From: a virus
Strand: one strand, 5' to 3'
IMG/VR virus record: IMGVR_UViG_3300020451_002162
Location: 1 to 64,000 of that record
DNA: 64,000 nucleotides
The notes beneath the pieces were generated by a model, which saw only the letters and a list, made by a program, of their open reading frames with translations, did not search any database and was not told the DNA's origin. Positions within the stretch are counted from its first letter, which is position 1, and the number at the start of each line of letters is the position of its first letter. Position numbers and translations under genes: made by a program. Shown here in pieces: positions 1 to 64,000 of this stretch.

Positions 1-128
1 AGCACTTCTTGGAACCTCAGAGGCCATAGATAATTAAATAAAACTAGTAAGTTTTCTCCGTCTAATTCTAATTTATCTATAGATTCTTGTGTGAGTTCTA
101 TGTTATTTGCTATTATGTAGTATTTCAT
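1..128 (-). CDS. hypothetical protein, partial (runs off window start)
   Basis: ATG at 128-126 overlaps the upstream stop (ATGA); frame MKYYIIANNIELTQESIDKLEL... is open to position 1; not in the ORF track. Confidence 0.6.
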   Translation of the reverse strand, partial: MKYYIIANNIELTQESIDKLELDGENLLVLFNYLWPLRFQEV

Positions 129-526
129 ATTGCTTTATTTTTCTTTATGATATCTGTAGTAGAATATCCAGGAATTTTAGGGAATAGCATAACATTTTTT
201 ACACATTCTGATCCTACAATTTGCTTATCTTTATAGTCATCTCCAACCACTATAGTTTGGACACTCAAAGACTTGATAAGCATTTTTAGTTCTGAGTCAG
301 AATCAAAAACAAAAACTTCATCTATCTCATTAATTTCTAAAAGCTTTTTATATCTATATGTTTGACCGTTAATAGGTCGATCAAAACCTTTTCTTTGTTT
401 TATTCTTGTATCTGCGTCTATACCTACTATAAGTTTATCTCCCAATGATTTAGCATATCTAAACAACTCTATGTGTCCTTGGTGAATAATATCAAAACAG
501 CCATTAGTCCATATTATTTTTTTCAT
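125..526 (-). CDS. heptose-1-phosphate nucleotidyltransferase (HldE/RfaE domain II, cytidylyltransferase-like)
   Basis: TNGCFDIIHQGH (HIGH-like), LIVGIDAD, RPIN, VGDDY and GYSTT motifs. Confidence 0.9.
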   Translation of the reverse strand: MKKIIWTNGCFDIIHQGHIELFRYAKSLGDKLIVGIDADTRIKQRKGFDRPINGQTYRYKKLLEINEIDEVFVFDSDSELKMLIKSLSVQTIVVGDDYKDKQIVGSECVKNVMLFPKIPGYSTTDIIKKNKAI

Positions 527-1256
527 AAACACAAGTTCCCTTTTTTCTTATTACTTGGTTGCAGCATTTTTGAGCATATTCTATTGCTTCTGTAATAGGA
601 TTGCCGCAATCAATAGCGTAAGTAAAAGCTGTCGTGAAAACATCTCCTGCGCCAGAAACGTCAAAAGTCTGCAATACCTTAGGAGGAAGAAATTCTTGTT
701 CATTATATAAAACACCTTTGCTTCCTCTTGTTATAATTATTTTTTTAATGGTTTCTTTATCTACTATATCTGCATTATTGGAGAATTCTTGTTCATTCAG
801 TTTAATAAAGTTATAGCCTTCGATTATTTTTTTAGTTAATTTGCGTTTAGTATCTAAAACAGTTAGAGGCGCTGCTCTGCCTAACTTTTCTACATCTATA
901 TCCCAAAGAAAGCCTTTGCAGTAATCAGAAACTATAATACAAGAAAAGTCTAATTTAATCTCTGTGTTAACTCTATCTACAGAATCGTTAATATCACATC
1001 TCAATAGCAATTGATTTGTTTTGCTGTCTACATATCTAATTTTCCTAATTGTGCCAGGATTATTAGATATAAAATCTATCTTATTTTCCCAAAATATTTT
1101 AGCGTTTGCATGAGTGTTACCAGCCATTCCTAAACACTCTTTAAAACTTTCTACTTTTATTATTGGTACCGGGCCTTCTGGACATATTCTTTCACAAACA
1201 CCATAAATATATTTATCAATGCAAGAGTCTCCTATAACGGCATATCTTTTACTCAT
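504..1256 (-). CDS. heptose-7-phosphate kinase (HldE/RfaE domain I, PfkB family)
   Basis: VIGDSCIDKYIYG..RICPEGPVP, GMAGN, VSDYCKG, IKLNEQE, DVSGAGDVF; start moved to MSKRY. Confidence 0.9.
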   Translation of the reverse strand: MSKRYAVIGDSCIDKYIYGVCERICPEGPVPIIKVESFKECLGMAGNTHANAKIFWENKIDFISNNPGTIRKIRYVDSKTNQLLLRCDINDSVDRVNTEIKLDFSCIIVSDYCKGFLWDIDVEKLGRAAPLTVLDTKRKLTKKIIEGYNFIKLNEQEFSNNADIVDKETIKKIIITRGSKGVLYNEQEFLPPKVLQTFDVSGAGDVFTTAFTYAIDCGNPITEAIEYAQKCCNQVIRKKGTCVYEKNNMD

Positions 1257-1545
1257 CAAAAAACTCCTCAGGATGTATAGTTTTATCATCTATAAAAATA
1301 TCATAAGAAGGTTTTCCGAATATAATCTTATGTCTTTTACACCCCCATTTGTCCAGCTGTTGGGTGGTGAGTGTCTCGTAATTTTTACCAGAAGCAGAAC
1401 CTCTAGCAGTCCAATATGTTATTGTATTTCCGGCTTCAAAAAGATTATTTATGTGTTGTATTCTTGTCTTAATAGGTTTACTGTTTATGTAATCCCCATT
1501 AATTGTAATACAGATAGTGTTGTCTATATCTACGTAGTAATTCAT
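1249..1545 (-). CDS. small HAD-family phosphatase (capsule biosynthesis phosphatase-like)
   Basis: VDIDNTI (DxD), YWTAR, GKP..DIFIDDK. Confidence 0.8.
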   Translation of the reverse strand: MNYYVDIDNTICITINGDYINSKPIKTRIQHINNLFEAGNTITYWTARGSASGKNYETLTTQQLDKWGCKRHKIIFGKPSYDIFIDDKTIHPEEFFDE

Positions 1546-1904
1546 TTGCTGTTTATAATCCTATATGAGTCGTCATCGTCATGATGAGTAGAAATTTCTA
1601 TAAAGTCACATGGATAATCTAGATTACTACTAAATCTATGAGCCACCCCAGCCTCTATTGTAAAAGACTGACCTTTCTTTAATATAATAGTATCAAAAAG
1701 TTCTGATTGCCAAAATTCTAATTCTAAGTTTTTAGAGTGTTGCAGTAAAAGTTCTCCATAAATAACATAAAATGTTTCTTTCTTATTTTTGTGATAATGA
1801 ACAGAACACCACTTATTACTTAAAACGTGTAAATGCTTTCCGCAATAGAGGTCGTTGTTCTCTATCCATAACTCGTAACCCCATTTTTTTAAAACTGTAC
1901 CCAT
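1542..1904 (-). CDS. cupin-domain protein (sugar isomerase-like)
   Basis: KKWGYE, CSVHYHKNKKETFYV, HRF, EIS cupin motifs. Confidence 0.8.
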   Translation of the reverse strand: MGTVLKKWGYELWIENNDLYCGKHLHVLSNKWCSVHYHKNKKETFYVIYGELLLQHSKNLELEFWQSELFDTIILKKGQSFTIEAGVAHRFSSNLDYPCDFIEISTHHDDDDSYRIINSK

Positions 1905-1910
1905 AATACT

Positions 1911-3488
1911 TTATTCGCTTGTTATATAGGCTGTAATATGTTTACTATCTTTATTCAATCCCCAATAATCAAAACTATGCTTAAAGCCATGGGGATTATT
2001 ACATTTTATCTGTAATATATATTTATTTCTTAGGTAAACTGAAGCACCAACAGTAGATAACCAAGAATCTATACCTAGATACCCCAAAGAACTATTACAT
2101 ATTTCTAAAGATTCTACAACCGAGGTTTTATTTATTAAATTAAGTAGTAGTGGATGTTTAGGAACATCTCCGTAATGAGAACCTAATACAACACCATTTA
2201 GCTTTCTGCCCTCTAAAATACCAATAGTATTTCTCCAGTCTATTTCTGTAAAATTTCTTTGACGCCTATCATCATAAGAATATGGACATATCGCAATATG
2301 CTTCTTTAAAACTCCAGTATTAATATTATGAGGGTAGTTAAATTCTTGTTTTTCTTTAAACAGAAAAGTGTCTGTGTTGTATGTTTTTTTTATAAATAGT
2401 TTTTTTATTGAGCAATCTATAGCTGGATTAATGATCTGTTTTGTTCTTCTAGTGAAATCTTCTAATGAATAATACGCTTTGGAAGAAAACCTGGGGTCTT
2501 TATAGTCTTCTGATTCATTCCACAGTGTTTTAATATTATAAAATATATAATCATTGCTATAACGAATTAACTCAGCAATTTCTTTGTGTCTACTACATGC
2601 TAAGTATATTGTATTTAAATTGTTCTTAATAGAAATATCTAAAGAGCAGTCAACTACTCTTAAAAAATCTCCTATACCCCCGGTTATGAAAATATTATAT
2701 TTTTTTTGTGTAGAAATTTTTGTTGGTCGAACTGTAATCTCAGGTTTACTAATGTCTATAAAATCTTGATCGTCGTAAACAGAGCTAGTATATTCCCCGC
2801 AAATTTTATTAGGCGTTATTGTTTTTAAGAAAGGATTAGCCATCTGCCATTTTTTAGGAAATATAGCTATGTTGTTTTTATGTAGAAGTTCACACAAAGG
2901 TACGGTATAACCAACTTGTGCAATTACTAAATCAGAAATAAAAACTAAATCAAATAAGTCTGAAACAGAAGTCTGTCCCATTAAATCCATGTCACATCTT
3001 ATATCATGATAGTTACTTGTTCCAATCCCTACAAAATAATATTCTTTTTTAAATTCAGATATAAATTTGTTAATTATAGTTGGATCGCAATCAAGATTAT
3101 CTATTCCCTTTCTATTATGTCTAGGCTCTATATATCTAATAAGACATATTTTTTTATTATTCTTCTTATGTTCCAGTATCTTTTTAACAAGATTATGATT
3201 TTTTATTTTATGTTCTTTATAAAAATTAATATTATAAGCACAAGATGAGGTTATATCTTCTATGATTGTAGTTTCTGAGTTAGTCTTATCGGGTAAATAA
3301 CTAAATATTTGTGTCTCATCATCTGTTTTTTTTGAGAAAGGCAGCACCACGCATTTTAAACCCAAAAAAACTTCTGGATAATTACTGTAAACCGCTATAG
3401 GTTCTGTAACATTGTCTAAATAGGATTTTACAATTGGATATAAATATATAGAATCTCCTAATCCGCTTTCTCCTCTTATATAAAACAT
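1911..3488 (-). CDS. GT9-like (heptosyltransferase-like) protein with two tandem modules
   Basis: Module 1: GLGDSI..DLMGQTSVSDL. Module 2: GGIGDFL..NLINKTSVVES..YLGIDS. Confidence 0.65.
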   Translation of the reverse strand: MFYIRGESGLGDSIYLYPIVKSYLDNVTEPIAVYSNYPEVFLGLKCVVLPFSKKTDDETQIFSYLPDKTNSETTIIEDITSSCAYNINFYKEHKIKNHNLVKKILEHKKNNKKICLIRYIEPRHNRKGIDNLDCDPTIINKFISEFKKEYYFVGIGTSNYHDIRCDMDLMGQTSVSDLFDLVFISDLVIAQVGYTVPLCELLHKNNIAIFPKKWQMANPFLKTITPNKICGEYTSSVYDDQDFIDISKPEITVRPTKISTQKKYNIFITGGIGDFLRVVDCSLDISIKNNLNTIYLACSRHKEIAELIRYSNDYIFYNIKTLWNESEDYKDPRFSSKAYYSLEDFTRRTKQIINPAIDCSIKKLFIKKTYNTDTFLFKEKQEFNYPHNINTGVLKKHIAICPYSYDDRRQRNFTEIDWRNTIGILEGRKLNGVVLGSHYGDVPKHPLLLNLINKTSVVESLEICNSSLGYLGIDSWLSTVGASVYLRNKYILQIKCNNPHGFKHSFDYWGLNKDSKHITAYITSE

Positions 3489-3497
3489 ACAGATATA

Positions 3498-4151
3498 TTA
3501 ATCTCCATCTTTACGAAAAACAAAAGATGTGATACTTTCTCTTCCGCATACAGATTCTTGATCAGAAACTTCTATAATCGTATACTTCATTTGATCAAAA
3601 AAATTAATTAAACCGATACTAGTATAATAGTAATAATGCTCGTTCGGCCTGTAATGCTTGCTTTGTTTAACCTTAAGTATATTATCAAATATAGGAATAG
3701 ATACTATTACAATTTTAGTTTTAGGTATCTTATTGAGCAGTATGTCTGGATTCTTAATATGTTCTAAAACATCCCACATAGTAAAACCATCAATACCCTC
3801 CAAGTTGTCTAGATAAGGATCAACATATATATTTTTTTGTTTTAATATTTTAATAGCATATGGATTTATATCATAACCAAAGGCTTTGTTTTTATATTTT
3901 TTAATAAATTCACCAGAACCTATCCCTACATCTAGTACTGAATTACAATATTTACTAGTTATGGATGTTCTGAAATTATTTAACCTTTTTGATATATCGG
4001 TGTCTTCGTAACTAGTGTATTTACTAAAATAGTCTTGACCATAATCAACAGACGCAGACATATCTCTCTGATAAGCAACTGTAAGATCATTAAGTATATT
4101 TAAAGACCCAAATTCAAAGCTTGGTTTTATTCTAATAATAGAATCACTCAT
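3498..4151 (-). CDS. class I SAM-dependent methyltransferase
   Basis: VLDVGIGSG, GYDINP, WDVLEHI; start moved to MSDSII. Confidence 0.85.
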   Translation of the reverse strand: MSDSIIRIKPSFEFGSLNILNDLTVAYQRDMSASVDYGQDYFSKYTSYEDTDISKRLNNFRTSITSKYCNSVLDVGIGSGEFIKKYKNKAFGYDINPYAIKILKQKNIYVDPYLDNLEGIDGFTMWDVLEHIKNPDILLNKIPKTKIVIVSIPIFDNILKVKQSKHYRPNEHYYYYTSIGLINFFDQMKYTIIEVSDQESVCGRESITSFVFRKDGD

Positions 4152-4491
4152 ATTCTCTACCTCTATCAATTCTAATAATATCATTATTATCTAACTCTAC
4201 AAAATATATTTCAAAAGCTATAGTATCCTCCAACGCAGAAAATCTGTGTTGTAGTCCGGGAGGTACTGAAGTGCTTTGTCCTTCAGTTATAATAGTTTCA
4301 TCAACTAAGTCGCAATCCTTTTGCCAAACTTCTATTTTAAGCTTTCCTTTTTCTACATAAAACATATTATGCTTATGTAGGTGATAGTGTTTAGAGCACA
4401 TATATCCCTTATTAGCATCTATACGATGTATAGAAACATTATTTTTATCAAAGATAGACTCTGTATTTCCCCAGATTTTTCCATGTATCAT
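4144..4491 (-). CDS. cupin-domain protein, paralog of 1542-1904
   Basis: KIWG, CSKHYH, FYVEKG, PPGLQHRF. Confidence 0.8.
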   Translation of the reverse strand: MIHGKIWGNTESIFDKNNVSIHRIDANKGYMCSKHYHLHKHNMFYVEKGKLKIEVWQKDCDLVDETIITEGQSTSVPPGLQHRFSALEDTIAFEIYFVELDNNDIIRIDRGREYE

Positions 4492-4503
4492 ATTTATAGC
4501 CTT

Positions 4504-4527
4504 TAGTGTATAGTAATTATACTACTA
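4504..4527 (+). promoter_or_regulatory. variant (AGTGTAT) of the recurring GGTGTAT motif, within an imperfect inverted repeat
   Basis: tagtgtata-gtaat-tatactacta; motif starts 50 nt before the subtilisin ATG. Confidence 0.4.
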
Positions 4528-4554
4528 TTATTATGACCAAAGGAGTATAAACCA

Positions 4555-5478
4555 ATGTTTTTTAGTCGCAAAGATTCGTTTCTTTTTCCATATGTAAAAG
4601 AAGATATATACTCAAATTTTGCAGACCGTCAAGAGATTCCTTGGTCAATAGCACAATATAATATACCCCGTTTATGGGGCAAATATACTGGTAGAAATGT
4701 AGTAGTTGCCGTTATTGATAGCGGATGCGAACTAGATCATCCTGATTTAAGAGGAAACTATATAGAAGGATACAATACTATAGATAAAAACAAAGACCCA
4801 CTTGACGAAAATGGTCATGGAACCCATGTCGCTGGGACAGTAGCGGCTGTAAATAATAGTCAGGGCGTTGTAGGGGTCGCGCCTGATGCAAAAATCATGC
4901 CTATAAAAGTATTTGATCGTAGTGGATCAGGATCAACTGCTAATGTAGCGCGTGCTGTAGAATGGGCCGGTAAAAATGGCGCAGATATTATCTGTATGTC
5001 TTTAGGTTCTAAACATGGTAGTAGACATTTAGAAAAAGCAATTATGGGAGCTTTGAATAGAGGTGCTGTTTGTTTTTGTGCAGCAGGAAACTCTGGTGAA
5101 AAATCAGACATTCTTTATCCCGCTAAATTTGAATTGACAGTTAGCACAGGAGCCATAGATATAAATCAAAAAAGAACGCTATTTAGCTGTAGTGGCGAAG
5201 AGCTGGATTTTCTAGCGCCGGGAGCAGATATATTAAGTACAATGACAAGCGGTGGTTATGCTGTTATGAGTGGTACTAGTATGGCAAATCCATATGTAGT
5301 TGGCTGTGCTGCTTTGCTGTGTGAATGGGCAAAGAAACATAAAATTAAATTAGCAACGGCAAATGACTATATTGCTCATTTAAAGAAGTATACTACCTCT
5401 TTAAAAAATATAAAATATAGAAATGACAAATCTTATGAAGGTCACGGCATTTTAGATCCGAGAAAATTCAATTTTTAG
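4555..5478 (+). CDS. S8 subtilisin-family serine peptidase
   Basis: Catalytic triad motifs VIDSG, GHGTHVAG and GTSMA; oxyanion AAGN; no signal peptide; AGGAG RBS. Confidence 0.95.
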   Translation: MFFSRKDSFLFPYVKEDIYSNFADRQEIPWSIAQYNIPRLWGKYTGRNVVVAVIDSGCELDHPDLRGNYIEGYNTIDKNKDPLDENGHGTHVAGTVAAVNNSQGVVGVAPDAKIMPIKVFDRSGSGSTANVARAVEWAGKNGADIICMSLGSKHGSRHLEKAIMGALNRGAVCFCAAGNSGEKSDILYPAKFELTVSTGAIDINQKRTLFSCSGEELDFLAPGADILSTMTSGGYAVMSGTSMANPYVVGCAALLCEWAKKHKIKLATANDYIAHLKKYTTSLKNIKYRNDKSYEGHGILDPRKFNF

Positions 5479-5782
5479 TCTTGTCTTTATCTCTATAATA
5501 AGAAAATAATTCTGTTTCTGTAGGATCAATGCCTAGCCACATTAATACTTGTATAGCTTGACTTCGCTCTTTTTGTATTTGTCTATACTCACTACCATTA
5601 GTATCATAAGTACTAGTATAGATAGGGTACGGCTGATACTGTACGCGATTATAAGTAGTCAGACGACCTCCGTTGTTAGCGAAGTTCATAAATCTACTCA
5701 TACTTTCGCCAACCATTTGCTGTGCAGAAACAGTAGTACAAAAAAAGGATAAGGTAATCGTTAATAAAATTTTTCTAAACAT
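5468..5782 (-). CDS. hypothetical protein with predicted signal peptide
   Basis: MFRKILLTITLSFFCTTVSA-QQ signal-like N-terminus. Confidence 0.6.
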   Translation of the reverse strand: MFRKILLTITLSFFCTTVSAQQMVGESMSRFMNFANNGGRLTTYNRVQYQPYPIYTSTYDTNGSEYRQIQKERSQAIQVLMWLGIDPTETELFSYYRDKDKTKN

Positions 5783-5815
5783 AACCAATCTTTCTGTTAA
5801 AGTATACAACTATAT

Positions 5816-5844
5816 ATAGTAGTTTGACATGATATGTTGCACAA
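5816..5844 (-). promoter_or_regulatory. putative sigma70 promoter for 5468-5782
   Basis: TTGTGC-17 nt-TACTAT on the minus strand. Confidence 0.35.
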
Positions 5845-5849
5845 GGTGA

Positions 5850-6800
5850 CTATGCTTGAAATTCATTCTTAAAAAGCTTGTAAAAACATTCTGTCTTTTC
5901 ATCTATGTCGTAGTAACAAGGATCTCCTTTTATGTCATGCCACCACTGGTAAAAATAAAACTTATTATATAAATTTAGATTTTTTAAAGCAACACATGAA
6001 AGCAATTCTTCCTCTAGTGTTATAACATTATTATCTAAACATAGTCTCAATCCTTCGTCAAAATCTTTTTGTACATCACAGATTATATCAGCGGAACCTC
6101 CAAATAAACCTCCTACTATATAGTCTATATCTCTATATCCAGGAGCTATTAACTGTTTTATTTGTGTCCTTATCGGCATCTCTTGTTTTATTATAGTTAA
6201 AAAATTATCTTTATATTTTGAAAAGTAATTACCCATACTTGGATTGAATATGCTGGATTTATTTTCTGGGTAATAAAGTTCTGGTTTTGTTTCTTGTTTA
6301 CTAAATTTTTCTCTTCCTCCAAATGTTTCTGGAAAAATACCATGATGAAATAATCCTGCATCTATCCAGAAAAAGTTGTTAGAATTATATGGATTACTGT
6401 TTGCTATATCTTTTAACCAGTATATTTTTGATAAACATAAGGTGTGATTTCTATCATTATTAGTATAAGCAACACCACTTTTTAATTGATCATTAACAAA
6501 CAGCCCAGATTTTCTTTTAATGTCTAATATTTTAGAATTATATTTAAAGTCAACTAAATCCTGCATAATTATTTGGTAGTCATCAGGAGAGCGATGCTTC
6601 TCCACAAATTTTCTTAAAGGCTCTTCCATTTTACTGTGAGTATATATAACAATAGGAAGATCTAGCTTTAATATATTTAAAAACGGAGGAGAATAGAAAT
6701 CGAATGACCATCCTCTACCTCCTATAATTTCATTGTATTTATGATAATATAGAGCTGTTACTAATGTGGCTTTGTTATCTGTTGTTTTTGCAGTATCCAT
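5850..6800 (-). CDS. HtrL/YibB (WlaTC)-like glycosyltransferase-associated protein
   Basis: TLVTALY, LSKI, NPYNSNNFFWIDAG, IVGGLFGG, EEELL. Confidence 0.75.
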   Translation of the reverse strand: MDTAKTTDNKATLVTALYYHKYNEIIGGRGWSFDFYSPPFLNILKLDLPIVIYTHSKMEEPLRKFVEKHRSPDDYQIIMQDLVDFKYNSKILDIKRKSGLFVNDQLKSGVAYTNNDRNHTLCLSKIYWLKDIANSNPYNSNNFFWIDAGLFHHGIFPETFGGREKFSKQETKPELYYPENKSSIFNPSMGNYFSKYKDNFLTIIKQEMPIRTQIKQLIAPGYRDIDYIVGGLFGGSADIICDVQKDFDEGLRLCLDNNVITLEEELLSCVALKNLNLYNKFYFYQWWHDIKGDPCYYDIDEKTECFYKLFKNEFQA

Positions 6801-7491
6801 AGTTCATTAATTTAGGAGATAGGTTTTTATTAGCATAAAGTCGCCAGTTATAAGCCATTAAATAATGATTGTTTATAACTTGTCCATGATTTACTGTGGA
6901 TTTATCAGCTATTTGCGTAACAATAGGGAGGTTACCACAAAAACAATTAAAGTTAGGATATATATAATCACTAAAAAATCTATCTATTGGATGCATCCAT
7001 CCATCATTATTCCATTTATCGAATACCAGTGGCCATTTTAAAATTTCAGCAAGAATAGACTTTTTGTATATCATTGCGCTAGTACCATATATTCCAGTAT
7101 GCTTTTCTAGTTTGGGTGGCAAATTTTTTAAATCAATTAAACAATCATCTCTGTCCATGTCTAATGGTCTATGTAAACTAGGAGCTAGATGAAACATATC
7201 CCATTCTACATTATCTAAAGCTTTTAAGCAATCATTCATGTGCTGTTTAGCGTGAGGCATGAAAAATATGTCGTCTTCACAGACCATCAAATAGTCAAGA
7301 TTTTTTTCAATACCCAGTAAAGCTACTGCCATGTGACTTTTAGCACAACCAATATAACTACCGGTATTAATACCAGGAAATCTTATATAGTCCCATTGTA
7401 TGTATTCAAATTCTTTTACTATATGCTGCCATCTATCGGGTCTATTGTCTAGATTTATAATAAATTTATTAATATCGTGAATATCGGGCAT
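6775..7491 (-). CDS. GT25 family glycosyltransferase
   Basis: IINLDNRPDR, GCAKSH, VCEDD. Confidence 0.85.
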   Translation of the reverse strand: MPDIHDINKFIINLDNRPDRWQHIVKEFEYIQWDYIRFPGINTGSYIGCAKSHMAVALLGIEKNLDYLMVCEDDIFFMPHAKQHMNDCLKALDNVEWDMFHLAPSLHRPLDMDRDDCLIDLKNLPPKLEKHTGIYGTSAMIYKKSILAEILKWPLVFDKWNNDGWMHPIDRFFSDYIYPNFNCFCGNLPIVTQIADKSTVNHGQVINNHYLMAYNWRLYANKNLSPKLMNYGYCKNNR

Positions 7492-8762
7492 TACAGCAAT
7501 CCTGTTATCGGTTTAGACCAGCCTTGAGATTCACTATGAGGCCATACTATCCAGCTATTTGGTTTAATCTCTGTCTGAAACTCTCTCCACACTTTACAGT
7601 AACCGTCTGGATCAGTTTTAAGTCTGTGTATTTCGTCTTTATTTGCATCTTGTCTATGAATATCATTACCCTGATCATCTTTAAAAGCCACACACCAAAA
7701 ATCATAATCCTGCAAAGGGACTTGTTCAAAAGATATGTCAATACAATGCCTAAAGATGGAAAGTAAATTACTATAAAATTCTTCATCTGATACTTCGTTA
7801 CTTATGTTAGGAGCTATCTTGTCTTTAGTTTGAGGACTTATGGCTCTTTTACTGAAACACAATCCTGCGTACTTTTCATATTCAAACAAAGTCCTCTCTG
7901 TGCCGAAACCATATTTTCCAAAATCTTCGTCTTGTTTTTCTCCATCCATGCCAAAAAGTTTTCTATTTCTTAGGTGAGATCTATCATTTGTTATATGCCA
8001 GTTATTGTGATCATCCCAGTGTTTAGTTCTTCCTTTTCTAGTATATTCATGCCAACATATGACTTCATTAGGATGGAATAAATCATAACCATGAGTAAAA
8101 GCTCTAGCTGCTATACTAATTTCTTCTCCGTGAAAATACATATAAGGATCATGTCTAACTTCAGTAGCAAATGAACCTAAAGAAAAAGCAAAATGAGCAC
8201 TGTAAAATCTAGCAGGTAAAGGCTTGCTTGAATCATCATGAGCATCAAAATTAGCTGGCAAGAAAAATACAGCACCTTCAGGTATAAACCTATCAAAATT
8301 CATTTTCCAAGGTAATTGTATTCTGGACTCTGGATCATTATCGGGATCAAAACTAGGTATATAGGCAGTAATTAAAGGTTTTTTATAACCGCTATCCTGC
8401 AATCCTTTAATCATATCCTTGAGTTTAGTATCCCAACCCTTCACAAACCTATGATGACTATCTAATTGTAAAGTATAATCTTCATTATCGTATAAAGACT
8501 GAACAGCATTCCTTGCCCAGCAAACCCCTTTTGCTTCTTTATAATTAATGTCTATTATTCTTACTCTTTTATCATCTTTATATTTATCTAGATTATCCCA
8601 TTCGTCTTGCTCGCTGTGCTGCCAAGCTATACCCACATAAATACTATCGGGATTATCTGCATTAGAAAACATATCATCTAATGTAAGTAATAATTGAGGA
8701 TCTCTATAAGACGCTATCTGTACAAATATTGTCTTAGTTTTCTTTTCTCTCTGACTTGTCAT
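7491..8762 (-). CDS. GT60-like GlcNAc transferase (Skp1-Hyp/polypeptide GlcNAc-T family)
   Basis: IFVQIASYRDP, AKGVCWAR, LQLDSHHRF..GWD, FHGEE..AARAFTHGYD, WHEY, YGFGTERT. Confidence 0.8.
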   Translation of the reverse strand: MTSQREKKTKTIFVQIASYRDPQLLLTLDDMFSNADNPDSIYVGIAWQHSEQDEWDNLDKYKDDKRVRIIDINYKEAKGVCWARNAVQSLYDNEDYTLQLDSHHRFVKGWDTKLKDMIKGLQDSGYKKPLITAYIPSFDPDNDPESRIQLPWKMNFDRFIPEGAVFFLPANFDAHDDSSKPLPARFYSAHFAFSLGSFATEVRHDPYMYFHGEEISIAARAFTHGYDLFHPNEVICWHEYTRKGRTKHWDDHNNWHITNDRSHLRNRKLFGMDGEKQDEDFGKYGFGTERTLFEYEKYAGLCFSKRAISPQTKDKIAPNISNEVSDEEFYSNLLSIFRHCIDISFEQVPLQDYDFWCVAFKDDQGNDIHRQDANKDEIHRLKTDPDGYCKVWREFQTEIKPNSWIVWPHSESQGWSKPITGLL

Positions 8763-10362
8763 AATGTTCTGTCCTATTATGGGTTATTGGACTAGCTAAT
8801 AGTATAGCAGGATTAACTTTGTTTTCTTTTGTTAGAGAATAAATATGACTCATCCATGTCTGTTCGTACGGATGATTCCACTTTATGTCCAAAAACATTT
8901 TTTGATTACCTTCTCTACTTATAATATGAGGCCAATTACAATAGTAAATTTCTCCTTCAGCATACGGCACTCTATTGATTTGTTTAATGGCTTTAAAACG
9001 AGTAAATGGTCTTGACTTTATATCTCCAAAATAAAGAAATCTTTTATCTTGTGGCACATTGTGCCAGCTCCATTGTTCAGAATTATTCCCATAAAATTCA
9101 CTGAAGCTCATTTTTAAAAAATCATAATTTTCTTTATCCATTATTTTCACAACGGTTTTTAGTAGGTTCTTGACTTCTTTTCTAAAACCAAAACCACAAT
9201 ATCCTGTAAAATCCAAGAGCATGTCATCTTCAAAGAACATCATGTACTTATCTTTAGATGTTGCGAAATCTTCAGCAGCAAACTGTCTAGCACCACAAAT
9301 GCCCAAATTACCCTTTTTAACTTGTTGGAATCCATATTGATTACAGATATCATTATACTCATCATCATACTGTGATTTAGTACTGTTATTAATAATTATT
9401 TTTTGAGTTTTATTTAAAAAATCTATATCTCTATTTTTGAATGATTCTATTACAGAATTTAATTGCTTGGGAGAATTATATGTATTAATATAAAGTCTTG
9501 TAGTACTAGGTATATTACTATTAATAATTACTGGTTTTTTATAGTTTTTAATATCTTCAAAAAACTTAAAGACTAAACCATTTTCTTCTATGTCAAATAA
9601 TTGTATGTCTTTATTTAGGTTTGCAATAATAGAAAATATACTTTCTTCTGTACCCATATATCCTCTATCTAAAGTGTCATTCAGAAGCTGATAGTATTGT
9701 CCATTTATCGAGGAAATATAGTCTTTTTTTCCTCCAAAAAAACCACCTCTACAAACATGATCAACTTCTTTATCACATATCTTATTCATCTCTTTAATAT
9801 CAAATCCATGAATCTCAGTACTCGTTTTATATGGATATCTTATAAACATAAAAGAATCCACTATATTTTCAAGTTTTTCTATAACTTTATCGTGACTGAA
9901 ATATCCTGGATGTACAGTATTATTTATGCCCGCATCTATCCAATAAAAAAGGTCAGAACCAAAAGTATTCATTATACTGGCATTATGCAATAAAAACATC
10001 TTACTCATGACTACTGGATTGTACATTTGCAGCATGGCTTGTGTGCTACCCGAAAGCCAGCCGACTTGATTTAACCATTTAGAATTTGTTCTTATTTTTT
10101 CAACTTTTTCGCAGAAGGGAAAGAAATCAGTACAAAAATCTTCTATCTCATGTTTTATCCAAAATATTTTATCTGACCTAATTTTAAGTATATGCTGTTT
10201 TATAGATTCTGATGAAAAGACAACTATATTAGTATCTTTAGTAGACTCAAGTAATTTAGATAAATTTTCTAGGTATGTAGAGAAATTCCTAGACCAACCT
10301 TCGTCCAGATCAGATCTTCCTAGATCCCATAGTCCAGTAACTAGGGTTGTTTTAGATGACAT
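8734..10362 (-). CDS. HtrL-like domain fused to a GT-A (GT2-like) domain
   Basis: N-terminal TLVTGLWD..SKMFLLHNA..YWIDAG..GGFFGG..GTEES; C-terminal NLGICGARQ..MFFEDD. Confidence 0.75.
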   Translation of the reverse strand: MSSKTTLVTGLWDLGRSDLDEGWSRNFSTYLENLSKLLESTKDTNIVVFSSESIKQHILKIRSDKIFWIKHEIEDFCTDFFPFCEKVEKIRTNSKWLNQVGWLSGSTQAMLQMYNPVVMSKMFLLHNASIMNTFGSDLFYWIDAGINNTVHPGYFSHDKVIEKLENIVDSFMFIRYPYKTSTEIHGFDIKEMNKICDKEVDHVCRGGFFGGKKDYISSINGQYYQLLNDTLDRGYMGTEESIFSIIANLNKDIQLFDIEENGLVFKFFEDIKNYKKPVIINSNIPSTTRLYINTYNSPKQLNSVIESFKNRDIDFLNKTQKIIINNSTKSQYDDEYNDICNQYGFQQVKKGNLGICGARQFAAEDFATSKDKYMMFFEDDMLLDFTGYCGFGFRKEVKNLLKTVVKIMDKENYDFLKMSFSEFYGNNSEQWSWHNVPQDKRFLYFGDIKSRPFTRFKAIKQINRVPYAEGEIYYCNWPHIISREGNQKMFLDIKWNHPYEQTWMSHIYSLTKENKVNPAILLASPITHNRTEHYDKSERKEN

Positions 10363-10468
10363 ATATGTACTTAGTTAGAGTATTAATCTCCCGGCTCTGC
10401 ATAAATATTAATAATAAATCACAGATAGTCAAGTCAATAAATATGCATATGTTTTTTTTAAATTTATC

Positions 10469-10496
10469 TTGACTTTGCATATCAACTAAATACTAT
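10469..10496 (+). promoter_or_regulatory. putative sigma70 promoter for the pilin gene
   Basis: TTGACT-16 nt-TACTAT; shares CTTGACTTTGCA with the promoter at 18971. Confidence 0.55.
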
Positions 10497-10589
10497 AAAA
10501 ATAGTTATTTTCTTTTACTGAAAAACTTAAAGAAATACAAAGAAGACAATATTTTAAGCTTATTTACCTAATAAGGTGGAGGAATTCTT

Positions 10590-11477
10590 ATGAAAAATAC
10601 GTCACGTAAAGGTTTTACCCTCATCGAACTTCTTGTCGTTATTGCGATTATCGGCGTTCTGGTTGGCTTACTACTTCCAGCTGTTCAACAGGCACGAGAA
10701 GCAGCTCGTCGTAGTTCGTGTGGAAATAAGTTGAAACAACAAGGTTTAGCTGCTCACAACTACGCTGATAAGAATGCAAGTCGTGGAGATAACTTCTTAC
10801 CTAGTGCATTCGGAGTTAATAGTACCGGAGCGACCGTTAGTACCAACCCAATTACGGCTGTCGGTGGTGCCACAGCTGGCGCAAACACAGGCTGGAGTCA
10901 TATCGTAAAAATTCTTCCATTTGGTGAAGAAAATAATCTTTACAATGCCATCAATGGAGCTGGTAATTATGTCGTTCCAACAGCAGCTAATGCAACTGTA
11001 GAGGTTGATTGGCTGATCTGCCCATCATTTGTTGGTACCACAGCTGGCCAAAGTGTTTACAAGGCCAACGTTGGAACCAGTGATGAAGCCGGTGCAAGTG
11101 CTACCGCAACTGGAGCTATCACCGGAAAGACTCTGGATAATAATGGAGGTCTTGGTCTTTTTCAAGATAAGGGTTTTGCATCGTATCGTGATGGTACAAG
11201 TAATACTCTTATGATCGTTGAAGAAAATTTCAATGAAAATTACTGGGAAGGTCATACGAATGTATCAACCTTTGGCCTTGCAACTGGAGCATCCGTCTCA
11301 CCAATTCCAGGAACTGTTTCGCAAGGCTTCCCAAGTTCACCACACGCTGGTGGAGTAAATGGATACTGCCTTGCTGATGGTTCGACTGGGTTTCTGTCTA
11401 ACACCATTAGCAAAGCAACACTTCGAGCCTTATCAACGGCTAATGCTGGCGACACGATAGGTAATGATCGTCCTTAA
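10590..11477 (+). CDS. DUF1559 prepilin-type N-terminal cleavage/methylation protein (Planctomycetota type IV pilin-like)
   Basis: [67 protein letters not shown]; GGAGG RBS; raised GC. Confidence 0.95.
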
Positions 11478-11529
11478 ATATTAATGGTTATTATGAAAAA
11501 TGTAAAGTCTAATAATAAAGAAACAAAAA

Positions 11530-11709
11530 ATGGAAAAAGAAGATAAGAAATATATTAGAAAAACAAAAATAGACAAGAAAAAAAAAGACAAGTACCATAC
11601 TTCGGATGCTATGGATCATAAAGCAAAGGTTCAAAGCAAAAGAGAAAGGCAGGTAGAGATGGAAGAAGATGAATGGGAAAATTGGAATAGGTTTTATAAT
11701 CACAAATGA
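11530..11709 (+). CDS. small charged hypothetical protein (59 aa)
   Basis: MEKEDKKYIRKTKIDKK...EEDEWENWNRFYNHK; ATGA overlap with next gene; below the ORF-track cutoff. Confidence 0.65.
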   Translation: MEKEDKKYIRKTKIDKKKKDKYHTSDAMDHKAKVQSKRERQVEMEEDEWENWNRFYNHK

Positions 11710-11948
11710 AATACATAGAAGAAATAGATGCTGGACAGTGTTTTTCTCATAAAGAAGATAATTTTTTAATGTCTTCAGATTTCAAAAAAAATGGAGACAG
11801 GTTAGGTCTTAGCTTGAAAAATGGAGTCACTCGTTGGTTTGGCCCTTCCGAGACAGTAGAAGTTGTGGTTTTATACACAATAGACCAAGACAGTAATTTA
11901 AAACACATTAGATCAGAGGATGCTGATGATCCTAATAAGAATATCTAA
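11706..11948 (+). CDS. hypothetical protein (small beta-rich)
   Basis: ORF coupled to neighbours. Confidence 0.6.
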   Translation: MKYIEEIDAGQCFSHKEDNFLMSSDFKKNGDRLGLSLKNGVTRWFGPSETVEVVVLYTIDQDSNLKHIRSEDADDPNKNI

Positions 11949-12201
11949 CTTTATAAAATCTTTATTTTTTCACGTATGGTCAGGCTTCCCGAAATGCAGT
12001 AAAGATCAAATTTTAAAAAGATGGAATACATGCTTGGTCTGCGAAGAATTTAATAAAGAATATTCTATTTGCAATATATGTGGATGTAATTTAAATAATA
12101 AAAAAGAGTTCTTCAATAAATTAGCTTGGGCTGATCAAGAATGCCCTGCTGGTAAATGGCCGAAAGAAATTAATAATGAAAATAAAAAAGCAAGAAAATA
12201 A
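11920..12201 (+). CDS. Cys-rich zinc-binding hypothetical protein
   Basis: R..CLVCE..CNICGC..K....ECPAGKW. Confidence 0.65.
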   Translation: MLMILIRISNFIKSLFFHVWSGFPKCSKDQILKRWNTCLVCEEFNKEYSICNICGCNLNNKKEFFNKLAWADQECPAGKWPKEINNENKKARK

Positions 12202-12715
12202 AAGAAAAAACTACGTACACAACAACAAATATAACTTATTTGATAGCGCACAAGAACAAATGAAATGCGCATCAAATGGCTGTAATGTAATTATTATTAA
12301 TATTTGTAACAATCAGCATGTACATGTTAATGCATTTAATAAGAAAGTATATAGCAGATATCCATTGGTTCTAGCAAATAGAGAAGCTCTTGGTAGAACT
12401 AATTTAGGCAAGTGTCAGCCTGTACTCGTAGACAAAAACAAAGAATATAATCATAAATTATATGTAGCCAATTTGTATGCTTGCTCAGGTAAAAAAACAC
12501 CGAAAAATAGAACTATCAATTACTATGCTTTAGGACTAAGCCTACAGCAACTAGCTAGTTTTGTCAGATCAAACGTAAACACTACTGAGAATCCTATGTC
12601 TAGAGTCTTTATAGATAAAAAATGTGTTGCTTTTACTGGGTGTAATTGGTCTTTCGTGGATGATCTTTTAGACGATATTATGCCTGATATTGAGGTAGAG
12701 GTATATGATCAATAA
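12176..12715 (+). CDS. divergent macro-domain-like protein
   Basis: IINICN..YP..LG..YVANLYA..NYYAL..GCNW..V..L..VEVY follows the phage macro (TARG1/DarG-like) layout. Confidence 0.5.
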   Translation: MKIKKQENKRKNYVHNNKYNLFDSAQEQMKCASNGCNVIIINICNNQHVHVNAFNKKVYSRYPLVLANREALGRTNLGKCQPVLVDKNKEYNHKLYVANLYACSGKKTPKNRTINYYALGLSLQQLASFVRSNVNTTENPMSRVFIDKKCVAFTGCNWSFVDDLLDDIMPDIEVEVYDQ

Positions 12716-13595
12716 TAATATTGAATACCTCAAACAACATCCCTATGTTAGTGATGATGTTCATATAGAGATGAATGAAGATCCATTTCCTCATATAATT
12801 ATTAACAATTTATTTAAAGAGAATATATATGAGATGATATCCAGTAGTTTTATGGATATGATAGGAAGAACAAAATCATACAAAGATCTTCCAGGTGCTG
12901 TACATGATTATGCTGCTTATATATACGGTCTTAAAAAAGAAGATTGTAATTATGGTTATGATTTTTTTGTAGACGATATTTGGAAGAACTTTAATATGAT
13001 GACATTTGGAGTTATACTAAACAAATACATAGCTATGAGCGCACACTGGCATGAATCACCAGCTAAACCCGGTTTTGTTCATAACGACTACAATATATGT
13101 TCAGTTATTGATGATGGAGCCACAGACTATACCTTAACGGGTAATTGCTATTATTCTGATGACACAGCCACCAGAACCCCTCATGCTCAAAAAATAGCTA
13201 GAAGTGTAGCCATACTATATTATTTAAATAATGAATCAAATCATCAAACCGATGGCGGCACAAGTATATATACTGACTATAAGTTTTACAGTAAGATAAA
13301 GGACGTACCTCCAAGAAACAATTCTATATTTGTGTTTGCTGTTCAGCCTAATTCATATCATGGTTTTACGGGAGCGAACTTCAACAGGTCTGCGATAGTA
13401 CAATGGTTCCATTCTAGTCCTGCCTACATGGTTAGTAAATATAAAAAATTAATGAAAGAAAGACATATTCAATATGGATCTGGCTTTGAAAGATGGCAAC
13501 CAAAAGAACCTATGTGGGATGTTAGAAATGATCCCGAATATAAAAAATATTTTCCAAATCAAAACTTATCACTAGAACAATTATTAAACTCGTGA
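12705..13595 (+). CDS. 2OG-Fe(II) oxygenase (prolyl-hydroxylase-like)
   Basis: PFPH, HND facial-triad motif, ILYYLN, GGT, SYHG, RSAIVQW. Confidence 0.85.
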   Translation: MINNNIEYLKQHPYVSDDVHIEMNEDPFPHIIINNLFKENIYEMISSSFMDMIGRTKSYKDLPGAVHDYAAYIYGLKKEDCNYGYDFFVDDIWKNFNMMTFGVILNKYIAMSAHWHESPAKPGFVHNDYNICSVIDDGATDYTLTGNCYYSDDTATRTPHAQKIARSVAILYYLNNESNHQTDGGTSIYTDYKFYSKIKDVPPRNNSIFVFAVQPNSYHGFTGANFNRSAIVQWFHSSPAYMVSKYKKLMKERHIQYGSGFERWQPKEPMWDVRNDPEYKKYFPNQNLSLEQLLNS

Positions 13596-14452
13596 ACAAA
13601 CAAATACTATTTCTTGCTGATGAATTTGCTTCAGACTCAACAGGTGGTGCTGAATTGACAACCGAAGCAGTTATTAACGACAGCCCATCAGATATAGACA
13701 TAATTATGGTTCGAACATCAGAACTAAATATAGATATAATTAATAAGTTTAAAAATAATAAATGGATTATAGGTAATTTTTTTGGCCTCAATCCAGACCA
13801 TATGATACATTTGATGTCTAAGAAAATAGATTATTCTATTATTGAATACGATTATAAATATTGTGTTATGCGTATTCCTAAATTACACAAAAAACTACAC
13901 GGAGAATGTTGTGAAGAAAGCGTAAGAGGACAACTTATATCTTTATTTATGTCTCTTTCTCAAAGTCTGTGGTATATGTCTAGTGGACAAAAAAACTGGT
14001 ATGAGCAACAGTTTCCTGCTCTTAAAAAAGCCAATAGTTATGTACTAGGTTCCCTGTTAGAACAAAAAACTATTGATTATATTAATACTCTGGACTGTTC
14101 AAATAAAAACGATACATACATGATACAAGACCATCCTCATATATTGAAAGGAACAAAAGCGGGTATAGAATTAGCTGAAATTAAAAATTTAAAATATGAA
14201 TTGTTTGGGTCAATGAAATCAGAACCCCATCATGAGGTTTTACAAAAATTTGCCAAAGCTAAAGGATTAATATTTGTTCCTACAGAATTTGATACTTGTC
14301 CAAGAATCACAATAGAAGCAAAGCTACTAGGTTGCGATTTGCTACTTGGAGAAAATGTCCAACATAAAGATGAAGAGTGGTTTAGTAGAAATAATACAGA
14401 GATGATTAATCATATGAAAAATAGAACAAAATTTTTCTGGGAGACGATATGA
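13592..14452 (+). CDS. GT-B (GT4-like) glycosyltransferase
   Basis: GGAE, KG, FVP..DTCPRITIEAKLLGC; GTG start. Confidence 0.7.
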   Translation: MNKQILFLADEFASDSTGGAELTTEAVINDSPSDIDIIMVRTSELNIDIINKFKNNKWIIGNFFGLNPDHMIHLMSKKIDYSIIEYDYKYCVMRIPKLHKKLHGECCEESVRGQLISLFMSLSQSLWYMSSGQKNWYEQQFPALKKANSYVLGSLLEQKTIDYINTLDCSNKNDTYMIQDHPHILKGTKAGIELAEIKNLKYELFGSMKSEPHHEVLQKFAKAKGLIFVPTEFDTCPRITIEAKLLGCDLLLGENVQHKDEEWFSRNNTEMINHMKNRTKFFWETI

Positions 14453-15135
14453 ACAAACGTAAAGAATACGAAGATTTCCTAAAAGACAAAAGAGTTTGTC
14501 TGGTAGGTCCAGCACCAACCGTAAAAGATATAGAAGGTAATTTATATAAAAACAAACAAGAACAAATTGATAAAATTGAATCTTATGATGTTATTGTTAG
14601 ACTTAATATAGCTTTACCGATGCCCCCTTCTTTAGCAGAGTATGTGGGAAGCAGAACAGAGATAATTTATAACTGTATGAGTCCAGACCCAGAATCTGGT
14701 GGTTATATTAATATAGATTTTCTCAAAGATAAGATAAGCTGGATCGTGGCCTCTTTGCCAGCCAAGCATCCTTTCACACAGGACATTGTAGGTTTTTATC
14801 AGAGAAACCAGAACACGATAAACTTCACAACCGTAGAACTTGACTACTTCAATGAATTAGAACAAAAAATGCAGACAAGACCAAACACTGGAGTTATAGC
14901 GATATTGGATATGTTAGCTTGCGATATTAAAGAAATTTTTATAACAGGTATGACATTTTTTAGAGGAGGTTATGTTAAAGAATACAGAGGATATAATGAG
15001 CAAGAAGTTTTGTCTAGAATGGCCGTTCATAAAAACCATAGACAAGAACCCCAGTTGGCATACATGAAAGAAATATTGTCATCGGACCCTAGAGTAAAAA
15101 TGGATAAATATTTACAGGACATCATCAATGAATAA
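14449..15135 (+). CDS. GT29 sialyltransferase-like protein
   Basis: Sialylmotif L-like VCLVGPA..IESYDVIVRLN..VGSRT; S-like PNTGVIAI..ITGMTFF; VS-like H....E region. Confidence 0.7.
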   Translation: MNKRKEYEDFLKDKRVCLVGPAPTVKDIEGNLYKNKQEQIDKIESYDVIVRLNIALPMPPSLAEYVGSRTEIIYNCMSPDPESGGYINIDFLKDKISWIVASLPAKHPFTQDIVGFYQRNQNTINFTTVELDYFNELEQKMQTRPNTGVIAILDMLACDIKEIFITGMTFFRGGYVKEYRGYNEQEVLSRMAVHKNHRQEPQLAYMKEILSSDPRVKMDKYLQDIINE

Positions 15136-16123
15136 AATAATATTATTAGGTTATACAAAAGAAGGCTCTCATACCAATTGGTATCCTTGGTATAGATTCA
15201 AAGAGACTTTTAATGAATTGGGATATGACTCACAATGGACGGAAATGCAAAACTTTAAAAGAGAACCTAATAAAAACTATACTTTTATTTGTTGGAACAT
15301 GCCCGATGTCCTTGACTTGATAGCAGCAGGACTTTTGCATAAAGATGATACAGTATTGCAAAAAGTTACTTCTATGACAAAGCGGGAGTCATCTGCAAGT
15401 TGGGGTGCAGATCCAGACGGATTTCACAAAACTTGGAATTGGCCTGCTTATCAAATGTGTTTAGATGTTTTAAATATGGGATACAATATCTATGCCTTTG
15501 GTTGTAGAACGTGTTATGAAGACTTTCCTAAAAAGAAAGAATTGATAGAACAACTAGGAGATCGCATGATTATGATACCTTGGACAAGCTGTATGTTTTC
15601 TTACCAAGAATTACAAGAACAAAAACCCATTACTGATAATTTTGAATTAGACTGCTGTTTTGTCGGATCTGTCTGGGGTAGGGAGGGACGAGGAAACTTA
15701 GAATCAGTCAGAGACTATCTTTCTCCGGTTTTTAATAGCACAGATAAAGGTTACGCTGCGGGTTCTGGTACTTCTACAGGCCCGATCTCAAATGCTAAAC
15801 ATGTAGAAGTAATTAAAAAATCTAAATTATGTCCTATCATCAATGCTCCTTCATGGAGATCAGAAAAAGGAGTACAAGACAGATTCTGGACAGTATTTGC
15901 TGCTGGAAGATTTGGTGTGTCAGACACAGAGGGTGTGTACGAATTTTTTGGCAAGAACGAGGTAATTTGCGAAACAGACCCCGCAGAATATGTTGAAAAA
16001 AGTATTTATTATATGAAGAATACAGATAAACAAATTCCGTATATAGAAAAAATACAACAAAGAATTAAAAAAGAATATAACTGGAATAATACATTCAAAA
16101 ATATTTTTGAAAAGGTTTCTTGA
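15128..16123 (+). CDS. glycosyltransferase (CgeB/Glyco_trans_1_2-like)
   Basis: CFVGS, SKLCPIIN, DRFW..AAG.F.VSD, C-terminal EYNWNN. Confidence 0.7.
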   Translation: MNKIILLGYTKEGSHTNWYPWYRFKETFNELGYDSQWTEMQNFKREPNKNYTFICWNMPDVLDLIAAGLLHKDDTVLQKVTSMTKRESSASWGADPDGFHKTWNWPAYQMCLDVLNMGYNIYAFGCRTCYEDFPKKKELIEQLGDRMIMIPWTSCMFSYQELQEQKPITDNFELDCCFVGSVWGREGRGNLESVRDYLSPVFNSTDKGYAAGSGTSTGPISNAKHVEVIKKSKLCPIINAPSWRSEKGVQDRFWTVFAAGRFGVSDTEGVYEFFGKNEVICETDPAEYVEKSIYYMKNTDKQIPYIEKIQQRIKKEYNWNNTFKNIFEKVS

Positions 16124-16126
16124 ATT

Positions 16127-16870
16127 ATGAATTTATTACACTGTGCTTTACCTCCGCAATACCCAACAGCAAGTATCCACCCAAACACTATAGCAAATCT
16201 TAATAAGTGGAAAAATTTAAATTCTACACTAGAGTTAAAACAAAAAGTATATAATTATGAGGAATGCTGCGATCTAATAGCAAAACATTTTGATAAAGAA
16301 TTGCTAGATTTTTTTAAAATACAACCCTATGGTCATTTTAAGTCTGACTTATGGAGATTGTGTGCTTTGTATATTGATGGAGGAGTTTATGCAGACATAG
16401 ACCAAGAATTACTTGTTGCATTTAAGGATTTTTTTGATGAGACAGTTGATTTTTGCGGCGTAACTAATATGGAAAAATATAATTTATCTAACGGATTTAT
16501 ATATGCTAAAAAGGAAAGTCCTATTATTCTAAAGAATATAGAACTAACCTATGCTAAATATAGACAAGCACTATCGTCTAATCAAAATCTTATATTAGAT
16601 GTTAAATTTATCGGAGGCTGCTATATCATGGGAGATGTAATTGCCAATATGACCAATTCAAAAGAGATGCCTATAGGACATACAAAGATAGGAAATTTGA
16701 ATTGTAAGTTTTTATATGAAACAGGAGATATATCTCTTAGAGATACTAATAAACAAGCTTTTTGGAATAGTTTTGCTGTTTTTGATAAAGACACAAGAAT
16801 AATGAATTCTAGATATGCATCTTACTATATAGATAGACATCAAAATTCTTTATTTATACCCTATGAGTGA
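16127..16870 (+). CDS. GT32 (OCH1-like, DxD) glycosyltransferase
   Basis: KSDLWRLCALYIDGGVYADID. Confidence 0.85.
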   Translation: MNLLHCALPPQYPTASIHPNTIANLNKWKNLNSTLELKQKVYNYEECCDLIAKHFDKELLDFFKIQPYGHFKSDLWRLCALYIDGGVYADIDQELLVAFKDFFDETVDFCGVTNMEKYNLSNGFIYAKKESPIILKNIELTYAKYRQALSSNQNLILDVKFIGGCYIMGDVIANMTNSKEMPIGHTKIGNLNCKFLYETGDISLRDTNKQAFWNSFAVFDKDTRIMNSRYASYYIDRHQNSLFIPYE

Positions 16871-16879
16871 GATAGAAAC

Positions 16880-17563
16880 ATGATTAAAAAAGATTATTTA
16901 CAATATTTAAAATTCCCTCCAGGATTAGAAGGCGATTGGTCTGATCGTTCAGAAACTTTCTCTAAAGCTTTAGCTATGTTTTCTGACACTTCTTCTAACA
17001 ACACTATTGTTGAATTAGGAACCACGAGAAGCTATGTAGGAGGAGGATTTGAGGGATGCCTTTCTCCAAATGACAAATATTGGAAACCCGATAATCCTGA
17101 AATGTGGGATTGGCAAGCAGGATGTTTTACAATTATAGCTGCTGAATTTTGTCAAAAACTAAAAGATCGTAATATAGAATTTCATACAGTAGATCTTAGT
17201 GCTGAACATATTCGTAGAGCTAAATTAATGACAGAACATATATATAAAAAAATTCAATATCATGTTACTAGTAGCTTAGATTTTTTACAAAACTTTAAAA
17301 ATAAAATAGATTTATTATATGTAGATACTGGGGATTGTGAACCAAGAACAATGAAATTACAATTTTTAGAAGCACAAATAGTTGTAAATAAATCTCTTGT
17401 TTCTGATGGAGGCTTAATATTAATAGACGATGTTTTTCGACCTAAAAAATATAGAGCGCCATCATATCATAATAAATCAGAATTATCTCTACCTTTCTAT
17501 TTACAAAATGGTTTTGAGCTGGTTTACTCGAATTATCAAACTTTACTTAGAAAAAAAAGTTAA
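16880..17563 (+). CDS. class I SAM-dependent methyltransferase (Methyltransf_24-like)
   Basis: IVELGT, TVD, SSLDFL, IDLLYVD, GGLILIDD. Confidence 0.8.
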   Translation: MIKKDYLQYLKFPPGLEGDWSDRSETFSKALAMFSDTSSNNTIVELGTTRSYVGGGFEGCLSPNDKYWKPDNPEMWDWQAGCFTIIAAEFCQKLKDRNIEFHTVDLSAEHIRRAKLMTEHIYKKIQYHVTSSLDFLQNFKNKIDLLYVDTGDCEPRTMKLQFLEAQIVVNKSLVSDGGLILIDDVFRPKKYRAPSYHNKSELSLPFYLQNGFELVYSNYQTLLRKKS

Positions 17564-17569
17564 GGCAAT

Positions 17570-18226
17570 ATGAATATTTTCATACCAATAAAACATAACT
17601 CCCAAAGAGTTTCTTCTAAAAACTTTAGACTATTTAGAGGTAAGTCTCTATGGAGACATACCATAGACAAAGTTTCTACTAAATATAAAGTACATATTGA
17701 TACCGATTCTGAAGAGATTATTACAGAATGCAAAGGATTGGATAATGTAATAGCATATAAAAGAGAGCGCAACTTATTGGGAGATCATGTATCTGTTGTG
17801 TCCTTAATACAAAATTTTAAAAATCGCTATCAAATCACTGGAGATATTTGCCAAATCCATGTCACCTCCCCCTTCCTAAAAATAGATCACATACAAACTG
17901 CTCAAAAAAAATTACAAGAAGGATATGATTCAGTTTTTGGTGTTGATATTTTACAACAAAGACTATGGAGACAAGAGTCGTACGGATACTGTCCAATTAA
18001 TCACAACCCTATGAAATTAGAACAAACTCAAGACTTACCAAAATATTATTATGAAAATTCTTATTTATACGCTTTTAAATCAGAAGTATTAGATCTTGGT
18101 AATCGCATAGGTAATAATCCATATCTCTTAAAGATAGACTTTCCATACAATTTAGACATAGACACAGAACAAGATTGGTCTATAATAAACTATATATCAA
18201 AACTAGAAAAAGAGGACTTACAATGA
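17570..18226 (+). CDS. neuA: CMP-N-acetylneuraminate/ulosonate synthetase (cytidylyltransferase)
   Basis: IPIKHNSQRV..KN, DTDS, HVTSPF, TQDL, ENS..Y, DIDTEQD. Confidence 0.8.
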   Translation: MNIFIPIKHNSQRVSSKNFRLFRGKSLWRHTIDKVSTKYKVHIDTDSEEIITECKGLDNVIAYKRERNLLGDHVSVVSLIQNFKNRYQITGDICQIHVTSPFLKIDHIQTAQKKLQEGYDSVFGVDILQQRLWRQESYGYCPINHNPMKLEQTQDLPKYYYENSYLYAFKSEVLDLGNRIGNNPYLLKIDFPYNLDIDTEQDWSIINYISKLEKEDLQ

Positions 18227-18951
18227 TATTATCTTGGCAACAAATACCTTCAGCTACTATATCTGAAATTATGTGTAAAGGTTTTGATGGTGTTGTGCTT
18301 GATACAGAGCATGGCTCTTTTAATCCTGAAACTATTAATAATTGTATTCAAGTAATTAAATTAGCCGGAAAAAAGGCTTTTGTTAGATTGACAGAAGTTT
18401 CGCCTACTGATATCAGGTCATGTCTTGATTCTGGTTGTGATGGTCTTATCTTTTCTACCGTAGAAACTGTTGAACAATGCGAAGCAATTAAAAATTGTTG
18501 CTACTTCCCTCCAAAAGGAAAGAGGGGTCTTGGACTATCAAGAGAAAATATGTGGGGAGAAAAAAGTCAATTAGTAAGTAGTGGGCCAATTATTGTTCCT
18601 CAGATAGAATCTAAGTTAGGTATTGAAAATATAGAAAAAATTAAAAGCTATGGATTTGACTTTCATCTGATTGGTCCATATGATTTATCTTTAAGTTTAG
18701 AAATACCTGGTGATTTTAAACACGAAAAATTTCAACAAGCTATTAAGACTATGAGAGATAGTATTCCTAATGATAAAATGGCCATACATATTCCTAAGGA
18801 TCTTGACGCTTGGAATTTGTGGCAGTCCGAAATGGAAGAATGGTTGAACTATTCAGATTATGGAATGCTATGCATAGGTATGGATACTATAGCTATCTTC
18901 CAGTATAATAAAGTAAATTTATCTAAAGTCAAAAAGAACGCTGGTCGATAG
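18223..18951 (+). CDS. HpcH/HpaI class II pyruvate aldolase
   Basis: VLDTEHG, FVR, LDSG, YFPPKGKRG, QIES, IGPYDLS; start moved to MILSW. Confidence 0.9.
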   Translation: MILSWQQIPSATISEIMCKGFDGVVLDTEHGSFNPETINNCIQVIKLAGKKAFVRLTEVSPTDIRSCLDSGCDGLIFSTVETVEQCEAIKNCCYFPPKGKRGLGLSRENMWGEKSQLVSSGPIIVPQIESKLGIENIEKIKSYGFDFHLIGPYDLSLSLEIPGDFKHEKFQQAIKTMRDSIPNDKMAIHIPKDLDAWNLWQSEMEEWLNYSDYGMLCIGMDTIAIFQYNKVNLSKVKKNAGR

Positions 18952-18970
18952 AATAATATAGAAACTTCTC

Positions 18971-18999
18971 TTGACTTTGCAGCATCCTTGCTGTATAAT
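18971..18999 (+). promoter_or_regulatory. near-consensus sigma70 promoter
   Basis: TTGACT-17 nt-TATAAT in an intergenic gap. Confidence 0.8.
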
Positions 19000-19018
19000 A
19001 TCTTATAAAGGGTGTTAC

Positions 19019-19144
19019 ATGTTAGAAATTTGTATTATTATTGCTATGTTTGCTGGGTTTTTCGATGGCCTCAAGAAGTTAAAATCTCCGCCAAAGATAA
19101 AGTCTTCCAACAATCTTATAGAGTATTTATTTATAGACTACTAA
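19019..19144 (+). CDS. small membrane-anchored hypothetical protein (41 aa)
   Basis: MLEICIIIAMFAGFFDGLKK...; TAATG overlap with next gene. Confidence 0.55.
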   Translation: MLEICIIIAMFAGFFDGLKKLKSPPKIKSSNNLIEYLFIDY

Positions 19145-19674
19145 TGAATAGACTAAAAAATCAAAGAGTTTATTTGGCTGGTGCAATAGACCGCGTTTAC
19201 GACAAGGGTAGGGGTTGGAGAGAAGAGATATCTCCTTTTCTAGAATCTCTAGGAGTTGTAGTATTTAATCCTATTACGAAACCAACAGAAATAGGTTTAG
19301 AAGATAGCGACACACATTTAGTAAAGTCTAAATTAAAAAAGAATAAGAGATATGATGAACTAAGCTCAATGATGAAGATTATTAGGTCGGTAGATCTTAG
19401 ATTGGTAGACATAAGTGATTTTTTGATTGTAAACCTAGATTTAGATATTCATCCGTGTGGTACTTACGAAGAAATTTTTTGGGCGAATAGACAGAAGAAA
19501 CCTATTATAATACATATGGTACAGGGTAAAGAGCATGCTCCTGATTGGCTTTTTGGTACAGTGCCTCATCAAATGATATATTCTGATTGGAACGATATTT
19601 ATGGCTATCTAGAACACATAAACTCTTCTGAAAACATTAACACTTACAATAGATGGTATTTTTTTAATATATAA
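19144..19674 (+). CDS. nucleoside 2-deoxyribosyltransferase-like protein
   Basis: VYLAG, WR, VFNP, DLRLVDISD, GTYEE; start moved to MNRLK. Confidence 0.8.
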   Translation: MNRLKNQRVYLAGAIDRVYDKGRGWREEISPFLESLGVVVFNPITKPTEIGLEDSDTHLVKSKLKKNKRYDELSSMMKIIRSVDLRLVDISDFLIVNLDLDIHPCGTYEEIFWANRQKKPIIIHMVQGKEHAPDWLFGTVPHQMIYSDWNDIYGYLEHINSSENINTYNRWYFFNI

Positions 19675-19677
19675 ATT

Positions 19678-20259
19678 ATGAAACATGTAACTAATCAAGA
19701 AGTATACAACTATATTTACAGATATCCAACAGATGAGTTATCTCTAAATGCTTTTAGAAATATTGATAAGAAAAACTTTAGCGCAGAGAATAATGAGGAA
19801 TGGGAAGAATGTAAACAGTTTATAGATAAACATTTACCATGTGCTCTTTGTCCACAACCATATGTTAGACACCCTTTGTATGCTTTATCTCCAGCATCTG
19901 TAGCAGGTAGGAGACAGTACTGTGTTCTTGATTTTAAAACTGAGAACGACAAAATTATTTTACTTGGAGATACGATATATAACGGTAGCGATATGTCTAA
20001 ACAGCTTATAGACTATATTATTAGTCCAGAAGGAGAATTAATTCTTGGAAGAAAACATTTTTGGCTAACTGTAGAAGCAGGACTTACATTTGTACACGGC
20101 GCTGGTCGAGTAATTATAGCACAGGATGGTGAAATTTCCTATATAGATAACCACTCTGGTCATTTTCAGCCTGATCTATCTAAATTTAGGAAAAGTTTAA
20201 AAACTTTATCTCATCTAAAGATAAGAGAAATTAACGAGTGGCATTATGAAAATATCTGA
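19678..20259 (+). CDS. hypothetical protein with H..AG..N.SGHF.P motif (Ntox43/IQM-like)
   Basis: RKHFWL..VHGAGRV..GEISYIDNHSGHFQP. Confidence 0.5.
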   Translation: MKHVTNQEVYNYIYRYPTDELSLNAFRNIDKKNFSAENNEEWEECKQFIDKHLPCALCPQPYVRHPLYALSPASVAGRRQYCVLDFKTENDKIILLGDTIYNGSDMSKQLIDYIISPEGELILGRKHFWLTVEAGLTFVHGAGRVIIAQDGEISYIDNHSGHFQPDLSKFRKSLKTLSHLKIREINEWHYENI

Positions 20260-21280
20260 AGACACAAAATTAGATTTTAGCGATGTTTTAATTAGACCCA
20301 AAAGATCTAATATATCTAGTAGATCACAAGTAGAACTAAATAGAGTATTTAGATTTCCTCACTCTACTAGAGAACTTAATTGTGTACCTATTATGGCAGC
20401 AAATATGGACACAACAGGCTCTATTTCAATGAACAAGGTATTATCCGGATTTGATTGCATAACCTGTCTACACAAACACTATAAAGCTAAAAAACTCCTT
20501 GATCATTTTGAATTTCCTAGACAGTATGCTTTTTATTCTATGGGTATATCTGAACCTGATATGGAAAAACTAACTTCTGTATATGATAAATTACAAAAGA
20601 AACCTAATTTATGTATTGATGTGGCTAATGGGTACAACGAAAAATTTGTGTCAACGATTAAAAAGATTAGAGAATGGTATCCTGATATTATTATTATGGC
20701 AGGAAACGTGGTGACTCCAGAAATGACAGAAGAACTAATATTTCATGGAGGTGTTGATATAGTTAAGATCGGTATAGGGTCGGGTAGCGTGTGTACCACT
20801 AGACTAAAGACAGGTATTGGCTATCCTCAACTATCTGCTGTAATAGAGTGTGCTGATGCTGCTCACAGCGTAGGAGGTCATGTATGTAGTGATGGTGGAT
20901 GTACTACTCCAGCAGATGTGTGTAAAGCGTTCTGTGCCAATGCTGACTTTGTAATGTTGGGAGGCATGTTAGCGGGTACCGACTGCTGTGATGGAGAATG
21001 GATTTGTAACAACAACAAAGAAAAAGAATCCCTAAAATTTTACGGCATGAGCAGTAAACAGGCTATGGAAAAACACAGCGGAGGCGTAGCAAACTATAGA
21101 ACCAGCGAAGGTAAGTGTGTCACCATACCATATAAAGGCAAAACGTCAGATACAATTCAAGATATTCTAGGTGGATTAAGAAGTTGTTGCACATATATTG
21201 GAGCAAAAACTCTAAAGGATATGGGCAAAAATACTACATTTATAAAAGTAAACAATACTCACAATAAGGTTTTTTCATGA
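20246..21280 (+). CDS. guaC: GMP reductase
   Basis: LDFSDVLIRPKRS, AANMD, IDVANGY, KIGIGSGSVCTTR, SDGG, FYGMSS, SEGK. Confidence 0.95.
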   Translation: MKISEDTKLDFSDVLIRPKRSNISSRSQVELNRVFRFPHSTRELNCVPIMAANMDTTGSISMNKVLSGFDCITCLHKHYKAKKLLDHFEFPRQYAFYSMGISEPDMEKLTSVYDKLQKKPNLCIDVANGYNEKFVSTIKKIREWYPDIIIMAGNVVTPEMTEELIFHGGVDIVKIGIGSGSVCTTRLKTGIGYPQLSAVIECADAAHSVGGHVCSDGGCTTPADVCKAFCANADFVMLGGMLAGTDCCDGEWICNNNKEKESLKFYGMSSKQAMEKHSGGVANYRTSEGKCVTIPYKGKTSDTIQDILGGLRSCCTYIGAKTLKDMGKNTTFIKVNNTHNKVFS

Positions 21281-22335
21281 ATATGCATGTTATGGCTCCG
21301 ATTGCACAAACAGGTTATGGCTATGTTAGTATGAATATTATCAAGTCTTTAGTCAAACACAATCATAATGTCTCTTTAACTCCTATTGGAGGTTCTATAG
21401 GAGCTGAGTCTCAAGAAGAGTTTGAATTATACAAAAGCTGCTATGAAAAATTGCCAGACTATAATGAGTCAGTACTCAAGATATGGCATCAATTCGATCT
21501 AATGCAAACAGTGGGACGAGGTAAATATTTTGCATTACCTTTTTTTGAGGTAGACACCTTTAATAAAAGAGAACAATATCACTTAAATTTTCCTGACGAA
21601 CTTATTGTATCCTGTCAGTGGGCTAAAGATGTTATACAGAACAACAATGTAACCAAACCAATACATGTCGTGCCTATGGGAGTAGACACAACTGTGTTTA
21701 GACCGATGCCTAAGCAAGACTCATCAGACAAATACGTATTTGCTACAGTAGGTAAATGGGAAAAAAGAAAATGTCACGATACTATTATTGATTGTTTTAG
21801 TAAAGCGTTTTCGTCAGAAGACAATGTCGAACTATGGCTATTAACCCAAAACCCGTTCCTGTCTCCAGAAGCAGAAAAGTTTTGGTTGGACAAGGTCGCA
21901 GAGAGTCCTTTAAGAGATAAAATACAAGTGTATAAAAAATTAGAAACGCACGAAGCTGTTGCTCGTTTTATGTCCCAAACAGATTGTGGAATATATTTGT
22001 CTCGCGGAGAAGGTTGGAATATGGAATTGTTAGAAGCAATGGCGGTAGATAAGCCTGTTATTGCTACCAATTTTTCTGCTCATACAGAATATTGCAATAG
22101 TGATAATTCTATGCTTGTGGAAATAGACGAGTTAGAAGAAGCTAGTGATGGTAAATGGTTTTTTGGAGGATCTAAATGGGCCAAAATAGGACAGAATCAA
22201 ATAGATCAAACTGTTGATCACATGAGAAGGTGCTATAAAGAACGCATTAAAACAAATGAATCTGGCTTAAATACAGCTAGATCATTAACGTGGTCAAATA
22301 CCTCAGAGCAAATTGCTAAAATCATGCAAGCCTAA
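21277..22335 (+). CDS. GT4 family glycosyltransferase
   Basis: TGYG, PMGVDTTVF, VGKWEKRK, SRGEGWNMELLEAMA. Confidence 0.9.
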   Translation: MNMHVMAPIAQTGYGYVSMNIIKSLVKHNHNVSLTPIGGSIGAESQEEFELYKSCYEKLPDYNESVLKIWHQFDLMQTVGRGKYFALPFFEVDTFNKREQYHLNFPDELIVSCQWAKDVIQNNNVTKPIHVVPMGVDTTVFRPMPKQDSSDKYVFATVGKWEKRKCHDTIIDCFSKAFSSEDNVELWLLTQNPFLSPEAEKFWLDKVAESPLRDKIQVYKKLETHEAVARFMSQTDCGIYLSRGEGWNMELLEAMAVDKPVIATNFSAHTEYCNSDNSMLVEIDELEEASDGKWFFGGSKWAKIGQNQIDQTVDHMRRCYKERIKTNESGLNTARSLTWSNTSEQIAKIMQA

Positions 22336-22336
22336 A

Positions 22337-22370
22337 GTGAGCTCGGTGTATATTATAATATAGAGCTTAC
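22337..22370 (+). promoter_or_regulatory. GGTGTAT motif in the loop of an inverted repeat; putative phage promoter
   Basis: gtgagctc-GGTGTATATTATAATATA-gagcttac; motif 44 nt before ATG 22389. Confidence 0.55.
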
Positions 22371-22388
22371 CAAAATTTAGGAGATATT

Positions 22389-22907
22389 ATGCCTCTGCCA
22401 TCTAGAAAAGATTCGCAAAATAAGAACGACTTTATGCAACAATGCATGGGCGATCCGAAGATGAAGAAAGAATTTACAGAAACCAAACAAAGGTTAGCTG
22501 TTTGTGTTAGGCAATCTCAAGCTTCTGATGATATGTTGGTTGAGAGAGTATGTGATCAACTGTACTATATGAGCGCCTGCTGGGATGAAGAATGGAATGA
22601 ATTTACACAAGACGTTATCTTAGCTGGAGTAGAAGTTATTGATGAAGAAGGAAAGAGTCTAGGAGCAGAATATCAAGGTCGCAAAGTAACTCTTAACAAG
22701 CCCTTCTTGACCCCCAAAGGTCCAAAAAAAAGAAGTGTTTATGTAAAGAATGAAAAGGGTAATGTGGTTAAAGTAAACTTTGGTGATCCAAATATGAGGA
22801 TCAAGAAGTCAGATCCTGCCAGACGTAAGAGTTTTAGAGCAAGACACAACTGTGACAACCCCGGACCAAAATGGAAGGCCAGATATTGGTCTTGCAAAGC
22901 GTGGTAA
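22389..22907 (+). CDS. conserved phage hypothetical protein (DUF6321-like C-terminus)
   Basis: FGDPNMRIKKSDPARRKSFRARHNC...ARYWSC, a segment I recognise from large phages. Confidence 0.65.
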   Translation: MPLPSRKDSQNKNDFMQQCMGDPKMKKEFTETKQRLAVCVRQSQASDDMLVERVCDQLYYMSACWDEEWNEFTQDVILAGVEVIDEEGKSLGAEYQGRKVTLNKPFLTPKGPKKRSVYVKNEKGNVVKVNFGDPNMRIKKSDPARRKSFRARHNCDNPGPKWKARYWSCKAW

Positions 22908-22913
22908 AAAATA

Positions 22914-23582
22914 ATGTCAGACATTCTTAAACATACTATAGATCTATTCGAACTTGATTCAATACAGTATGCTCAAGGTTTTGAGTATTATAATTCTGTA
23001 TATAAGGTAGTAGATTTTTTTGAATTAGGCAACTTAGACTTATTTTCTATAGTACAATCTCCACCAAAAAACTCTAGTGAAACAACACAACAAGAACTAC
23101 AAGAAATATCTAGGTTAACAAAAAATAGAACAAAAGAAGAAGAGATGTTGGTTTATTCTGTAGATTTAAACTCTATAGCTTTGCACTTAGAAGCTGTTGA
23201 GGAATTAGGAATAGAATTTGATTACAAAGCATATAATACTTTATATCCTGCGGTTTCTGAAATGATAGATCATCTAAAATATTTTTATAACAGAGCAAGA
23301 CCTTTTCAAATAGCCGACAAGCTATCTATCGACATTAATAGAATTATCACTAAAACCCACCACACCCCATCATATCCTAGTGGTCATACAATGTCTGCTG
23401 TACTAGCCTCTAAAATTTTAACAGATAAATATCCCGAACATGAATCTAAATTTAACGAAATAGCTGAAAAATGTGGACATGCAAGAGTATTACAAGGAGT
23501 TCACTATCATTCAGACAATGTCGCAAGTATTAAAATTATCAATAACATATACCCTATAATTAAAAAGTATTTTACGGAGTAA
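22914..23582 (+). CDS. PAP2 superfamily phosphatase
   Basis: K-X6-RP (KYFYNRARP), PSYPSGH, RVLQGVHYHSD. Confidence 0.9.
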   Translation: MSDILKHTIDLFELDSIQYAQGFEYYNSVYKVVDFFELGNLDLFSIVQSPPKNSSETTQQELQEISRLTKNRTKEEEMLVYSVDLNSIALHLEAVEELGIEFDYKAYNTLYPAVSEMIDHLKYFYNRARPFQIADKLSIDINRIITKTHHTPSYPSGHTMSAVLASKILTDKYPEHESKFNEIAEKCGHARVLQGVHYHSDNVASIKIINNIYPIIKKYFTE

Positions 23583-23588
23583 TCTTCA

Positions 23589-24032
23589 ATGAACTACAAA
23601 GAAATCTTAAACAATATACAGAATCAAATATCTGAGAATAACACAGAAGAAAATGTCAAAGATTCCAAATTACAAGAGTATAAAAAAGATTTTTTAGATA
23701 TGAATATAGGGTCTTTAAATGCGATAATGAATCATGCTAAATCCATACTAGAGTCTTTGAATGACGAATCTATAAAAGAAAACTTGACAGAGAGCTGGTT
23801 ACAGGGTAAAATTGCAGTAACAGAAGATTACATGCGAACAATTCATGATTTTGTAAAGTATGCGTCTTCAAATGACGATGATACTAAAGCGACCAATCGA
23901 CCTGGATTATGGGAAAACATTAGGAGAAAGAAACAAAGGGAAGGAGACAACTATAAACCAGCCAAACCCGGCGATCCAGACAGACCAACGCCAGAGCAAC
24001 TTAAAAGGGCTCAAAAGAAAAAGAAAAAATAA
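23589..24032 (+). CDS. phage hypothetical protein
   Basis: WLQGKI..DY, GLWENIRRKK..PGDPDRP, basic tail. Confidence 0.6.
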   Translation: MNYKEILNNIQNQISENNTEENVKDSKLQEYKKDFLDMNIGSLNAIMNHAKSILESLNDESIKENLTESWLQGKIAVTEDYMRTIHDFVKYASSNDDDTKATNRPGLWENIRRKKQREGDNYKPAKPGDPDRPTPEQLKRAQKKKKK

Positions 24033-24070
24033 CTTATAACTATATTTAATTTAAAAAGGATTTAAAAAGG

Positions 24071-24661
24071 ATGGATAAACAATTTGACTCTTTGGACACC
24101 TATATACAATTAGCCAAAAAAACTATTTCCAAGTTTGCTCCCAAATTTTATAATGGACTAGCTGCTGAAATGCTTTCTAATGAAGATGCTATTTCTGACA
24201 TAGCTACAGCTATTATGTCTGCTGATTGGAAATTTGATTCAAATAGGGTTGGTCCGACAGGACTAAAGAAAACTCAATATTCTTATAGAAACCAGTGCGT
24301 TATTTGGGCTATGAAGACTTATGTAACACATAAATATAAACAAAAAACACATTCTAGTTTGGATTTTGATATTGGAGATAAAGATAGTCTTTCCAAAACA
24401 ATCGCTGACGATAAAAGTTCTAATCCTTTAGACATTATCATGGAGCAAGAAGAAAAAGATAATCTAAAACAAAATTTAAAAGATATTCTAGAGTCTGATA
24501 TTTTAAACGACAAGCAAAGAAATCAGATTAAAATGTATTATTATGAAAATAAAACACTTTCTCAAATCGGTAAAGTATTTGGTGTTTCCAGAGAAGCTGT
24601 GCGTCAAAACATTAAACGTGGCTTACAAAATATTAGAAAATTAGAAAAATGTTATTGCTAA
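24071..24661 (+). CDS. phage sigma70-family sigma factor
   Basis: Region 2-like ..WKFD..YSY..W; region 4 HTH TLSQIGKVFGVSREAVRQ. Confidence 0.85.
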   Translation: MDKQFDSLDTYIQLAKKTISKFAPKFYNGLAAEMLSNEDAISDIATAIMSADWKFDSNRVGPTGLKKTQYSYRNQCVIWAMKTYVTHKYKQKTHSSLDFDIGDKDSLSKTIADDKSSNPLDIIMEQEEKDNLKQNLKDILESDILNDKQRNQIKMYYYENKTLSQIGKVFGVSREAVRQNIKRGLQNIRKLEKCYC

Positions 24662-25071
24662 TAAAAAGTATATATAATTATATTAAGAGTATATTTGGTT
24701 CTAAAAATATATCTATCAACAATAATCATTCAAATGGCGTTTCTTTTTATATAGACTCCAAAAACCATATTATGATGAATGTAGATATAAACGATCCCGA
24801 TACACTATCTTTAGATGAATTAACTGACAATGCAGAAAAAACAGCAATAATAATTACTTCGATTATCAACGGAGATATTAATGATCAAATATTAACATTT
24901 ATTAAAAAGTCGTCTAAAACAATAGAGACTAGCGCTAATACAAATCTATTCTTCCAGAATGTTTTGTCTTACCATGAGATGCAACAAAAAGAAAAGGTTG
25001 ATAATATCAAAACCAATCTCTATGATAAAGTTGTAATTAGACCATCGGAAGCTTTTAATAGATATGTTTAA
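24649..25071 (+). CDS. hypothetical protein
   Basis: ORF overlapping both neighbours. Confidence 0.6.
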   Translation: MLLLIKSIYNYIKSIFGSKNISINNNHSNGVSFYIDSKNHIMMNVDINDPDTLSLDELTDNAEKTAIIITSIINGDINDQILTFIKKSSKTIETSANTNLFFQNVLSYHEMQQKEKVDNIKTNLYDKVVIRPSEAFNRYV

Positions 25072-25510
25072 TACAGAAGAACTAGATGAGAGAGAAAATA
25101 TAATTGTTTGGGAAAAGTGGGTAGATCCCTATTTGCAGACTATACAAGATTCTGTGCCTACAGGAGACGAAGAGGATGAAGATTTAGAAGAAGAATATTT
25201 AGAAGACGAAGAAGATATAGAAGAATATGGATCTGTAGACAAATTAGGTAAGTTCAGAGCTATTGCAACACCTATGGGTATTATTCCGATTAATGAATCT
25301 ACCGCAAGCGGTAAGATATTTAATTTTTGGGTTGGACATACTAATTTTGATATCACAAATGCTTTAGCTTTAATAATTGAAGAAACAGCAGGAGTAGAAA
25401 CTTTAGATATCTTTACAAGGTATAGGTTTCGTATTGGAATAGGTAAAGCTTTCCATGACTCAAAAGTTATGAGAGACATTAATTCAAGGGTATATGACTA
25501 CTTAATATGA
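25064..25510 (+). CDS. hypothetical acidic protein
   Basis: WEKW.DP, acidic tract, FNFWVGHTNFDIT..TRYRFRIG. Confidence 0.65.
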   Translation: MFNTEELDERENIIVWEKWVDPYLQTIQDSVPTGDEEDEDLEEEYLEDEEDIEEYGSVDKLGKFRAIATPMGIIPINESTASGKIFNFWVGHTNFDITNALALIIEETAGVETLDIFTRYRFRIGIGKAFHDSKVMRDINSRVYDYLI

Positions 25511-26172
25511 CACAGATAAATAACGATTCAGATTTATACAATATACATAATTTGTGTATAGACTCAAAAAGCAGGGAGCTATTCTTGCACTCTAGTTTTG
25601 ATTCAGAAGAAGAATCAGGTGTGGAGTTTAGATCTGCTATAATGTTTGAAAAAAATGTACGATATCTTAATCAAATTTCTCATGAACCTATTTTAGTACA
25701 TATGCATTTACCCGGCGGTGATTGGCAAGATTGCATGGGTATAGTAGATACAATATCTACCTCTGCTTCTAAAATATTTATCCTAGCATATGGAAAAGTT
25801 GAATCTGCTAGTAGCATACTTTTTCAAGCTGCCGATTTAAGAGTGTTAATGCCGAATACTCACATGCTGATTCATTATGGTTCTTTAAGTATAGAAGATG
25901 AACATCGTGCTGCAAAGAGTAGTTTTGAGTGGAGTGAAAAAGAATCTCTAAAAATGATTAACATGTTTACTAGTAGATGTATTGACAGCCCAATAGCTAA
26001 AGAAAGAAATTGGAAAAAACACATTATTAAAAAACATATCATGACACAATTAGATAATAAAAGCGATTGGATACTAGATGCTGAAGAATCTGTATATTAC
26101 GGTTTTGCTGACGGTGTATTAGGAGATAGAAAGTTTACTACGATAGAAAAACTAAAAAGCAGAAAAAGGTAA
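25507..26172 (+). CDS. clpP: ClpP-family serine protease
   Basis: PGGD, VESASSIL (Ser), MLIH (His), DWILDAEESVYYGFAD (Asp region). Confidence 0.8.
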   Translation: MTQINNDSDLYNIHNLCIDSKSRELFLHSSFDSEEESGVEFRSAIMFEKNVRYLNQISHEPILVHMHLPGGDWQDCMGIVDTISTSASKIFILAYGKVESASSILFQAADLRVLMPNTHMLIHYGSLSIEDEHRAAKSSFEWSEKESLKMINMFTSRCIDSPIAKERNWKKHIIKKHIMTQLDNKSDWILDAEESVYYGFADGVLGDRKFTTIEKLKSRKR

Positions 26173-26173
26173 T

Positions 26174-26827
26174 ATGTATATAGAGTATTGTCTATACGAC
26201 AGAACACTCAGCGAAAAAGAAATATCTAAGGAAATAGAAAAAGCCATAGATATGGGGGTAAAAAATTTTTGTTTACTACCTTATTCTCTTTCTTCTTTAA
26301 AAAATACTGGTCTATTAAAAGATATTAATGTCTGCGTACCTCTAGATTATCCTTTTGGGGTGATGGATATTGACGCAAGAAAAGAAGTCGTGACTAATTT
26401 ATTAAAAAAATATAAAATACAAGCATTGGATGTAGTTGCTCCTTCTAAAATATTGTCTAATAATAAATATTCTAAATTCAGAGAAGATATAGATAATGTG
26501 AATCAGACATCAGAGAATTATGGTCTAGATATTAGATATATATTAGAATACAGACTTTTTAACTATGGTGTTTTGTCTAGATGCTGCCAGATTCTATCTG
26601 ACAAAGGTATTGAAACAATTGTTCCTTCTACCGGCAATATGATAGACGATATTCACGATAATATTATTGCTTGCAAGTATCTTGAAAGCAAATCTAAGAT
26701 TAATACCATCTGCAGTGGTAATGTATATCATAATAAACATCTCTCTTTATTGCGAACAAATAATATACAGAAAATTAGAGCATTTAATATTAATACGGTC
26801 AATATGCTTCAAAACTCAAATTTTTGA
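26174..26827 (+). CDS. DeoC-like TIM-barrel protein, catalytic lysines apparently lost
   Basis: CLLP, VCVPLDYPFG, LDVV, YILE, PSTG (cf. KTSTG), CSG. Confidence 0.7.
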   Translation: MYIEYCLYDRTLSEKEISKEIEKAIDMGVKNFCLLPYSLSSLKNTGLLKDINVCVPLDYPFGVMDIDARKEVVTNLLKKYKIQALDVVAPSKILSNNKYSKFREDIDNVNQTSENYGLDIRYILEYRLFNYGVLSRCCQILSDKGIETIVPSTGNMIDDIHDNIIACKYLESKSKINTICSGNVYHNKHLSLLRTNNIQKIRAFNINTVNMLQNSNF

Positions 26828-26849
26828 ATTTTCTTTATATACCAATTAT

Positions 26850-26870
26850 GGTGTAACTTAATTATAAGCA
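26850..26870 (+). promoter_or_regulatory. GGTGTA motif variant; putative phage promoter
   Basis: GGTGTAACTTAATTATAAG, 56 nt before ATG 26906. Confidence 0.45.
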
Positions 26871-26905
26871 ATAGGCCTATTTGCACAACAAACCGGAGAT
26901 ATAAA

Positions 26906-27493
26906 ATGAACTTAGCAGACAACATGAAACAGAATGATGACTCAGCAGTAACTTCTACTAGTACTGTTAATAACGCTGGCACATTTTTAGCTTTTGATAG
27001 CACAAACACCAAAATGGATGCAGTTAGCCCAGCATACGCAAACTATCTTGGAGGTTCAGTTCCAGCTGATACTAACAATCCAAATACAGATCAAGCTTTA
27101 TCTGATGGTAATTTTGCCCATAATAACCAAAATCCAATAGCCAAAGGTTTAACTACAGTTCTTGGTGGTGGAGCAGTAGATAGCAGATTACTATCTGGAG
27201 CTATGCTGACTTACAATGATACTGATTCCATACATGCTGTTGAAAATATCACAAGCACTAGAACTGCTACAGCTATCAGAGCTGGTCAGTTCTTTATTGC
27301 TGGTAGAGATAATGACAGATATAATTTTCATCCAGATCCTACTACAGCTACAGATGCTTTTGGCAACGACAATGCTGCTAGAGTATCTAGAGCAACTCCT
27401 GGTAATTTAGTATACAAACTGGGCGGACCTTCAAGCGGTTCAAACCCTGTTGTAGACAGTTATTACTCGACTGCTGATGAAAAGACTGGCTAA
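26906..27493 (+). CDS. hypothetical protein, probable abundant virion protein
   Basis: Ala/Thr/Gly/Asn-rich; GGAG RBS; apparently monocistronic between the motif and a terminator. Confidence 0.55.
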   Translation: MNLADNMKQNDDSAVTSTSTVNNAGTFLAFDSTNTKMDAVSPAYANYLGGSVPADTNNPNTDQALSDGNFAHNNQNPIAKGLTTVLGGGAVDSRLLSGAMLTYNDTDSIHAVENITSTRTATAIRAGQFFIAGRDNDRYNFHPDPTTATDAFGNDNAARVSRATPGNLVYKLGGPSSGSNPVVDSYYSTADEKTG

Positions 27494-27519
27494 TTTTTAA
27501 ACTTCATAACTTAATGATC

Positions 27520-27554
27520 AAGGACGGTGTATAGTTTATATGCCGTCCTTTTTT
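27520..27554 (+). terminator. intrinsic terminator containing the GGTGTAT motif
   Basis: aaggacggtgtata-gtt-tatatgccgtcctt followed by a T run. Confidence 0.8.
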
Positions 27555-27570
27555 ATTGGAGATACATAAT

Positions 27571-27897
27571 ATGGCAGATCCTAATACTTTAGGTCATTTT
27601 TTTGAAAACTTTACTACACACATGGCTAGTGTTATAATCGCACTTATTGGTTTCTGGACTACTTTCGTTCGAAATCTAGTCAGCAGAAAAGAAGTAGAAG
27701 AAATGATAAATCATCAAAGTCAATACATGAAAGATAGAGAATTTATTATGGCTAGGTTAGAGGATCATAAAGCAGATAGTGCTACATTATTTAGAGCCCT
27801 TAATAAAAATACAGAGGTAATGAGTGAACTTAAAGTTCAGATCGCAATGCTGAGTAAAACTCTCGAAGCATTGGAAAACAGAATAGAAAGAACATAA
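27571..27897 (+). CDS. single-TM coiled-coil protein
   Basis: Hydrophobic MASVIIALIGFW, then a heptad-like region; GGAG RBS. Confidence 0.65.
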   Translation: MADPNTLGHFFENFTTHMASVIIALIGFWTTFVRNLVSRKEVEEMINHQSQYMKDREFIMARLEDHKADSATLFRALNKNTEVMSELKVQIAMLSKTLEALENRIERT

Positions 27898-27928
27898 TTT
27901 ACAAAACTTTTAGATGGAGATAAAATAA

Positions 27929-28132
27929 ATGGCTACTACAGATGTTGCTTTTTCTAGTGATAATGTTTTTCCTTCAGGCATGCCTAAAAATGGTAGTATG
28001 ATTTTGCATGCTGGAATTAGAACAGCTAATTATGATGTAGATAATACTTATGCTACATCTGGTATTACCGATGATCAAATAGAGGTTAAATATTCTGGTC
28101 GATTTGATGATCGTGACTATTATTTACAATAG
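27929..28132 (+). CDS. hypothetical protein
   Basis: GGAG RBS, co-oriented ORF. Confidence 0.6.
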   Translation: MATTDVAFSSDNVFPSGMPKNGSMILHAGIRTANYDVDNTYATSGITDDQIEVKYSGRFDDRDYYLQ

Positions 28133-28150
28133 TATTTAAGGTGATTTATT

Positions 28151-28630
28151 ATGAAAAAATCATATCAAACAAGCGAATTTTGGTTTACTATCGTTAGTTT
28201 TGTTATAAGTGGTTTATTTATAGTAGGCGTAATTACAGAACCAGATACTAAAGACGACCTAATTAGTGTGGGAACTCATGTCGTTGAGAGTATTATTTTA
28301 TTGGGTGGTCAGTTTATGGTATTTTCTAGATACTTAAACAAAAGGAAAATAGAAAAAATAGAGTTTGAAAAGACCAAGCAAAAAGAACAAGATAATTTAC
28401 GCAAAGAATTAGAAGATTATGTCGGAGTAGGGAAACAACACGAAATTGTAAATATCAACACAGCAGATTTAGGAGAACTAATACAGCTTCCCCATATAGG
28501 ACCCCAACTTGCTCAAAAAATTATTGATTTCAGGAAGGATAACAGTTTTAACAATATTAATGAATTGATTGAAATAAAAGGTATTGGAGATAGTGTCTTT
28601 TCCGATATTAGCAAATATGTCACGGTATGA
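28151..28630 (+). CDS. two-TM membrane protein fused to a ComEA-type helix-hairpin-helix domain
   Basis: KKSYQTSEFW plus two hydrophobic helices; VNINTADLGELIQLPHIGPQLAQKIIDFR..F..INEL.EIKGIG. Confidence 0.85.
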   Translation: MKKSYQTSEFWFTIVSFVISGLFIVGVITEPDTKDDLISVGTHVVESIILLGGQFMVFSRYLNKRKIEKIEFEKTKQKEQDNLRKELEDYVGVGKQHEIVNINTADLGELIQLPHIGPQLAQKIIDFRKDNSFNNINELIEIKGIGDSVFSDISKYVTV

Positions 28631-28640
28631 GGGTTAAAAT

Positions 28641-29069
28641 ATGAATAGTAAAGAATTAATAGCTAAAGAATTCGATGTTTTAATTGACAATGTAAAAACT
28701 AGCCTAGATAATGTAAAAAGATTTGCTGTTGGTGAAGCGTGGAAAATCCTTCAGGTAGCCACAGCAAGTCTAATTCAAACCATTGAAAAATTCGGTTCAG
28801 ATCTAGAAGGTCCAGAAAAAAAGACCATAGCTATGGAATTATTATCTGATTTTTATGATAAAATATTTTCAGCTGTTGATATTCCTGTTGTTCCTAATAT
28901 TTTAGAACCTATTATACATAAGAGTGTCAAGGCATTTTTAATGGTTCTGGTAAGCGCAACAATTGATGCGTTAGTCACAACATTTAGAGAGACAGGTATT
29001 TTTCTAAAGAAAAAACTAGATGAAAATCCTTATAGTAAAGAAGTTGTAAAAGTTTCCTATGTTCCATGA
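28641..29069 (+). CDS. hypothetical protein
   Basis: GPEKK..A..L..DIP.VP..LE motif; GAGG RBS. Confidence 0.65.
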   Translation: MNSKELIAKEFDVLIDNVKTSLDNVKRFAVGEAWKILQVATASLIQTIEKFGSDLEGPEKKTIAMELLSDFYDKIFSAVDIPVVPNILEPIIHKSVKAFLMVLVSATIDALVTTFRETGIFLKKKLDENPYSKEVVKVSYVP

Positions 29070-29081
29070 AAGGGATAGATT

Positions 29082-29465
29082 ATGAATTTTAGCCAAAGTT
29101 TTGAGGAATTTAGTAGCAGTTTAGGCCCGATGGATTTGGCTTTATATGCTGGGGTAGGCATAGTTTTATGGGTCTTGTTTAAAGATAAGCTAAGTCCTGT
29201 TCAGAAAATTATAGTAGATTTAGTAAATAAAGCAAAGTCTTCTTTAGGACAAGATGGGAAACCCACAGTATCTGTTCCATTGCCAGATAGTATGAAAAAT
29301 GCTCCTGTGAAGACTCAAAATGTATTTTTTGATTTAGTTGTGTCTTGGAAGCAAACAAGAGACCTAGCAGAACTTAGCGGTTGTAAGAAAGCAGTTGAAG
29401 TAGCTGATCAAATGTTTCCTTACTTAAGTCCAACAATATGTTCGGAGGATAAAGATGCAGAATAA
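29082..29465 (+). CDS. single-TM hypothetical protein
   Basis: LALYAGVGIVLWVLF. Confidence 0.65.
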   Translation: MNFSQSFEEFSSSLGPMDLALYAGVGIVLWVLFKDKLSPVQKIIVDLVNKAKSSLGQDGKPTVSVPLPDSMKNAPVKTQNVFFDLVVSWKQTRDLAELSGCKKAVEVADQMFPYLSPTICSEDKDAE

Positions 29466-29961
29466 ATTATTATTATTTGTAGGAGTCGTATTAGTATTAT
29501 TTGGCGTATTTAAGCCCGATTTATCTAATTTGTCTTTGCCTGTAGGTGGTAATACTGTATGCGTAACATCTAATCATGTTACAGATGCTCCTGCGAATGA
29601 AGTATTGTTAAATAAATCTAGAGCTATTACTGAAGTACTACTTGCTTCTGATGATTCTACTAGAAAAAGCGATTGTATAAAACTATCCTCTTTATACTGT
29701 GATATTGCGACATTAATAGAATTAGACGAAACAGACTTAGTAATTGCTGACACATCAACAATCAGAGAAGTAAATAGTATTGCTGGTAAGATGTTAAGAT
29801 TAGATATAAAAGATAAATATCCTAATCTTGCTGAGTTAGCTAAAGATCTTGTTGTGACCAATATAGGTGACGACGATGTGATTTTAGATAAAGAACTTAG
29901 GCTTAAAGCTGTAGAGGCTTTTCGGGCATTAAGCTGGGCATTTTGGGAGGGTAGTAAATAA
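29455..29961 (+). CDS. signal-anchored hypothetical protein
   Basis: KLLLFVGVVLVLFGVF N-terminus. Confidence 0.65.
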   Translation: MQNKLLLFVGVVLVLFGVFKPDLSNLSLPVGGNTVCVTSNHVTDAPANEVLLNKSRAITEVLLASDDSTRKSDCIKLSSLYCDIATLIELDETDLVIADTSTIREVNSIAGKMLRLDIKDKYPNLAELAKDLVVTNIGDDDVILDKELRLKAVEAFRALSWAFWEGSK

Positions 29962-30887
29962 TGCCAAGAATGACTCCAAAAAATTTATATGACGCTTACA
30001 GACAAGGATATAACGGATGTCTGTGGGAAGAACACGTTTTTGCAGAACTAATAGATAGCTCAAGATATGGTTATTTTAAAGACGGGGCTAAAAAAATTAA
30101 AAATAGCGGAAAAGGTAAACTATCAACTCCTTTTATGTCTGTATTAAAATTTGACAAAAATGCATATATAGAGAGACAAACTACAGGAGATTGTGTGTCT
30201 CACGCAACTCGAAACGCATGTGACATAACGAGAGCAGTAGAAATTGACATTAAGGGAGACAAAGAAAGTTGGATTGCTAGAGGTGCTACTGAAGCTATAT
30301 ATGGATGCAGAGGTCACGGTGGCCAAGGAATGAGCTGTAGTCGTGCAGCTACTTTTGTTACTCAGTCGGGAGGAATATTAGTTAGAAAAAATTATCCTGG
30401 TGTTGCTAACTTTTCTAAATACAATGGCTCTATGGGTGCTAAATGGGGCTCTAGAGGTTTACCAGATAAAGTTATAGACAAAGCAGATGATCATCAAGTA
30501 AAAACAGCTTCCCTAATAAGAACTGTTGAAGAAGCTAGAGATGCTTTGGCTAATGGGTATGGATTAAGTGTTTGTAGTAATTATGGATTTTCCAGCAAAA
30601 GAGATAGCAAGGGATTCGCTAGAAAAAGTGGGTCCTGGAATCACGCAATGTCCTGGACGGCCTGTGACGATACTGGTAAAGAACCTGCTTTTCTTATACA
30701 AAACAGCTGGGGCAAATTTAATAGCGGAGGGCATCCAGAATGGGGTCCAATTCCTGATGGTTCTTTTTTAATACATGCTGATGTTGCAGAAGGGATGCTT
30801 CGACAAAATGGGGCTTATGCCTTTAGTGATTTTAATGGATTTCCTCCACAGAAACTTCCTGATTATGGCTTCGGAGATTATTTATGA
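29961..30887 (+). CDS. papain-like (C1/clan CA) cysteine peptidase
   Basis: Q...GDCVSHA (Gln/Cys), WNHAM (His), QNSWG (Asn). Confidence 0.85.
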   Translation: MPRMTPKNLYDAYRQGYNGCLWEEHVFAELIDSSRYGYFKDGAKKIKNSGKGKLSTPFMSVLKFDKNAYIERQTTGDCVSHATRNACDITRAVEIDIKGDKESWIARGATEAIYGCRGHGGQGMSCSRAATFVTQSGGILVRKNYPGVANFSKYNGSMGAKWGSRGLPDKVIDKADDHQVKTASLIRTVEEARDALANGYGLSVCSNYGFSSKRDSKGFARKSGSWNHAMSWTACDDTGKEPAFLIQNSWGKFNSGGHPEWGPIPDGSFLIHADVAEGMLRQNGAYAFSDFNGFPPQKLPDYGFGDYL

Positions 30888-31045
30888 GACTATTAGATAA
30901 GATTGCACTTAACAGTTTAATTAAAACCATTACTAGTTTTATATTAGCTATATTAAAAATGTTTGCCCCAAGTAAATCTGACAGCATAACTCCTAGAGAG
31001 AGAAAACGCCCTGTGCTTGACTTTCTTAAAAAATGGATGAAATAA
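30884..31045 (+). CDS. small amphipathic hypothetical protein (53 aa)
   Basis: MRLLDKIALNSLIKTITSFILAILKMF...; ATGA overlap and GGAG RBS; below the ORF-track cutoff. Confidence 0.6.
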   Translation: MRLLDKIALNSLIKTITSFILAILKMFAPSKSDSITPRERKRPVLDFLKKWMK

Positions 31046-31049
31046 AATT

Positions 31050-31298
31050 ATGAGCAAAATCTTACTTAGTGCAATTATTAGCTTGCCTTTAATATTTGGC
31101 CAGTTTTTATTTACCAATATAGTCGATCCACCTTCTTATAGCACAACAGCTATTGTTGCTTTGGTTGGAGCCAAAGTAGCTGCACAAAAAGATGTTGTGA
31201 AAAAATACAAAAGAAAAGATTGTCCTGTTTGCAAAGGAAAAGGTTGGTATATTAGTGGTGATGGAATAGCTAAAATAAGCTGTCAATACTGCGAGTAG
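31050..31298 (+). CDS. membrane-anchored protein with a DnaJ-type zinc finger
   Basis: Hydrophobic N-terminus; CPVCKGKG...CQYC. Confidence 0.65.
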   Translation: MSKILLSAIISLPLIFGQFLFTNIVDPPSYSTTAIVALVGAKVAAQKDVVKKYKRKDCPVCKGKGWYISGDGIAKISCQYCE

Positions 31299-31301
31299 TA
31301 C

Positions 31302-31325
31302 GGTGTATTTTATTCTGTAATCACC
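31302..31325 (+). promoter_or_regulatory. GGTGTAT motif in an imperfect hairpin; putative phage promoter
   Basis: GGTGTATT-ttattctgt-AATCACC; 50 nt before ATG 31352. Confidence 0.5.
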
Positions 31326-31351
31326 TATAATACTTAAGGACTATCTAGATA

Positions 31352-32383
31352 ATGTCAGATATACAAAAAATAGACACTAGTAAGTCTATAGATCATGGTG
31401 GAGTTACCGTTAGGTATCCATTCGGTGAAGGAGAAGGTCGTGACGCTAAGATATCTAGTCAGGACATCAAGACTCAAGCAAATAATTTATTAAATAAATT
31501 TAAGCCATTAAGACGGTTTGATTCAAAAACATTCTCATCCCTCTATTCCATGTTAAAAGATAAAACTTTAGGGATATATCAATCTGACTTACCGTACCCT
31601 AGTACATCTAACTTTACATTAAAATCACAATTAGACTTGGGAATAGGTGTTTTTTCTGTATTTGACGAGCATTATATTTTTAGTTATAATAATTATATAT
31701 ATGTGTGTTGTAATAACAATAATATTAAATATATAGATGCTGATTTTAATATATCTGAAATTGATATTGGTTACAGATGGGATCAAATCTTTTTTAAAGA
31801 CAATGATACTATTTTTACCTTATTAGACAACAAGATTTATCAAATTGATTTAACAAATAATACAAGCTCTGTTTATGGAACATTAGACAGCGCAATACCA
31901 TATCCTGTAGACGATATTAAATATGACAACATCAATAACAAATTTATATGTGGGTCAAGCGAAAAAATATTTATTAGCAACAATAGCTTGACCTTGCTGG
32001 CTACCTTGAGCAATACAGTGCAAACTTTATTCAATAACAAAAACGGCACCTTTATAGCATCTAGACCTTTAGACGGAAATAATGTTCAAGACAATTTTCA
32101 AATAGACTTATCAGATAATTCTATCACAACATTAACAGATAACAAAAACTATTATGAACACATAGACTTGTTTTGCAACAATTACACTAAGACTTCCGAA
32201 ACGGGCAATGTCGAATTATATAGCGGTTCTACTTTACTAGGCACTATATCTCTGTTTGATGATGTATTGTCTGTAAATCAATCTACGGACACTATTGTTG
32301 TAAGAGAAAATGACAAAAGAAATGTCTATTCTTTAACAAATGCTCTTAATGGTAAACTTTCTAAACTTGTGGAGTTAGATTAA
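31352..32383 (+). CDS. putative virion protein, beta-propeller-like
   Basis: Repeated short beta strands (IYQIDLTNN, FQIDLSDNS); Asn/Ser/Thr-rich. Confidence 0.5.
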   Translation: MSDIQKIDTSKSIDHGGVTVRYPFGEGEGRDAKISSQDIKTQANNLLNKFKPLRRFDSKTFSSLYSMLKDKTLGIYQSDLPYPSTSNFTLKSQLDLGIGVFSVFDEHYIFSYNNYIYVCCNNNNIKYIDADFNISEIDIGYRWDQIFFKDNDTIFTLLDNKIYQIDLTNNTSSVYGTLDSAIPYPVDDIKYDNINNKFICGSSEKIFISNNSLTLLATLSNTVQTLFNNKNGTFIASRPLDGNNVQDNFQIDLSDNSITTLTDNKNYYEHIDLFCNNYTKTSETGNVELYSGSTLLGTISLFDDVLSVNQSTDTIVVRENDKRNVYSLTNALNGKLSKLVELD

Positions 32384-32976
32384 TGAGTGTACTTGTTGTA
32401 GCACAAAGCGGCGTGTCGATCACCCCAACACCAACACCCAACAGGTCTGCAACCCCTACGCCAACACCAAGTGTTACATCTACTCCAATAGTAGCCACTG
32501 TCACCCCAACCGCTACTTCTACAGTAACGCCCACTCCTACTATTACCAAAACACCAACCCCCACACCAACAACATCTCCTAGACCAATATCTATACTGAC
32601 CCATCCTGAGTCCCAAACAATAGATATAGAACAAACACAAAGTGTAATGTTGCGTACAAGTACAGATAATAATTCTACTCATTATTATTCTTGGCAATAC
32701 TCTGACAATGGAGGTTCTGACTGGAATTTTATTACAATAAGTGGTTTATCTGTGCCGTCTAAGGAATCTAATCCAACATCCTACTTATTCTTAAATAATC
32801 TCACACCCGCTCAACACAATAATCAATACAGATGTCAAATCACCAATGAAGTATTTACTACAGAAACAAACGCAGCAACACTTACCATACTGACAGATAT
32901 CAATATTACAACACAGCCCACAGGCACTACTATTTCAGGTAGTGGAACAGCAACATTTTCTATAGGTGCAGAATAA
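32383..32976 (+). CDS. Thr/Pro-rich linker plus Ig-like domain virion protein
   Basis: TP repeats; ILTHP..YSWQYSDNGG..YRCQI..ATLTI; ends in a partial second Ig domain (ITTQP..TATFSIGA). Confidence 0.75.
   Translation: MSVLVVAQSGVSITPTPTPNRSATPTPTPSVTSTPIVATVTPTATSTVTPTPTITKTPTPTPTTSPRPISILTHPESQTIDIEQTQSVMLRTSTDNNSTHYYSWQYSDNGGSDWNFITISGLSVPSKESNPTSYLFLNNLTPAQHNNQYRCQITNEVFTTETNAATLTILTDINITTQPTGTTISGSGTATFSIGAE
32422..32586 (+). repeat. mucin-like (TP)n low-complexity coding repeat
   Basis: TPTPTPNRSATPTPTPSVTSTP...TPTPTPTTSPRP; acacca-type hexamer repeats. Confidence 0.9.
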
Positions 32977-35900
32977 TGTCAATTAATTATCAATGGCAAG
33001 TATCTAAAGACGGAGGAGATAACTACTCCAATATTAATTATACAGGAACTATTTTAAACTTAAGTGGAATCAAAAGACATCAAGACAATAATCTTTATAG
33101 ATGTAGAGTCAACAGAGATGGTAGCGCCAAATATAGGTACAGTAATTCCGCTAAACTTACAGTCTTTCCAGATATATCTCTTGGCAAATTACCCAGTAAC
33201 ATTTCTATAGACGACGGAAATCTTTCGCTAAGTCCGACAGTTTCTGTAGACAATAGTGCTACAACTTCTTTTCAATGGCAGTATTCAGATAACGACGGTG
33301 ATAAGTACTATAACTTACCATCGCAAACAGGATCAGGATTAACTCTTACAGGACTATCTTCCGCCAATAAAAATTGGCTATATAAATTAAAAGTAAATAG
33401 CTACTACTATTCAGGCATTATCAATACAATATTCTCTAATGCCGTCAAAGCCAACATTGATACAAATGTGCCAATTATACAAATATGGAGACAACCACAG
33501 CATTACTATATAGACACTCAATCTCAAGAAGCGAGAGCAGAATTTGATGTAACTATATCAAGCACAGGATTAGATGCAAATGGTATTCCGACTACTTTTT
33601 TCGAGTCAAGCGGAATTAGCTACGCTTGGGAACGAACAATAGATAATATTAATTGGGAACCTGTTGCTACCCATCCTAGTGGACAAAACAAATTATCTGT
33701 TTATGATCTAATAAAAGACGAAGAAGCTAGCAGTAAAACAAGTTGGCAGAATTACTATCAGACTATTGGTGCTAAGTATAGAGTAAATGCGTCTAAGGAT
33801 GGACACACCGTTCTCTCAGAAACAGCTTCATTACTCGACAAAATCAATCTTCCAGAAACTACTAATTCTGACTATAGCTCCAAAATATATAGTATGAATC
33901 ACTTTCATATTAGAACCTGTAAAGGTTTGACCTTGGGTCTTTTTAGTAATTGTCCTCAAATTCTAGAAAATAAAAATAGAAGAATTAATCTTAAACTTTT
34001 AAGCTTAGAATCTAATGGCGACAAATATGACTTGGTTCTAAATATGATCAGAGCCCCAGAGAATAATGAGACTAAACCTTACAGTATTGCCATAGAAAAC
34101 GTTTCTTTATTTAAAAACAACATATTACAACAAAACGCTCTAACAAATTTTAATTTATCAGAAAACAAAAAAACAGCATTTACTATAAACGAATCCGCCG
34201 GAGTGCAATCTTTGTCGAATAATATTTCTGCCGCTGGAGCAGGTATAGATTATGGACAAGGTTACTGTATTAATTTGTGTAATCCTCTACACGGTGATAA
34301 CTTACTTAATAATAACTATAAAAACTTTATTAGTAATTGTATAGCTAGATGTAGTAAGAAAAAATATGGCGCTATCAAAGTAGGTTTTACAACTACAGGT
34401 AGTTCGTCTGTAGATACTGATTTATTATCTAAACTCCCAACCGAACTACAAATCCAAAATGGAAACGACCGAATTGTAAATCTGAGAATTAGTTATGAAA
34501 TTATAGGTAGTGCTAGTGCAATATCAAAAAGCACATTAGCCAATGTGGATGTAGTAATATTAAACCAAGGATATAATTGGTCTTCTAGACAATTCACCGA
34601 AGCAGAGCAGTTAGCTTTAAAATACTATGTAAATGATGGTGGAGGATTAATTACATCAGAATGGGTTTTATGGAATGCTTATTACGGGAAATTCAATCAT
34701 TTAAAAGAAGTATTTGCTGCAGAACCTACCAGGTATTACAAAACAGAGAAAGAGGTTCGGTATTATCAATATGACAAAGATACTATAGTTAATAACGACA
34801 TTGAAAAAGACTTTAAATTTAGTCCTACTAATGTTGCTGGAGGAACAGAAACTACTCTAGATTCTTTTAAATCTAAAGCCCAGCTTTTTTATATTAAAGA
34901 TCCTTTACCTATAGGAATACGTTTCAAGCAATCAACATTTAATATTTTAGATTTATTCTCCTTCACAGCAAAAGAAACCGAAAATACAACATCAGTTTCT
35001 TTAGATGGATTTTCAACATTCTTTGAGGGCTCTTTTCATTGGCTAGGAAAAATAGATAAAGACGCAAAAATTGGAGGTGTTTTATATTGGGTCTATAAAT
35101 CTCTAATAGAACATTATAGGAAAGCAGAACCTGGTACTACTAAACCTAATTCAGTCTGGTCTTTAGGAAGACTTTTAGTTGGAGGCACAACAGATGGTAT
35201 TAATCCTATATTGAAAGAGTATGATTACGAGATATCCGACTTCTTATTTAGTGATAGTCAGCTTCCTTCAGCGCAAATTTCTCCAGAACAAGAACTCACT
35301 CCTAATGATAATTTCTGGAAAGATTTATCCAAACTTTTAGGAGGCCTCAGACCTGTTAATAGTTATTATAGAGATCATAGAGAAATTGTTAAAGATAATA
35401 TCAACATAACAAAGCCTTTAATAGCAGGAACCACAGCAGTTAAACCTGTGTCAGGAGAAGTGTTGCTGCCTGTATCTGTTGTCAGCTCATCAGATTTACC
35501 TATCTCTTTTACTGTTCAGAAAGCTAGTGGAGAATCTTTTAAAGATCTTTTTAGTGGTACTTTTAATAATAGTTCTATTTATATTTCAGGTATTGAATCT
35601 TCTGATATTGATGATTTGATTGATAGAAGAGTTGTATTTAAAACACCATTAAACGACGAGGGCGAATCAACCCAATTATTTAGGTTCCAATCTAGAGGAA
35701 AGGGAGGAATATTACGTCGTCCCCCATTAAACAACCAAGCGTACGTTCAAAGATTAAATCATAATGGATCAGGACTGTTTAAAAAAACAATCATGCATAC
35801 TGGAGTAAATGGCATCACATCAGAAGGAAATGCTATTCAATTAGGATCTTCTGGTAATTTAATTAGTTGGCAATATTCTTATGATGATAAAAATTATTAT

Positions 35901-36350
35901 AATATTCAAAGCGGAGGATCAATATCTGGTACAGATTGCATTCTAGCTCTTAGTAGTGGAGAATATAATAAATTTATTAGATATAAAGCCTACCCTCTTC
36001 GTAATAATATAACTTCAAATAGTATAGAACCAACTATTAATTCTGTTTCATATAGTAATTCAAATCTTTATGATCCACAAAACGATATATTTTTACATAG
36101 ACGATACAACAATTATTATACAAGTGGGGGTATATACTATTGCGATCTATATGTGTCTGTAGAAAACACTAAAGATACTTTTGTTGTAGAAGATATTACC
36201 TGGGAACAGTATAATTCTACTACAAATATATATAGTAGTGTGCCTAACACTTCGGGCAATAATGTGCTGGTGGCTAGCGGAGTAAAAGTTACTTTATTGG
36301 ATAATTATCAGTTTAGAGCTAAAATAAACAACAGGATTTTTTACACATGA
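32976..36350 (+). CDS. large multi-Ig-domain putative virion protein with an internal GATase-like domain
   Basis: Repeated YQWQ.S.DGG / Y(R/K)..V Ig motifs; central DVVILN..YVNDGGGLITSE. Confidence 0.7.
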   Translation: MSINYQWQVSKDGGDNYSNINYTGTILNLSGIKRHQDNNLYRCRVNRDGSAKYRYSNSAKLTVFPDISLGKLPSNISIDDGNLSLSPTVSVDNSATTSFQWQYSDNDGDKYYNLPSQTGSGLTLTGLSSANKNWLYKLKVNSYYYSGIINTIFSNAVKANIDTNVPIIQIWRQPQHYYIDTQSQEARAEFDVTISSTGLDANGIPTTFFESSGISYAWERTIDNINWEPVATHPSGQNKLSVYDLIKDEEASSKTSWQNYYQTIGAKYRVNASKDGHTVLSETASLLDKINLPETTNSDYSSKIYSMNHFHIRTCKGLTLGLFSNCPQILENKNRRINLKLLSLESNGDKYDLVLNMIRAPENNETKPYSIAIENVSLFKNNILQQNALTNFNLSENKKTAFTINESAGVQSLSNNISAAGAGIDYGQGYCINLCNPLHGDNLLNNNYKNFISNCIARCSKKKYGAIKVGFTTTGSSSVDTDLLSKLPTELQIQNGNDRIVNLRISYEIIGSASAISKSTLANVDVVILNQGYNWSSRQFTEAEQLALKYYVNDGGGLITSEWVLWNAYYGKFNHLKEVFAAEPTRYYKTEKEVRYYQYDKDTIVNNDIEKDFKFSPTNVAGGTETTLDSFKSKAQLFYIKDPLPIGIRFKQSTFNILDLFSFTAKETENTTSVSLDGFSTFFEGSFHWLGKIDKDAKIGGVLYWVYKSLIEHYRKAEPGTTKPNSVWSLGRLLVGGTTDGINPILKEYDYEISDFLFSDSQLPSAQISPEQELTPNDNFWKDLSKLLGGLRPVNSYYRDHREIVKDNINITKPLIAGTTAVKPVSGEVLLPVSVVSSSDLPISFTVQKASGESFKDLFSGTFNNSSIYISGIESSDIDDLIDRRVVFKTPLNDEGESTQLFRFQSRGKGGILRRPPLNNQAYVQRLNHNGSGLFKKTIMHTGVNGITSEGNAIQLGSSGNLISWQYSYDDKNYYNIQSGGSISGTDCILALSSGEYNKFIRYKAYPLRNNITSNSIEPTINSVSYSNSNLYDPQNDIFLHRRYNNYYTSGGIYYCDLYVSVENTKDTFVVEDITWEQYNSTTNIYSSVPNTSGNNVLVASGVKVTLLDNYQFRAKINNRIFYT

Positions 36351-39300
36351 GTTCTTATAATACTTTATATATCGACATAGAACAATCTCCCAGCCTTTTA
36401 TCTTCTATAGAAAGTATTAAGCTTTCATCTAACATATATTATCTAAATGCTGATCGTCAACAACTTTTATTAAATACTGCTGACGGGACGGCTAGCTATG
36501 CTTGGCTTTATTCAGCTGATGGGGGACAAACATTTAAAACTTTAAATCAAAATAGTCCTAGTTTGTCACTAGATGTGAACACATTAAACATTCAGTACAT
36601 ATATAAATTAAAAGTATCTGTAGACAGAAATTCTTCTTCTTTGTTGAGTAACAGTTCTGATACTAAAAACATTGTTTCTAATACTAGCGACAATATTATT
36701 TTAACCAATCAAGCCGATGACGATTCTGAGGTATGGTATAGCGAAGCAATAACTATTAATCATAATCTAGATTTAGAAGATATTATTGTAGATATGGCCT
36801 TAAACGATATCATAGAACAACTTGGCGACGAAATTAATTTTAATAATCAATTAGACAATCTAGAGCTAAATTCAGAATATGAAGAATCTATAGAGAACAC
36901 ACAAAATATAGAATCTGTCACTATCGGAGCAGATAGTCCTACAGGTGGTGCTGGTTATCTGACAACTACATGCTATGAAAGACGAGTCAACTATTTTTGT
37001 GGTGTCAAGATTGATTACTGTGTTAAAAAAGAAGAATTTATTTTCCCCGGCAGTGACTTTGTTTGTAATGGAATAGAAGTTTGTGCTGGAAAGTGTATAG
37101 TAGAAGAGGAAGCTTTGTTTACACTTAACCGGGAGGTTGGAGATTGGTTTAATACCAAAATAGGAAATGGTCATTATAAATGGTGTGTAGGAGGTGTTCA
37201 AACTCTAGCCCCTAGTGATTCGGTAAGTAGATTATCTGACTACGGTAGTTGCGGAGATCCTATAGCTGATCCTGAGAGAGGTAAGGCACTGTTGTGTGCT
37301 GATGCTGGAAGTGCAACCAGTTACAGAGATTGCCCTGATGTCAAGAATCATAAAGGAGGCTGTCCGGGAGAAGAATATAACATTGCACCGAGAAAATGGT
37401 GCAATCCAGAGATTTGTCCAGGAACTAGTAGCACACGGTTTAAAACCCTACTTACTCTTACATCAAGTACTAAACAACATAAATGTCACGGAAATAAATA
37501 TGTGTACCAAGGAGGCTGTTCATGTACAGATAAAAGTGGGAACACATCTGTTGAGTATGGAGGAGGTTGTGCTGGTCCGGATTGTACGTCTGTAGCTGCT
37601 CCGAGCTTAACTTATAATGGAATTATTTCGGTCAACGTAGTCGCAGAGTCTGATGGCAAGCTGTACGCTAGATTTGTAGGTCGACCCAAATTAGAATCAA
37701 ATACAACATACGAGCTAACACTTCAGGATAATTCAGAAGGTAATCATAATGCTAATGATTCACTCTTTTTCACAACAGGATATATGGAACCAGATTCAGA
37801 CATATGCGATATACACTCATTAAATCTAGGAAGTGACGATTGGGGTCCTTGTATAAATGGAGGAACTTGTTATGACGGCGACGACATTGATCCTAGTGTC
37901 AAATGTTTTGAGGGAAATGCTTACTATCAAATCATTGGCGGAGGAACAGAAACTTATAGTTGTGTAGAACACTGCGGAACAGATTCTCCTCCTATAGCAG
38001 ATGCTCCTGTCATTATAGTTGCTCCTGTTGCAAGTAGACCAAGTTCTTCGGAAGGTTTATACACACTAGACGCAGCAATCGAAAAAATAGCTGATGACAA
38101 TGATCCCGACCCGTATTATCTTAGAATAGACAGTCTCCAGAAAGATTGGAGGAAAAACACAAAATGCGAATACTATTGTGAAGTAGACTATAAGACAAAA
38201 GAATACAGAGTCGCCACTACAGCATCTATTGGGATAGGAGGTCCAAGTCTTTTCAATGCTTGTACGGCCTGTAACTGCGAAACAAGCGCAGAATGCGGAG
38301 GTTGTGAAGTATGCTGTGACGGAACATGTGTTGGATATCCTAGTGACAAAGAAAATGCTGCGTGTCATCCTTGTGCTGCAATTCCAGGAGGTGTTTGTTG
38401 TACAAGTTTTGATGCTCTAGGTAATAAGACTGTCACATGTGCTAATCCTAAATACTGTGAAGAATGCATAGGTGTTGCAAGTCCTTCTACTGGTACGACA
38501 GCTGGTGTTCCTTACAATCCTAATGACCCTACTATAGCGTGTTGTGAGGGCGTTAAATATGATCCTAGATGTAAACAATGTGAAGAAGGTACGATAACCG
38601 ACATATGCATACCTCCAAAAGTATGTACTAAATCAGGAACAAGTACTTGGGACGACTATTCTAATGATCCTCTTTTTCCAACTCAAATTACATACGACAC
38701 GTTTTCATGTATAATACCTCCTTGTCCTCATTGTACATCTGAAGCTGATGATTATGAAACATCGGGATCTTGTGTTCCCTATAACGGAAGTGTCGATGCA
38801 ATATTAGCATGTATGGAGTGTGAAGTCGTAGATAATCCTTCTTATCCTAGTTTGAGTGACGAACCACAGATGCCATTATTTACCTCTACTTTAGACGAAG
38901 GACAAACATGCTGCCAAACAGGAGCTGAAACAGCATCTCCCGCAGATGTTTGCTGTCCCGGTGATACGTACTCAATTATCTGCAGTACAGACGAAAGCTG
39001 CTGTAATGGAGACTGCTTAGATCCTGGACAATGCTGTGGAGACAGTGGCGCAGAAGATGAACCGATATGTCAGGACTGCGAAGGTAAAGAGAAATGTCCT
39101 TCAGGAACAACATGCTGCACAGGAACAGATCCAAATCCTCCATACGGAGTAATATTTGTTGGATGTGCAGATCCTAATCAGTGTCAAGAGTGTGGTAGTG
39201 GATGGGGCAACTCTCGTCAAGGTGTGCGGCCGACATATGATACTACCGACCCATGTCTAGTATGTAACGAAGGCAGTGTTGATACCGTCACTTCAGACGA

Positions 39301-39352
39301 TCCAGAAGATCCTTGTTACTCAGCCCCACAATCTATTTTCTATGAACCATAA
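36347..39352 (+). CDS. Ig-like domain plus very Cys-rich putative virion protein
   Basis: N-terminal YAWLYSADGG..YKLKV; acidic C-terminal region dense in CC and CxxC. Confidence 0.7.
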   Translation: MSSYNTLYIDIEQSPSLLSSIESIKLSSNIYYLNADRQQLLLNTADGTASYAWLYSADGGQTFKTLNQNSPSLSLDVNTLNIQYIYKLKVSVDRNSSSLLSNSSDTKNIVSNTSDNIILTNQADDDSEVWYSEAITINHNLDLEDIIVDMALNDIIEQLGDEINFNNQLDNLELNSEYEESIENTQNIESVTIGADSPTGGAGYLTTTCYERRVNYFCGVKIDYCVKKEEFIFPGSDFVCNGIEVCAGKCIVEEEALFTLNREVGDWFNTKIGNGHYKWCVGGVQTLAPSDSVSRLSDYGSCGDPIADPERGKALLCADAGSATSYRDCPDVKNHKGGCPGEEYNIAPRKWCNPEICPGTSSTRFKTLLTLTSSTKQHKCHGNKYVYQGGCSCTDKSGNTSVEYGGGCAGPDCTSVAAPSLTYNGIISVNVVAESDGKLYARFVGRPKLESNTTYELTLQDNSEGNHNANDSLFFTTGYMEPDSDICDIHSLNLGSDDWGPCINGGTCYDGDDIDPSVKCFEGNAYYQIIGGGTETYSCVEHCGTDSPPIADAPVIIVAPVASRPSSSEGLYTLDAAIEKIADDNDPDPYYLRIDSLQKDWRKNTKCEYYCEVDYKTKEYRVATTASIGIGGPSLFNACTACNCETSAECGGCEVCCDGTCVGYPSDKENAACHPCAAIPGGVCCTSFDALGNKTVTCANPKYCEECIGVASPSTGTTAGVPYNPNDPTIACCEGVKYDPRCKQCEEGTITDICIPPKVCTKSGTSTWDDYSNDPLFPTQITYDTFSCIIPPCPHCTSEADDYETSGSCVPYNGSVDAILACMECEVVDNPSYPSLSDEPQMPLFTSTLDEGQTCCQTGAETASPADVCCPGDTYSIICSTDESCCNGDCLDPGQCCGDSGAEDEPICQDCEGKEKCPSGTTCCTGTDPNPPYGVIFVGCADPNQCQECGSGWGNSRQGVRPTYDTTDPCLVCNEGSVDTVTSDDPEDPCYSAPQSIFYEP

Positions 39353-39368
39353 TATCGGAGATACTTAA

Positions 39369-39836
39369 ATGAGTAGTATAAGAATAAAAAATTTACCTGC
39401 TTCTACAGGAGTTTTAAATACAGATAATCTAATTGTTAGCTCTGATGATTTAACGTATAAACTTCCTGTTTCTGGCATAAAAAAACAGCTAATAAAACAG
39501 ACGACTAATTTACGAGCAGTCGCTACCGAGTTAAATTACGATACCACAGCTAACGATATTAACAATATCATTAATGTCAATAAAAGTGTGCCGTCTACAG
39601 TAACTATAACATCTGCCGCATCAACTAGCGCAAATATAGGTGATCATATAGATGTATTTAATACTAGTTCTACTTCAGATGTGAGAATTTTATCTCCATC
39701 TGGGGTATATATAAGAAGCATGGGTAATCATGTAGATTTAACCAGGCAATATGGCGTAGGTAAAATTACTAAATTTTCCAGTAATGAATGGATGCTTACT
39801 GGAGATTTTTTCACTTCTCCTAGTGGTACATTCTAA
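39369..39836 (+). CDS. putative tail-fibre-associated protein
   Basis: IKNLP N-terminus; QY....K.SSNEWMLTGD C-terminus, a pattern I associate with phage fibre modules. Confidence 0.6.
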   Translation: MSSIRIKNLPASTGVLNTDNLIVSSDDLTYKLPVSGIKKQLIKQTTNLRAVATELNYDTTANDINNIINVNKSVPSTVTITSAASTSANIGDHIDVFNTSSTSDVRILSPSGVYIRSMGNHVDLTRQYGVGKITKFSSNEWMLTGDFFTSPSGTF

Positions 39837-40228
39837 TGAAAAACAATAAACAATTGGAAAGCCTATCTAACAAGATAGCAAATGATTCAGGATTAACAGG
39901 CTGTGAAGAATATGGTAGTATTCTATTAACTATTATGATAATTGGAATAATTTTAAATTCAATTAGAGTAATTCAAGAGTGCAATAGTAGCAAATTAAAC
40001 AAAATGTCTGATGAAGAAAAACATTCTTTTCTAAAAGATCAGATTAAAACTTTATCTAGTAAACGTGGATGGTTTACTAAAATGCGTATTCGCAAAGTTA
40101 TGAGAAGAGAACTAAAAAAAGAAACATACAAACAGTATGGTGCAAATATCGTAGATAGTATTTTAAATAGTGGAGAGAATATCACGGATGATGAACTTTC
40201 ATCAATTCTGGAGGCTTTAAATGTTTAG
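39836..40228 (+). CDS. single-TM hypothetical protein
   Basis: ILLTIMIIGIIL. Confidence 0.6.
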   Translation: MKNNKQLESLSNKIANDSGLTGCEEYGSILLTIMIIGIILNSIRVIQECNSSKLNKMSDEEKHSFLKDQIKTLSSKRGWFTKMRIRKVMRRELKKETYKQYGANIVDSILNSGENITDDELSSILEALNV

Positions 40229-40472
40229 TATAATTATATGGTGTGTATATGGTATATTCGTCGGAGCTATTGCTAAGAGCATTGTTCCTGGAGAAGAAAA
40301 TTTTGGCTTTTTTAAGACAATAGCATTAGGAGTAGCTGGCTCATACATGGGCGGCGCTGTATTATATCTACTGGGGCAGTATAATGCACTAGAGCCTTCG
40401 GGCATATTCATGGGAATAGCTGGTGCTGTTTTAGCTTTAGTATTATATAATAAATTAGTAAATGAAAAATAG
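40221..40472 (+). CDS. GlsB/YeaQ/YmgE (transglycosylase-associated) membrane protein
   Basis: W...G..VG.IAK.IVPG..G...TI.LG.AGS..GG...GA..L. Confidence 0.85.
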   Translation: MFSIIIWCVYGIFVGAIAKSIVPGEENFGFFKTIALGVAGSYMGGAVLYLLGQYNALEPSGIFMGIAGAVLALVLYNKLVNEK

Positions 40473-41415
40473 AGTTCCAGTATTATTGTGGTTGTATCAT
40501 GTCGATTTATGGCCAGAAATACTGTCTCTATTAATACCAATACAAGACCTTATTGAATTACATATAGGTCTTTATAAAAATAATGAACAAAATTTTATAG
40601 TTGAAGATAGTATAGCAACTATTTTTGATGTATATAATATAACATATCACGACAATATGGGGGGAGATGTCCTCCCTTTTCTTGAGCAGTTGAACAGTCT
40701 AAGCCCTTCTAGATTTAAGCATGATACATTCTTAAAGATACACACTAAAAAAAGTTTATTTGCAGGAAAGATTAATTGGAGAATTATACTTTTACATAAT
40801 CTTATGGGTAGTAGGTCTATTTTTCTAAAAAATTTAGACAAACTTAAAGACAATAAGTGTGGTGCTCTTACATGCTCTAATTTAATTCTGAGTGATATGG
40901 AACATACAAACAAAAGTATTATAGAAGACATATCAGAAAATATACTATCTATTCCATATGAGAAAGTAAAGAATAAAAAATTCTGTGGAGGTAATATGTT
41001 TTTTGGTAAAATCTCTACTTTTCGTTCTTATTTTAATAGTGATACATTATCCTTAATTAGGCCAAAATTAAAAAAAGAAAAAGGCAAAATTAGTGATGTT
41101 AAAAAAGGAACATATGCACACAGTCTAGAAAGACTATTCGGGTATATTGTATTAGATAATAATCAAAAAATAATTCCTTCAGCACTAGAAGCGACCAAGA
41201 TACTTAATCCACTTGCGCAAAACAATAAACTTCATATAATACTATTGTACGATGAGATTTCTTGCTACATTCACGAAGATATCAATGTCTGTGGTAAAAT
41301 TCTATCTCGTTCTGATAAAGCCATAGAGATAGAGTGGTTTCATTTAACCAATCCGGTAATTAAAAAATACAAATATATTTCAAATAATACGCTAGTAGCT
41401 GATGCACAAAAATAG
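40462..41415 (+). CDS. rhamnan synthesis F (RgpF)-like protein
   Basis: LYHVDLW, N.GGDVLPF, LKIHTKKS, FCGGNMF, AHSLERLF. Confidence 0.8.
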   Translation: MKNRVPVLLWLYHVDLWPEILSLLIPIQDLIELHIGLYKNNEQNFIVEDSIATIFDVYNITYHDNMGGDVLPFLEQLNSLSPSRFKHDTFLKIHTKKSLFAGKINWRIILLHNLMGSRSIFLKNLDKLKDNKCGALTCSNLILSDMEHTNKSIIEDISENILSIPYEKVKNKKFCGGNMFFGKISTFRSYFNSDTLSLIRPKLKKEKGKISDVKKGTYAHSLERLFGYIVLDNNQKIIPSALEATKILNPLAQNNKLHIILLYDEISCYIHEDINVCGKILSRSDKAIEIEWFHLTNPVIKKYKYISNNTLVADAQK

Positions 41416-42328
41416 GATATTATTAACAGGTGGCTCAGGCTTTTTGGGTAAACATGTATATAAAAATTTATTAGAGAATAATTACAAAGATATTTATATC
41501 CCCAGAAAAGTAGATTACGACCTAAGAAACTTGTCAAAATGCAATGATTTATTTAGGTCCGTTAACCCAGATACTGTTATCCACTTAGCCGCAACATGTG
41601 GTGGTATAGGCGCTAATATGCGATCTCCCGGTAGGTATTTTTACGATAATATGTCTATGGGTCTAAATATAATAGAGCAAGCTAGATTGAATAATGTTAA
41701 AAAATTCATACTGATTGGTACTGTCTGTGCCTATCCAAAATTGTGCAATATTCCTTTTCAAGAAAAAGATATATGGAAAGGATATCCAGAAGAAACTAAT
41801 GCCCCATACGGAGTAGCGAAAAAATCTTTATTCGTTATGTTGGACGCATATAATAAAGAGTATGGTTTTAATAGTACGATTTTAGTGCCATCAAATCTAT
41901 ATGGTCCCTATGATAATTTTGAAGATCATTCAAGTCACGTTATACCTGCCCTAATTAAAAAAATTGATTATGCAAATAAAAATGGGGAAGACACGGTTGT
42001 TATATGGGGAGATGGTTCTGTAAGTAGAGAATTTCTATATGCAGATCAAGCAGCTAAGGCAATTGTTAAAAGCATAAACGTAAATACAGGACCTAGCCCA
42101 ATTAATCTTGGTTCTGGAGAAGAAATAACCATAAAAAATCTTGTCAATAAACTTGTACATAAAATGAACTTTAATGGCTCAATATCTTGGGATACATCCA
42201 AACCAAACGGACAACCTAGAAGATGTATAAATGCTAATAAGGCTATGTCTTATTTAGGCTGGCAAAATCAAGTAAATATAGACAAAGGACTAGATATGAC
42301 TCTGGAGTGGTATAATAATGACGTATAA
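41402..42328 (+). CDS. fcl: GDP-L-fucose synthase
   Basis: TGGSGFLG, HLAATCGGIGAN, GTVCAYPK, YGVAK, NLYGPYDNF, SHVIPAL, KPNGQPRR. Confidence 0.95.
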   Translation: MHKNRILLTGGSGFLGKHVYKNLLENNYKDIYIPRKVDYDLRNLSKCNDLFRSVNPDTVIHLAATCGGIGANMRSPGRYFYDNMSMGLNIIEQARLNNVKKFILIGTVCAYPKLCNIPFQEKDIWKGYPEETNAPYGVAKKSLFVMLDAYNKEYGFNSTILVPSNLYGPYDNFEDHSSHVIPALIKKIDYANKNGEDTVVIWGDGSVSREFLYADQAAKAIVKSINVNTGPSPINLGSGEEITIKNLVNKLVHKMNFNGSISWDTSKPNGQPRRCINANKAMSYLGWQNQVNIDKGLDMTLEWYNNDV

Positions 42329-44867
42329 TATTCCAGAAGATTTTGATTGGGAGTTTTATCTATCTTCTCATCCTGATCTTGTCAAAGCGGGGATCAACAC
42401 AGAAAAACTAGCTAAATACCACTATGTTACTTATGGTAAAAAAGAAAATAGAATTTATAAAAAGTCTCAAGATGAAGTCTTAGGATACTTTGATAAACAA
42501 AGTGACTCTAACGATAATATAGTTTTATTTGTACAATGGTATGACGATCCGAATACTTTTATAAATAGAACTAAATGTTTACATAGGAATATCAGCAATC
42601 CATATATAGATATTATTAATATATTCTATGAAGCTGGCTCAGAGCATAAATTACATCAGTCTATTATTGAAAATGAAAAAGTTAAATTAGTTCCTCTTAA
42701 TCAAAGAATGAACTACGGTTTATGGATGCAGTTTGCAGACATGAACTATGCAGACAGTATAAAAATTTTATGTAATTCTGATATCTATCTTGATGAAACA
42801 GTAGTGTCATTGAAACAAGCATCGTTTAATAATAATAGAATACTAGCAGTCACAAGGAAAGACGAAGATGTAAATGGTAATATAGTTACCAGTAAAGAAA
42901 GGTTTTCGGATGACTCAATAGACATTAATCCTCTCTATTCTCATGATTGCTGGATATATAAAGATAAAATTGATGCCATAGAATACAGTAATATAAACTT
43001 AAATTTAGGATATGAAAATTGCGACAGATTATTTAAGAAGTATTGTCAACAACATAATATTGAATTTGTAAATTTGTTTCCTAATATCAATTGTATTCAT
43101 TTAGATCACAGATCTCAAAAAACAAGACCCGCTTACGATTTAAACGTTGAGACTGATAAAAAAAAACTAATTTTATATACAACATATTATAAATCTAGTA
43201 ATATACAAAGACAGCATGAGATCGACATTGCATTAACAAAAAATATAAACAGCTCTTACTTTGCGAAAGTTTATATATTTGTAGATACAGACACAGAACT
43301 ACCCAAATCTATTCGTAATAAAAATTATGAGATTATTCACAATAGTCATAAACCGTTTTATTTTGATTGGATATCTCACTCACAAAAACATTTGAACGAT
43401 ACAGATATTTCGTTGTTTGGTAACGCAGACATCATATTTGATGATACAATAAATATCTTATCTGATTATTTTACAGAAGGGGAGTCGACATTAATTTGCT
43501 TGAGTAGATATGAGCAAAATCAACTCTGCTCTAAACCTCATTGGTCTCAGGATACTTGGGCTTTTCAAGTTGAAAACATTAGAAACATTAAGTTTATTAA
43601 TGATACAAAAATTAGGACGGGACATGCTAGGTGCGACAACAAAATAGCGTTTGTTTTTGCTGTAAATGGTTGGACTATAAAAAATCCTTGTTTTAATATT
43701 ATAACAGAACATTTACATTATAGTCAACATAGATCCTATACAATTAGTGATGATGAAGTAATTGGGGGTATGTGTTATATACATCCTTCTCGTGATTACA
43801 GCGCTTCTAAAATAGATTATGCCATAGTCAATAAAAGTCATAATCAAACATATAATAACGATATTCCTATTTGGTCTTTAGAAATGTTAGAACAAACAAA
43901 TAGCTTGGATATTGTTAAAAACTTTAAAACAATAGGGAGTATGTATAATAAAAACCATTTAATGGGAGGTTGGTCTACCGTTAATAATTTATTAGACAAA
44001 TATCAGGAATCGAAAACTGCTAATATCAACTTAATAACATTTACTTGGGAAACTTTTTTAGCAAAACAATACGAAGTGTTTGAGCAGCCTTGGGTGGGAA
44101 TAGATCATTTAGTCAATTTTGTGCCGCAATATTATCGTAAAATTTCAAAAAATATATTACCTGAAAGTAATTTTTTCAATCGTATTCTACATAAAAGTAA
44201 TGTATTAGAAAATTGCAAAGGTATAATCTATACTTCAGATAGCACAAGATTGAATAGTCTTAATTGTAAATACACAAAAGACATACCTAAATGCACCATT
44301 CATCATCCTATTGTACTAGACCCAGAATCTACACAATTCAATTTAGATGAGTACCTGAACAATAAAAATAAAAAACTTATTAATTTAGGTTGGTTCAATA
44401 GAAATTTTGGTTTTTTTGAAAGGCTTAATGTTTCTGACTTTGAAAAAGTCTTTGTTTTTGGGGGCTTGTCTGGATATAAAGGTTATGTTTTTACAGAGGA
44501 TATGTACTATCACGGTATTGATATAATTAATACAGAAATATCTCCTAGACTTTCTGATGTAGAACTAAACGACATATTAAGCAAGAATTTAATATTTGTT
44601 AATTTATATGACTCTTCAGCTAATAATGCTATTATTAATTCCGTTCAAAGAAATTGTCCAATAGTAATTAATAGGTTAGATGCTTGTGTAGAATACTTAG
44701 GTTCTGATTATCCATTATATTATGACTATCCAGACGAAATACAGGATTTGTTGTCAGAAAGCTCTGTGGCTTCTGCTCACGAATATTTGAAACAATTGAA
44801 TATTAATAGTTTTAGTATGGAAACTTTTATCGGTAAAGTTAATGAATTCGTTGGAAAGTTAGGTTAA
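42318..44867 (+). CDS. multidomain glycosyltransferase-like protein (two tandem GT-A-like repeats plus C-terminal domain)
   Basis: N-terminal FDWEFY..PDL..HY..GKKENR; two NxDI..R..S.D.W..G..CD..HL repeats; C-terminal DSSANNA..VEYLG.DYPLYY. Confidence 0.6.
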   Translation: MTYNIPEDFDWEFYLSSHPDLVKAGINTEKLAKYHYVTYGKKENRIYKKSQDEVLGYFDKQSDSNDNIVLFVQWYDDPNTFINRTKCLHRNISNPYIDIINIFYEAGSEHKLHQSIIENEKVKLVPLNQRMNYGLWMQFADMNYADSIKILCNSDIYLDETVVSLKQASFNNNRILAVTRKDEDVNGNIVTSKERFSDDSIDINPLYSHDCWIYKDKIDAIEYSNINLNLGYENCDRLFKKYCQQHNIEFVNLFPNINCIHLDHRSQKTRPAYDLNVETDKKKLILYTTYYKSSNIQRQHEIDIALTKNINSSYFAKVYIFVDTDTELPKSIRNKNYEIIHNSHKPFYFDWISHSQKHLNDTDISLFGNADIIFDDTINILSDYFTEGESTLICLSRYEQNQLCSKPHWSQDTWAFQVENIRNIKFINDTKIRTGHARCDNKIAFVFAVNGWTIKNPCFNIITEHLHYSQHRSYTISDDEVIGGMCYIHPSRDYSASKIDYAIVNKSHNQTYNNDIPIWSLEMLEQTNSLDIVKNFKTIGSMYNKNHLMGGWSTVNNLLDKYQESKTANINLITFTWETFLAKQYEVFEQPWVGIDHLVNFVPQYYRKISKNILPESNFFNRILHKSNVLENCKGIIYTSDSTRLNSLNCKYTKDIPKCTIHHPIVLDPESTQFNLDEYLNNKNKKLINLGWFNRNFGFFERLNVSDFEKVFVFGGLSGYKGYVFTEDMYYHGIDIINTEISPRLSDVELNDILSKNLIFVNLYDSSANNAIINSVQRNCPIVINRLDACVEYLGSDYPLYYDYPDEIQDLLSESSVASAHEYLKQLNINSFSMETFIGKVNEFVGKLG

Positions 44868-44868
44868 T

Positions 44869-46503
44869 ATGCTACCAACAAAAATATTATTGCTTAGTAA
44901 TCCCAGACATGGCACAACTTTTTTAATTGATAACATTAATAAGAATGAAGATATTAGGATGTGTTATGAATTGTTAACTTTAGGAGAGGGTGTTGACAAA
45001 CACTATCATGAATGCTTTACTAAGATTGTAGATAGGCAAGTTTTAAATCTAACAGATTGTGAACAGTATAACCAACAAAGAAAACAAAACGAGATAGATT
45101 ACTTTCAACATATCTCTAAAAAGTTTAATAATATTCAAACTATTGAAACTATAGGATATAAAATTTTTGCACAACAAATAGATGCTCCTTCGATGCAAAA
45201 TAAAGTAATGTTAGAGAATGTCCTTGCTGAATTTGACAAAGTTATATTTCTTGATAGAGATATGGTTTCTTATGCTTTTTCTTGGCTCAATGCAGGAAAA
45301 TATGGATGGAGCGTACTTAAGAGATCCTCAAAAGATACAAATTTAGTAGCTAGTGCAAGAGAAACGCAAGACATTATCAGACAAACTATGCACAAACATA
45401 AACTTTTTGCAATAGCTCACAAATACTTAGAAAAAAATAATATACCTTATTTAGATTTAAACTACAACGATTTAGATAAAGCTCCTGAATTATTGTCTAA
45501 TTTTTTAAATACAGAAATAACATTTAAGAATAGTTTTAGACCTAACAAATATGACTATAAAACATTTTTAGCTAATAATCCAGAATTAAGCAAAGCAGTC
45601 GACGATCAAAACATTCTAATTGATTTAGAAAATGCAACTGCTCCTCCAATACCTGATTTTAAAAGACAAGAGAACAAATTAGAGGCTATTAATGTTTTAC
45701 ATACAGGGAGCGAAAAAAGTGCTGAGGTAAATCATTTTGTAAATCAAATAATTAAATCTTTTGAATCCTGCGACTTAGACAACAAGCTTGCTAAAAGCAT
45801 AGATCTAAATATAGCTATATCTTCTAATTCTGTGTTCAATTTTAGCTCAGAACATATCGATATACTTAAGGGCTTTTTCAAAGATGTTAATATTTTAACC
45901 ATAGAGATTCCAGAAAACAAAGATTTTTATTTCAATGAGATGCCTGACAATTTAGATAATATTAGTTTAGAATACGGATTAAAATCTGGTCCTAACTATG
46001 TATTTTTCCGTTGTATAGATTTAATGAAAAGATATAATACGTGTTTGTTTTTAGAAATAGATACATATCTCAAGAATAATTGGCTTTCAGCAATAGCTAA
46101 TTATGTAAATAGTTGTGGCAATTTTTGGATTAGTGGACCTGCATATAGCGGTATTGCTGGAATAGTTGATCCTGATTTTTTGCTTAGTCATCATATTAAC
46201 GGAGGAACATGTATATACAATACAGGAAATCATAATTTTCAAGCCTTCATACAATGGTGCGAGAAAATATTTCCTATGCTAACAAAAAATAATGCGACGT
46301 TACCTTATGATTATTTAATACCCACACTTTACTTAATCTATGTAAATCGTCACTGTAAGGAAAGTTGGAGAATTGTTCAATTAGCTAAGCAAAATTATAT
46401 CTATAATAACTTAATATGTAATTTAAGCTTAGAGGGAGATGCCGATGAAACAAAAGATCCTGTTCCAGGTTATATTATACATGAAAAATTAAAACTTGAC
46501 TAA
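44869..46503 (+). CDS. sulfotransferase-like (Stf0-type) domain fused to a GT-A-like domain
   Basis: PRHGTT PAPS-loop-like, GYKIF, IFLDR..S.SW; C-terminal GPN..FLEID..HINGG. Confidence 0.6.
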   Translation: MLPTKILLLSNPRHGTTFLIDNINKNEDIRMCYELLTLGEGVDKHYHECFTKIVDRQVLNLTDCEQYNQQRKQNEIDYFQHISKKFNNIQTIETIGYKIFAQQIDAPSMQNKVMLENVLAEFDKVIFLDRDMVSYAFSWLNAGKYGWSVLKRSSKDTNLVASARETQDIIRQTMHKHKLFAIAHKYLEKNNIPYLDLNYNDLDKAPELLSNFLNTEITFKNSFRPNKYDYKTFLANNPELSKAVDDQNILIDLENATAPPIPDFKRQENKLEAINVLHTGSEKSAEVNHFVNQIIKSFESCDLDNKLAKSIDLNIAISSNSVFNFSSEHIDILKGFFKDVNILTIEIPENKDFYFNEMPDNLDNISLEYGLKSGPNYVFFRCIDLMKRYNTCLFLEIDTYLKNNWLSAIANYVNSCGNFWISGPAYSGIAGIVDPDFLLSHHINGGTCIYNTGNHNFQAFIQWCEKIFPMLTKNNATLPYDYLIPTLYLIYVNRHCKESWRIVQLAKQNYIYNNLICNLSLEGDADETKDPVPGYIIHEKLKLD

Positions 46504-46524
46504 CTACGCATAACCGTATATCAT
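46496..46524 (+). promoter_or_regulatory. sigma70 promoter, probably giving a leaderless mRNA
   Basis: TTGACT-17 nt-TATCAT; ATG begins 7 nt after the -10. Confidence 0.65.
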
Positions 46525-46530
46525 AATATT

Positions 46531-46992
46531 ATGAGACCTAACTGGACAGATTATTTTTTAGGATTAGCAAAAGTTGTTTCTCAACGTAGTCACGACATAC
46601 ATACACAACATGGTTGTATTATTACAGATAGAGATAATCTTATTTTAGGTACTGGCTATAATGGTTTTCCTAGAAATATCGACGATACAATACTTCCAAC
46701 ATCTCGTCCAGAAAAATATGCTTGGATGATTCATGCTGAACGAAACGCACTATCTAGTTGTACTCACAAACCTACTAATGGTATCGCCTATGTCACAGGA
46801 CAATGCTGTAATGATTGCATCATGTCTTTATGGCAAGCTGGTGTTTCTAAGGTTGTTATGGCCAACAGCCACGGAACTAAATTATTTGATAAACAAGCAC
46901 AAAAAAGATTTGATCTATTTGTGGAATTAACAGGAATAGAAATCGTAAGACATACACCAAATTTTTCATGGATTCAAGAAATAGATTTTTAA
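46531..46992 (+). CDS. dCMP deaminase (ComEB family)
   Basis: RSHD, TGYNG, HAERNA, CCNDC zinc motif. Confidence 0.9.
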   Translation: MRPNWTDYFLGLAKVVSQRSHDIHTQHGCIITDRDNLILGTGYNGFPRNIDDTILPTSRPEKYAWMIHAERNALSSCTHKPTNGIAYVTGQCCNDCIMSLWQAGVSKVVMANSHGTKLFDKQAQKRFDLFVELTGIEIVRHTPNFSWIQEIDF

Positions 46993-47018
46993 AATCAAAA
47001 TCAAGAGTAAAAATTTGT

Positions 47019-47040
47019 GGTGTATTATAAAAATAACAAC
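47019..47040 (+). promoter_or_regulatory. GGTGTAT motif upstream of nrdJ
   Basis: GGTGTATTATAAAAA in a 153 nt intergenic gap. Confidence 0.45.
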
Positions 47041-47145
47041 GTAATCAAATGGCCTTGCATACTCTAACCAATGATTTATCATAAATTATGAAAAAATCAA
47101 TTCTTTCCATATAGGCCAATTCTTTTTAATTTTATAGGAGCTAGG

Positions 47146-49344
47146 ATGTCGGCATTAAATGAACTTCAAAATTATACTTTTGTGAGCAAGTACGCCCGTT
47201 GGATTGAATCTGAAAACAGAAGAGAAACTTGGAAAGAAGCAGTAGATCGTGTTAGAAATATGATGCATACATATTATGCTGATAAAAACATGTCAGAAGA
47301 TATCGATTGGGCATACGATATCATGTTTAAAAAGAAAGTTTTAGGAAGTCAAAGAGCTTTGCAATTTGGTGGAGAGCCGATCTTAAAAAGACATGCTAAA
47401 ATTTATAACTGCACTAGTTCTTATTGTGACAGATTAAGATTCTTTCAAGAATGTTTCTGGTTGCTATTGTGTGGTAGTGGTACAGGATTTAGTGTACAAA
47501 AACATCACGTAGCTAAATTGCCTAATTTGTCTCATAATAAAAAAGACAAAAGGAAAGGTGTAAAATATAAAATAGAAGATAGTATTGAAGGATGGTCGGA
47601 TGCTTTGGGTGTTCTACTAAGTTCCTATTTTACTAAGGCTGCTGAAGATAAGTTTAAACAATACAAAGATCAGTATATTGTTTTTGACTATAGCAATATT
47701 AGAGAAAAGGGATCGCAACTATCTTCTGGTGTGGGCAAGGCGCCCGGTTTTGAGCCCTTGCAAAACGGTTTGGAAAAAATTAGAGAAGTATTGGAGACAT
47801 GCATTGAAAACAAACAGAAAAAACTCAGACCAATTGATGCTTATGATATTATTATGCACTCAAGCGATGCTGTATTATCTGGTGGTGTTCGCAGAAGTGC
47901 GTCGTTAGCATTATTTAGTGCAGACGATGAAGAGATGGCTAAAGCTAAAACCGGTAATTGGTATGTAGATAATCCTCAAAGAGCCAGAAGCAATAATTCT
48001 GCATTACTCCTAAAAGACGATACATCTTATGAGCAGTTTGCTTTATTGATGGAATCTGTTAAAGAGTTTGGTGAACCTGGATTCATTTGGAGTGATTCCA
48101 CAGAAATGACATTTAATCCTTGTGTTGAAGTAGGTATGTGGCCTGTTGATGAAAAAACAGGAAAGTCTGGTTGGCAAGGATGTAATCTCTCTACAATCAA
48201 TTGCTCTTCTGTTGTCGATGAAGAAGATTTCTATGAAAGATGTAAAGCTGCTGCTATCATTGGTAGTTTACAAGCTGGTTTTACTGGTTTGGATTATTTA
48301 GGAGAGACTAGTAAGGCAATATTTGATAGAGAGGCTTTGCTTGGAGTTTCTTTAACTGGTATCATGGAGAAGCATGAATTAGTACTTACAGAGAAGGTCT
48401 TAAAGAAAGGCGCAAAAATTGCTGTAGACACCAACAAAGAAATCGCCAAAAAGATTTCTATTAATCAGGCAGCCAGAGTAACTTGCTTAAAACCAGAAGG
48501 TACTTCAAGTTCCATGCTAGGTACATCATCTGGCATCCATCCACATCATGCTAAAAGATATATTAGACATGTTCAAGCAAACATCTTAGAGCCACCTTAC
48601 CAATATTTTAAAAGCTATAATCCTCAAGCGTGTGAAAAGTCTTCTTGGTCTGCCAATGATACAGACGAAGTTGTTAAATTCCCTATTGAGGTTCCCGATG
48701 GATCTAAACTTAAAAACCAACTACCCGCTATAGAAATGCTTGGCGTAGTAAAAGATGCTCAAAAAAACTGGGTTCATTCTGGGAAAAACAGATCATTATG
48801 TACTCAAGATTTTCTTAGTCATAATGTTAGCAATACTGTAACTGTACAGCCAGATGAATGGGAAAGTGTCACAAAATTTATATATAATAATAGAAAGTTT
48901 TTTGCCGGGATTAGTCTAATCCCACAGAGCGGAGACAAAGACTATCCTCAGGCTCCTTTTACTACAGTATATACTAGTAGAGAAATTGTCAAAGAATATG
49001 GAGATGCTGGGTTGTGGTGTTCAGGTTTGATTGAGTTGGGACTAAATGCTTTTGATAATAATTTATGGGCAGCATGTGATTATATTACATTAAACCAATT
49101 AACAGACAAAGATGCTGAAGATAAAAAATTATTTGCAATCAAAATGCATAGATTCGCTAAAAAATATTTTGAAGGAGACTTTAAGAGACTAACATATTGT
49201 ATGAAAGATGTATATAATTGGAAAATTTATACTGATTTATACGAGAGTTTTAGTAAAGTGGATTATACACAACTATTAGAAACAGAGGATAATACCGTAG
49301 GAATAGAGGAAATCAGTTGTGCAGGTGGTGCATGTCTTATTTGA
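47146..49344 (+). CDS. nrdJ: class II (adenosylcobalamin-dependent) ribonucleotide reductase
   Basis: YNC, GSGTGFSV, GGVRRSA, SNNS, NPCVE, CNL, KPEGT, C-terminal CAGGAC. Confidence 0.9.
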   Translation: MSALNELQNYTFVSKYARWIESENRRETWKEAVDRVRNMMHTYYADKNMSEDIDWAYDIMFKKKVLGSQRALQFGGEPILKRHAKIYNCTSSYCDRLRFFQECFWLLLCGSGTGFSVQKHHVAKLPNLSHNKKDKRKGVKYKIEDSIEGWSDALGVLLSSYFTKAAEDKFKQYKDQYIVFDYSNIREKGSQLSSGVGKAPGFEPLQNGLEKIREVLETCIENKQKKLRPIDAYDIIMHSSDAVLSGGVRRSASLALFSADDEEMAKAKTGNWYVDNPQRARSNNSALLLKDDTSYEQFALLMESVKEFGEPGFIWSDSTEMTFNPCVEVGMWPVDEKTGKSGWQGCNLSTINCSSVVDEEDFYERCKAAAIIGSLQAGFTGLDYLGETSKAIFDREALLGVSLTGIMEKHELVLTEKVLKKGAKIAVDTNKEIAKKISINQAARVTCLKPEGTSSSMLGTSSGIHPHHAKRYIRHVQANILEPPYQYFKSYNPQACEKSSWSANDTDEVVKFPIEVPDGSKLKNQLPAIEMLGVVKDAQKNWVHSGKNRSLCTQDFLSHNVSNTVTVQPDEWESVTKFIYNNRKFFAGISLIPQSGDKDYPQAPFTTVYTSREIVKEYGDAGLWCSGLIELGLNAFDNNLWAACDYITLNQLTDKDAEDKKLFAIKMHRFAKKYFEGDFKRLTYCMKDVYNWKIYTDLYESFSKVDYTQLLETEDNTVGIEEISCAGGACLI

Positions 49345-49368
49345 TTTCATTCCTAGAAGGGTACAACT

Positions 49369-50100
49369 TTGAGAAAAAAACAAAAGAATGGAACTCGTAA
49401 AGGGTCCATAAAGCTAGATAGCAATAAAATTAATCCAGAAGAAATTGTTGTAGGATTTAAGAATAGATTAAAACCTAGAACGATTAATCAAAAAAACTAC
49501 ATTAGAACCGTAGCAGAAAATACTATTACTTTCTGTCAAGGTGTTCCGGGTAGTGGTAAAACCCATATAGCTATAGGTATGGCCCTAGAATATCTCATAG
49601 ATGACAAGGTCGAAAAGATTGTAATCACAAGACCTGTTGTAGAAGCTGGAGAAAGACTTGGCTTTTTACCTGGATCAGCAGAGGATAAGTTGCATCCGTA
49701 TCTTTTACCTCTGTTCGATGAAATTAATTACTTTTTACACATGCAACATTATGCCAAACTAAAAGTAGGTAAAAGAATAGAAGTAGTTCCTTTGGGGCTA
49801 ATGAGAGGTAGAAGTTTCCATAATGCCTTTATAGTTGCCGATGAGTGTCAGAATGCCTCATACGATCAACTAAAAATGTTATTGACTAGAATAGGTATGG
49901 ACAGCAAGATGATCCTAACAGGAGATGTCGCGCAATCAGATTTACAATTTGACAGACAGGGAGGCTTTCTGAGATTAATGCAGGTATTAGATGGAGTTGA
50001 TGGTCTTGGTGTTGCTGAGTTAGAATCTACAGACATCGTAAGAAACGAAATCATATCTCGCGTTATATGTCGCTTAGATGAATATGAGAATAGATCATAA
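49369..50100 (+). CDS. phoH: PhoH family ATPase
   Basis: GVPGSGKT, ITRPVVE, GFLPG, RGRSF, DECQN, LTRIG, GDVAQSD. Confidence 0.95.
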   Translation: MRKKQKNGTRKGSIKLDSNKINPEEIVVGFKNRLKPRTINQKNYIRTVAENTITFCQGVPGSGKTHIAIGMALEYLIDDKVEKIVITRPVVEAGERLGFLPGSAEDKLHPYLLPLFDEINYFLHMQHYAKLKVGKRIEVVPLGLMRGRSFHNAFIVADECQNASYDQLKMLLTRIGMDSKMILTGDVAQSDLQFDRQGGFLRLMQVLDGVDGLGVAELESTDIVRNEIISRVICRLDEYENRS

Positions 50101-50653
50101 ACCGTGTTTGGTTCTTAACGCAGATTACAGTCCTGTCGCTATAGTAGAATGGCAAAGAGCTATAATTTGGTCTTATAGATTGAATCATAGTACAGGAGGT
50201 TTGTCTATGGATATAATAGAATATTATAAAACAGATTTCATTAAAGGATCTAGTAATCAAACACCCCTACCTGCTGTAATCAAAATTAGAAATTATTTAA
50301 AGCTCCATAAACATTCTGTAAATTTTTCTAGAAAAAATTTATTTATTAGAGATAATTATACTTGTCAGTATTGTAATAAAAGATGTTCTCAGCAAGAATT
50401 AACATACGATCATGTAATTCCAAAATCTCAATGGCCTTTTAGGGACAAATCTCCTACTACTTGGACGAATATAGTTACGGCTTGTACTAAGTGTAATCTT
50501 AAAAAAAGCAATAAAACCCCACAACAAGCTCAAATGCAATTACAAAACAAACCGATTAGACCATTTAGTAATTATAAATACTTGCATGTAACCTCTAGAC
50601 TATCTATTATGAAAGATAAGATACCAGAAGAGTGGAAAATTTATACAGGATAA
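50078..50653 (+). CDS. HNH endonuclease (McrA-like)
   Basis: LVLNADY.P, RDNYTCQYC, TYDHVIP, NIVTACTKCN.KK. Confidence 0.9.
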   Translation: MNMRIDHKPCLVLNADYSPVAIVEWQRAIIWSYRLNHSTGGLSMDIIEYYKTDFIKGSSNQTPLPAVIKIRNYLKLHKHSVNFSRKNLFIRDNYTCQYCNKRCSQQELTYDHVIPKSQWPFRDKSPTTWTNIVTACTKCNLKKSNKTPQQAQMQLQNKPIRPFSNYKYLHVTSRLSIMKDKIPEEWKIYTG

Positions 50654-50657
50654 TCGA

Positions 50658-51080
50658 ATGAGAATTGATCAAAACGAGTTTATCTCAAATAACTCTAAGA
50701 ATGAGCAAAAAACAGAACGTTTGTATTGTGCTGTGGGTTTCGAAGATTTTGTCGATGAGCATGGCTTTCCTAGACTTAAACTAGAAACAGAAGACCTATG
50801 CGCTAAAGCCCTACCCGATAAGCCAACTAAGCATTTTGGAGATAAAAGAGGTAGCGATTATAGGTATTACATAAGAATGGATGCGGATCAAGAACTTTTT
50901 AATCCAATACAGATACTATCTACAGTTAAAGATAAAAAGAACAATCACTTTATAAACTCTGTATGCAAAAGCACAAAAGCCTTCAAAGAAGTATCTCCTT
51001 CTATATTTAATAAATATATCAAGTATTTAAAATCAAAAGATTTAAGATGGTTAAAAGAAGCTCAAAGAGACTTAGTATAA
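50658..51080 (+). CDS. hypothetical protein, paralog of 51779-52126
   Basis: YYIRMD..LFNP..F...VCKS...VS...F..Y..YLK.K...WL..A.R. Confidence 0.7.
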   Translation: MRIDQNEFISNNSKNEQKTERLYCAVGFEDFVDEHGFPRLKLETEDLCAKALPDKPTKHFGDKRGSDYRYYIRMDADQELFNPIQILSTVKDKKNNHFINSVCKSTKAFKEVSPSIFNKYIKYLKSKDLRWLKEAQRDLV

Positions 51081-51424
51081 TGCCAGAATATACATTTATT
51101 TGCGATGATTGTGGGGAGATATTTAGCATAGTCTCTTCTATTTCTGAATATACAGATAAACAGCTATGCACATTATGTAAGTCAGAAAATACCAATAGAT
51201 ATTATCAACACGACTTAGCTAATATGACAGGTTCTGTAGTAAAAGCAGACTCTGAACTTAAAACAATAGGAGATTTAGCTAATAGAAATCGTGATAAGAT
51301 GACGGAAGACCATAAGCAGGCATTATTTAAGAAACACAATGACTACAGAGAAAATCCTCCAGAAATGCCGTTGCCTAAAAATATGAAAAGAATCAAGAAA
51401 ACAAAAGGAATAAAATGGACATGA
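51080..51424 (+). CDS. FmdB-family zinc-ribbon protein
   Basis: MPEYTFICDDCG..F...CTLCKS. Confidence 0.8.
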   Translation: MPEYTFICDDCGEIFSIVSSISEYTDKQLCTLCKSENTNRYYQHDLANMTGSVVKADSELKTIGDLANRNRDKMTEDHKQALFKKHNDYRENPPEMPLPKNMKRIKKTKGIKWT

Positions 51425-51786
51425 ATCCGTCAGATAAAAATAAACAAAGATCTATATCTGATATTTTGGGTGAAACAGATTTACCCAAAGAAATTGTCGA
51501 CACTATAGGCACAGCTTATGCTCAAAATGGTTTCTCGGATTTAGTCGATACTCAAAAAGACAAAAAAATAGACTGTCCTAGAGAGATCGTTTTTAAGATA
51601 GAAGGAACAGTACTTAATCAAGATGATAAAGGAGAAGTTATAGCTACTGAATTCATTTTTGATCAATCTTATCACATTCCTGTCCCTACTGGCATCGACT
51701 ACAAAAGCTCTATGAATACATTTTTAAATCACTTCACGGGTTGTCTGGAACAAACATCTAAAGAATTATGGAAAAATCATGTCTGA
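51415..51786 (+). CDS. hypothetical protein
   Basis: Coupled ORF. Confidence 0.6.
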   Translation: MDMNPSDKNKQRSISDILGETDLPKEIVDTIGTAYAQNGFSDLVDTQKDKKIDCPREIVFKIEGTVLNQDDKGEVIATEFIFDQSYHIPVPTGIDYKSSMNTFLNHFTGCLEQTSKELWKNHV

Positions 51787-52126
51787 TAATATTTATTATA
51801 CTCAACTAAATATGGGCCAAGAAGATAATCAAGGTAATTTTATTATTCAAGACGATGGACCAGAGGCCTATGCCAAAATCATTAAAACACAAGGTTCTGT
51901 GAAATATATGGTTAGAATTGATCCTTCTCATAAGTTAATGAATCCTTTTGGTTATGACAATCAAACAGAATTTAGTGGACATAAAAATTTTGTAGACCAT
52001 ACTTGTAAATCATCCAAACACAATAAATATACTAGAGTAAGTAACAAGTGTTTTAATTACTATTTATCTTTTTTAAAGACAAAAAATTTAGCATGGCTTG
52101 TCAATGCTGAAAGGGAAAACAACTAA
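51779..52126 (+). CDS. hypothetical protein, paralog of 50658-51080
   Basis: YMVRID..LMNP..F...TCKS...VS...F..Y..FLK.K...WL..A.R. Confidence 0.7.
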   Translation: MSDNIYYTQLNMGQEDNQGNFIIQDDGPEAYAKIIKTQGSVKYMVRIDPSHKLMNPFGYDNQTEFSGHKNFVDHTCKSSKHNKYTRVSNKCFNYYLSFLKTKNLAWLVNAERENN

Positions 52127-52500
52127 TGAATAATAATCTAATTAAGAGATATGCTGTTTTGTGGTTAAATTCTCAGGGCAATGATCTCGATAACATTTCA
52201 GAATCTTTAGATATGTCTAAAGCTAGCATTAAAAGAATTGTAAAGCTGTATGCCGATACTGCACCACAAAAACAAGAAGAAACAGAAGAAACAGAAGAAA
52301 AATCTAGTACTACTACAACATCTAGCAGACAAACCGCTAAAGATTTTATGATAAATCAAACATCAGGTAAAGGGTCTTCTGGAGTTACTATTATGACTAA
52401 AACGGCTTCAGAGAGAAACGATGCCTCTAAGAAAAACTCTCACAATAACAAAGAGTCAAAATTTTCTAATTGTATATACAAGTTGGACGAAAACAAATAG
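52126..52500 (+). CDS. hypothetical protein with N-terminal HTH-like segment
   Basis: QGNDLDNISESLDMSKASIKRIV; GVTIMT..S motif. Confidence 0.55.
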   Translation: MNNNLIKRYAVLWLNSQGNDLDNISESLDMSKASIKRIVKLYADTAPQKQEETEETEEKSSTTTTSSRQTAKDFMINQTSGKGSSGVTIMTKTASERNDASKKNSHNNKESKFSNCIYKLDENK

Positions 52501-52509
52501 TACTATAGT

Positions 52510-52944
52510 ATGGAATATATCTCTAAATACTCTAATGATAAAAGGGTATCTGCTGCTCAGTATATCACAGAGATTATATGTGAACACAAAGCCAAAAAAG
52601 AAAGAAAAGACTTACATTTTCGATTTTGGCAAACCAGCAAGTACTGGGAAAAGTATTATAGAAGTCAAATAGCCACGGCAAATAAATTATTAAAAACATA
52701 TAATCCTCAAGCAATAATATCTGCACTAAATGATAGGAAGTCTGTAAGAATTTTTTCGTTGAGGGCTCCTCACTTAGAAGCTATTATAGAACATCATCAG
52801 CATTTATTTGATAATAACAGTTCGAAACCACAGACAGAAATAGAAAGAGTTGACCCCGGTAAACTAAAGTCAAGAAAAGAATACAAACCCTATAAAAAAA
52901 GTATAATGGATATTTTAGATGATCAAGGAAAAGAAAATGGCTAA
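52510..52944 (+). CDS. hypothetical protein
   Basis: Co-oriented ORF preceding recA. Confidence 0.6.
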   Translation: MEYISKYSNDKRVSAAQYITEIICEHKAKKERKDLHFRFWQTSKYWEKYYRSQIATANKLLKTYNPQAIISALNDRKSVRIFSLRAPHLEAIIEHHQHLFDNNSSKPQTEIERVDPGKLKSRKEYKPYKKSIMDILDDQGKENG

Positions 52945-53956
52945 ATTAAAAGAAGAAGTAACTAAAACTTTTGGTAAAAATATTATTTTATCGGCTAATT
53001 CTATTATAGACAAACCATCAATGGTGGTCCCTATTGGACCCTCATTAGACATTATTTTAAATGGAGGTGTTCCTGAAGGTAGTTTTGTTGTATTAACAGG
53101 ACAGCCCAAATGTGGGAAAACTACAACGTCTTTATCCTTTGCTGCTACTGCTCTTAAACCTGAATATCAAGGAGATCTACCTTCTCCCAGAAAAGCGTAC
53201 TACCTAAACATCGAGGGTAGGTTGAAAAAGAGAGATTTAGAAGGAATACCGGAATTAGATTTGGACAGATTTGATGTGATAGGTTCTCAACAGGGTAAGA
53301 TTTTGCATGCAGAAGAGTATCTACAAATTGCAGAAAAAATAATCAATCAAGAACCAGGTAGTATATTAATTATCGATTCTTATTCAGCCTTATGCACAGA
53401 AGCTGAAATTACATCAGATATGAATAAAATGCAAAGAGCAGATGGAGCTAAACTCTTAGCTAAGTTTTGTAGAAAAGTTGCCAATGTTATTCCCGTTAAT
53501 AAAAATTTGGTTATTGGTATTACACACCTTATGGGAAATCCAACAGGTTATGGTGCAGAATTTAAAGAGAAGAGTGGTCAGGCAGTAGCGTATCAAACGG
53601 ATATTAAACTGAGAGCGAAAACGTTTTCACCTTGGCTACTAAATAAAGATACCAATTCTCAAATAGGACAAGAAGTAACGTGGCAAGTCGTCACTTCTGC
53701 ACTAGGTCCTCCGGGAGGATCTATCACCAGCTATTTAAGATATGGACAAGGCATAGATAAAGAAATGGAAGTAGTCAATCTAGCTATAGATTTAGGTCTT
53801 ATTCAAAAAGCTGGTGCATGGTATACTCTAAGTTTTGTTGAGGAGAAAGAAAAACCCAAAGCTCAAGGGGCAGAAAAAGTTAGACAATATATAGTAGATA
53901 ATCCTGGATGCTACGATAAGCTTTATGCTGCGATTAAAGAGACTATGGGTATTTAG
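52937..53956 (+). CDS. recA: RecA/UvsX-like recombinase
   Basis: LDIILNGGVPEG, GQPKCGKTT, IIDS, SGQA, GID, IQKAGAWY. Confidence 0.9.
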   Translation: MAKLKEEVTKTFGKNIILSANSIIDKPSMVVPIGPSLDIILNGGVPEGSFVVLTGQPKCGKTTTSLSFAATALKPEYQGDLPSPRKAYYLNIEGRLKKRDLEGIPELDLDRFDVIGSQQGKILHAEEYLQIAEKIINQEPGSILIIDSYSALCTEAEITSDMNKMQRADGAKLLAKFCRKVANVIPVNKNLVIGITHLMGNPTGYGAEFKEKSGQAVAYQTDIKLRAKTFSPWLLNKDTNSQIGQEVTWQVVTSALGPPGGSITSYLRYGQGIDKEMEVVNLAIDLGLIQKAGAWYTLSFVEEKEKPKAQGAEKVRQYIVDNPGCYDKLYAAIKETMGI

Positions 53957-53958
53957 TA

Positions 53959-54363
53959 ATGATAGTTATAGATTTGGAAGGGAATTCTACAAATTGGCTA
54001 TTGACAGGCAACAGTTCTCATGCTAGAATGCTTAATAAGTCAAAACTACATTTAAGAGCAAGAGGGCTACTTAAAGAGATTCATCCCACATTACAAGTAT
54101 TAGAAGAAATACCAGTTCATGTTAGGAGAAAAGAGCTTTTATATTTAGATTTTTATATACCGTTAATAAAAACCTGTATAGAAGTTCATGGAGAGCAGCA
54201 TTATAAGTTTATTGGACACTATCATGGAAATAGATTTAATTTCATTAAAGCTAAGCAAAGAGATATGTCGAAAAAAGAATGGTGTGAGTTGAACAACATT
54301 ACACATCTAGAGTTAAAGTTTGATCAAACAGATGAACAGTGGAAAGAAATAATAGAGAACTAA
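53959..54363 (+). CDS. PD-(D/E)xK endonuclease (Vsr/DUF559-like)
   Basis: LDFYIP..CIEVHGEQHY..RD..K..WC..NNI. Confidence 0.75.
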   Translation: MIVIDLEGNSTNWLLTGNSSHARMLNKSKLHLRARGLLKEIHPTLQVLEEIPVHVRRKELLYLDFYIPLIKTCIEVHGEQHYKFIGHYHGNRFNFIKAKQRDMSKKEWCELNNITHLELKFDQTDEQWKEIIEN

Positions 54364-54364
54364 A

Positions 54365-54850
54365 ATGAATACAAAAGAGAAAGTCAAAGAATGGGATGAG
54401 ATTTTAGACTCCTACGAAAACAGTATTGGCTTCCCTAAATATAATGAGTGTCTTATCAACGAAAAAGAACTCAATGAGTACTTTTCGATGGATAGAAATG
54501 TTATTGAAAAATTATCTCCAGAAGACACAGCTCAAATTTCATATAGACTATCACAATTTGCTTTTCATGTACAAAGAACTTTAAATAGAGAAATAGCTAG
54601 ACATAATTGGGCTGAAGAAACTATAAAGGAAACTATAGCAGACGAATTGAACAGCTATAAAGGCTACGGTTATGTAGAAAAATACTATCAAGCAATTAAG
54701 CACAATGAGGCTGCACAATCTTTGAATAAAATTAAAAAATATGCAAAACAGAGAATGGACAGACTTTCTTATACTGCCAACTCTATTAAAAATCTATCAG
54801 ACATCCTTATGGCTATTAATAGGAATAAAAATAAAAATGGACATCAATAA
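54365..54850 (+). CDS. helical hypothetical protein (possible UvsY-like mediator)
   Basis: All-helical, coiled-coil character; position near recA. Confidence 0.45.
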   Translation: MNTKEKVKEWDEILDSYENSIGFPKYNECLINEKELNEYFSMDRNVIEKLSPEDTAQISYRLSQFAFHVQRTLNREIARHNWAEETIKETIADELNSYKGYGYVEKYYQAIKHNEAAQSLNKIKKYAKQRMDRLSYTANSIKNLSDILMAINRNKNKNGHQ

Positions 54851-55247
54851 ATTAAAACAAGACCCAGAAAAAATTCAACAGCTTATAGACTTGTTAGGTT
54901 CTTTGTTGCCCGAAGAACAAGATGAGAAACCCAAAGCAACGAAGAAAAAAGCAGTAAAGAAAAAAACAGCAAAGAAAAAAACAGCTACAAGACGAAATAG
55001 TAAAACGAAAACACAAGAGACTGCAAATAAGTTTCTGGATATGCCAGAAATGAATATGCACAAAGAAGATGGAGAGATAGATAAACAGCTACAAAAATTT
55101 CCTCCAACACCCAGAACAAGACCCACAGCAGAGAATATATCTGTGCAATGTAGAATTTGCGGAAAACAAGAAACTATAAGTCAGGGTTTATTGTTCGAAG
55201 GTTCCAACAGATACAAATGTAATAAATGTTCTACACAGTCAGGTTAA
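54837..55247 (+). CDS. hypothetical protein with Lys-rich tract and zinc ribbon
   Basis: KKKAVKKKTAKKK; CRICG...CNKC. Confidence 0.65.
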   Translation: MDINKLKQDPEKIQQLIDLLGSLLPEEQDEKPKATKKKAVKKKTAKKKTATRRNSKTKTQETANKFLDMPEMNMHKEDGEIDKQLQKFPPTPRTRPTAENISVQCRICGKQETISQGLLFEGSNRYKCNKCSTQSG

Positions 55248-55248
55248 A

Positions 55249-56712
55249 ATGATACTATCCAACCCATCCGCTGAGAGAGCTGTACTATCGGCTATTATTA
55301 AATACGGCTCAGATATATTTTATGATGTATCTGATATATTAACAGATAAATGCTTTACTATAGACAGTAATTCCAATATATTTCAGTGTATAAAAAAATC
55401 TATAGAAAAAAATAATCAAGATCAAATAGATTTAGCTTCTATCTATAGTAGCGCACAAGAACTTGGTATGTCTAAAGTGTTTTCTACCAAAGAAGAAAAT
55501 CAGCACTTAAAAGCAGTCATAGATTTCCCGGTAGAAAAAGAAAATGCTAGAAAATTTGCTACACAAATTAGAAAATTAGAGATAGCAAGAGAACTAAGAG
55601 AAAAACTACAGTCTGCTCAGAACGACCTACTTGATGTTACAGGCACGGAAAATGTATCTTCTATCTTGTCTATAGCTGAAGATAGCGTTCTTAATTTTTC
55701 GGAAAGTTTAACAGATACAGATAATCATCCGTCTCCTATGAGTGACGACATAGATGAATATATTCAACACCTTATAGATAACAAAACTGAGCAAGTAGGT
55801 ATACCAACAGGATTTCCTGTATATGATTCTTCTATTGGCGGAGGTTTAAGAAAAGGCACTGTTAATGTTATAGCGGCCCGACCAAAAACTGGTAAAACTT
55901 TGTTGTCTGATAACATGGGCTTTTTTATTGCTAGTAAAATGGGTGTTCCTGTTTTAAATTTAGATACAGAAATGAACAAAGAAGATCATATCAACCGCAT
56001 ATTAGCTATGATTACAGAAGTATCTATTAATAAGATAGAAACCGGTAGGTTCGTAGATTCAGCTAGCCATAAAACAAAAATAGAAAAAGGTATACAAAAA
56101 ATCAAAGACTCAAAACTATATTACAAATCTATTGCTGGAAAAAGTTTTGATGAGCAGATATCTTTGATGAGAAGATGGATAATGACAGAGGTAGGAATGA
56201 ACAGTGATGGCACAGCTAAAGATTGTGTTATATTTTACGATTATTTAAAATTGATGGATACTCAGGGTATGTCTCAAGATATGAAAGAATATCAGGTTCT
56301 TGGATTTATGATGACAGCCTTACATAACTTTGCTGTAAAGTATAAGATACCAATTGTTTCATTTATACAATTAAACCGAGATGGCATCACCAAGGAAACC
56401 ACCGATGCCGCAAGTGGTTCTGACAGAATCGTATGGTTGTGTAGTAATTTTAGTATTTTCAAAAGAAAAACAGATGAAGAAATAGCAGAAGACGGACCAG
56501 ATAATGGTAATAGAAAATTAGTGCCTATTATCAGTAGACATGGTGGAGGATTAGATGACAACGACTATATTAATTGTCATATGAAAGGCTGGTGTGCAAA
56601 AATTACAGAAGGCAAAACTCGACAAGAAGTAGTAAATAATACAGGAGACGATAAGGATGGCTTTGTTATTGGAGAAGAAGGTGAAGAACCAGAAACATTC
56701 ACGTTTAATTAG
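55249..56712 (+). CDS. dnaB: replicative DNA helicase
   Basis: AERAVL, GIPTGF, AARPKTGKT, DTEM, YDYLKL, IQLNR, SRHGG. Confidence 0.95.
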   Translation: MILSNPSAERAVLSAIIKYGSDIFYDVSDILTDKCFTIDSNSNIFQCIKKSIEKNNQDQIDLASIYSSAQELGMSKVFSTKEENQHLKAVIDFPVEKENARKFATQIRKLEIARELREKLQSAQNDLLDVTGTENVSSILSIAEDSVLNFSESLTDTDNHPSPMSDDIDEYIQHLIDNKTEQVGIPTGFPVYDSSIGGGLRKGTVNVIAARPKTGKTLLSDNMGFFIASKMGVPVLNLDTEMNKEDHINRILAMITEVSINKIETGRFVDSASHKTKIEKGIQKIKDSKLYYKSIAGKSFDEQISLMRRWIMTEVGMNSDGTAKDCVIFYDYLKLMDTQGMSQDMKEYQVLGFMMTALHNFAVKYKIPIVSFIQLNRDGITKETTDAASGSDRIVWLCSNFSIFKRKTDEEIAEDGPDNGNRKLVPIISRHGGGLDDNDYINCHMKGWCAKITEGKTRQEVVNNTGDDKDGFVIGEEGEEPETFTFN

Positions 56713-57826
56713 TCAAGACAAATTAAAAGTAGTTTGTGACGGATTATGTGATAATATTGAAGAATTGCTTGAACGATTTGATATTGAATATTCTTGCAAT
56801 GGTAAACTATTAAGCATGTCCTGTCCTATACATGGTGGTGATAATACTACAGCTCTTAATATATATCCGGAAGGAGATACATATAGAGGAAACTGGAAGT
56901 GTAGAACGCACGGATGTGAAGAGGTATTTAAAGGTTCAATTATAGGATTTATTAGAGGTATACTATCTAGACATAAACATAACTGGGAAAAATCAGGAGA
57001 CAAAACGGTATCTTTTCAGGAAACTTTAAATTTTTGTTTAGCTTTTATAAATCAAGATCTTGATAAAATATCTATTGATCATACACATAGAGACAAAAGT
57101 AAATTTGTAGCAGCAATAAAAAATACTAGTAATAATTCTGAAAAAGTAGAAAATGGCGTAGCCAGAAATGTTGTTAGGAAACATCTAGATTTAAAACACC
57201 CGTATTATATAGATCGAGGATTCTCAGCAGAAATTTTAGATAAATATGATGTTGGATATTGTTCTTCTAAAGGTAAAGAAATGTCTGGTCGGATTGTAGT
57301 GCCAGTATATGATCATGATTATCATCATATGATAGGCTGTACAGGTAGAAGCATATTCGACGTTTGTAACAAATGTAAGCACTATCATGAGGCAGGTACT
57401 GCATGTCCCGATAAGAATGTGTTGTTTTTACATAGTAAATGGAGACATAGTAAAGGTCTGAAAACACAGAATTATCTATACAACATCTGGTTTGCTAAAA
57501 AGTTTATTAAGACAACATATACTGCTATAGTGGTAGAAAGTCCAGGTAATGTATGGAGACTTGAGGAAGCTGGTATACACAATAGTGTTGCAATATTTGG
57601 CTCTTCTATGAGCGATAGACAAAAAATGATACTTGATGCTTCAGGAGCTATGAATATAATAACAATTATGGATAATGACGAAGCGGGACAAAAAGCGGCA
57701 GATAAAATAAAAACAAAGTGTTGTAAAACCTATAATGTTAAAAATCTAAAAATTAAAACCGCTGACATTGCAGAAATGTCTGTTCAACAAATTAACGAAG
57801 AAATTAAACCTTTACTTAGTATGTGA
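56657..57826 (+). CDS. dnaG: DNA primase
   Basis: CPIH..C..C zinc finger, RIVVP, VVES..., TOPRIM MDNDEAG. Confidence 0.9.
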   Translation: MALLLEKKVKNQKHSRLISQDKLKVVCDGLCDNIEELLERFDIEYSCNGKLLSMSCPIHGGDNTTALNIYPEGDTYRGNWKCRTHGCEEVFKGSIIGFIRGILSRHKHNWEKSGDKTVSFQETLNFCLAFINQDLDKISIDHTHRDKSKFVAAIKNTSNNSEKVENGVARNVVRKHLDLKHPYYIDRGFSAEILDKYDVGYCSSKGKEMSGRIVVPVYDHDYHHMIGCTGRSIFDVCNKCKHYHEAGTACPDKNVLFLHSKWRHSKGLKTQNYLYNIWFAKKFIKTTYTAIVVESPGNVWRLEEAGIHNSVAIFGSSMSDRQKMILDASGAMNIITIMDNDEAGQKAADKIKTKCCKTYNVKNLKIKTADIAEMSVQQINEEIKPLLSM

Positions 57827-58590
57827 GTTTTATTATGACAACAATTATAGCTCTTTCAGGAAGAAAGCAATCGGGCAAAACTACCATTGGTAATTTTTTT
57901 ATTAGCTTGTTTCTCTCAAACGCAGGAGTTTCAAAAGAAATAAAAATAGAAGATGATGGAGACATTACTCTTTCTGATATTCATGGTAATGAACTATACA
58001 AAAAAATAACACCAAGATATGAATTAGAAAAAGATTTCGTTGTAGCAAATTTATATAAAGAGCTAGATCAGCACATAAAAATATATAATTTTGCTGATAC
58101 ATTAAAACAGAATGTTTGTATGGAAGTGCTTGGTTTATCTTATGAGCAGTGTTATGGCACGGACGAAAATAAAAATGAACTTGTCGATTGTTTTTTGCCG
58201 TGTACCACACTATCTCGTGAGACAGAAGCTGACAAGCAAATGACAGCGAGAGAAGTCATGCAATATGTAGGCACTGATATTTTTAGAAGAATTAAAAAAA
58301 CAGTATGGATAGACAGCACGATGTCTCGCATATCTAAAGAAAAACCGAAAATGGCAATTATTACTGATTGTAGATTTCCGGACGAGGTTGATGCCGTCAA
58401 GAATGCAGGAGGGTATGTGATCAGGTTAACCAGAGATTTGCATAACTCATCACATATTAGTGAAACTGCCTTGGACAAAGAGAACTATGATTGGAAGAAT
58501 TTTGATTATGTGTTAGATAATCAGAATCTAACTATATATGAACAATCTTTACAAATCCAGGAATGGTTAGACACATTACCAGCTACATAA
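57823..58590 (+). CDS. deoxynucleoside monophosphate kinase
   Basis: SGRKQSGKT, FADTLK, AREVMQYVGT, ITDCRFPDE, HISE. Confidence 0.9.
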   Translation: MSFIMTTIIALSGRKQSGKTTIGNFFISLFLSNAGVSKEIKIEDDGDITLSDIHGNELYKKITPRYELEKDFVVANLYKELDQHIKIYNFADTLKQNVCMEVLGLSYEQCYGTDENKNELVDCFLPCTTLSRETEADKQMTAREVMQYVGTDIFRRIKKTVWIDSTMSRISKEKPKMAIITDCRFPDEVDAVKNAGGYVIRLTRDLHNSSHISETALDKENYDWKNFDYVLDNQNLTIYEQSLQIQEWLDTLPAT

Positions 58591-58591
58591 T

Positions 58592-59635
58592 ATGATTATA
58601 ACTTACTTTCGTTCTTCTAGCTACAACACGCACAATATGTGCCCTCAGCAATATTTTTTTGAATATGTCCTTGGGTGGAGAGGTAGTTCTGGGCTGAAAG
58701 CTGACAAAGGAACTATTGTACACAAAGTATTAGAAATACTAGCTGTTATAAAACAAGGTTTACAAAATAATAAAAAAGAAATTATAGATGACATACTAGG
58801 AAATATTAGCACTACAGAATATGATTTAGAAGAAATTATTAAACAAGTTTATGATCATTACTCTTCACATAATAGTCATCACAACTGGAAACCGAGAGAT
58901 AGTAAAGACTGTAGAGATTGGGTATATAAAGCATTAGAATTTAATGATGGTATGTTTGATCCTAGAAAAAGGAATATTTTAGAACCAGAACAACATTTTG
59001 ATTTTGAAATTAATAAAAGCTGGGCAGATTATGACTATGAAACATCCGAAGGTAGACTATCTGGCAAACTAGCACTAAAAGGAACGATAGATTTAATCAC
59101 ATTAGTTAATGACGAAACCATAGAAATTATAGATTGGAAAACTGGTAAAAGGCTAGATTGGGCTACAGGTAAAGAGAAAACCCAAGAAAAACTTGAAGTA
59201 GACCCTCAGTTAAGAATATATTACTATGCTATCAAAAATTTGTATCCAAATATTAAATATGTTATTTTCTCTATATATTTTATAAATGATGGAGGACCTT
59301 TCTCTGTTTGTTTTGGTGATGAAGACATGGAAGCAACCGAACATTTGTTAAGACAAAAATTTGAGCATATAAAACATACTCGCAAGCCAAATCTAAAAAA
59401 GAGCTGGATGTGTACCAAGTTATGTCATTTTGGCAAAACAACATTCGAGGATACGCATATTGAGCCAATGGATGAATATAGAGATAATCAAAGAACAACG
59501 CCCGGATATACTATGACGAAGTGTGAACAAGTTAAACACGATTTAGACTTGTACGGCATAGACGCAACTACTAATATATATAAACACCCTAACCATAAAT
59601 TTGGAAAATATCAAGCTCCCGGATCAACAGAATGA
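58592..59635 (+). CDS. PD-(D/E)xK exonuclease (Cas4/AddB-like)
   Basis: CP..Y, GT.VH..LE, GTIDL, IDWKTG, QLRIY, C-terminal Cys cluster. Confidence 0.85.
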   Translation: MIITYFRSSSYNTHNMCPQQYFFEYVLGWRGSSGLKADKGTIVHKVLEILAVIKQGLQNNKKEIIDDILGNISTTEYDLEEIIKQVYDHYSSHNSHHNWKPRDSKDCRDWVYKALEFNDGMFDPRKRNILEPEQHFDFEINKSWADYDYETSEGRLSGKLALKGTIDLITLVNDETIEIIDWKTGKRLDWATGKEKTQEKLEVDPQLRIYYYAIKNLYPNIKYVIFSIYFINDGGPFSVCFGDEDMEATEHLLRQKFEHIKHTRKPNLKKSWMCTKLCHFGKTTFEDTHIEPMDEYRDNQRTTPGYTMTKCEQVKHDLDLYGIDATTNIYKHPNHKFGKYQAPGSTE

Positions 59636-61512
59636 ATCAGTATATACCTTTGCATGTGCATTCGCACTATTCTTTATTGGACGGATTATCTAAGCCCGCA
59701 CAGATAGCTGACAGGTGTTTAGAAATAGGCGTTAAATCTTGCGCTATCACAGATCATGGTACAATATCTGGCTGTGTACAGTTTTATGAAACCATGAAGA
59801 AAAAAAATATTAAACCAATCTTGGGCTGTGAAATCTATGTTTGTTCTCAAGATTCTCAAATCAAAAAACCAGAAAATGCTAAGCTGAGTCATTTCCTGTT
59901 ACTTGCTAAAAATAAAGCAGGCTGGGATTCTCTTATACAACTAGTTTCTTACAGCAATGTTGAATCTAGATACTATCATAAGCCTAGAGTTTCTCTAGAT
60001 GACTTACAGCAATTTATAGATGGAAACACCATAGGTTTTTGTGGACATCTTGGTTCTACGTTAGCTAATATTATACAAAAAAATAAAGACAATTCTGTAA
60101 TTAAAGAGGGTTGTGAATTTGTAGCTAGAATGCAAAGTGTATTTGGTAAAGATAATTTTTTCTTGGAAGCTCAACTCATGGATAGAGAGAATAATCCAGA
60201 GCAACAAGAAATGACAGACATGGTTAGAAGTATAGCAGAACAAAGCAATTGTAAAATGTTGTGTACGCCAGATGCACATTATTGTAGACAAGAGGACTCT
60301 ATAGATCAAAGAATATTATTATGCAACAATCTTAAAACCACATTGATTGATATTAATAAAAAGTGTTTAAACAACGAAAAAGTTCCAATGGGGGCTTTTT
60401 TCACTTCTGATAATTACCATATATTATCACAAGAAGAAATACAAGACTTACACACCCCAGAAGAAATTGAGACTACAAATCTTATTGACAGTATGTGCGA
60501 AGAATACGATATTCTTAGTGCTCCAATATTACCTCCGTATGATTGTCCAAATAATGCTGATCCAGCTGAATATTTACGCGAATTATGTAGACAAGGATGG
60601 AAGAAAAAAATAGCTAATGATATTCCTAAAGAACAGCATCAAGCATATGTAGATAGAATTAAAAGAGAACTTGATGTTTTACAAGGCGCTGGTCTATCTA
60701 GTTATTTTCTAACTGTTGTCGATATAGTAGATTATGTTAGAAATAAAAATTGGTTACCTGGTCCCGGAAGAGGTTCTGCTGCAGGATGTTTGGTTTCATA
60801 TCTAATTGGTATCACCTCTATAGATCCGATTAAATACAATCTTATTTTTGAAAGATTTTATAATTCTGGTAGAAATACCAAAGACAGAGTATCTATGCCA
60901 GATATTGATGTCGATGTACCAATTAATAAAAGAGAAGATGTCATATCTTATATTAAAAATAAATACGGTAATGATAAAGTTTCTCAGATGATCACATACA
61001 ATACCATGAAAGGAAGAGGAGCCTTAAAAGAAGTTTTAAGAGTTTATGGTAATATAAATTTTGAAGAAATGAATAGAATCACCAAAAACATCCCTGATGA
61101 AGCCAAAATAGCAGATGAACTACAAGAAATGAAAGAAATTACTGGAGAATCTTCTATTATTAGATGGGCATTAGAAAATAATGTTGACAGACTCAAAGAA
61201 TGGTGTTATATTGATGAGAGTGGACAATTAGCGGGTCCATTATCTAAAAGATTTGAGCAAGCTATGCGTTTGGAAGGAACTAAGTCTAATCAATCAAAAC
61301 ATGCAGCCGGTGTAGTTATTAGTAGCAGTCCTTTGCGAGATATTTGTCCTATGGTTTTAGACACAAAAAACAAGCAACAAATAGCCGGAATGGAAATGCA
61401 AGACTTAGAAGCTCTTGGCATGATTAAGTTTGATATTTTAGGTATTGCTATGTTAGATAAAATCATGTCTATATCAGAACATTTATTTAAAGGAGACACC
61501 GATGATAGCTAA
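59632..61512 (+). CDS. dnaE: DNA polymerase III alpha, N-terminal part (PHP plus palm/thumb)
   Basis: LHVHSHYSLLDG, TDHG, DAHY, GPGRGSAAG, MPDIDVD, HAAGVVI, KFDILG. Confidence 0.95.
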   Translation: MNQYIPLHVHSHYSLLDGLSKPAQIADRCLEIGVKSCAITDHGTISGCVQFYETMKKKNIKPILGCEIYVCSQDSQIKKPENAKLSHFLLLAKNKAGWDSLIQLVSYSNVESRYYHKPRVSLDDLQQFIDGNTIGFCGHLGSTLANIIQKNKDNSVIKEGCEFVARMQSVFGKDNFFLEAQLMDRENNPEQQEMTDMVRSIAEQSNCKMLCTPDAHYCRQEDSIDQRILLCNNLKTTLIDINKKCLNNEKVPMGAFFTSDNYHILSQEEIQDLHTPEEIETTNLIDSMCEEYDILSAPILPPYDCPNNADPAEYLRELCRQGWKKKIANDIPKEQHQAYVDRIKRELDVLQGAGLSSYFLTVVDIVDYVRNKNWLPGPGRGSAAGCLVSYLIGITSIDPIKYNLIFERFYNSGRNTKDRVSMPDIDVDVPINKREDVISYIKNKYGNDKVSQMITYNTMKGRGALKEVLRVYGNINFEEMNRITKNIPDEAKIADELQEMKEITGESSIIRWALENNVDRLKEWCYIDESGQLAGPLSKRFEQAMRLEGTKSNQSKHAAGVVISSSPLRDICPMVLDTKNKQQIAGMEMQDLEALGMIKFDILGIAMLDKIMSISEHLFKGDTDDS

Positions 61513-61684
61513 AAAATTTGCAGAATTATCAGTAAACTCAAAATTTGTACATAATAATATTGAGTATCAAAAATTGCAACCAATCAAAATATCTTGTTGT
61601 AAATCCGTTAATGCTTGTGTGGTATCTCAACCTGCTACAAAAGTATTTATTAACCCTAACCAGGAAGTTAAAGTAAATGGCTAA
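61502..61684 (+). CDS. small hypothetical protein
   Basis: AGGAG RBS; overlaps both neighbours. Confidence 0.65.
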   Translation: MIAKKFAELSVNSKFVHNNIEYQKLQPIKISCCKSVNACVVSQPATKVFINPNQEVKVNG

Positions 61685-62375
61685 TTTTCATAAAATTTGT
61701 GTATTTGATTTAGAAACAGATGGAACAGATCCAAACAGCTGCAGCCCTGTTCAAATTGCGGCTGTTATGGTCGATCCGTTCAAATTAGAAATTATACCTG
61801 ATTCTAAATTTAATATTAATTTAAAACCAGAAAAATTAGAAGAGAATCAAAATTATGCCTATGAAGACAGTGACGTTTTAGATTTTCATGCAAAAGTTAA
61901 GGGAGTCACTAGCGCTCAAGTTTTAGACGAGTGGCAAAATTATCATTCTCAAAAACAAGGTTGGACTTCTTTCGTGAGTTATTTAGATATGTATCATCTG
62001 GGTAATAGAAAAAAGAAATCTCAATTCACAGCTCCTATTGCGGCTGGTTATAATATTTTTAGGTTTGATTTGAAAATTATTGACAGACTAAGTAAAAAAT
62101 ATGGAAACACAAACGCAGAAAAAGGTAGTGCTTTGTTTTTCCCTAGAGATACTGTAGATTTAATTAATACGGTATTTTGTTGGTTTGAAGGAAATGACGA
62201 ATTGAAAAACTATACCTTGGACCATCTAAGAGATTATTTTGGCATGGTTAAGGATGGTGCTCATGACGCATTAAAGGATGTAGAAGATACTGCAGAATTA
62301 GCTATCCGTTTTCTAAGACTTCACAGAAAGCTTTCAGCTAAAATTAGATTTAAGGACTCTTTTGTAGCGAATTAG
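61677..62375 (+). CDS. DEDDh 3'-5' exonuclease (DnaQ-like)
   Basis: FDLETDG, GYNIFRFD, DT, HDALKD. Confidence 0.9.
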   Translation: MANFHKICVFDLETDGTDPNSCSPVQIAAVMVDPFKLEIIPDSKFNINLKPEKLEENQNYAYEDSDVLDFHAKVKGVTSAQVLDEWQNYHSQKQGWTSFVSYLDMYHLGNRKKKSQFTAPIAAGYNIFRFDLKIIDRLSKKYGNTNAEKGSALFFPRDTVDLINTVFCWFEGNDELKNYTLDHLRDYFGMVKDGAHDALKDVEDTAELAIRFLRLHRKLSAKIRFKDSFVAN

Positions 62376-62382
62376 TAAATAA

Positions 62383-63996
62383 ATGAAAAATAAATATTTG
62401 ACCTTTTCTTGTGGATGTAAGTTTCCATTGGGAGAAAATAATTCTGTAACATTTGATACAGATGTCTCTTCTTTAAATATGGAATGTTCTAAAACATGGG
62501 ACTTGATATCTGAAGGTAATACTAAAGGATGTTTTCAGTTAGAATCAAGACTTGGACAATCTATGTCCAAAAAATTAAAACCGTCTAACATAGAACAATT
62601 ATCTGGTTTAATTAGTATCCTAAGACCGGGCTGCTTAGAAGCCTATAGAGACGGCAAGAGTGTGTCTAATCATTATATAGACAAAAAAAATAATTTAGAG
62701 GGTATTGATTATTTCCATCCTAGCTTAGAAGATATACTACAACCTACGTACGGAGAAATGATATATCAAGAACAAGCTATGAGAATTACACAAAAAATAG
62801 CTGGATTTGACCTAAAAGAAGCAGATATGCTTAGAAAAGCTATTGGTAAGAAAAAGCCTGAAGAGATGGCAAAAGTTAAAAAAAGATTTATAACAGGGTG
62901 TAAGAAGGAAAATACTGTTTCTAAAGAAGAAGCTGAAGAAATATTTGGCTGGATTGAAAAAAGTCAAAGATATTCTTTTAATAAAAGTCATGCTATATCT
63001 TATGCAATGAACGCCTATCTGTCTGCTTATGCTAAAGCTCATTTCCCTAAAATGTTTTTTGCTTCATATTTAAAATTTGCTAAAGATAAGATTGACCCTC
63101 AACAAGAGATTAAAGAACTCATCAGAAATGCTAGTGAAATGGATGTTTCCGTAAGCACCCCTGACCTAAGAAACCTAAACAGGTTGTTTGTAGTCGGCTC
63201 TGAATATATATATTTTGGACTAACTGATATTAAAGGGGTTGGAAATTCTGTATTTGACAAAATTATACAAATCACTCAAGAAGGTTTTGATGTAAGTAAA
63301 ACTTCTTGGTGCTATATCCTATTCGGTTTGTTATTAAAAATCAATTCCACCGCAGTTAAAGCTTTGATCAGTTCTGGGGCCTTAGATTATCTTAAAATAA
63401 ATAGAACCAAAATGCTATTTGAGTACGATATAGCTTCTTCTCTAACAAAAAAAGAAGCAGCTTTCTGCGAAACACAATCTATGGAAATAGACAAGTTGAA
63501 AACTTTATTAGAGAATTTATTAGATGCTCCAAGAGTAAATAAAAATAGGAAAATCAAAATAAATGATGCAATTAGTATGCTAAAAAAACCTCCGTACTCT
63601 CTACAAGACCGTATAGAATGGTTATCAGACAGCGAGAGTTCTTTACTGGGTGCTGCTATATCTTGTTGTAAATTAGATTCTTACGATATCAGTATGACCA
63701 ATACGGATTGTAAGACATTTAAAAAGAGTCATAATAAAAATAATATTATTATTGCTGGAGAAATAAGCGGCGTAAATGTAGTTAAGACTAAAAAGGGTAA
63801 AAATCCTGGTCAAGATATGGCTTTTGTAACCATAGAAGACAGTACTGGCATATTAGACTCTGTGATAATGTTTCCAGAAACTTGGTCGCAATACAAACAC
63901 CATATATTTGATAGTAATGTACTTGTTTTTGTAGGAAATAAAACTAAGCAGTCAGACGGGTTTATAGTCGAAAAATGTTTCGACGCACACACTTGA
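62383..63996 (+). CDS. dnaE: DNA polymerase III alpha, C-terminal part (fingers, HhH, OB)
   Basis: GCFQLES, RPG, IYQEQ, AD.LRKAIGKKK, YSFNKSHA..Y, GLTDIKGVG, MAFVTIED. Confidence 0.95.
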   Translation: MKNKYLTFSCGCKFPLGENNSVTFDTDVSSLNMECSKTWDLISEGNTKGCFQLESRLGQSMSKKLKPSNIEQLSGLISILRPGCLEAYRDGKSVSNHYIDKKNNLEGIDYFHPSLEDILQPTYGEMIYQEQAMRITQKIAGFDLKEADMLRKAIGKKKPEEMAKVKKRFITGCKKENTVSKEEAEEIFGWIEKSQRYSFNKSHAISYAMNAYLSAYAKAHFPKMFFASYLKFAKDKIDPQQEIKELIRNASEMDVSVSTPDLRNLNRLFVVGSEYIYFGLTDIKGVGNSVFDKIIQITQEGFDVSKTSWCYILFGLLLKINSTAVKALISSGALDYLKINRTKMLFEYDIASSLTKKEAAFCETQSMEIDKLKTLLENLLDAPRVNKNRKIKINDAISMLKKPPYSLQDRIEWLSDSESSLLGAAISCCKLDSYDISMTNTDCKTFKKSHNKNNIIIAGEISGVNVVKTKKGKNPGQDMAFVTIEDSTGILDSVIMFPETWSQYKHHIFDSNVLVFVGNKTKQSDGFIVEKCFDAHT

Positions 63997-64000
63997 CTTA

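Follow-up and report, generated by a model that had tools for sequence, protein, structure and literature searches.

The window (the whole stretch of 64,000 nucleotides that was analysed) belongs to an IMG/VR virus record of 91.6 kb, which was rated 65% complete by CheckV and carries phage-type replication genes, in agreement with the viral nature assumed in the preliminary description. The plus-strand ORF at positions 10590-11477 codes for a 295-residue prepilin-type DUF1559 protein. The translated N-terminus reads MKNTSRKG (leader, residues 1-8) followed by FTLIE, which places Gly at -1, Phe at +1 and Glu at +5 of the predicted G8/F9 cleavage site; the hydrophobic helix begins at residue 9 and the DUF1559 domain covers residues 33-273. 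The short basic leader ending in Gly, the Phe at +1, the Glu at +5 and the run of about 20 hydrophobic residues are the features of a class III signal. The intact cleavage site and the family membership, which had been proposed from the letters alone, were borne out by profile searches. Pfam PF07596 (DUF1559) matched at E 1.4e-28 with 101.1 bits against a cut-off of 23.3, over profile positions 1-265 of 268 (94.2 bits in the genome-wide profile search), PF07963 (N_methyl) matched with 34.5 bits (cut-off 21.2) and NCBIfam TIGR02532 with 32.6 bits (cut-off 16.3).

The conservation within the family was assessed using alignments of 34 and 136 DUF1559 members. The hallmark motifs noted earlier were present. 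The LLPAVQxAREAARRxxC motif (residues 28-44), located just C-terminal to the pilin helix, is invariant or nearly so, as are the C-terminal residues H252, D263 and G264, and the conserved family residues C144, D201, G202, H252, D263 and G264 are all intact in the phage protein. With E up to 0.01 as the limit, TIGR04294 (prepilin-type H-X9-DG domain) did not appear among the NCBIfam matches, and the spacing from H252 to D263 G264 is ten residues as against nine in H-X9-DG. The phage protein thus resembles the H-X9-DG family and is not classed under TIGR04294. The GC content of the gene is 44.9% compared to 32.8% for the window, which agrees with the earlier remark that the gene stands above its surroundings.

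The region upstream of the gene carries signals for both directions. The strong ribosome binding site reported earlier was found as GGTGGAGGAA at 10575-10584, 5 nt upstream of the ATG. A promoter-like site for the rightward operon (TTGACT-16-TACTAT, 10469-10496, plus strand) has the pilin gene as the first gene behind it, and a second promoter-like site (TTGACT-16-TAATAT, 10405-10432, minus strand) faces the leftward glycosyltransferase operon. The rightward site agrees with the consensus at nine of 12 positions, which alone is not above chance; nine promoter-like sites were found in the region versus 4.6 +/- 2.5 in shuffled sequences. The rightward -35 box and a TA-rich -10 region are kept in four diverged phage lineages (the window, L002, L003 and L172) with a spacer that varies, and the AGTCAA and TATTAATA blocks of the leftward site are likewise kept in four phage lineages. 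The gene had been credited with a sigma70 promoter of its own. The conserved promoter-like site supports the first part of this statement, but the promoter is better assigned to the rightward operon than to the pilin gene alone, because a close relative without the pilin gene retains it. The 5'UTR (10559-10589, plus strand) is host-derived, DNA homology to the host starting at 10559, and includes a TTTACC element, GGTGGAGGAA and a predicted small hairpin (10563-10569 pairing with 10574-10580) that overlaps part of GGTGGAGGAA. The fold energies of this hairpin are no better than those of shuffled sequences.

Glycosyltransferase and sugar genes lie on both sides of the pilin gene, confirming that it sits at the divergence of two glycosylation operons. 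On the minus strand the neighbours are an HtrL/YibB-like putative glycosyltransferase (8734-10362), which is the first gene of the leftward operon and syntenic in L002, a GT60-like GlcNAc transferase (PF11397, 7491-8762) and a GT25 glycosyltransferase. The plus-strand neighbours code for a 2OG-Fe(II) oxygenase, GT1-like and GT32-like transferases, a methyltransferase, a cytidylyltransferase and an HpcH aldolase. Two small overlapping plus-strand ORFs of 80 and 93 residues (11706-12201) are downstream neighbours in all four phage lineages.

The integrity of the locus was examined in view of the high GC of the gene (45% in a contig of 33%) and of the 91.6-kb record at 65% completeness, in which no terminase or capsid gene was recognised; both points would favour an assembly chimera, or a piece of cellular or prophage DNA wrongly filed as viral. 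Twenty large ORFs (five of them outside the window) of this 65%-complete record of a novel phage were scanned with PHROG, which gave replication and sugar genes and no clear virion gene, and a search for Terminase_6N in G000, G008 and G003 was negative. An artefact is nevertheless hardly credible. The pilin gene occupies the same slot with the same neighbours in the window, L002, L003 and L172, which come from different samples, and contigs from two other studies span both junctions with 0-22 mismatches. The replication module is common to the record and to seven records of 157-238 kb rated complete, three of which have terminal repeats. The base composition also speaks against an artefact, as the third-position GC (GC3) of the phage copies has drifted towards the phage (27-29% versus 36-39% in hosts) and the flanking DNA has 31-33% GC in the phage against 47-48% in the host. 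A chimeric locus, which had been named among the findings that would overturn the earlier reading, was therefore ruled out by the same-slot lineages and the junction-bridging contigs. In independent assemblies, phage genes lie on either side of the pilin gene, the arrangement of an auxiliary (moron-type) gene. Across the lineages the neighbouring genes have diverged to 32-67% identity and the pilin is still at 87-95%.

The nearest cellular proteins are orthologues in marine Pirellulales MAGs, with 84-87% identity over the full length. These orthologues are single-copy genes of 287 residues (e.g. L004, L005, L007) in MAGs of about 3 Mb and about 48% GC, on contigs of up to 3.7 Mb, and the host gene lies in a conserved core neighbourhood in five species. 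In a tree rooted on L008, the phage alleles group in a single clade (support 88/83) that is nested within the host orthologues, and the remaining clade members, whose origin was at first unclear, turned out to be carried by phages at this same position. Homology between phage and host DNA spans only 10559-11476, which comprises the coding sequence and just 31 nt of 5'UTR, and none of the other genes of the host neighbourhood was found in the 64-kb window. The first 60 residues are almost identical between phage and host, being identical from residue 8, and the ribosome binding site is the same. The host copy is preceded by a conserved leader of about 190 nt, for which Rfam gave nothing above noise, and ends in its own terminator; the phage copy is without both, and no terminator-like site was found 3' of it. 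At the level of sequence, these results establish that one particular DUF1559 pilin-like gene was acquired from a marine Pirellulales host by an ancestor of the phage. The phylogeny thus agrees with the planctomycete capture proposed earlier, and the host, as named from this gene, is a marine Pirellulales planctomycete. The availability of a host prepilin peptidase, also assumed earlier, finds support in the Peptidase_A24 genes of three host MAGs; neither Peptidase_A24 nor T2SSE gave a family match in the 65%-complete phage record.

The host neighbourhood also bears on the view that the gene is a phosphate-starvation helper under host Pho control. A DUF1501 gene, presumably alkaline-phosphatase-like, lies upstream of the host orthologue. 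Against this, the upstream regions of host pstS and of the host and phage DUF1559 genes share no 9-mer, direct repeat or other motif in simple word tests. Direct repeats with 10-12-nt spacing were not found upstream of host pstS and DUF1559, and the phage upstream region has A-rich near-repeats only. The -35 box of the host promoter, TTGACT, is an ordinary one and no phosphate-uptake gene adjoins the host orthologue, so Pho control is highly improbable.

The presence of the gene varies within the phage group. A 1209-nt contig of run X15 links position 10515 to 11526 with 24 other letters between, which defines a presence/absence cassette (10516-11525, plus strand) missing in a close relative; the similarity at the cassette edges is at most weak and A-rich, and no clear repeats were found there. 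Among related phage records, only three of 36 carry a DUF1559 gene. The pilin gene is therefore dispensable for the phage, because it is absent from a close relative and the family occurs in so few of these records. Contigs of metatranscriptome library X16 match the phage allele with 0-1 mismatches, all within 10777-11022 and so inside the gene, and their absence from the flanks was given no weight; they are a hint of transcription and cannot prove transcription, expression level or transcript ends.

The survey of viral databases suggested in the preliminary description widened this picture. Over 70 further low-GC IMG/VR stretches, many of them on contigs related to this phage, have DUF1559 genes of other types and in other places, and in related phages other DUF1559 genes lie inside the replication module; no copy was found in 50,697 deposited phage genomes. 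The phage DUF1559 genes fall into at least seven families. When other phage families were compared with the same host MAGs, one had about 60% identity to another paralogue, one had 40% and one gave no match at E up to 1e-30. These represent separate captures, some of them probably from other hosts. On the cellular side, 48,298 DUF1559 clusters (50% identity) were matched at E up to 1e-10, and a planctomycete genome contains about 36 to 100 copies.

The selection acting on the gene was estimated from the phage copies, for which dN/dS is 0.07-0.08 at dS 0.4-1.1 (0.04-0.08 outside the loop described here). These substitution ratios demonstrate strong purifying selection on the phage gene. The differences from the host are concentrated in a hypervariable loop directly after the N-terminal helix (residues 70-101, 10797-10892, plus strand), which holds all phage-specific residues. 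All 12 phage-specific positions fall within residues 74-99 and comprise four substitutions and the eight-residue insert GGATAGAN (residues 92-99, 10863-10886, plus strand), which is present in the phage alleles and in none of 121 host-type sequences. The concentration of the four substitutions has p about 0.005 when weighted by host variability. The loop is the most variable part among host orthologues too, where its dN/dS is mostly 0.4-1.4 (0.18-1.38 in 13 of 15 pairs) versus 0.07-0.26 elsewhere, and it is conserved within the sub-lineage of the window, L002 and L003. Being the least constrained region, it could owe part of this concentration of changes to drift.

The full-length purifying selection agrees equally well with a phage that needs the native function. 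The gene would then be an auxiliary gene that sustains or boosts a host activity, such as envelope uptake or pseudopilus secretion, as host expression falls, and the loop differences would be neutral. Along its entire length the phage gene is constrained no less than its host counterparts (0.04-0.08 versus 0.07-0.26), the N-terminal 60 residues and the host ribosome binding site were kept, and different DUF1559 paralogue types occur in many related phages, as though the family had a generally useful activity. In Tuwongella, members of the DUF1559 family are membrane proteins that are expressed (PMC8567305), and in Planctopirus two are essential (PMC10632474). On the other hand, the fixed phage differences are significantly clustered in one loop with an insert seen in no host sequence, the gene is missing from the close relative and from most related phage records, and no metabolic bottleneck can be named, the native function being unassigned. 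This explanation is possible, though rather unlikely on balance.

The composition of the loop and the gene neighbourhood were also weighed in view of a pilin that serves as target or carrier of the phage glycosylation genes; the flanking transferases would decorate the loop, giving a glycan-masked fibre. Ser, Thr and Asn are abundant in the loop, and N-x-S/T sites have been gained in the phage alleles at residues 62 and 77. Both operons beside the pilin gene have many glycosyltransferase and sugar-nucleotide genes, a GT60-like gene is a neighbour of the pilin in all four phage lineages, and a conserved GT2 gene follows the host orthologue in six of six host loci fetched. In the complete relative G008, the DUF1559 gene lies between two genes like the nucleotide-sugar epimerase gene of the window. 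However, the host gene is not co-transcribed with the GT2 gene because it ends in its own terminator, and the link to sugar genes is not general, as the DUF1559 gene lies among replication genes in other related phages. The pilin-less relative, moreover, keeps the genes flanking the gap, including the HtrL/YibB-like gene. Such a role is quite unlikely; it could be combined with the loop exchange proposed below.

The AlphaFold2 model, built with the 136-row alignment, has a pLDDT of 83.8 and consists of a helix (residues 11-61) plus strands. The residues right after this helix, which form the variable loop, have a pLDDT of 55-57, and this low model confidence fits a flexible loop. In VIA-align, pilins and pseudopilins were 25 of the 27 top matches, all weak (Z 2.1-4.8), and the best of them, also weak at Z 4.8, aligned 122 residues to a 125-residue pilin chain. 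The Foldseek alignment was confined to the helix, with no match at E up to 0.001 against PDB or BFVD, and in the PDB sequence search the match was limited to the N-terminal helix.

The explanation tentatively preferred is that the captured pilin variant enters the pilin pathway of the host and alters an exposed loop. Transcription would start from the conserved sigma-70-type promoter by the host RNA polymerase, free of the long leader of the host copy. The product would be made as a prepilin, inserted in the inner membrane and cut after Gly8 by the host prepilin peptidase. It may then join the pilin or pseudopilin assembly pathway used by the host orthologue, because its N-terminal 60 residues are almost identical to those of the host. 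The infected cell would carry a loop variant of this envelope component, since the loop is the only consistent difference between phage and host. The most likely purpose would be a changed surface feature that weakens the adsorption of further phages, either as superinfection exclusion or by avoiding the loss of progeny on infected cells. No experiment on any DUF1559 protein, and no description of the family in phages, was found in the literature searched.

The N-terminal assembly helix, being the same as in the host, could alternatively make the protein a dominant-negative subunit that jams the host pilus or pseudopilus by mimicry. Blocking of type IV pili by phage proteins is known, and expression from a phage promoter without the long host leader would suit such a poison. 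Jamming, however, needs no globular domain kept at dN/dS 0.04-0.08 with C144, D201, G202, H252, D263 and G264 intact, which makes this mode of action very unlikely. The preferred loop exchange can also be extended to a more specific form, in which this phage lineage would use the host orthologue as its own receptor, as an exposed subunit of a fibre or pseudopilus. The loop would be the surface of an arms race, and the long-loop form of the phage would replace the host form on infected cells and block further adsorption. The receptor form is unlikely; if it holds, part of the Planctomycetota DUF1559 expansion would be driven by phage pressure and the phage-borne copies would mark which paralogues are receptors.

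DUF1559 is one of the largest protein families without known function, and the phage copy offers a rare handle on it. With 86% identity to one host orthologue, it singles out a specific paralogue and surface, and it links large marine phages of an uncultured group to marine Pirellulales.

The proposed outcome resembles that of Pseudomonas phage proteins Tip and Aqs1, small inhibitors of the PilB ATPase which shut down type IV pili for superinfection exclusion; both cases would give less adsorption through an altered pilus-type structure. Tip and Aqs1, however, are not pilin homologues, and no sequence or fold relation is expected. The psbA and pstS genes of cyanophages are host-derived auxiliary genes, and the present gene is alike in its host origin, purifying selection, sporadic occurrence in relatives and composition shifted to the phage. 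They have known metabolic roles, whereas the present gene codes for an envelope protein with a lineage-specific change in a putative surface loop. The cellular DUF1559 (SBP_bac_10) proteins are the closest in sequence, with 84-87% identity, the near-identical first 60 residues, the same ribosome binding site and the same conserved residues; the phage copy differs in lying on a phage of 33% GC, in its shifted GC3, its eight-residue insert and four fixed substitutions, and in having neither leader nor terminator. In the archaeal pleolipovirus SNJ2, the pilins PilA1 and PilA2 use host PilB and PilC and become the dominant pili (PMC12426801). The two cases share virus-borne pilins captured from the host, the need (presumed for the phage) for host assembly as the virus has none, and repeated capture in related viruses (PMC12426801). 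The SNJ2 virus is temperate and infects archaea, and its archaeal type IV pilins were shown to give filaments and phenotypes, whereas the present case is a large bacterial phage with a DUF1559 protein known from its sequence, and it provides a bacterial case to compare with the recently described pilins of archaeal viruses.

The open reading frame at 10590-11477 on the plus strand encodes a protein of 295 aa, which was matched by the PF07596 profile (DUF1559 / SBP_bac_10) with 101 bits over profile positions 1-265 of 268 and also by PF07963 (prepilin N-methylation motif) and TIGR02532. The prepilin signal consists of the leader MKNTSRKG followed by FTLIELLVV, with Gly at -1, Phe at +1 and Glu at +5. 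A strong Shine-Dalgarno site, GGTGGAGGAA, ends 5 nt 5' of the ATG, and a promoter-like site (TTGACT-16-TACTAT, 10469-10496, plus strand) lies upstream. The GC content of the gene is 44.9% against 32.8% for the window. The preliminary description, a DUF1559 prepilin with a G/FTLIE signal, strong Shine-Dalgarno site, promoter-like site and GC contrast, was correct, and the profile search for DUF1559 and N_methyl bore it out. To the left, on the minus strand, are an HtrL/YibB-like gene, a GT60-like GlcNAc transferase and a GT25 gene; to the right, on the plus strand, are two small ORFs, a 2OG-Fe(II) oxygenase, GT1- and GT32-like transferases, a methyltransferase, a cytidylyltransferase and an HpcH aldolase. 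A link between the pilin and these glycosylation genes is possible, if rather improbable, and would be compatible with a role in excluding further phages or in upkeep of native host function.

The window covers the opening 64 kb of an IMG/VR virus record of 91.6 kb (CheckV completeness 65%), whose replication genes include a split DnaE-type polymerase, primase, DnaB helicase, UvsX-like recombinase and ribonucleotide reductase. Genes for a capsid or a terminase were not recognised in the record, an outcome attributed to its incompleteness and novelty. Two giant minus-strand ORFs of 2666 aa and >1573 aa lie past the window (L164:8872-16872 and L165:3-4721, in the rest of the record), and three adjoining large ORFs (L164:16885-18903, L165:4718-6679, L165:6709-8322) gave no PHROG match. 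The pilin gene is flanked by the same neighbours in the viral contigs L002 and L003 (protein 95% and 91% identical) and in the metagenome contig L172 (3.2 kb, 35% GC; protein 87% identical); the proteins beside it in L003 and L172 share only 32-67% identity with their counterparts in the window. Both junctions are bridged by marine metagenome contigs of other studies: X5 spans 10107-10891 with zero mismatches, and X3 spans 10312-10664 and 11135-11713. The same slot in these lineages and the bridged junctions therefore exclude a chimeric assembly for practical purposes, an artefact is extremely unlikely, and the gene resides on the phage as first described. All four phage lineages keep an 80-aa ORF and, after it, a 93-aa ORF (11920-12201) 3' of the pilin gene; the 93-aa ORF has several Cys pairs (CLVCEE...CNICGC...ECPAGKW) and looks like a candidate small zinc-binding protein.

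This single DUF1559 prepilin gene is host-derived and has long been resident in a phage lineage of marine Pirellulales. Among 5.8 billion proteins searched, the best non-phage matches were hundreds of proteins of 287-288 aa with 84-87% identity, some carrying Pirellulales MAG names, with contigs up to 3.7 Mb. One orthologue each was found in six species-level MAGs (L004 to L009, named Pirellulales or Planctomycetaceae, 47-48% GC), and the gene order was conserved in the five reaching far enough: BamA, HI0933-like, PSCyt/DUF1549/DUF1553, DUF1501, pilin gene, GT2, Ser/Thr kinase and ECF sigma factor. One host genome (3.4 Mb) has 36 DUF1559 matches, and the orthologue is among the lowest-scoring full-length ones, which marks it as a short and divergent family member. 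The DNA similarity between phage and host is limited to 10559-11476, comprising the coding sequence and, ahead of it, 31 nt of 5'UTR that include the ribosome-binding site, and no other gene of the host neighbourhood was found in the window. The phage copy lacks two features of the host gene: its hairpin-plus-T8 terminator and a leader of about 190 nt that is near-invariant across species. When the most distant orthologue was used to root the tree, the phage alleles grouped in a single clade (support 88/83) that is nested within the host sequences; P0005 and P0007, clade members of initially unknown origin, turned out to be phage-borne. The orthologues and the tree uphold the claim that the phage took its pilin from a planctomycete host, and a single capture followed by vertical descent in the phage is the simplest history.

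The host leader (L007:9805-10000; same region in L004, L005, L008 and L009) is near-invariant in five species, and its conservation exceeds that of parts of the coding sequence. Stem-loops with a few compensatory changes are predicted in it, as is a hairpin pairing UUUACCC with the ribosome-binding site, and it matched no Rfam family; it is a candidate cis-regulatory RNA, and just its final 31 nt are retained by the phage. Downstream of the host orthologue there is invariably a GT2 glycosyltransferase (about 253 aa; L007:10969-11730, same position in L004, L005, L006, L008 and L009) that resembles a polyprenol-phosphate sugar synthase; the pilin gene has a terminator of its own, which makes co-transcription of the two unlikely.

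Phage copies have a GC3 of 27-29%, and host copies one of 36-39%. Between phages, the whole gene gave dS of 0.4-1.1 and dN/dS of 0.07-0.08; outside the loop described here, dN/dS was 0.04-0.08, at least as low as that between hosts (0.07-0.26). The whole protein is under strong constraint, and its changes are confined to one loop. The N-terminal 60 residues are essentially identical in phage and host, and all positions at which every phage allele differs from all 121 host-type sequences fall in residues 74-99. The phage-specific changes are M74F, Q78S, T83V and V88I together with an 8-residue insert, and the chance of all four substitutions falling there is about 0.005 with positions weighted by host variability. 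The L172 lineage has a different loop with a 3-residue insert. The loop is also the fastest-evolving part among host species (dN/dS mostly 0.4-1.4, noisy over 24 codons). A confident AlphaFold2 model (pLDDT 83.8, pTM 0.83) revealed a helix at 11-61, then a low-confidence loop and a mixed domain. A fold search independent of Foldseek matched, weakly, almost only type IV pilins and type II secretion pseudopilins (Thermus PilA4, Z 4.8 over 122 residues; EpsG, Z 4.3). Catalogued viral proteins, searched separately, gave no fold match. The segment following the helix in solved pilins is an exposed loop, often bearing modifications; by analogy, that of the phage protein is probably exposed. Upkeep of native host function was ranked second among the purposes considered and is possible but doubtful.

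The selection pattern indicates that the phage requires an intact protein, and even so the gene is dispensable. In a 1209-nt contig of another marine sample (run X15), 10515 is joined to 11526 with 24 other letters between; segment 10516-11525 is absent and the flanks are about 92% identical to the window. The contig represents a close natural relative without the pilin gene. The divergent intergenic region (10363-10590, 228 nt) has two promoter-like sites back to back. Four diverged phages retain their hexamers; the intervening and following sequence has diverged or been deleted. The -35 box, a TA-rich -10, the divergent leftward promoter and a TCATTTACC...GGAGGAAT 5'UTR are common to all four lineages. 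The pilin-less relative retains the TTGACT promoter, so the site at 10469-10496 belongs to the rightward operon, of which the pilin is the first gene; the promoter-like site claimed earlier is present, but it is better ascribed to the operon than to the pilin alone. Phosphate control of the gene was tested here, found no support and is very unlikely. A marine metatranscriptome library contains contigs that differ from the phage allele by 0-1 mismatches and fall within 10777-11022; the host allele is only about 80% identical in DNA. These contigs place the phage allele in an RNA library, a hint of transcription short of proof.

The viral survey, using a degenerate DNA pattern for PAVQxAREAARR against IMG/VR, matched 82 stretches, almost all encoding G/AFTL[IV]E prepilins; 50,697 deposited phage genomes held no DUF1559. 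Most of the contigs have 30-39% GC, and the genes form at least seven multi-member families with Pfam-confirmed representatives. Compared with the same host MAGs, one family shares about 60% identity with another of their paralogues, and the remaining families are more distant. Many contigs are related to the phage by replication genes (ribonucleotide reductase up to 89%, DnaB 65-71%, DnaE about 66%, UvsX about 70% identical), and their DUF1559 genes occupy other positions, several amid replication genes. The closest relative rated complete (G008, 157 kb, DnaE 92% identical) has a different DUF1559 type (L163:8816-9775) between two genes resembling the nucleotide-sugar epimerase gene of the window (41402-42328). 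DUF1559 is present in only three of 36 related records. Two DUF1559 genes from different families (L071 and L083) occur together on IMGVR_UViG_3300024324_000009. Papers naming DUF1559 treat it as a family of unknown function; Planctopirus has 68 paralogues, two of them essential (PMC10632474), and 25 of the 91 members in Tuwongella were detected in membrane fractions (PMC8567305).

A Peptidase_A24 prepilin peptidase is encoded in three host MAGs, and neither this peptidase nor a PilB/GspE-type ATPase was matched in the 65% complete phage record; processing and assembly would thus have to use host proteins. The host peptidase would process the phage protein, which would enter the host pilin or pseudopilin pathway and display its altered loop. 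Jamming of the host machinery by the phage protein is unlikely. Exclusion of further phages was ranked first and is tentatively favoured as the purpose. Use of a host pilin pathway has been shown for the archaeal virus SNJ2 (PMC12426801), and we infer a comparable use for this phage.
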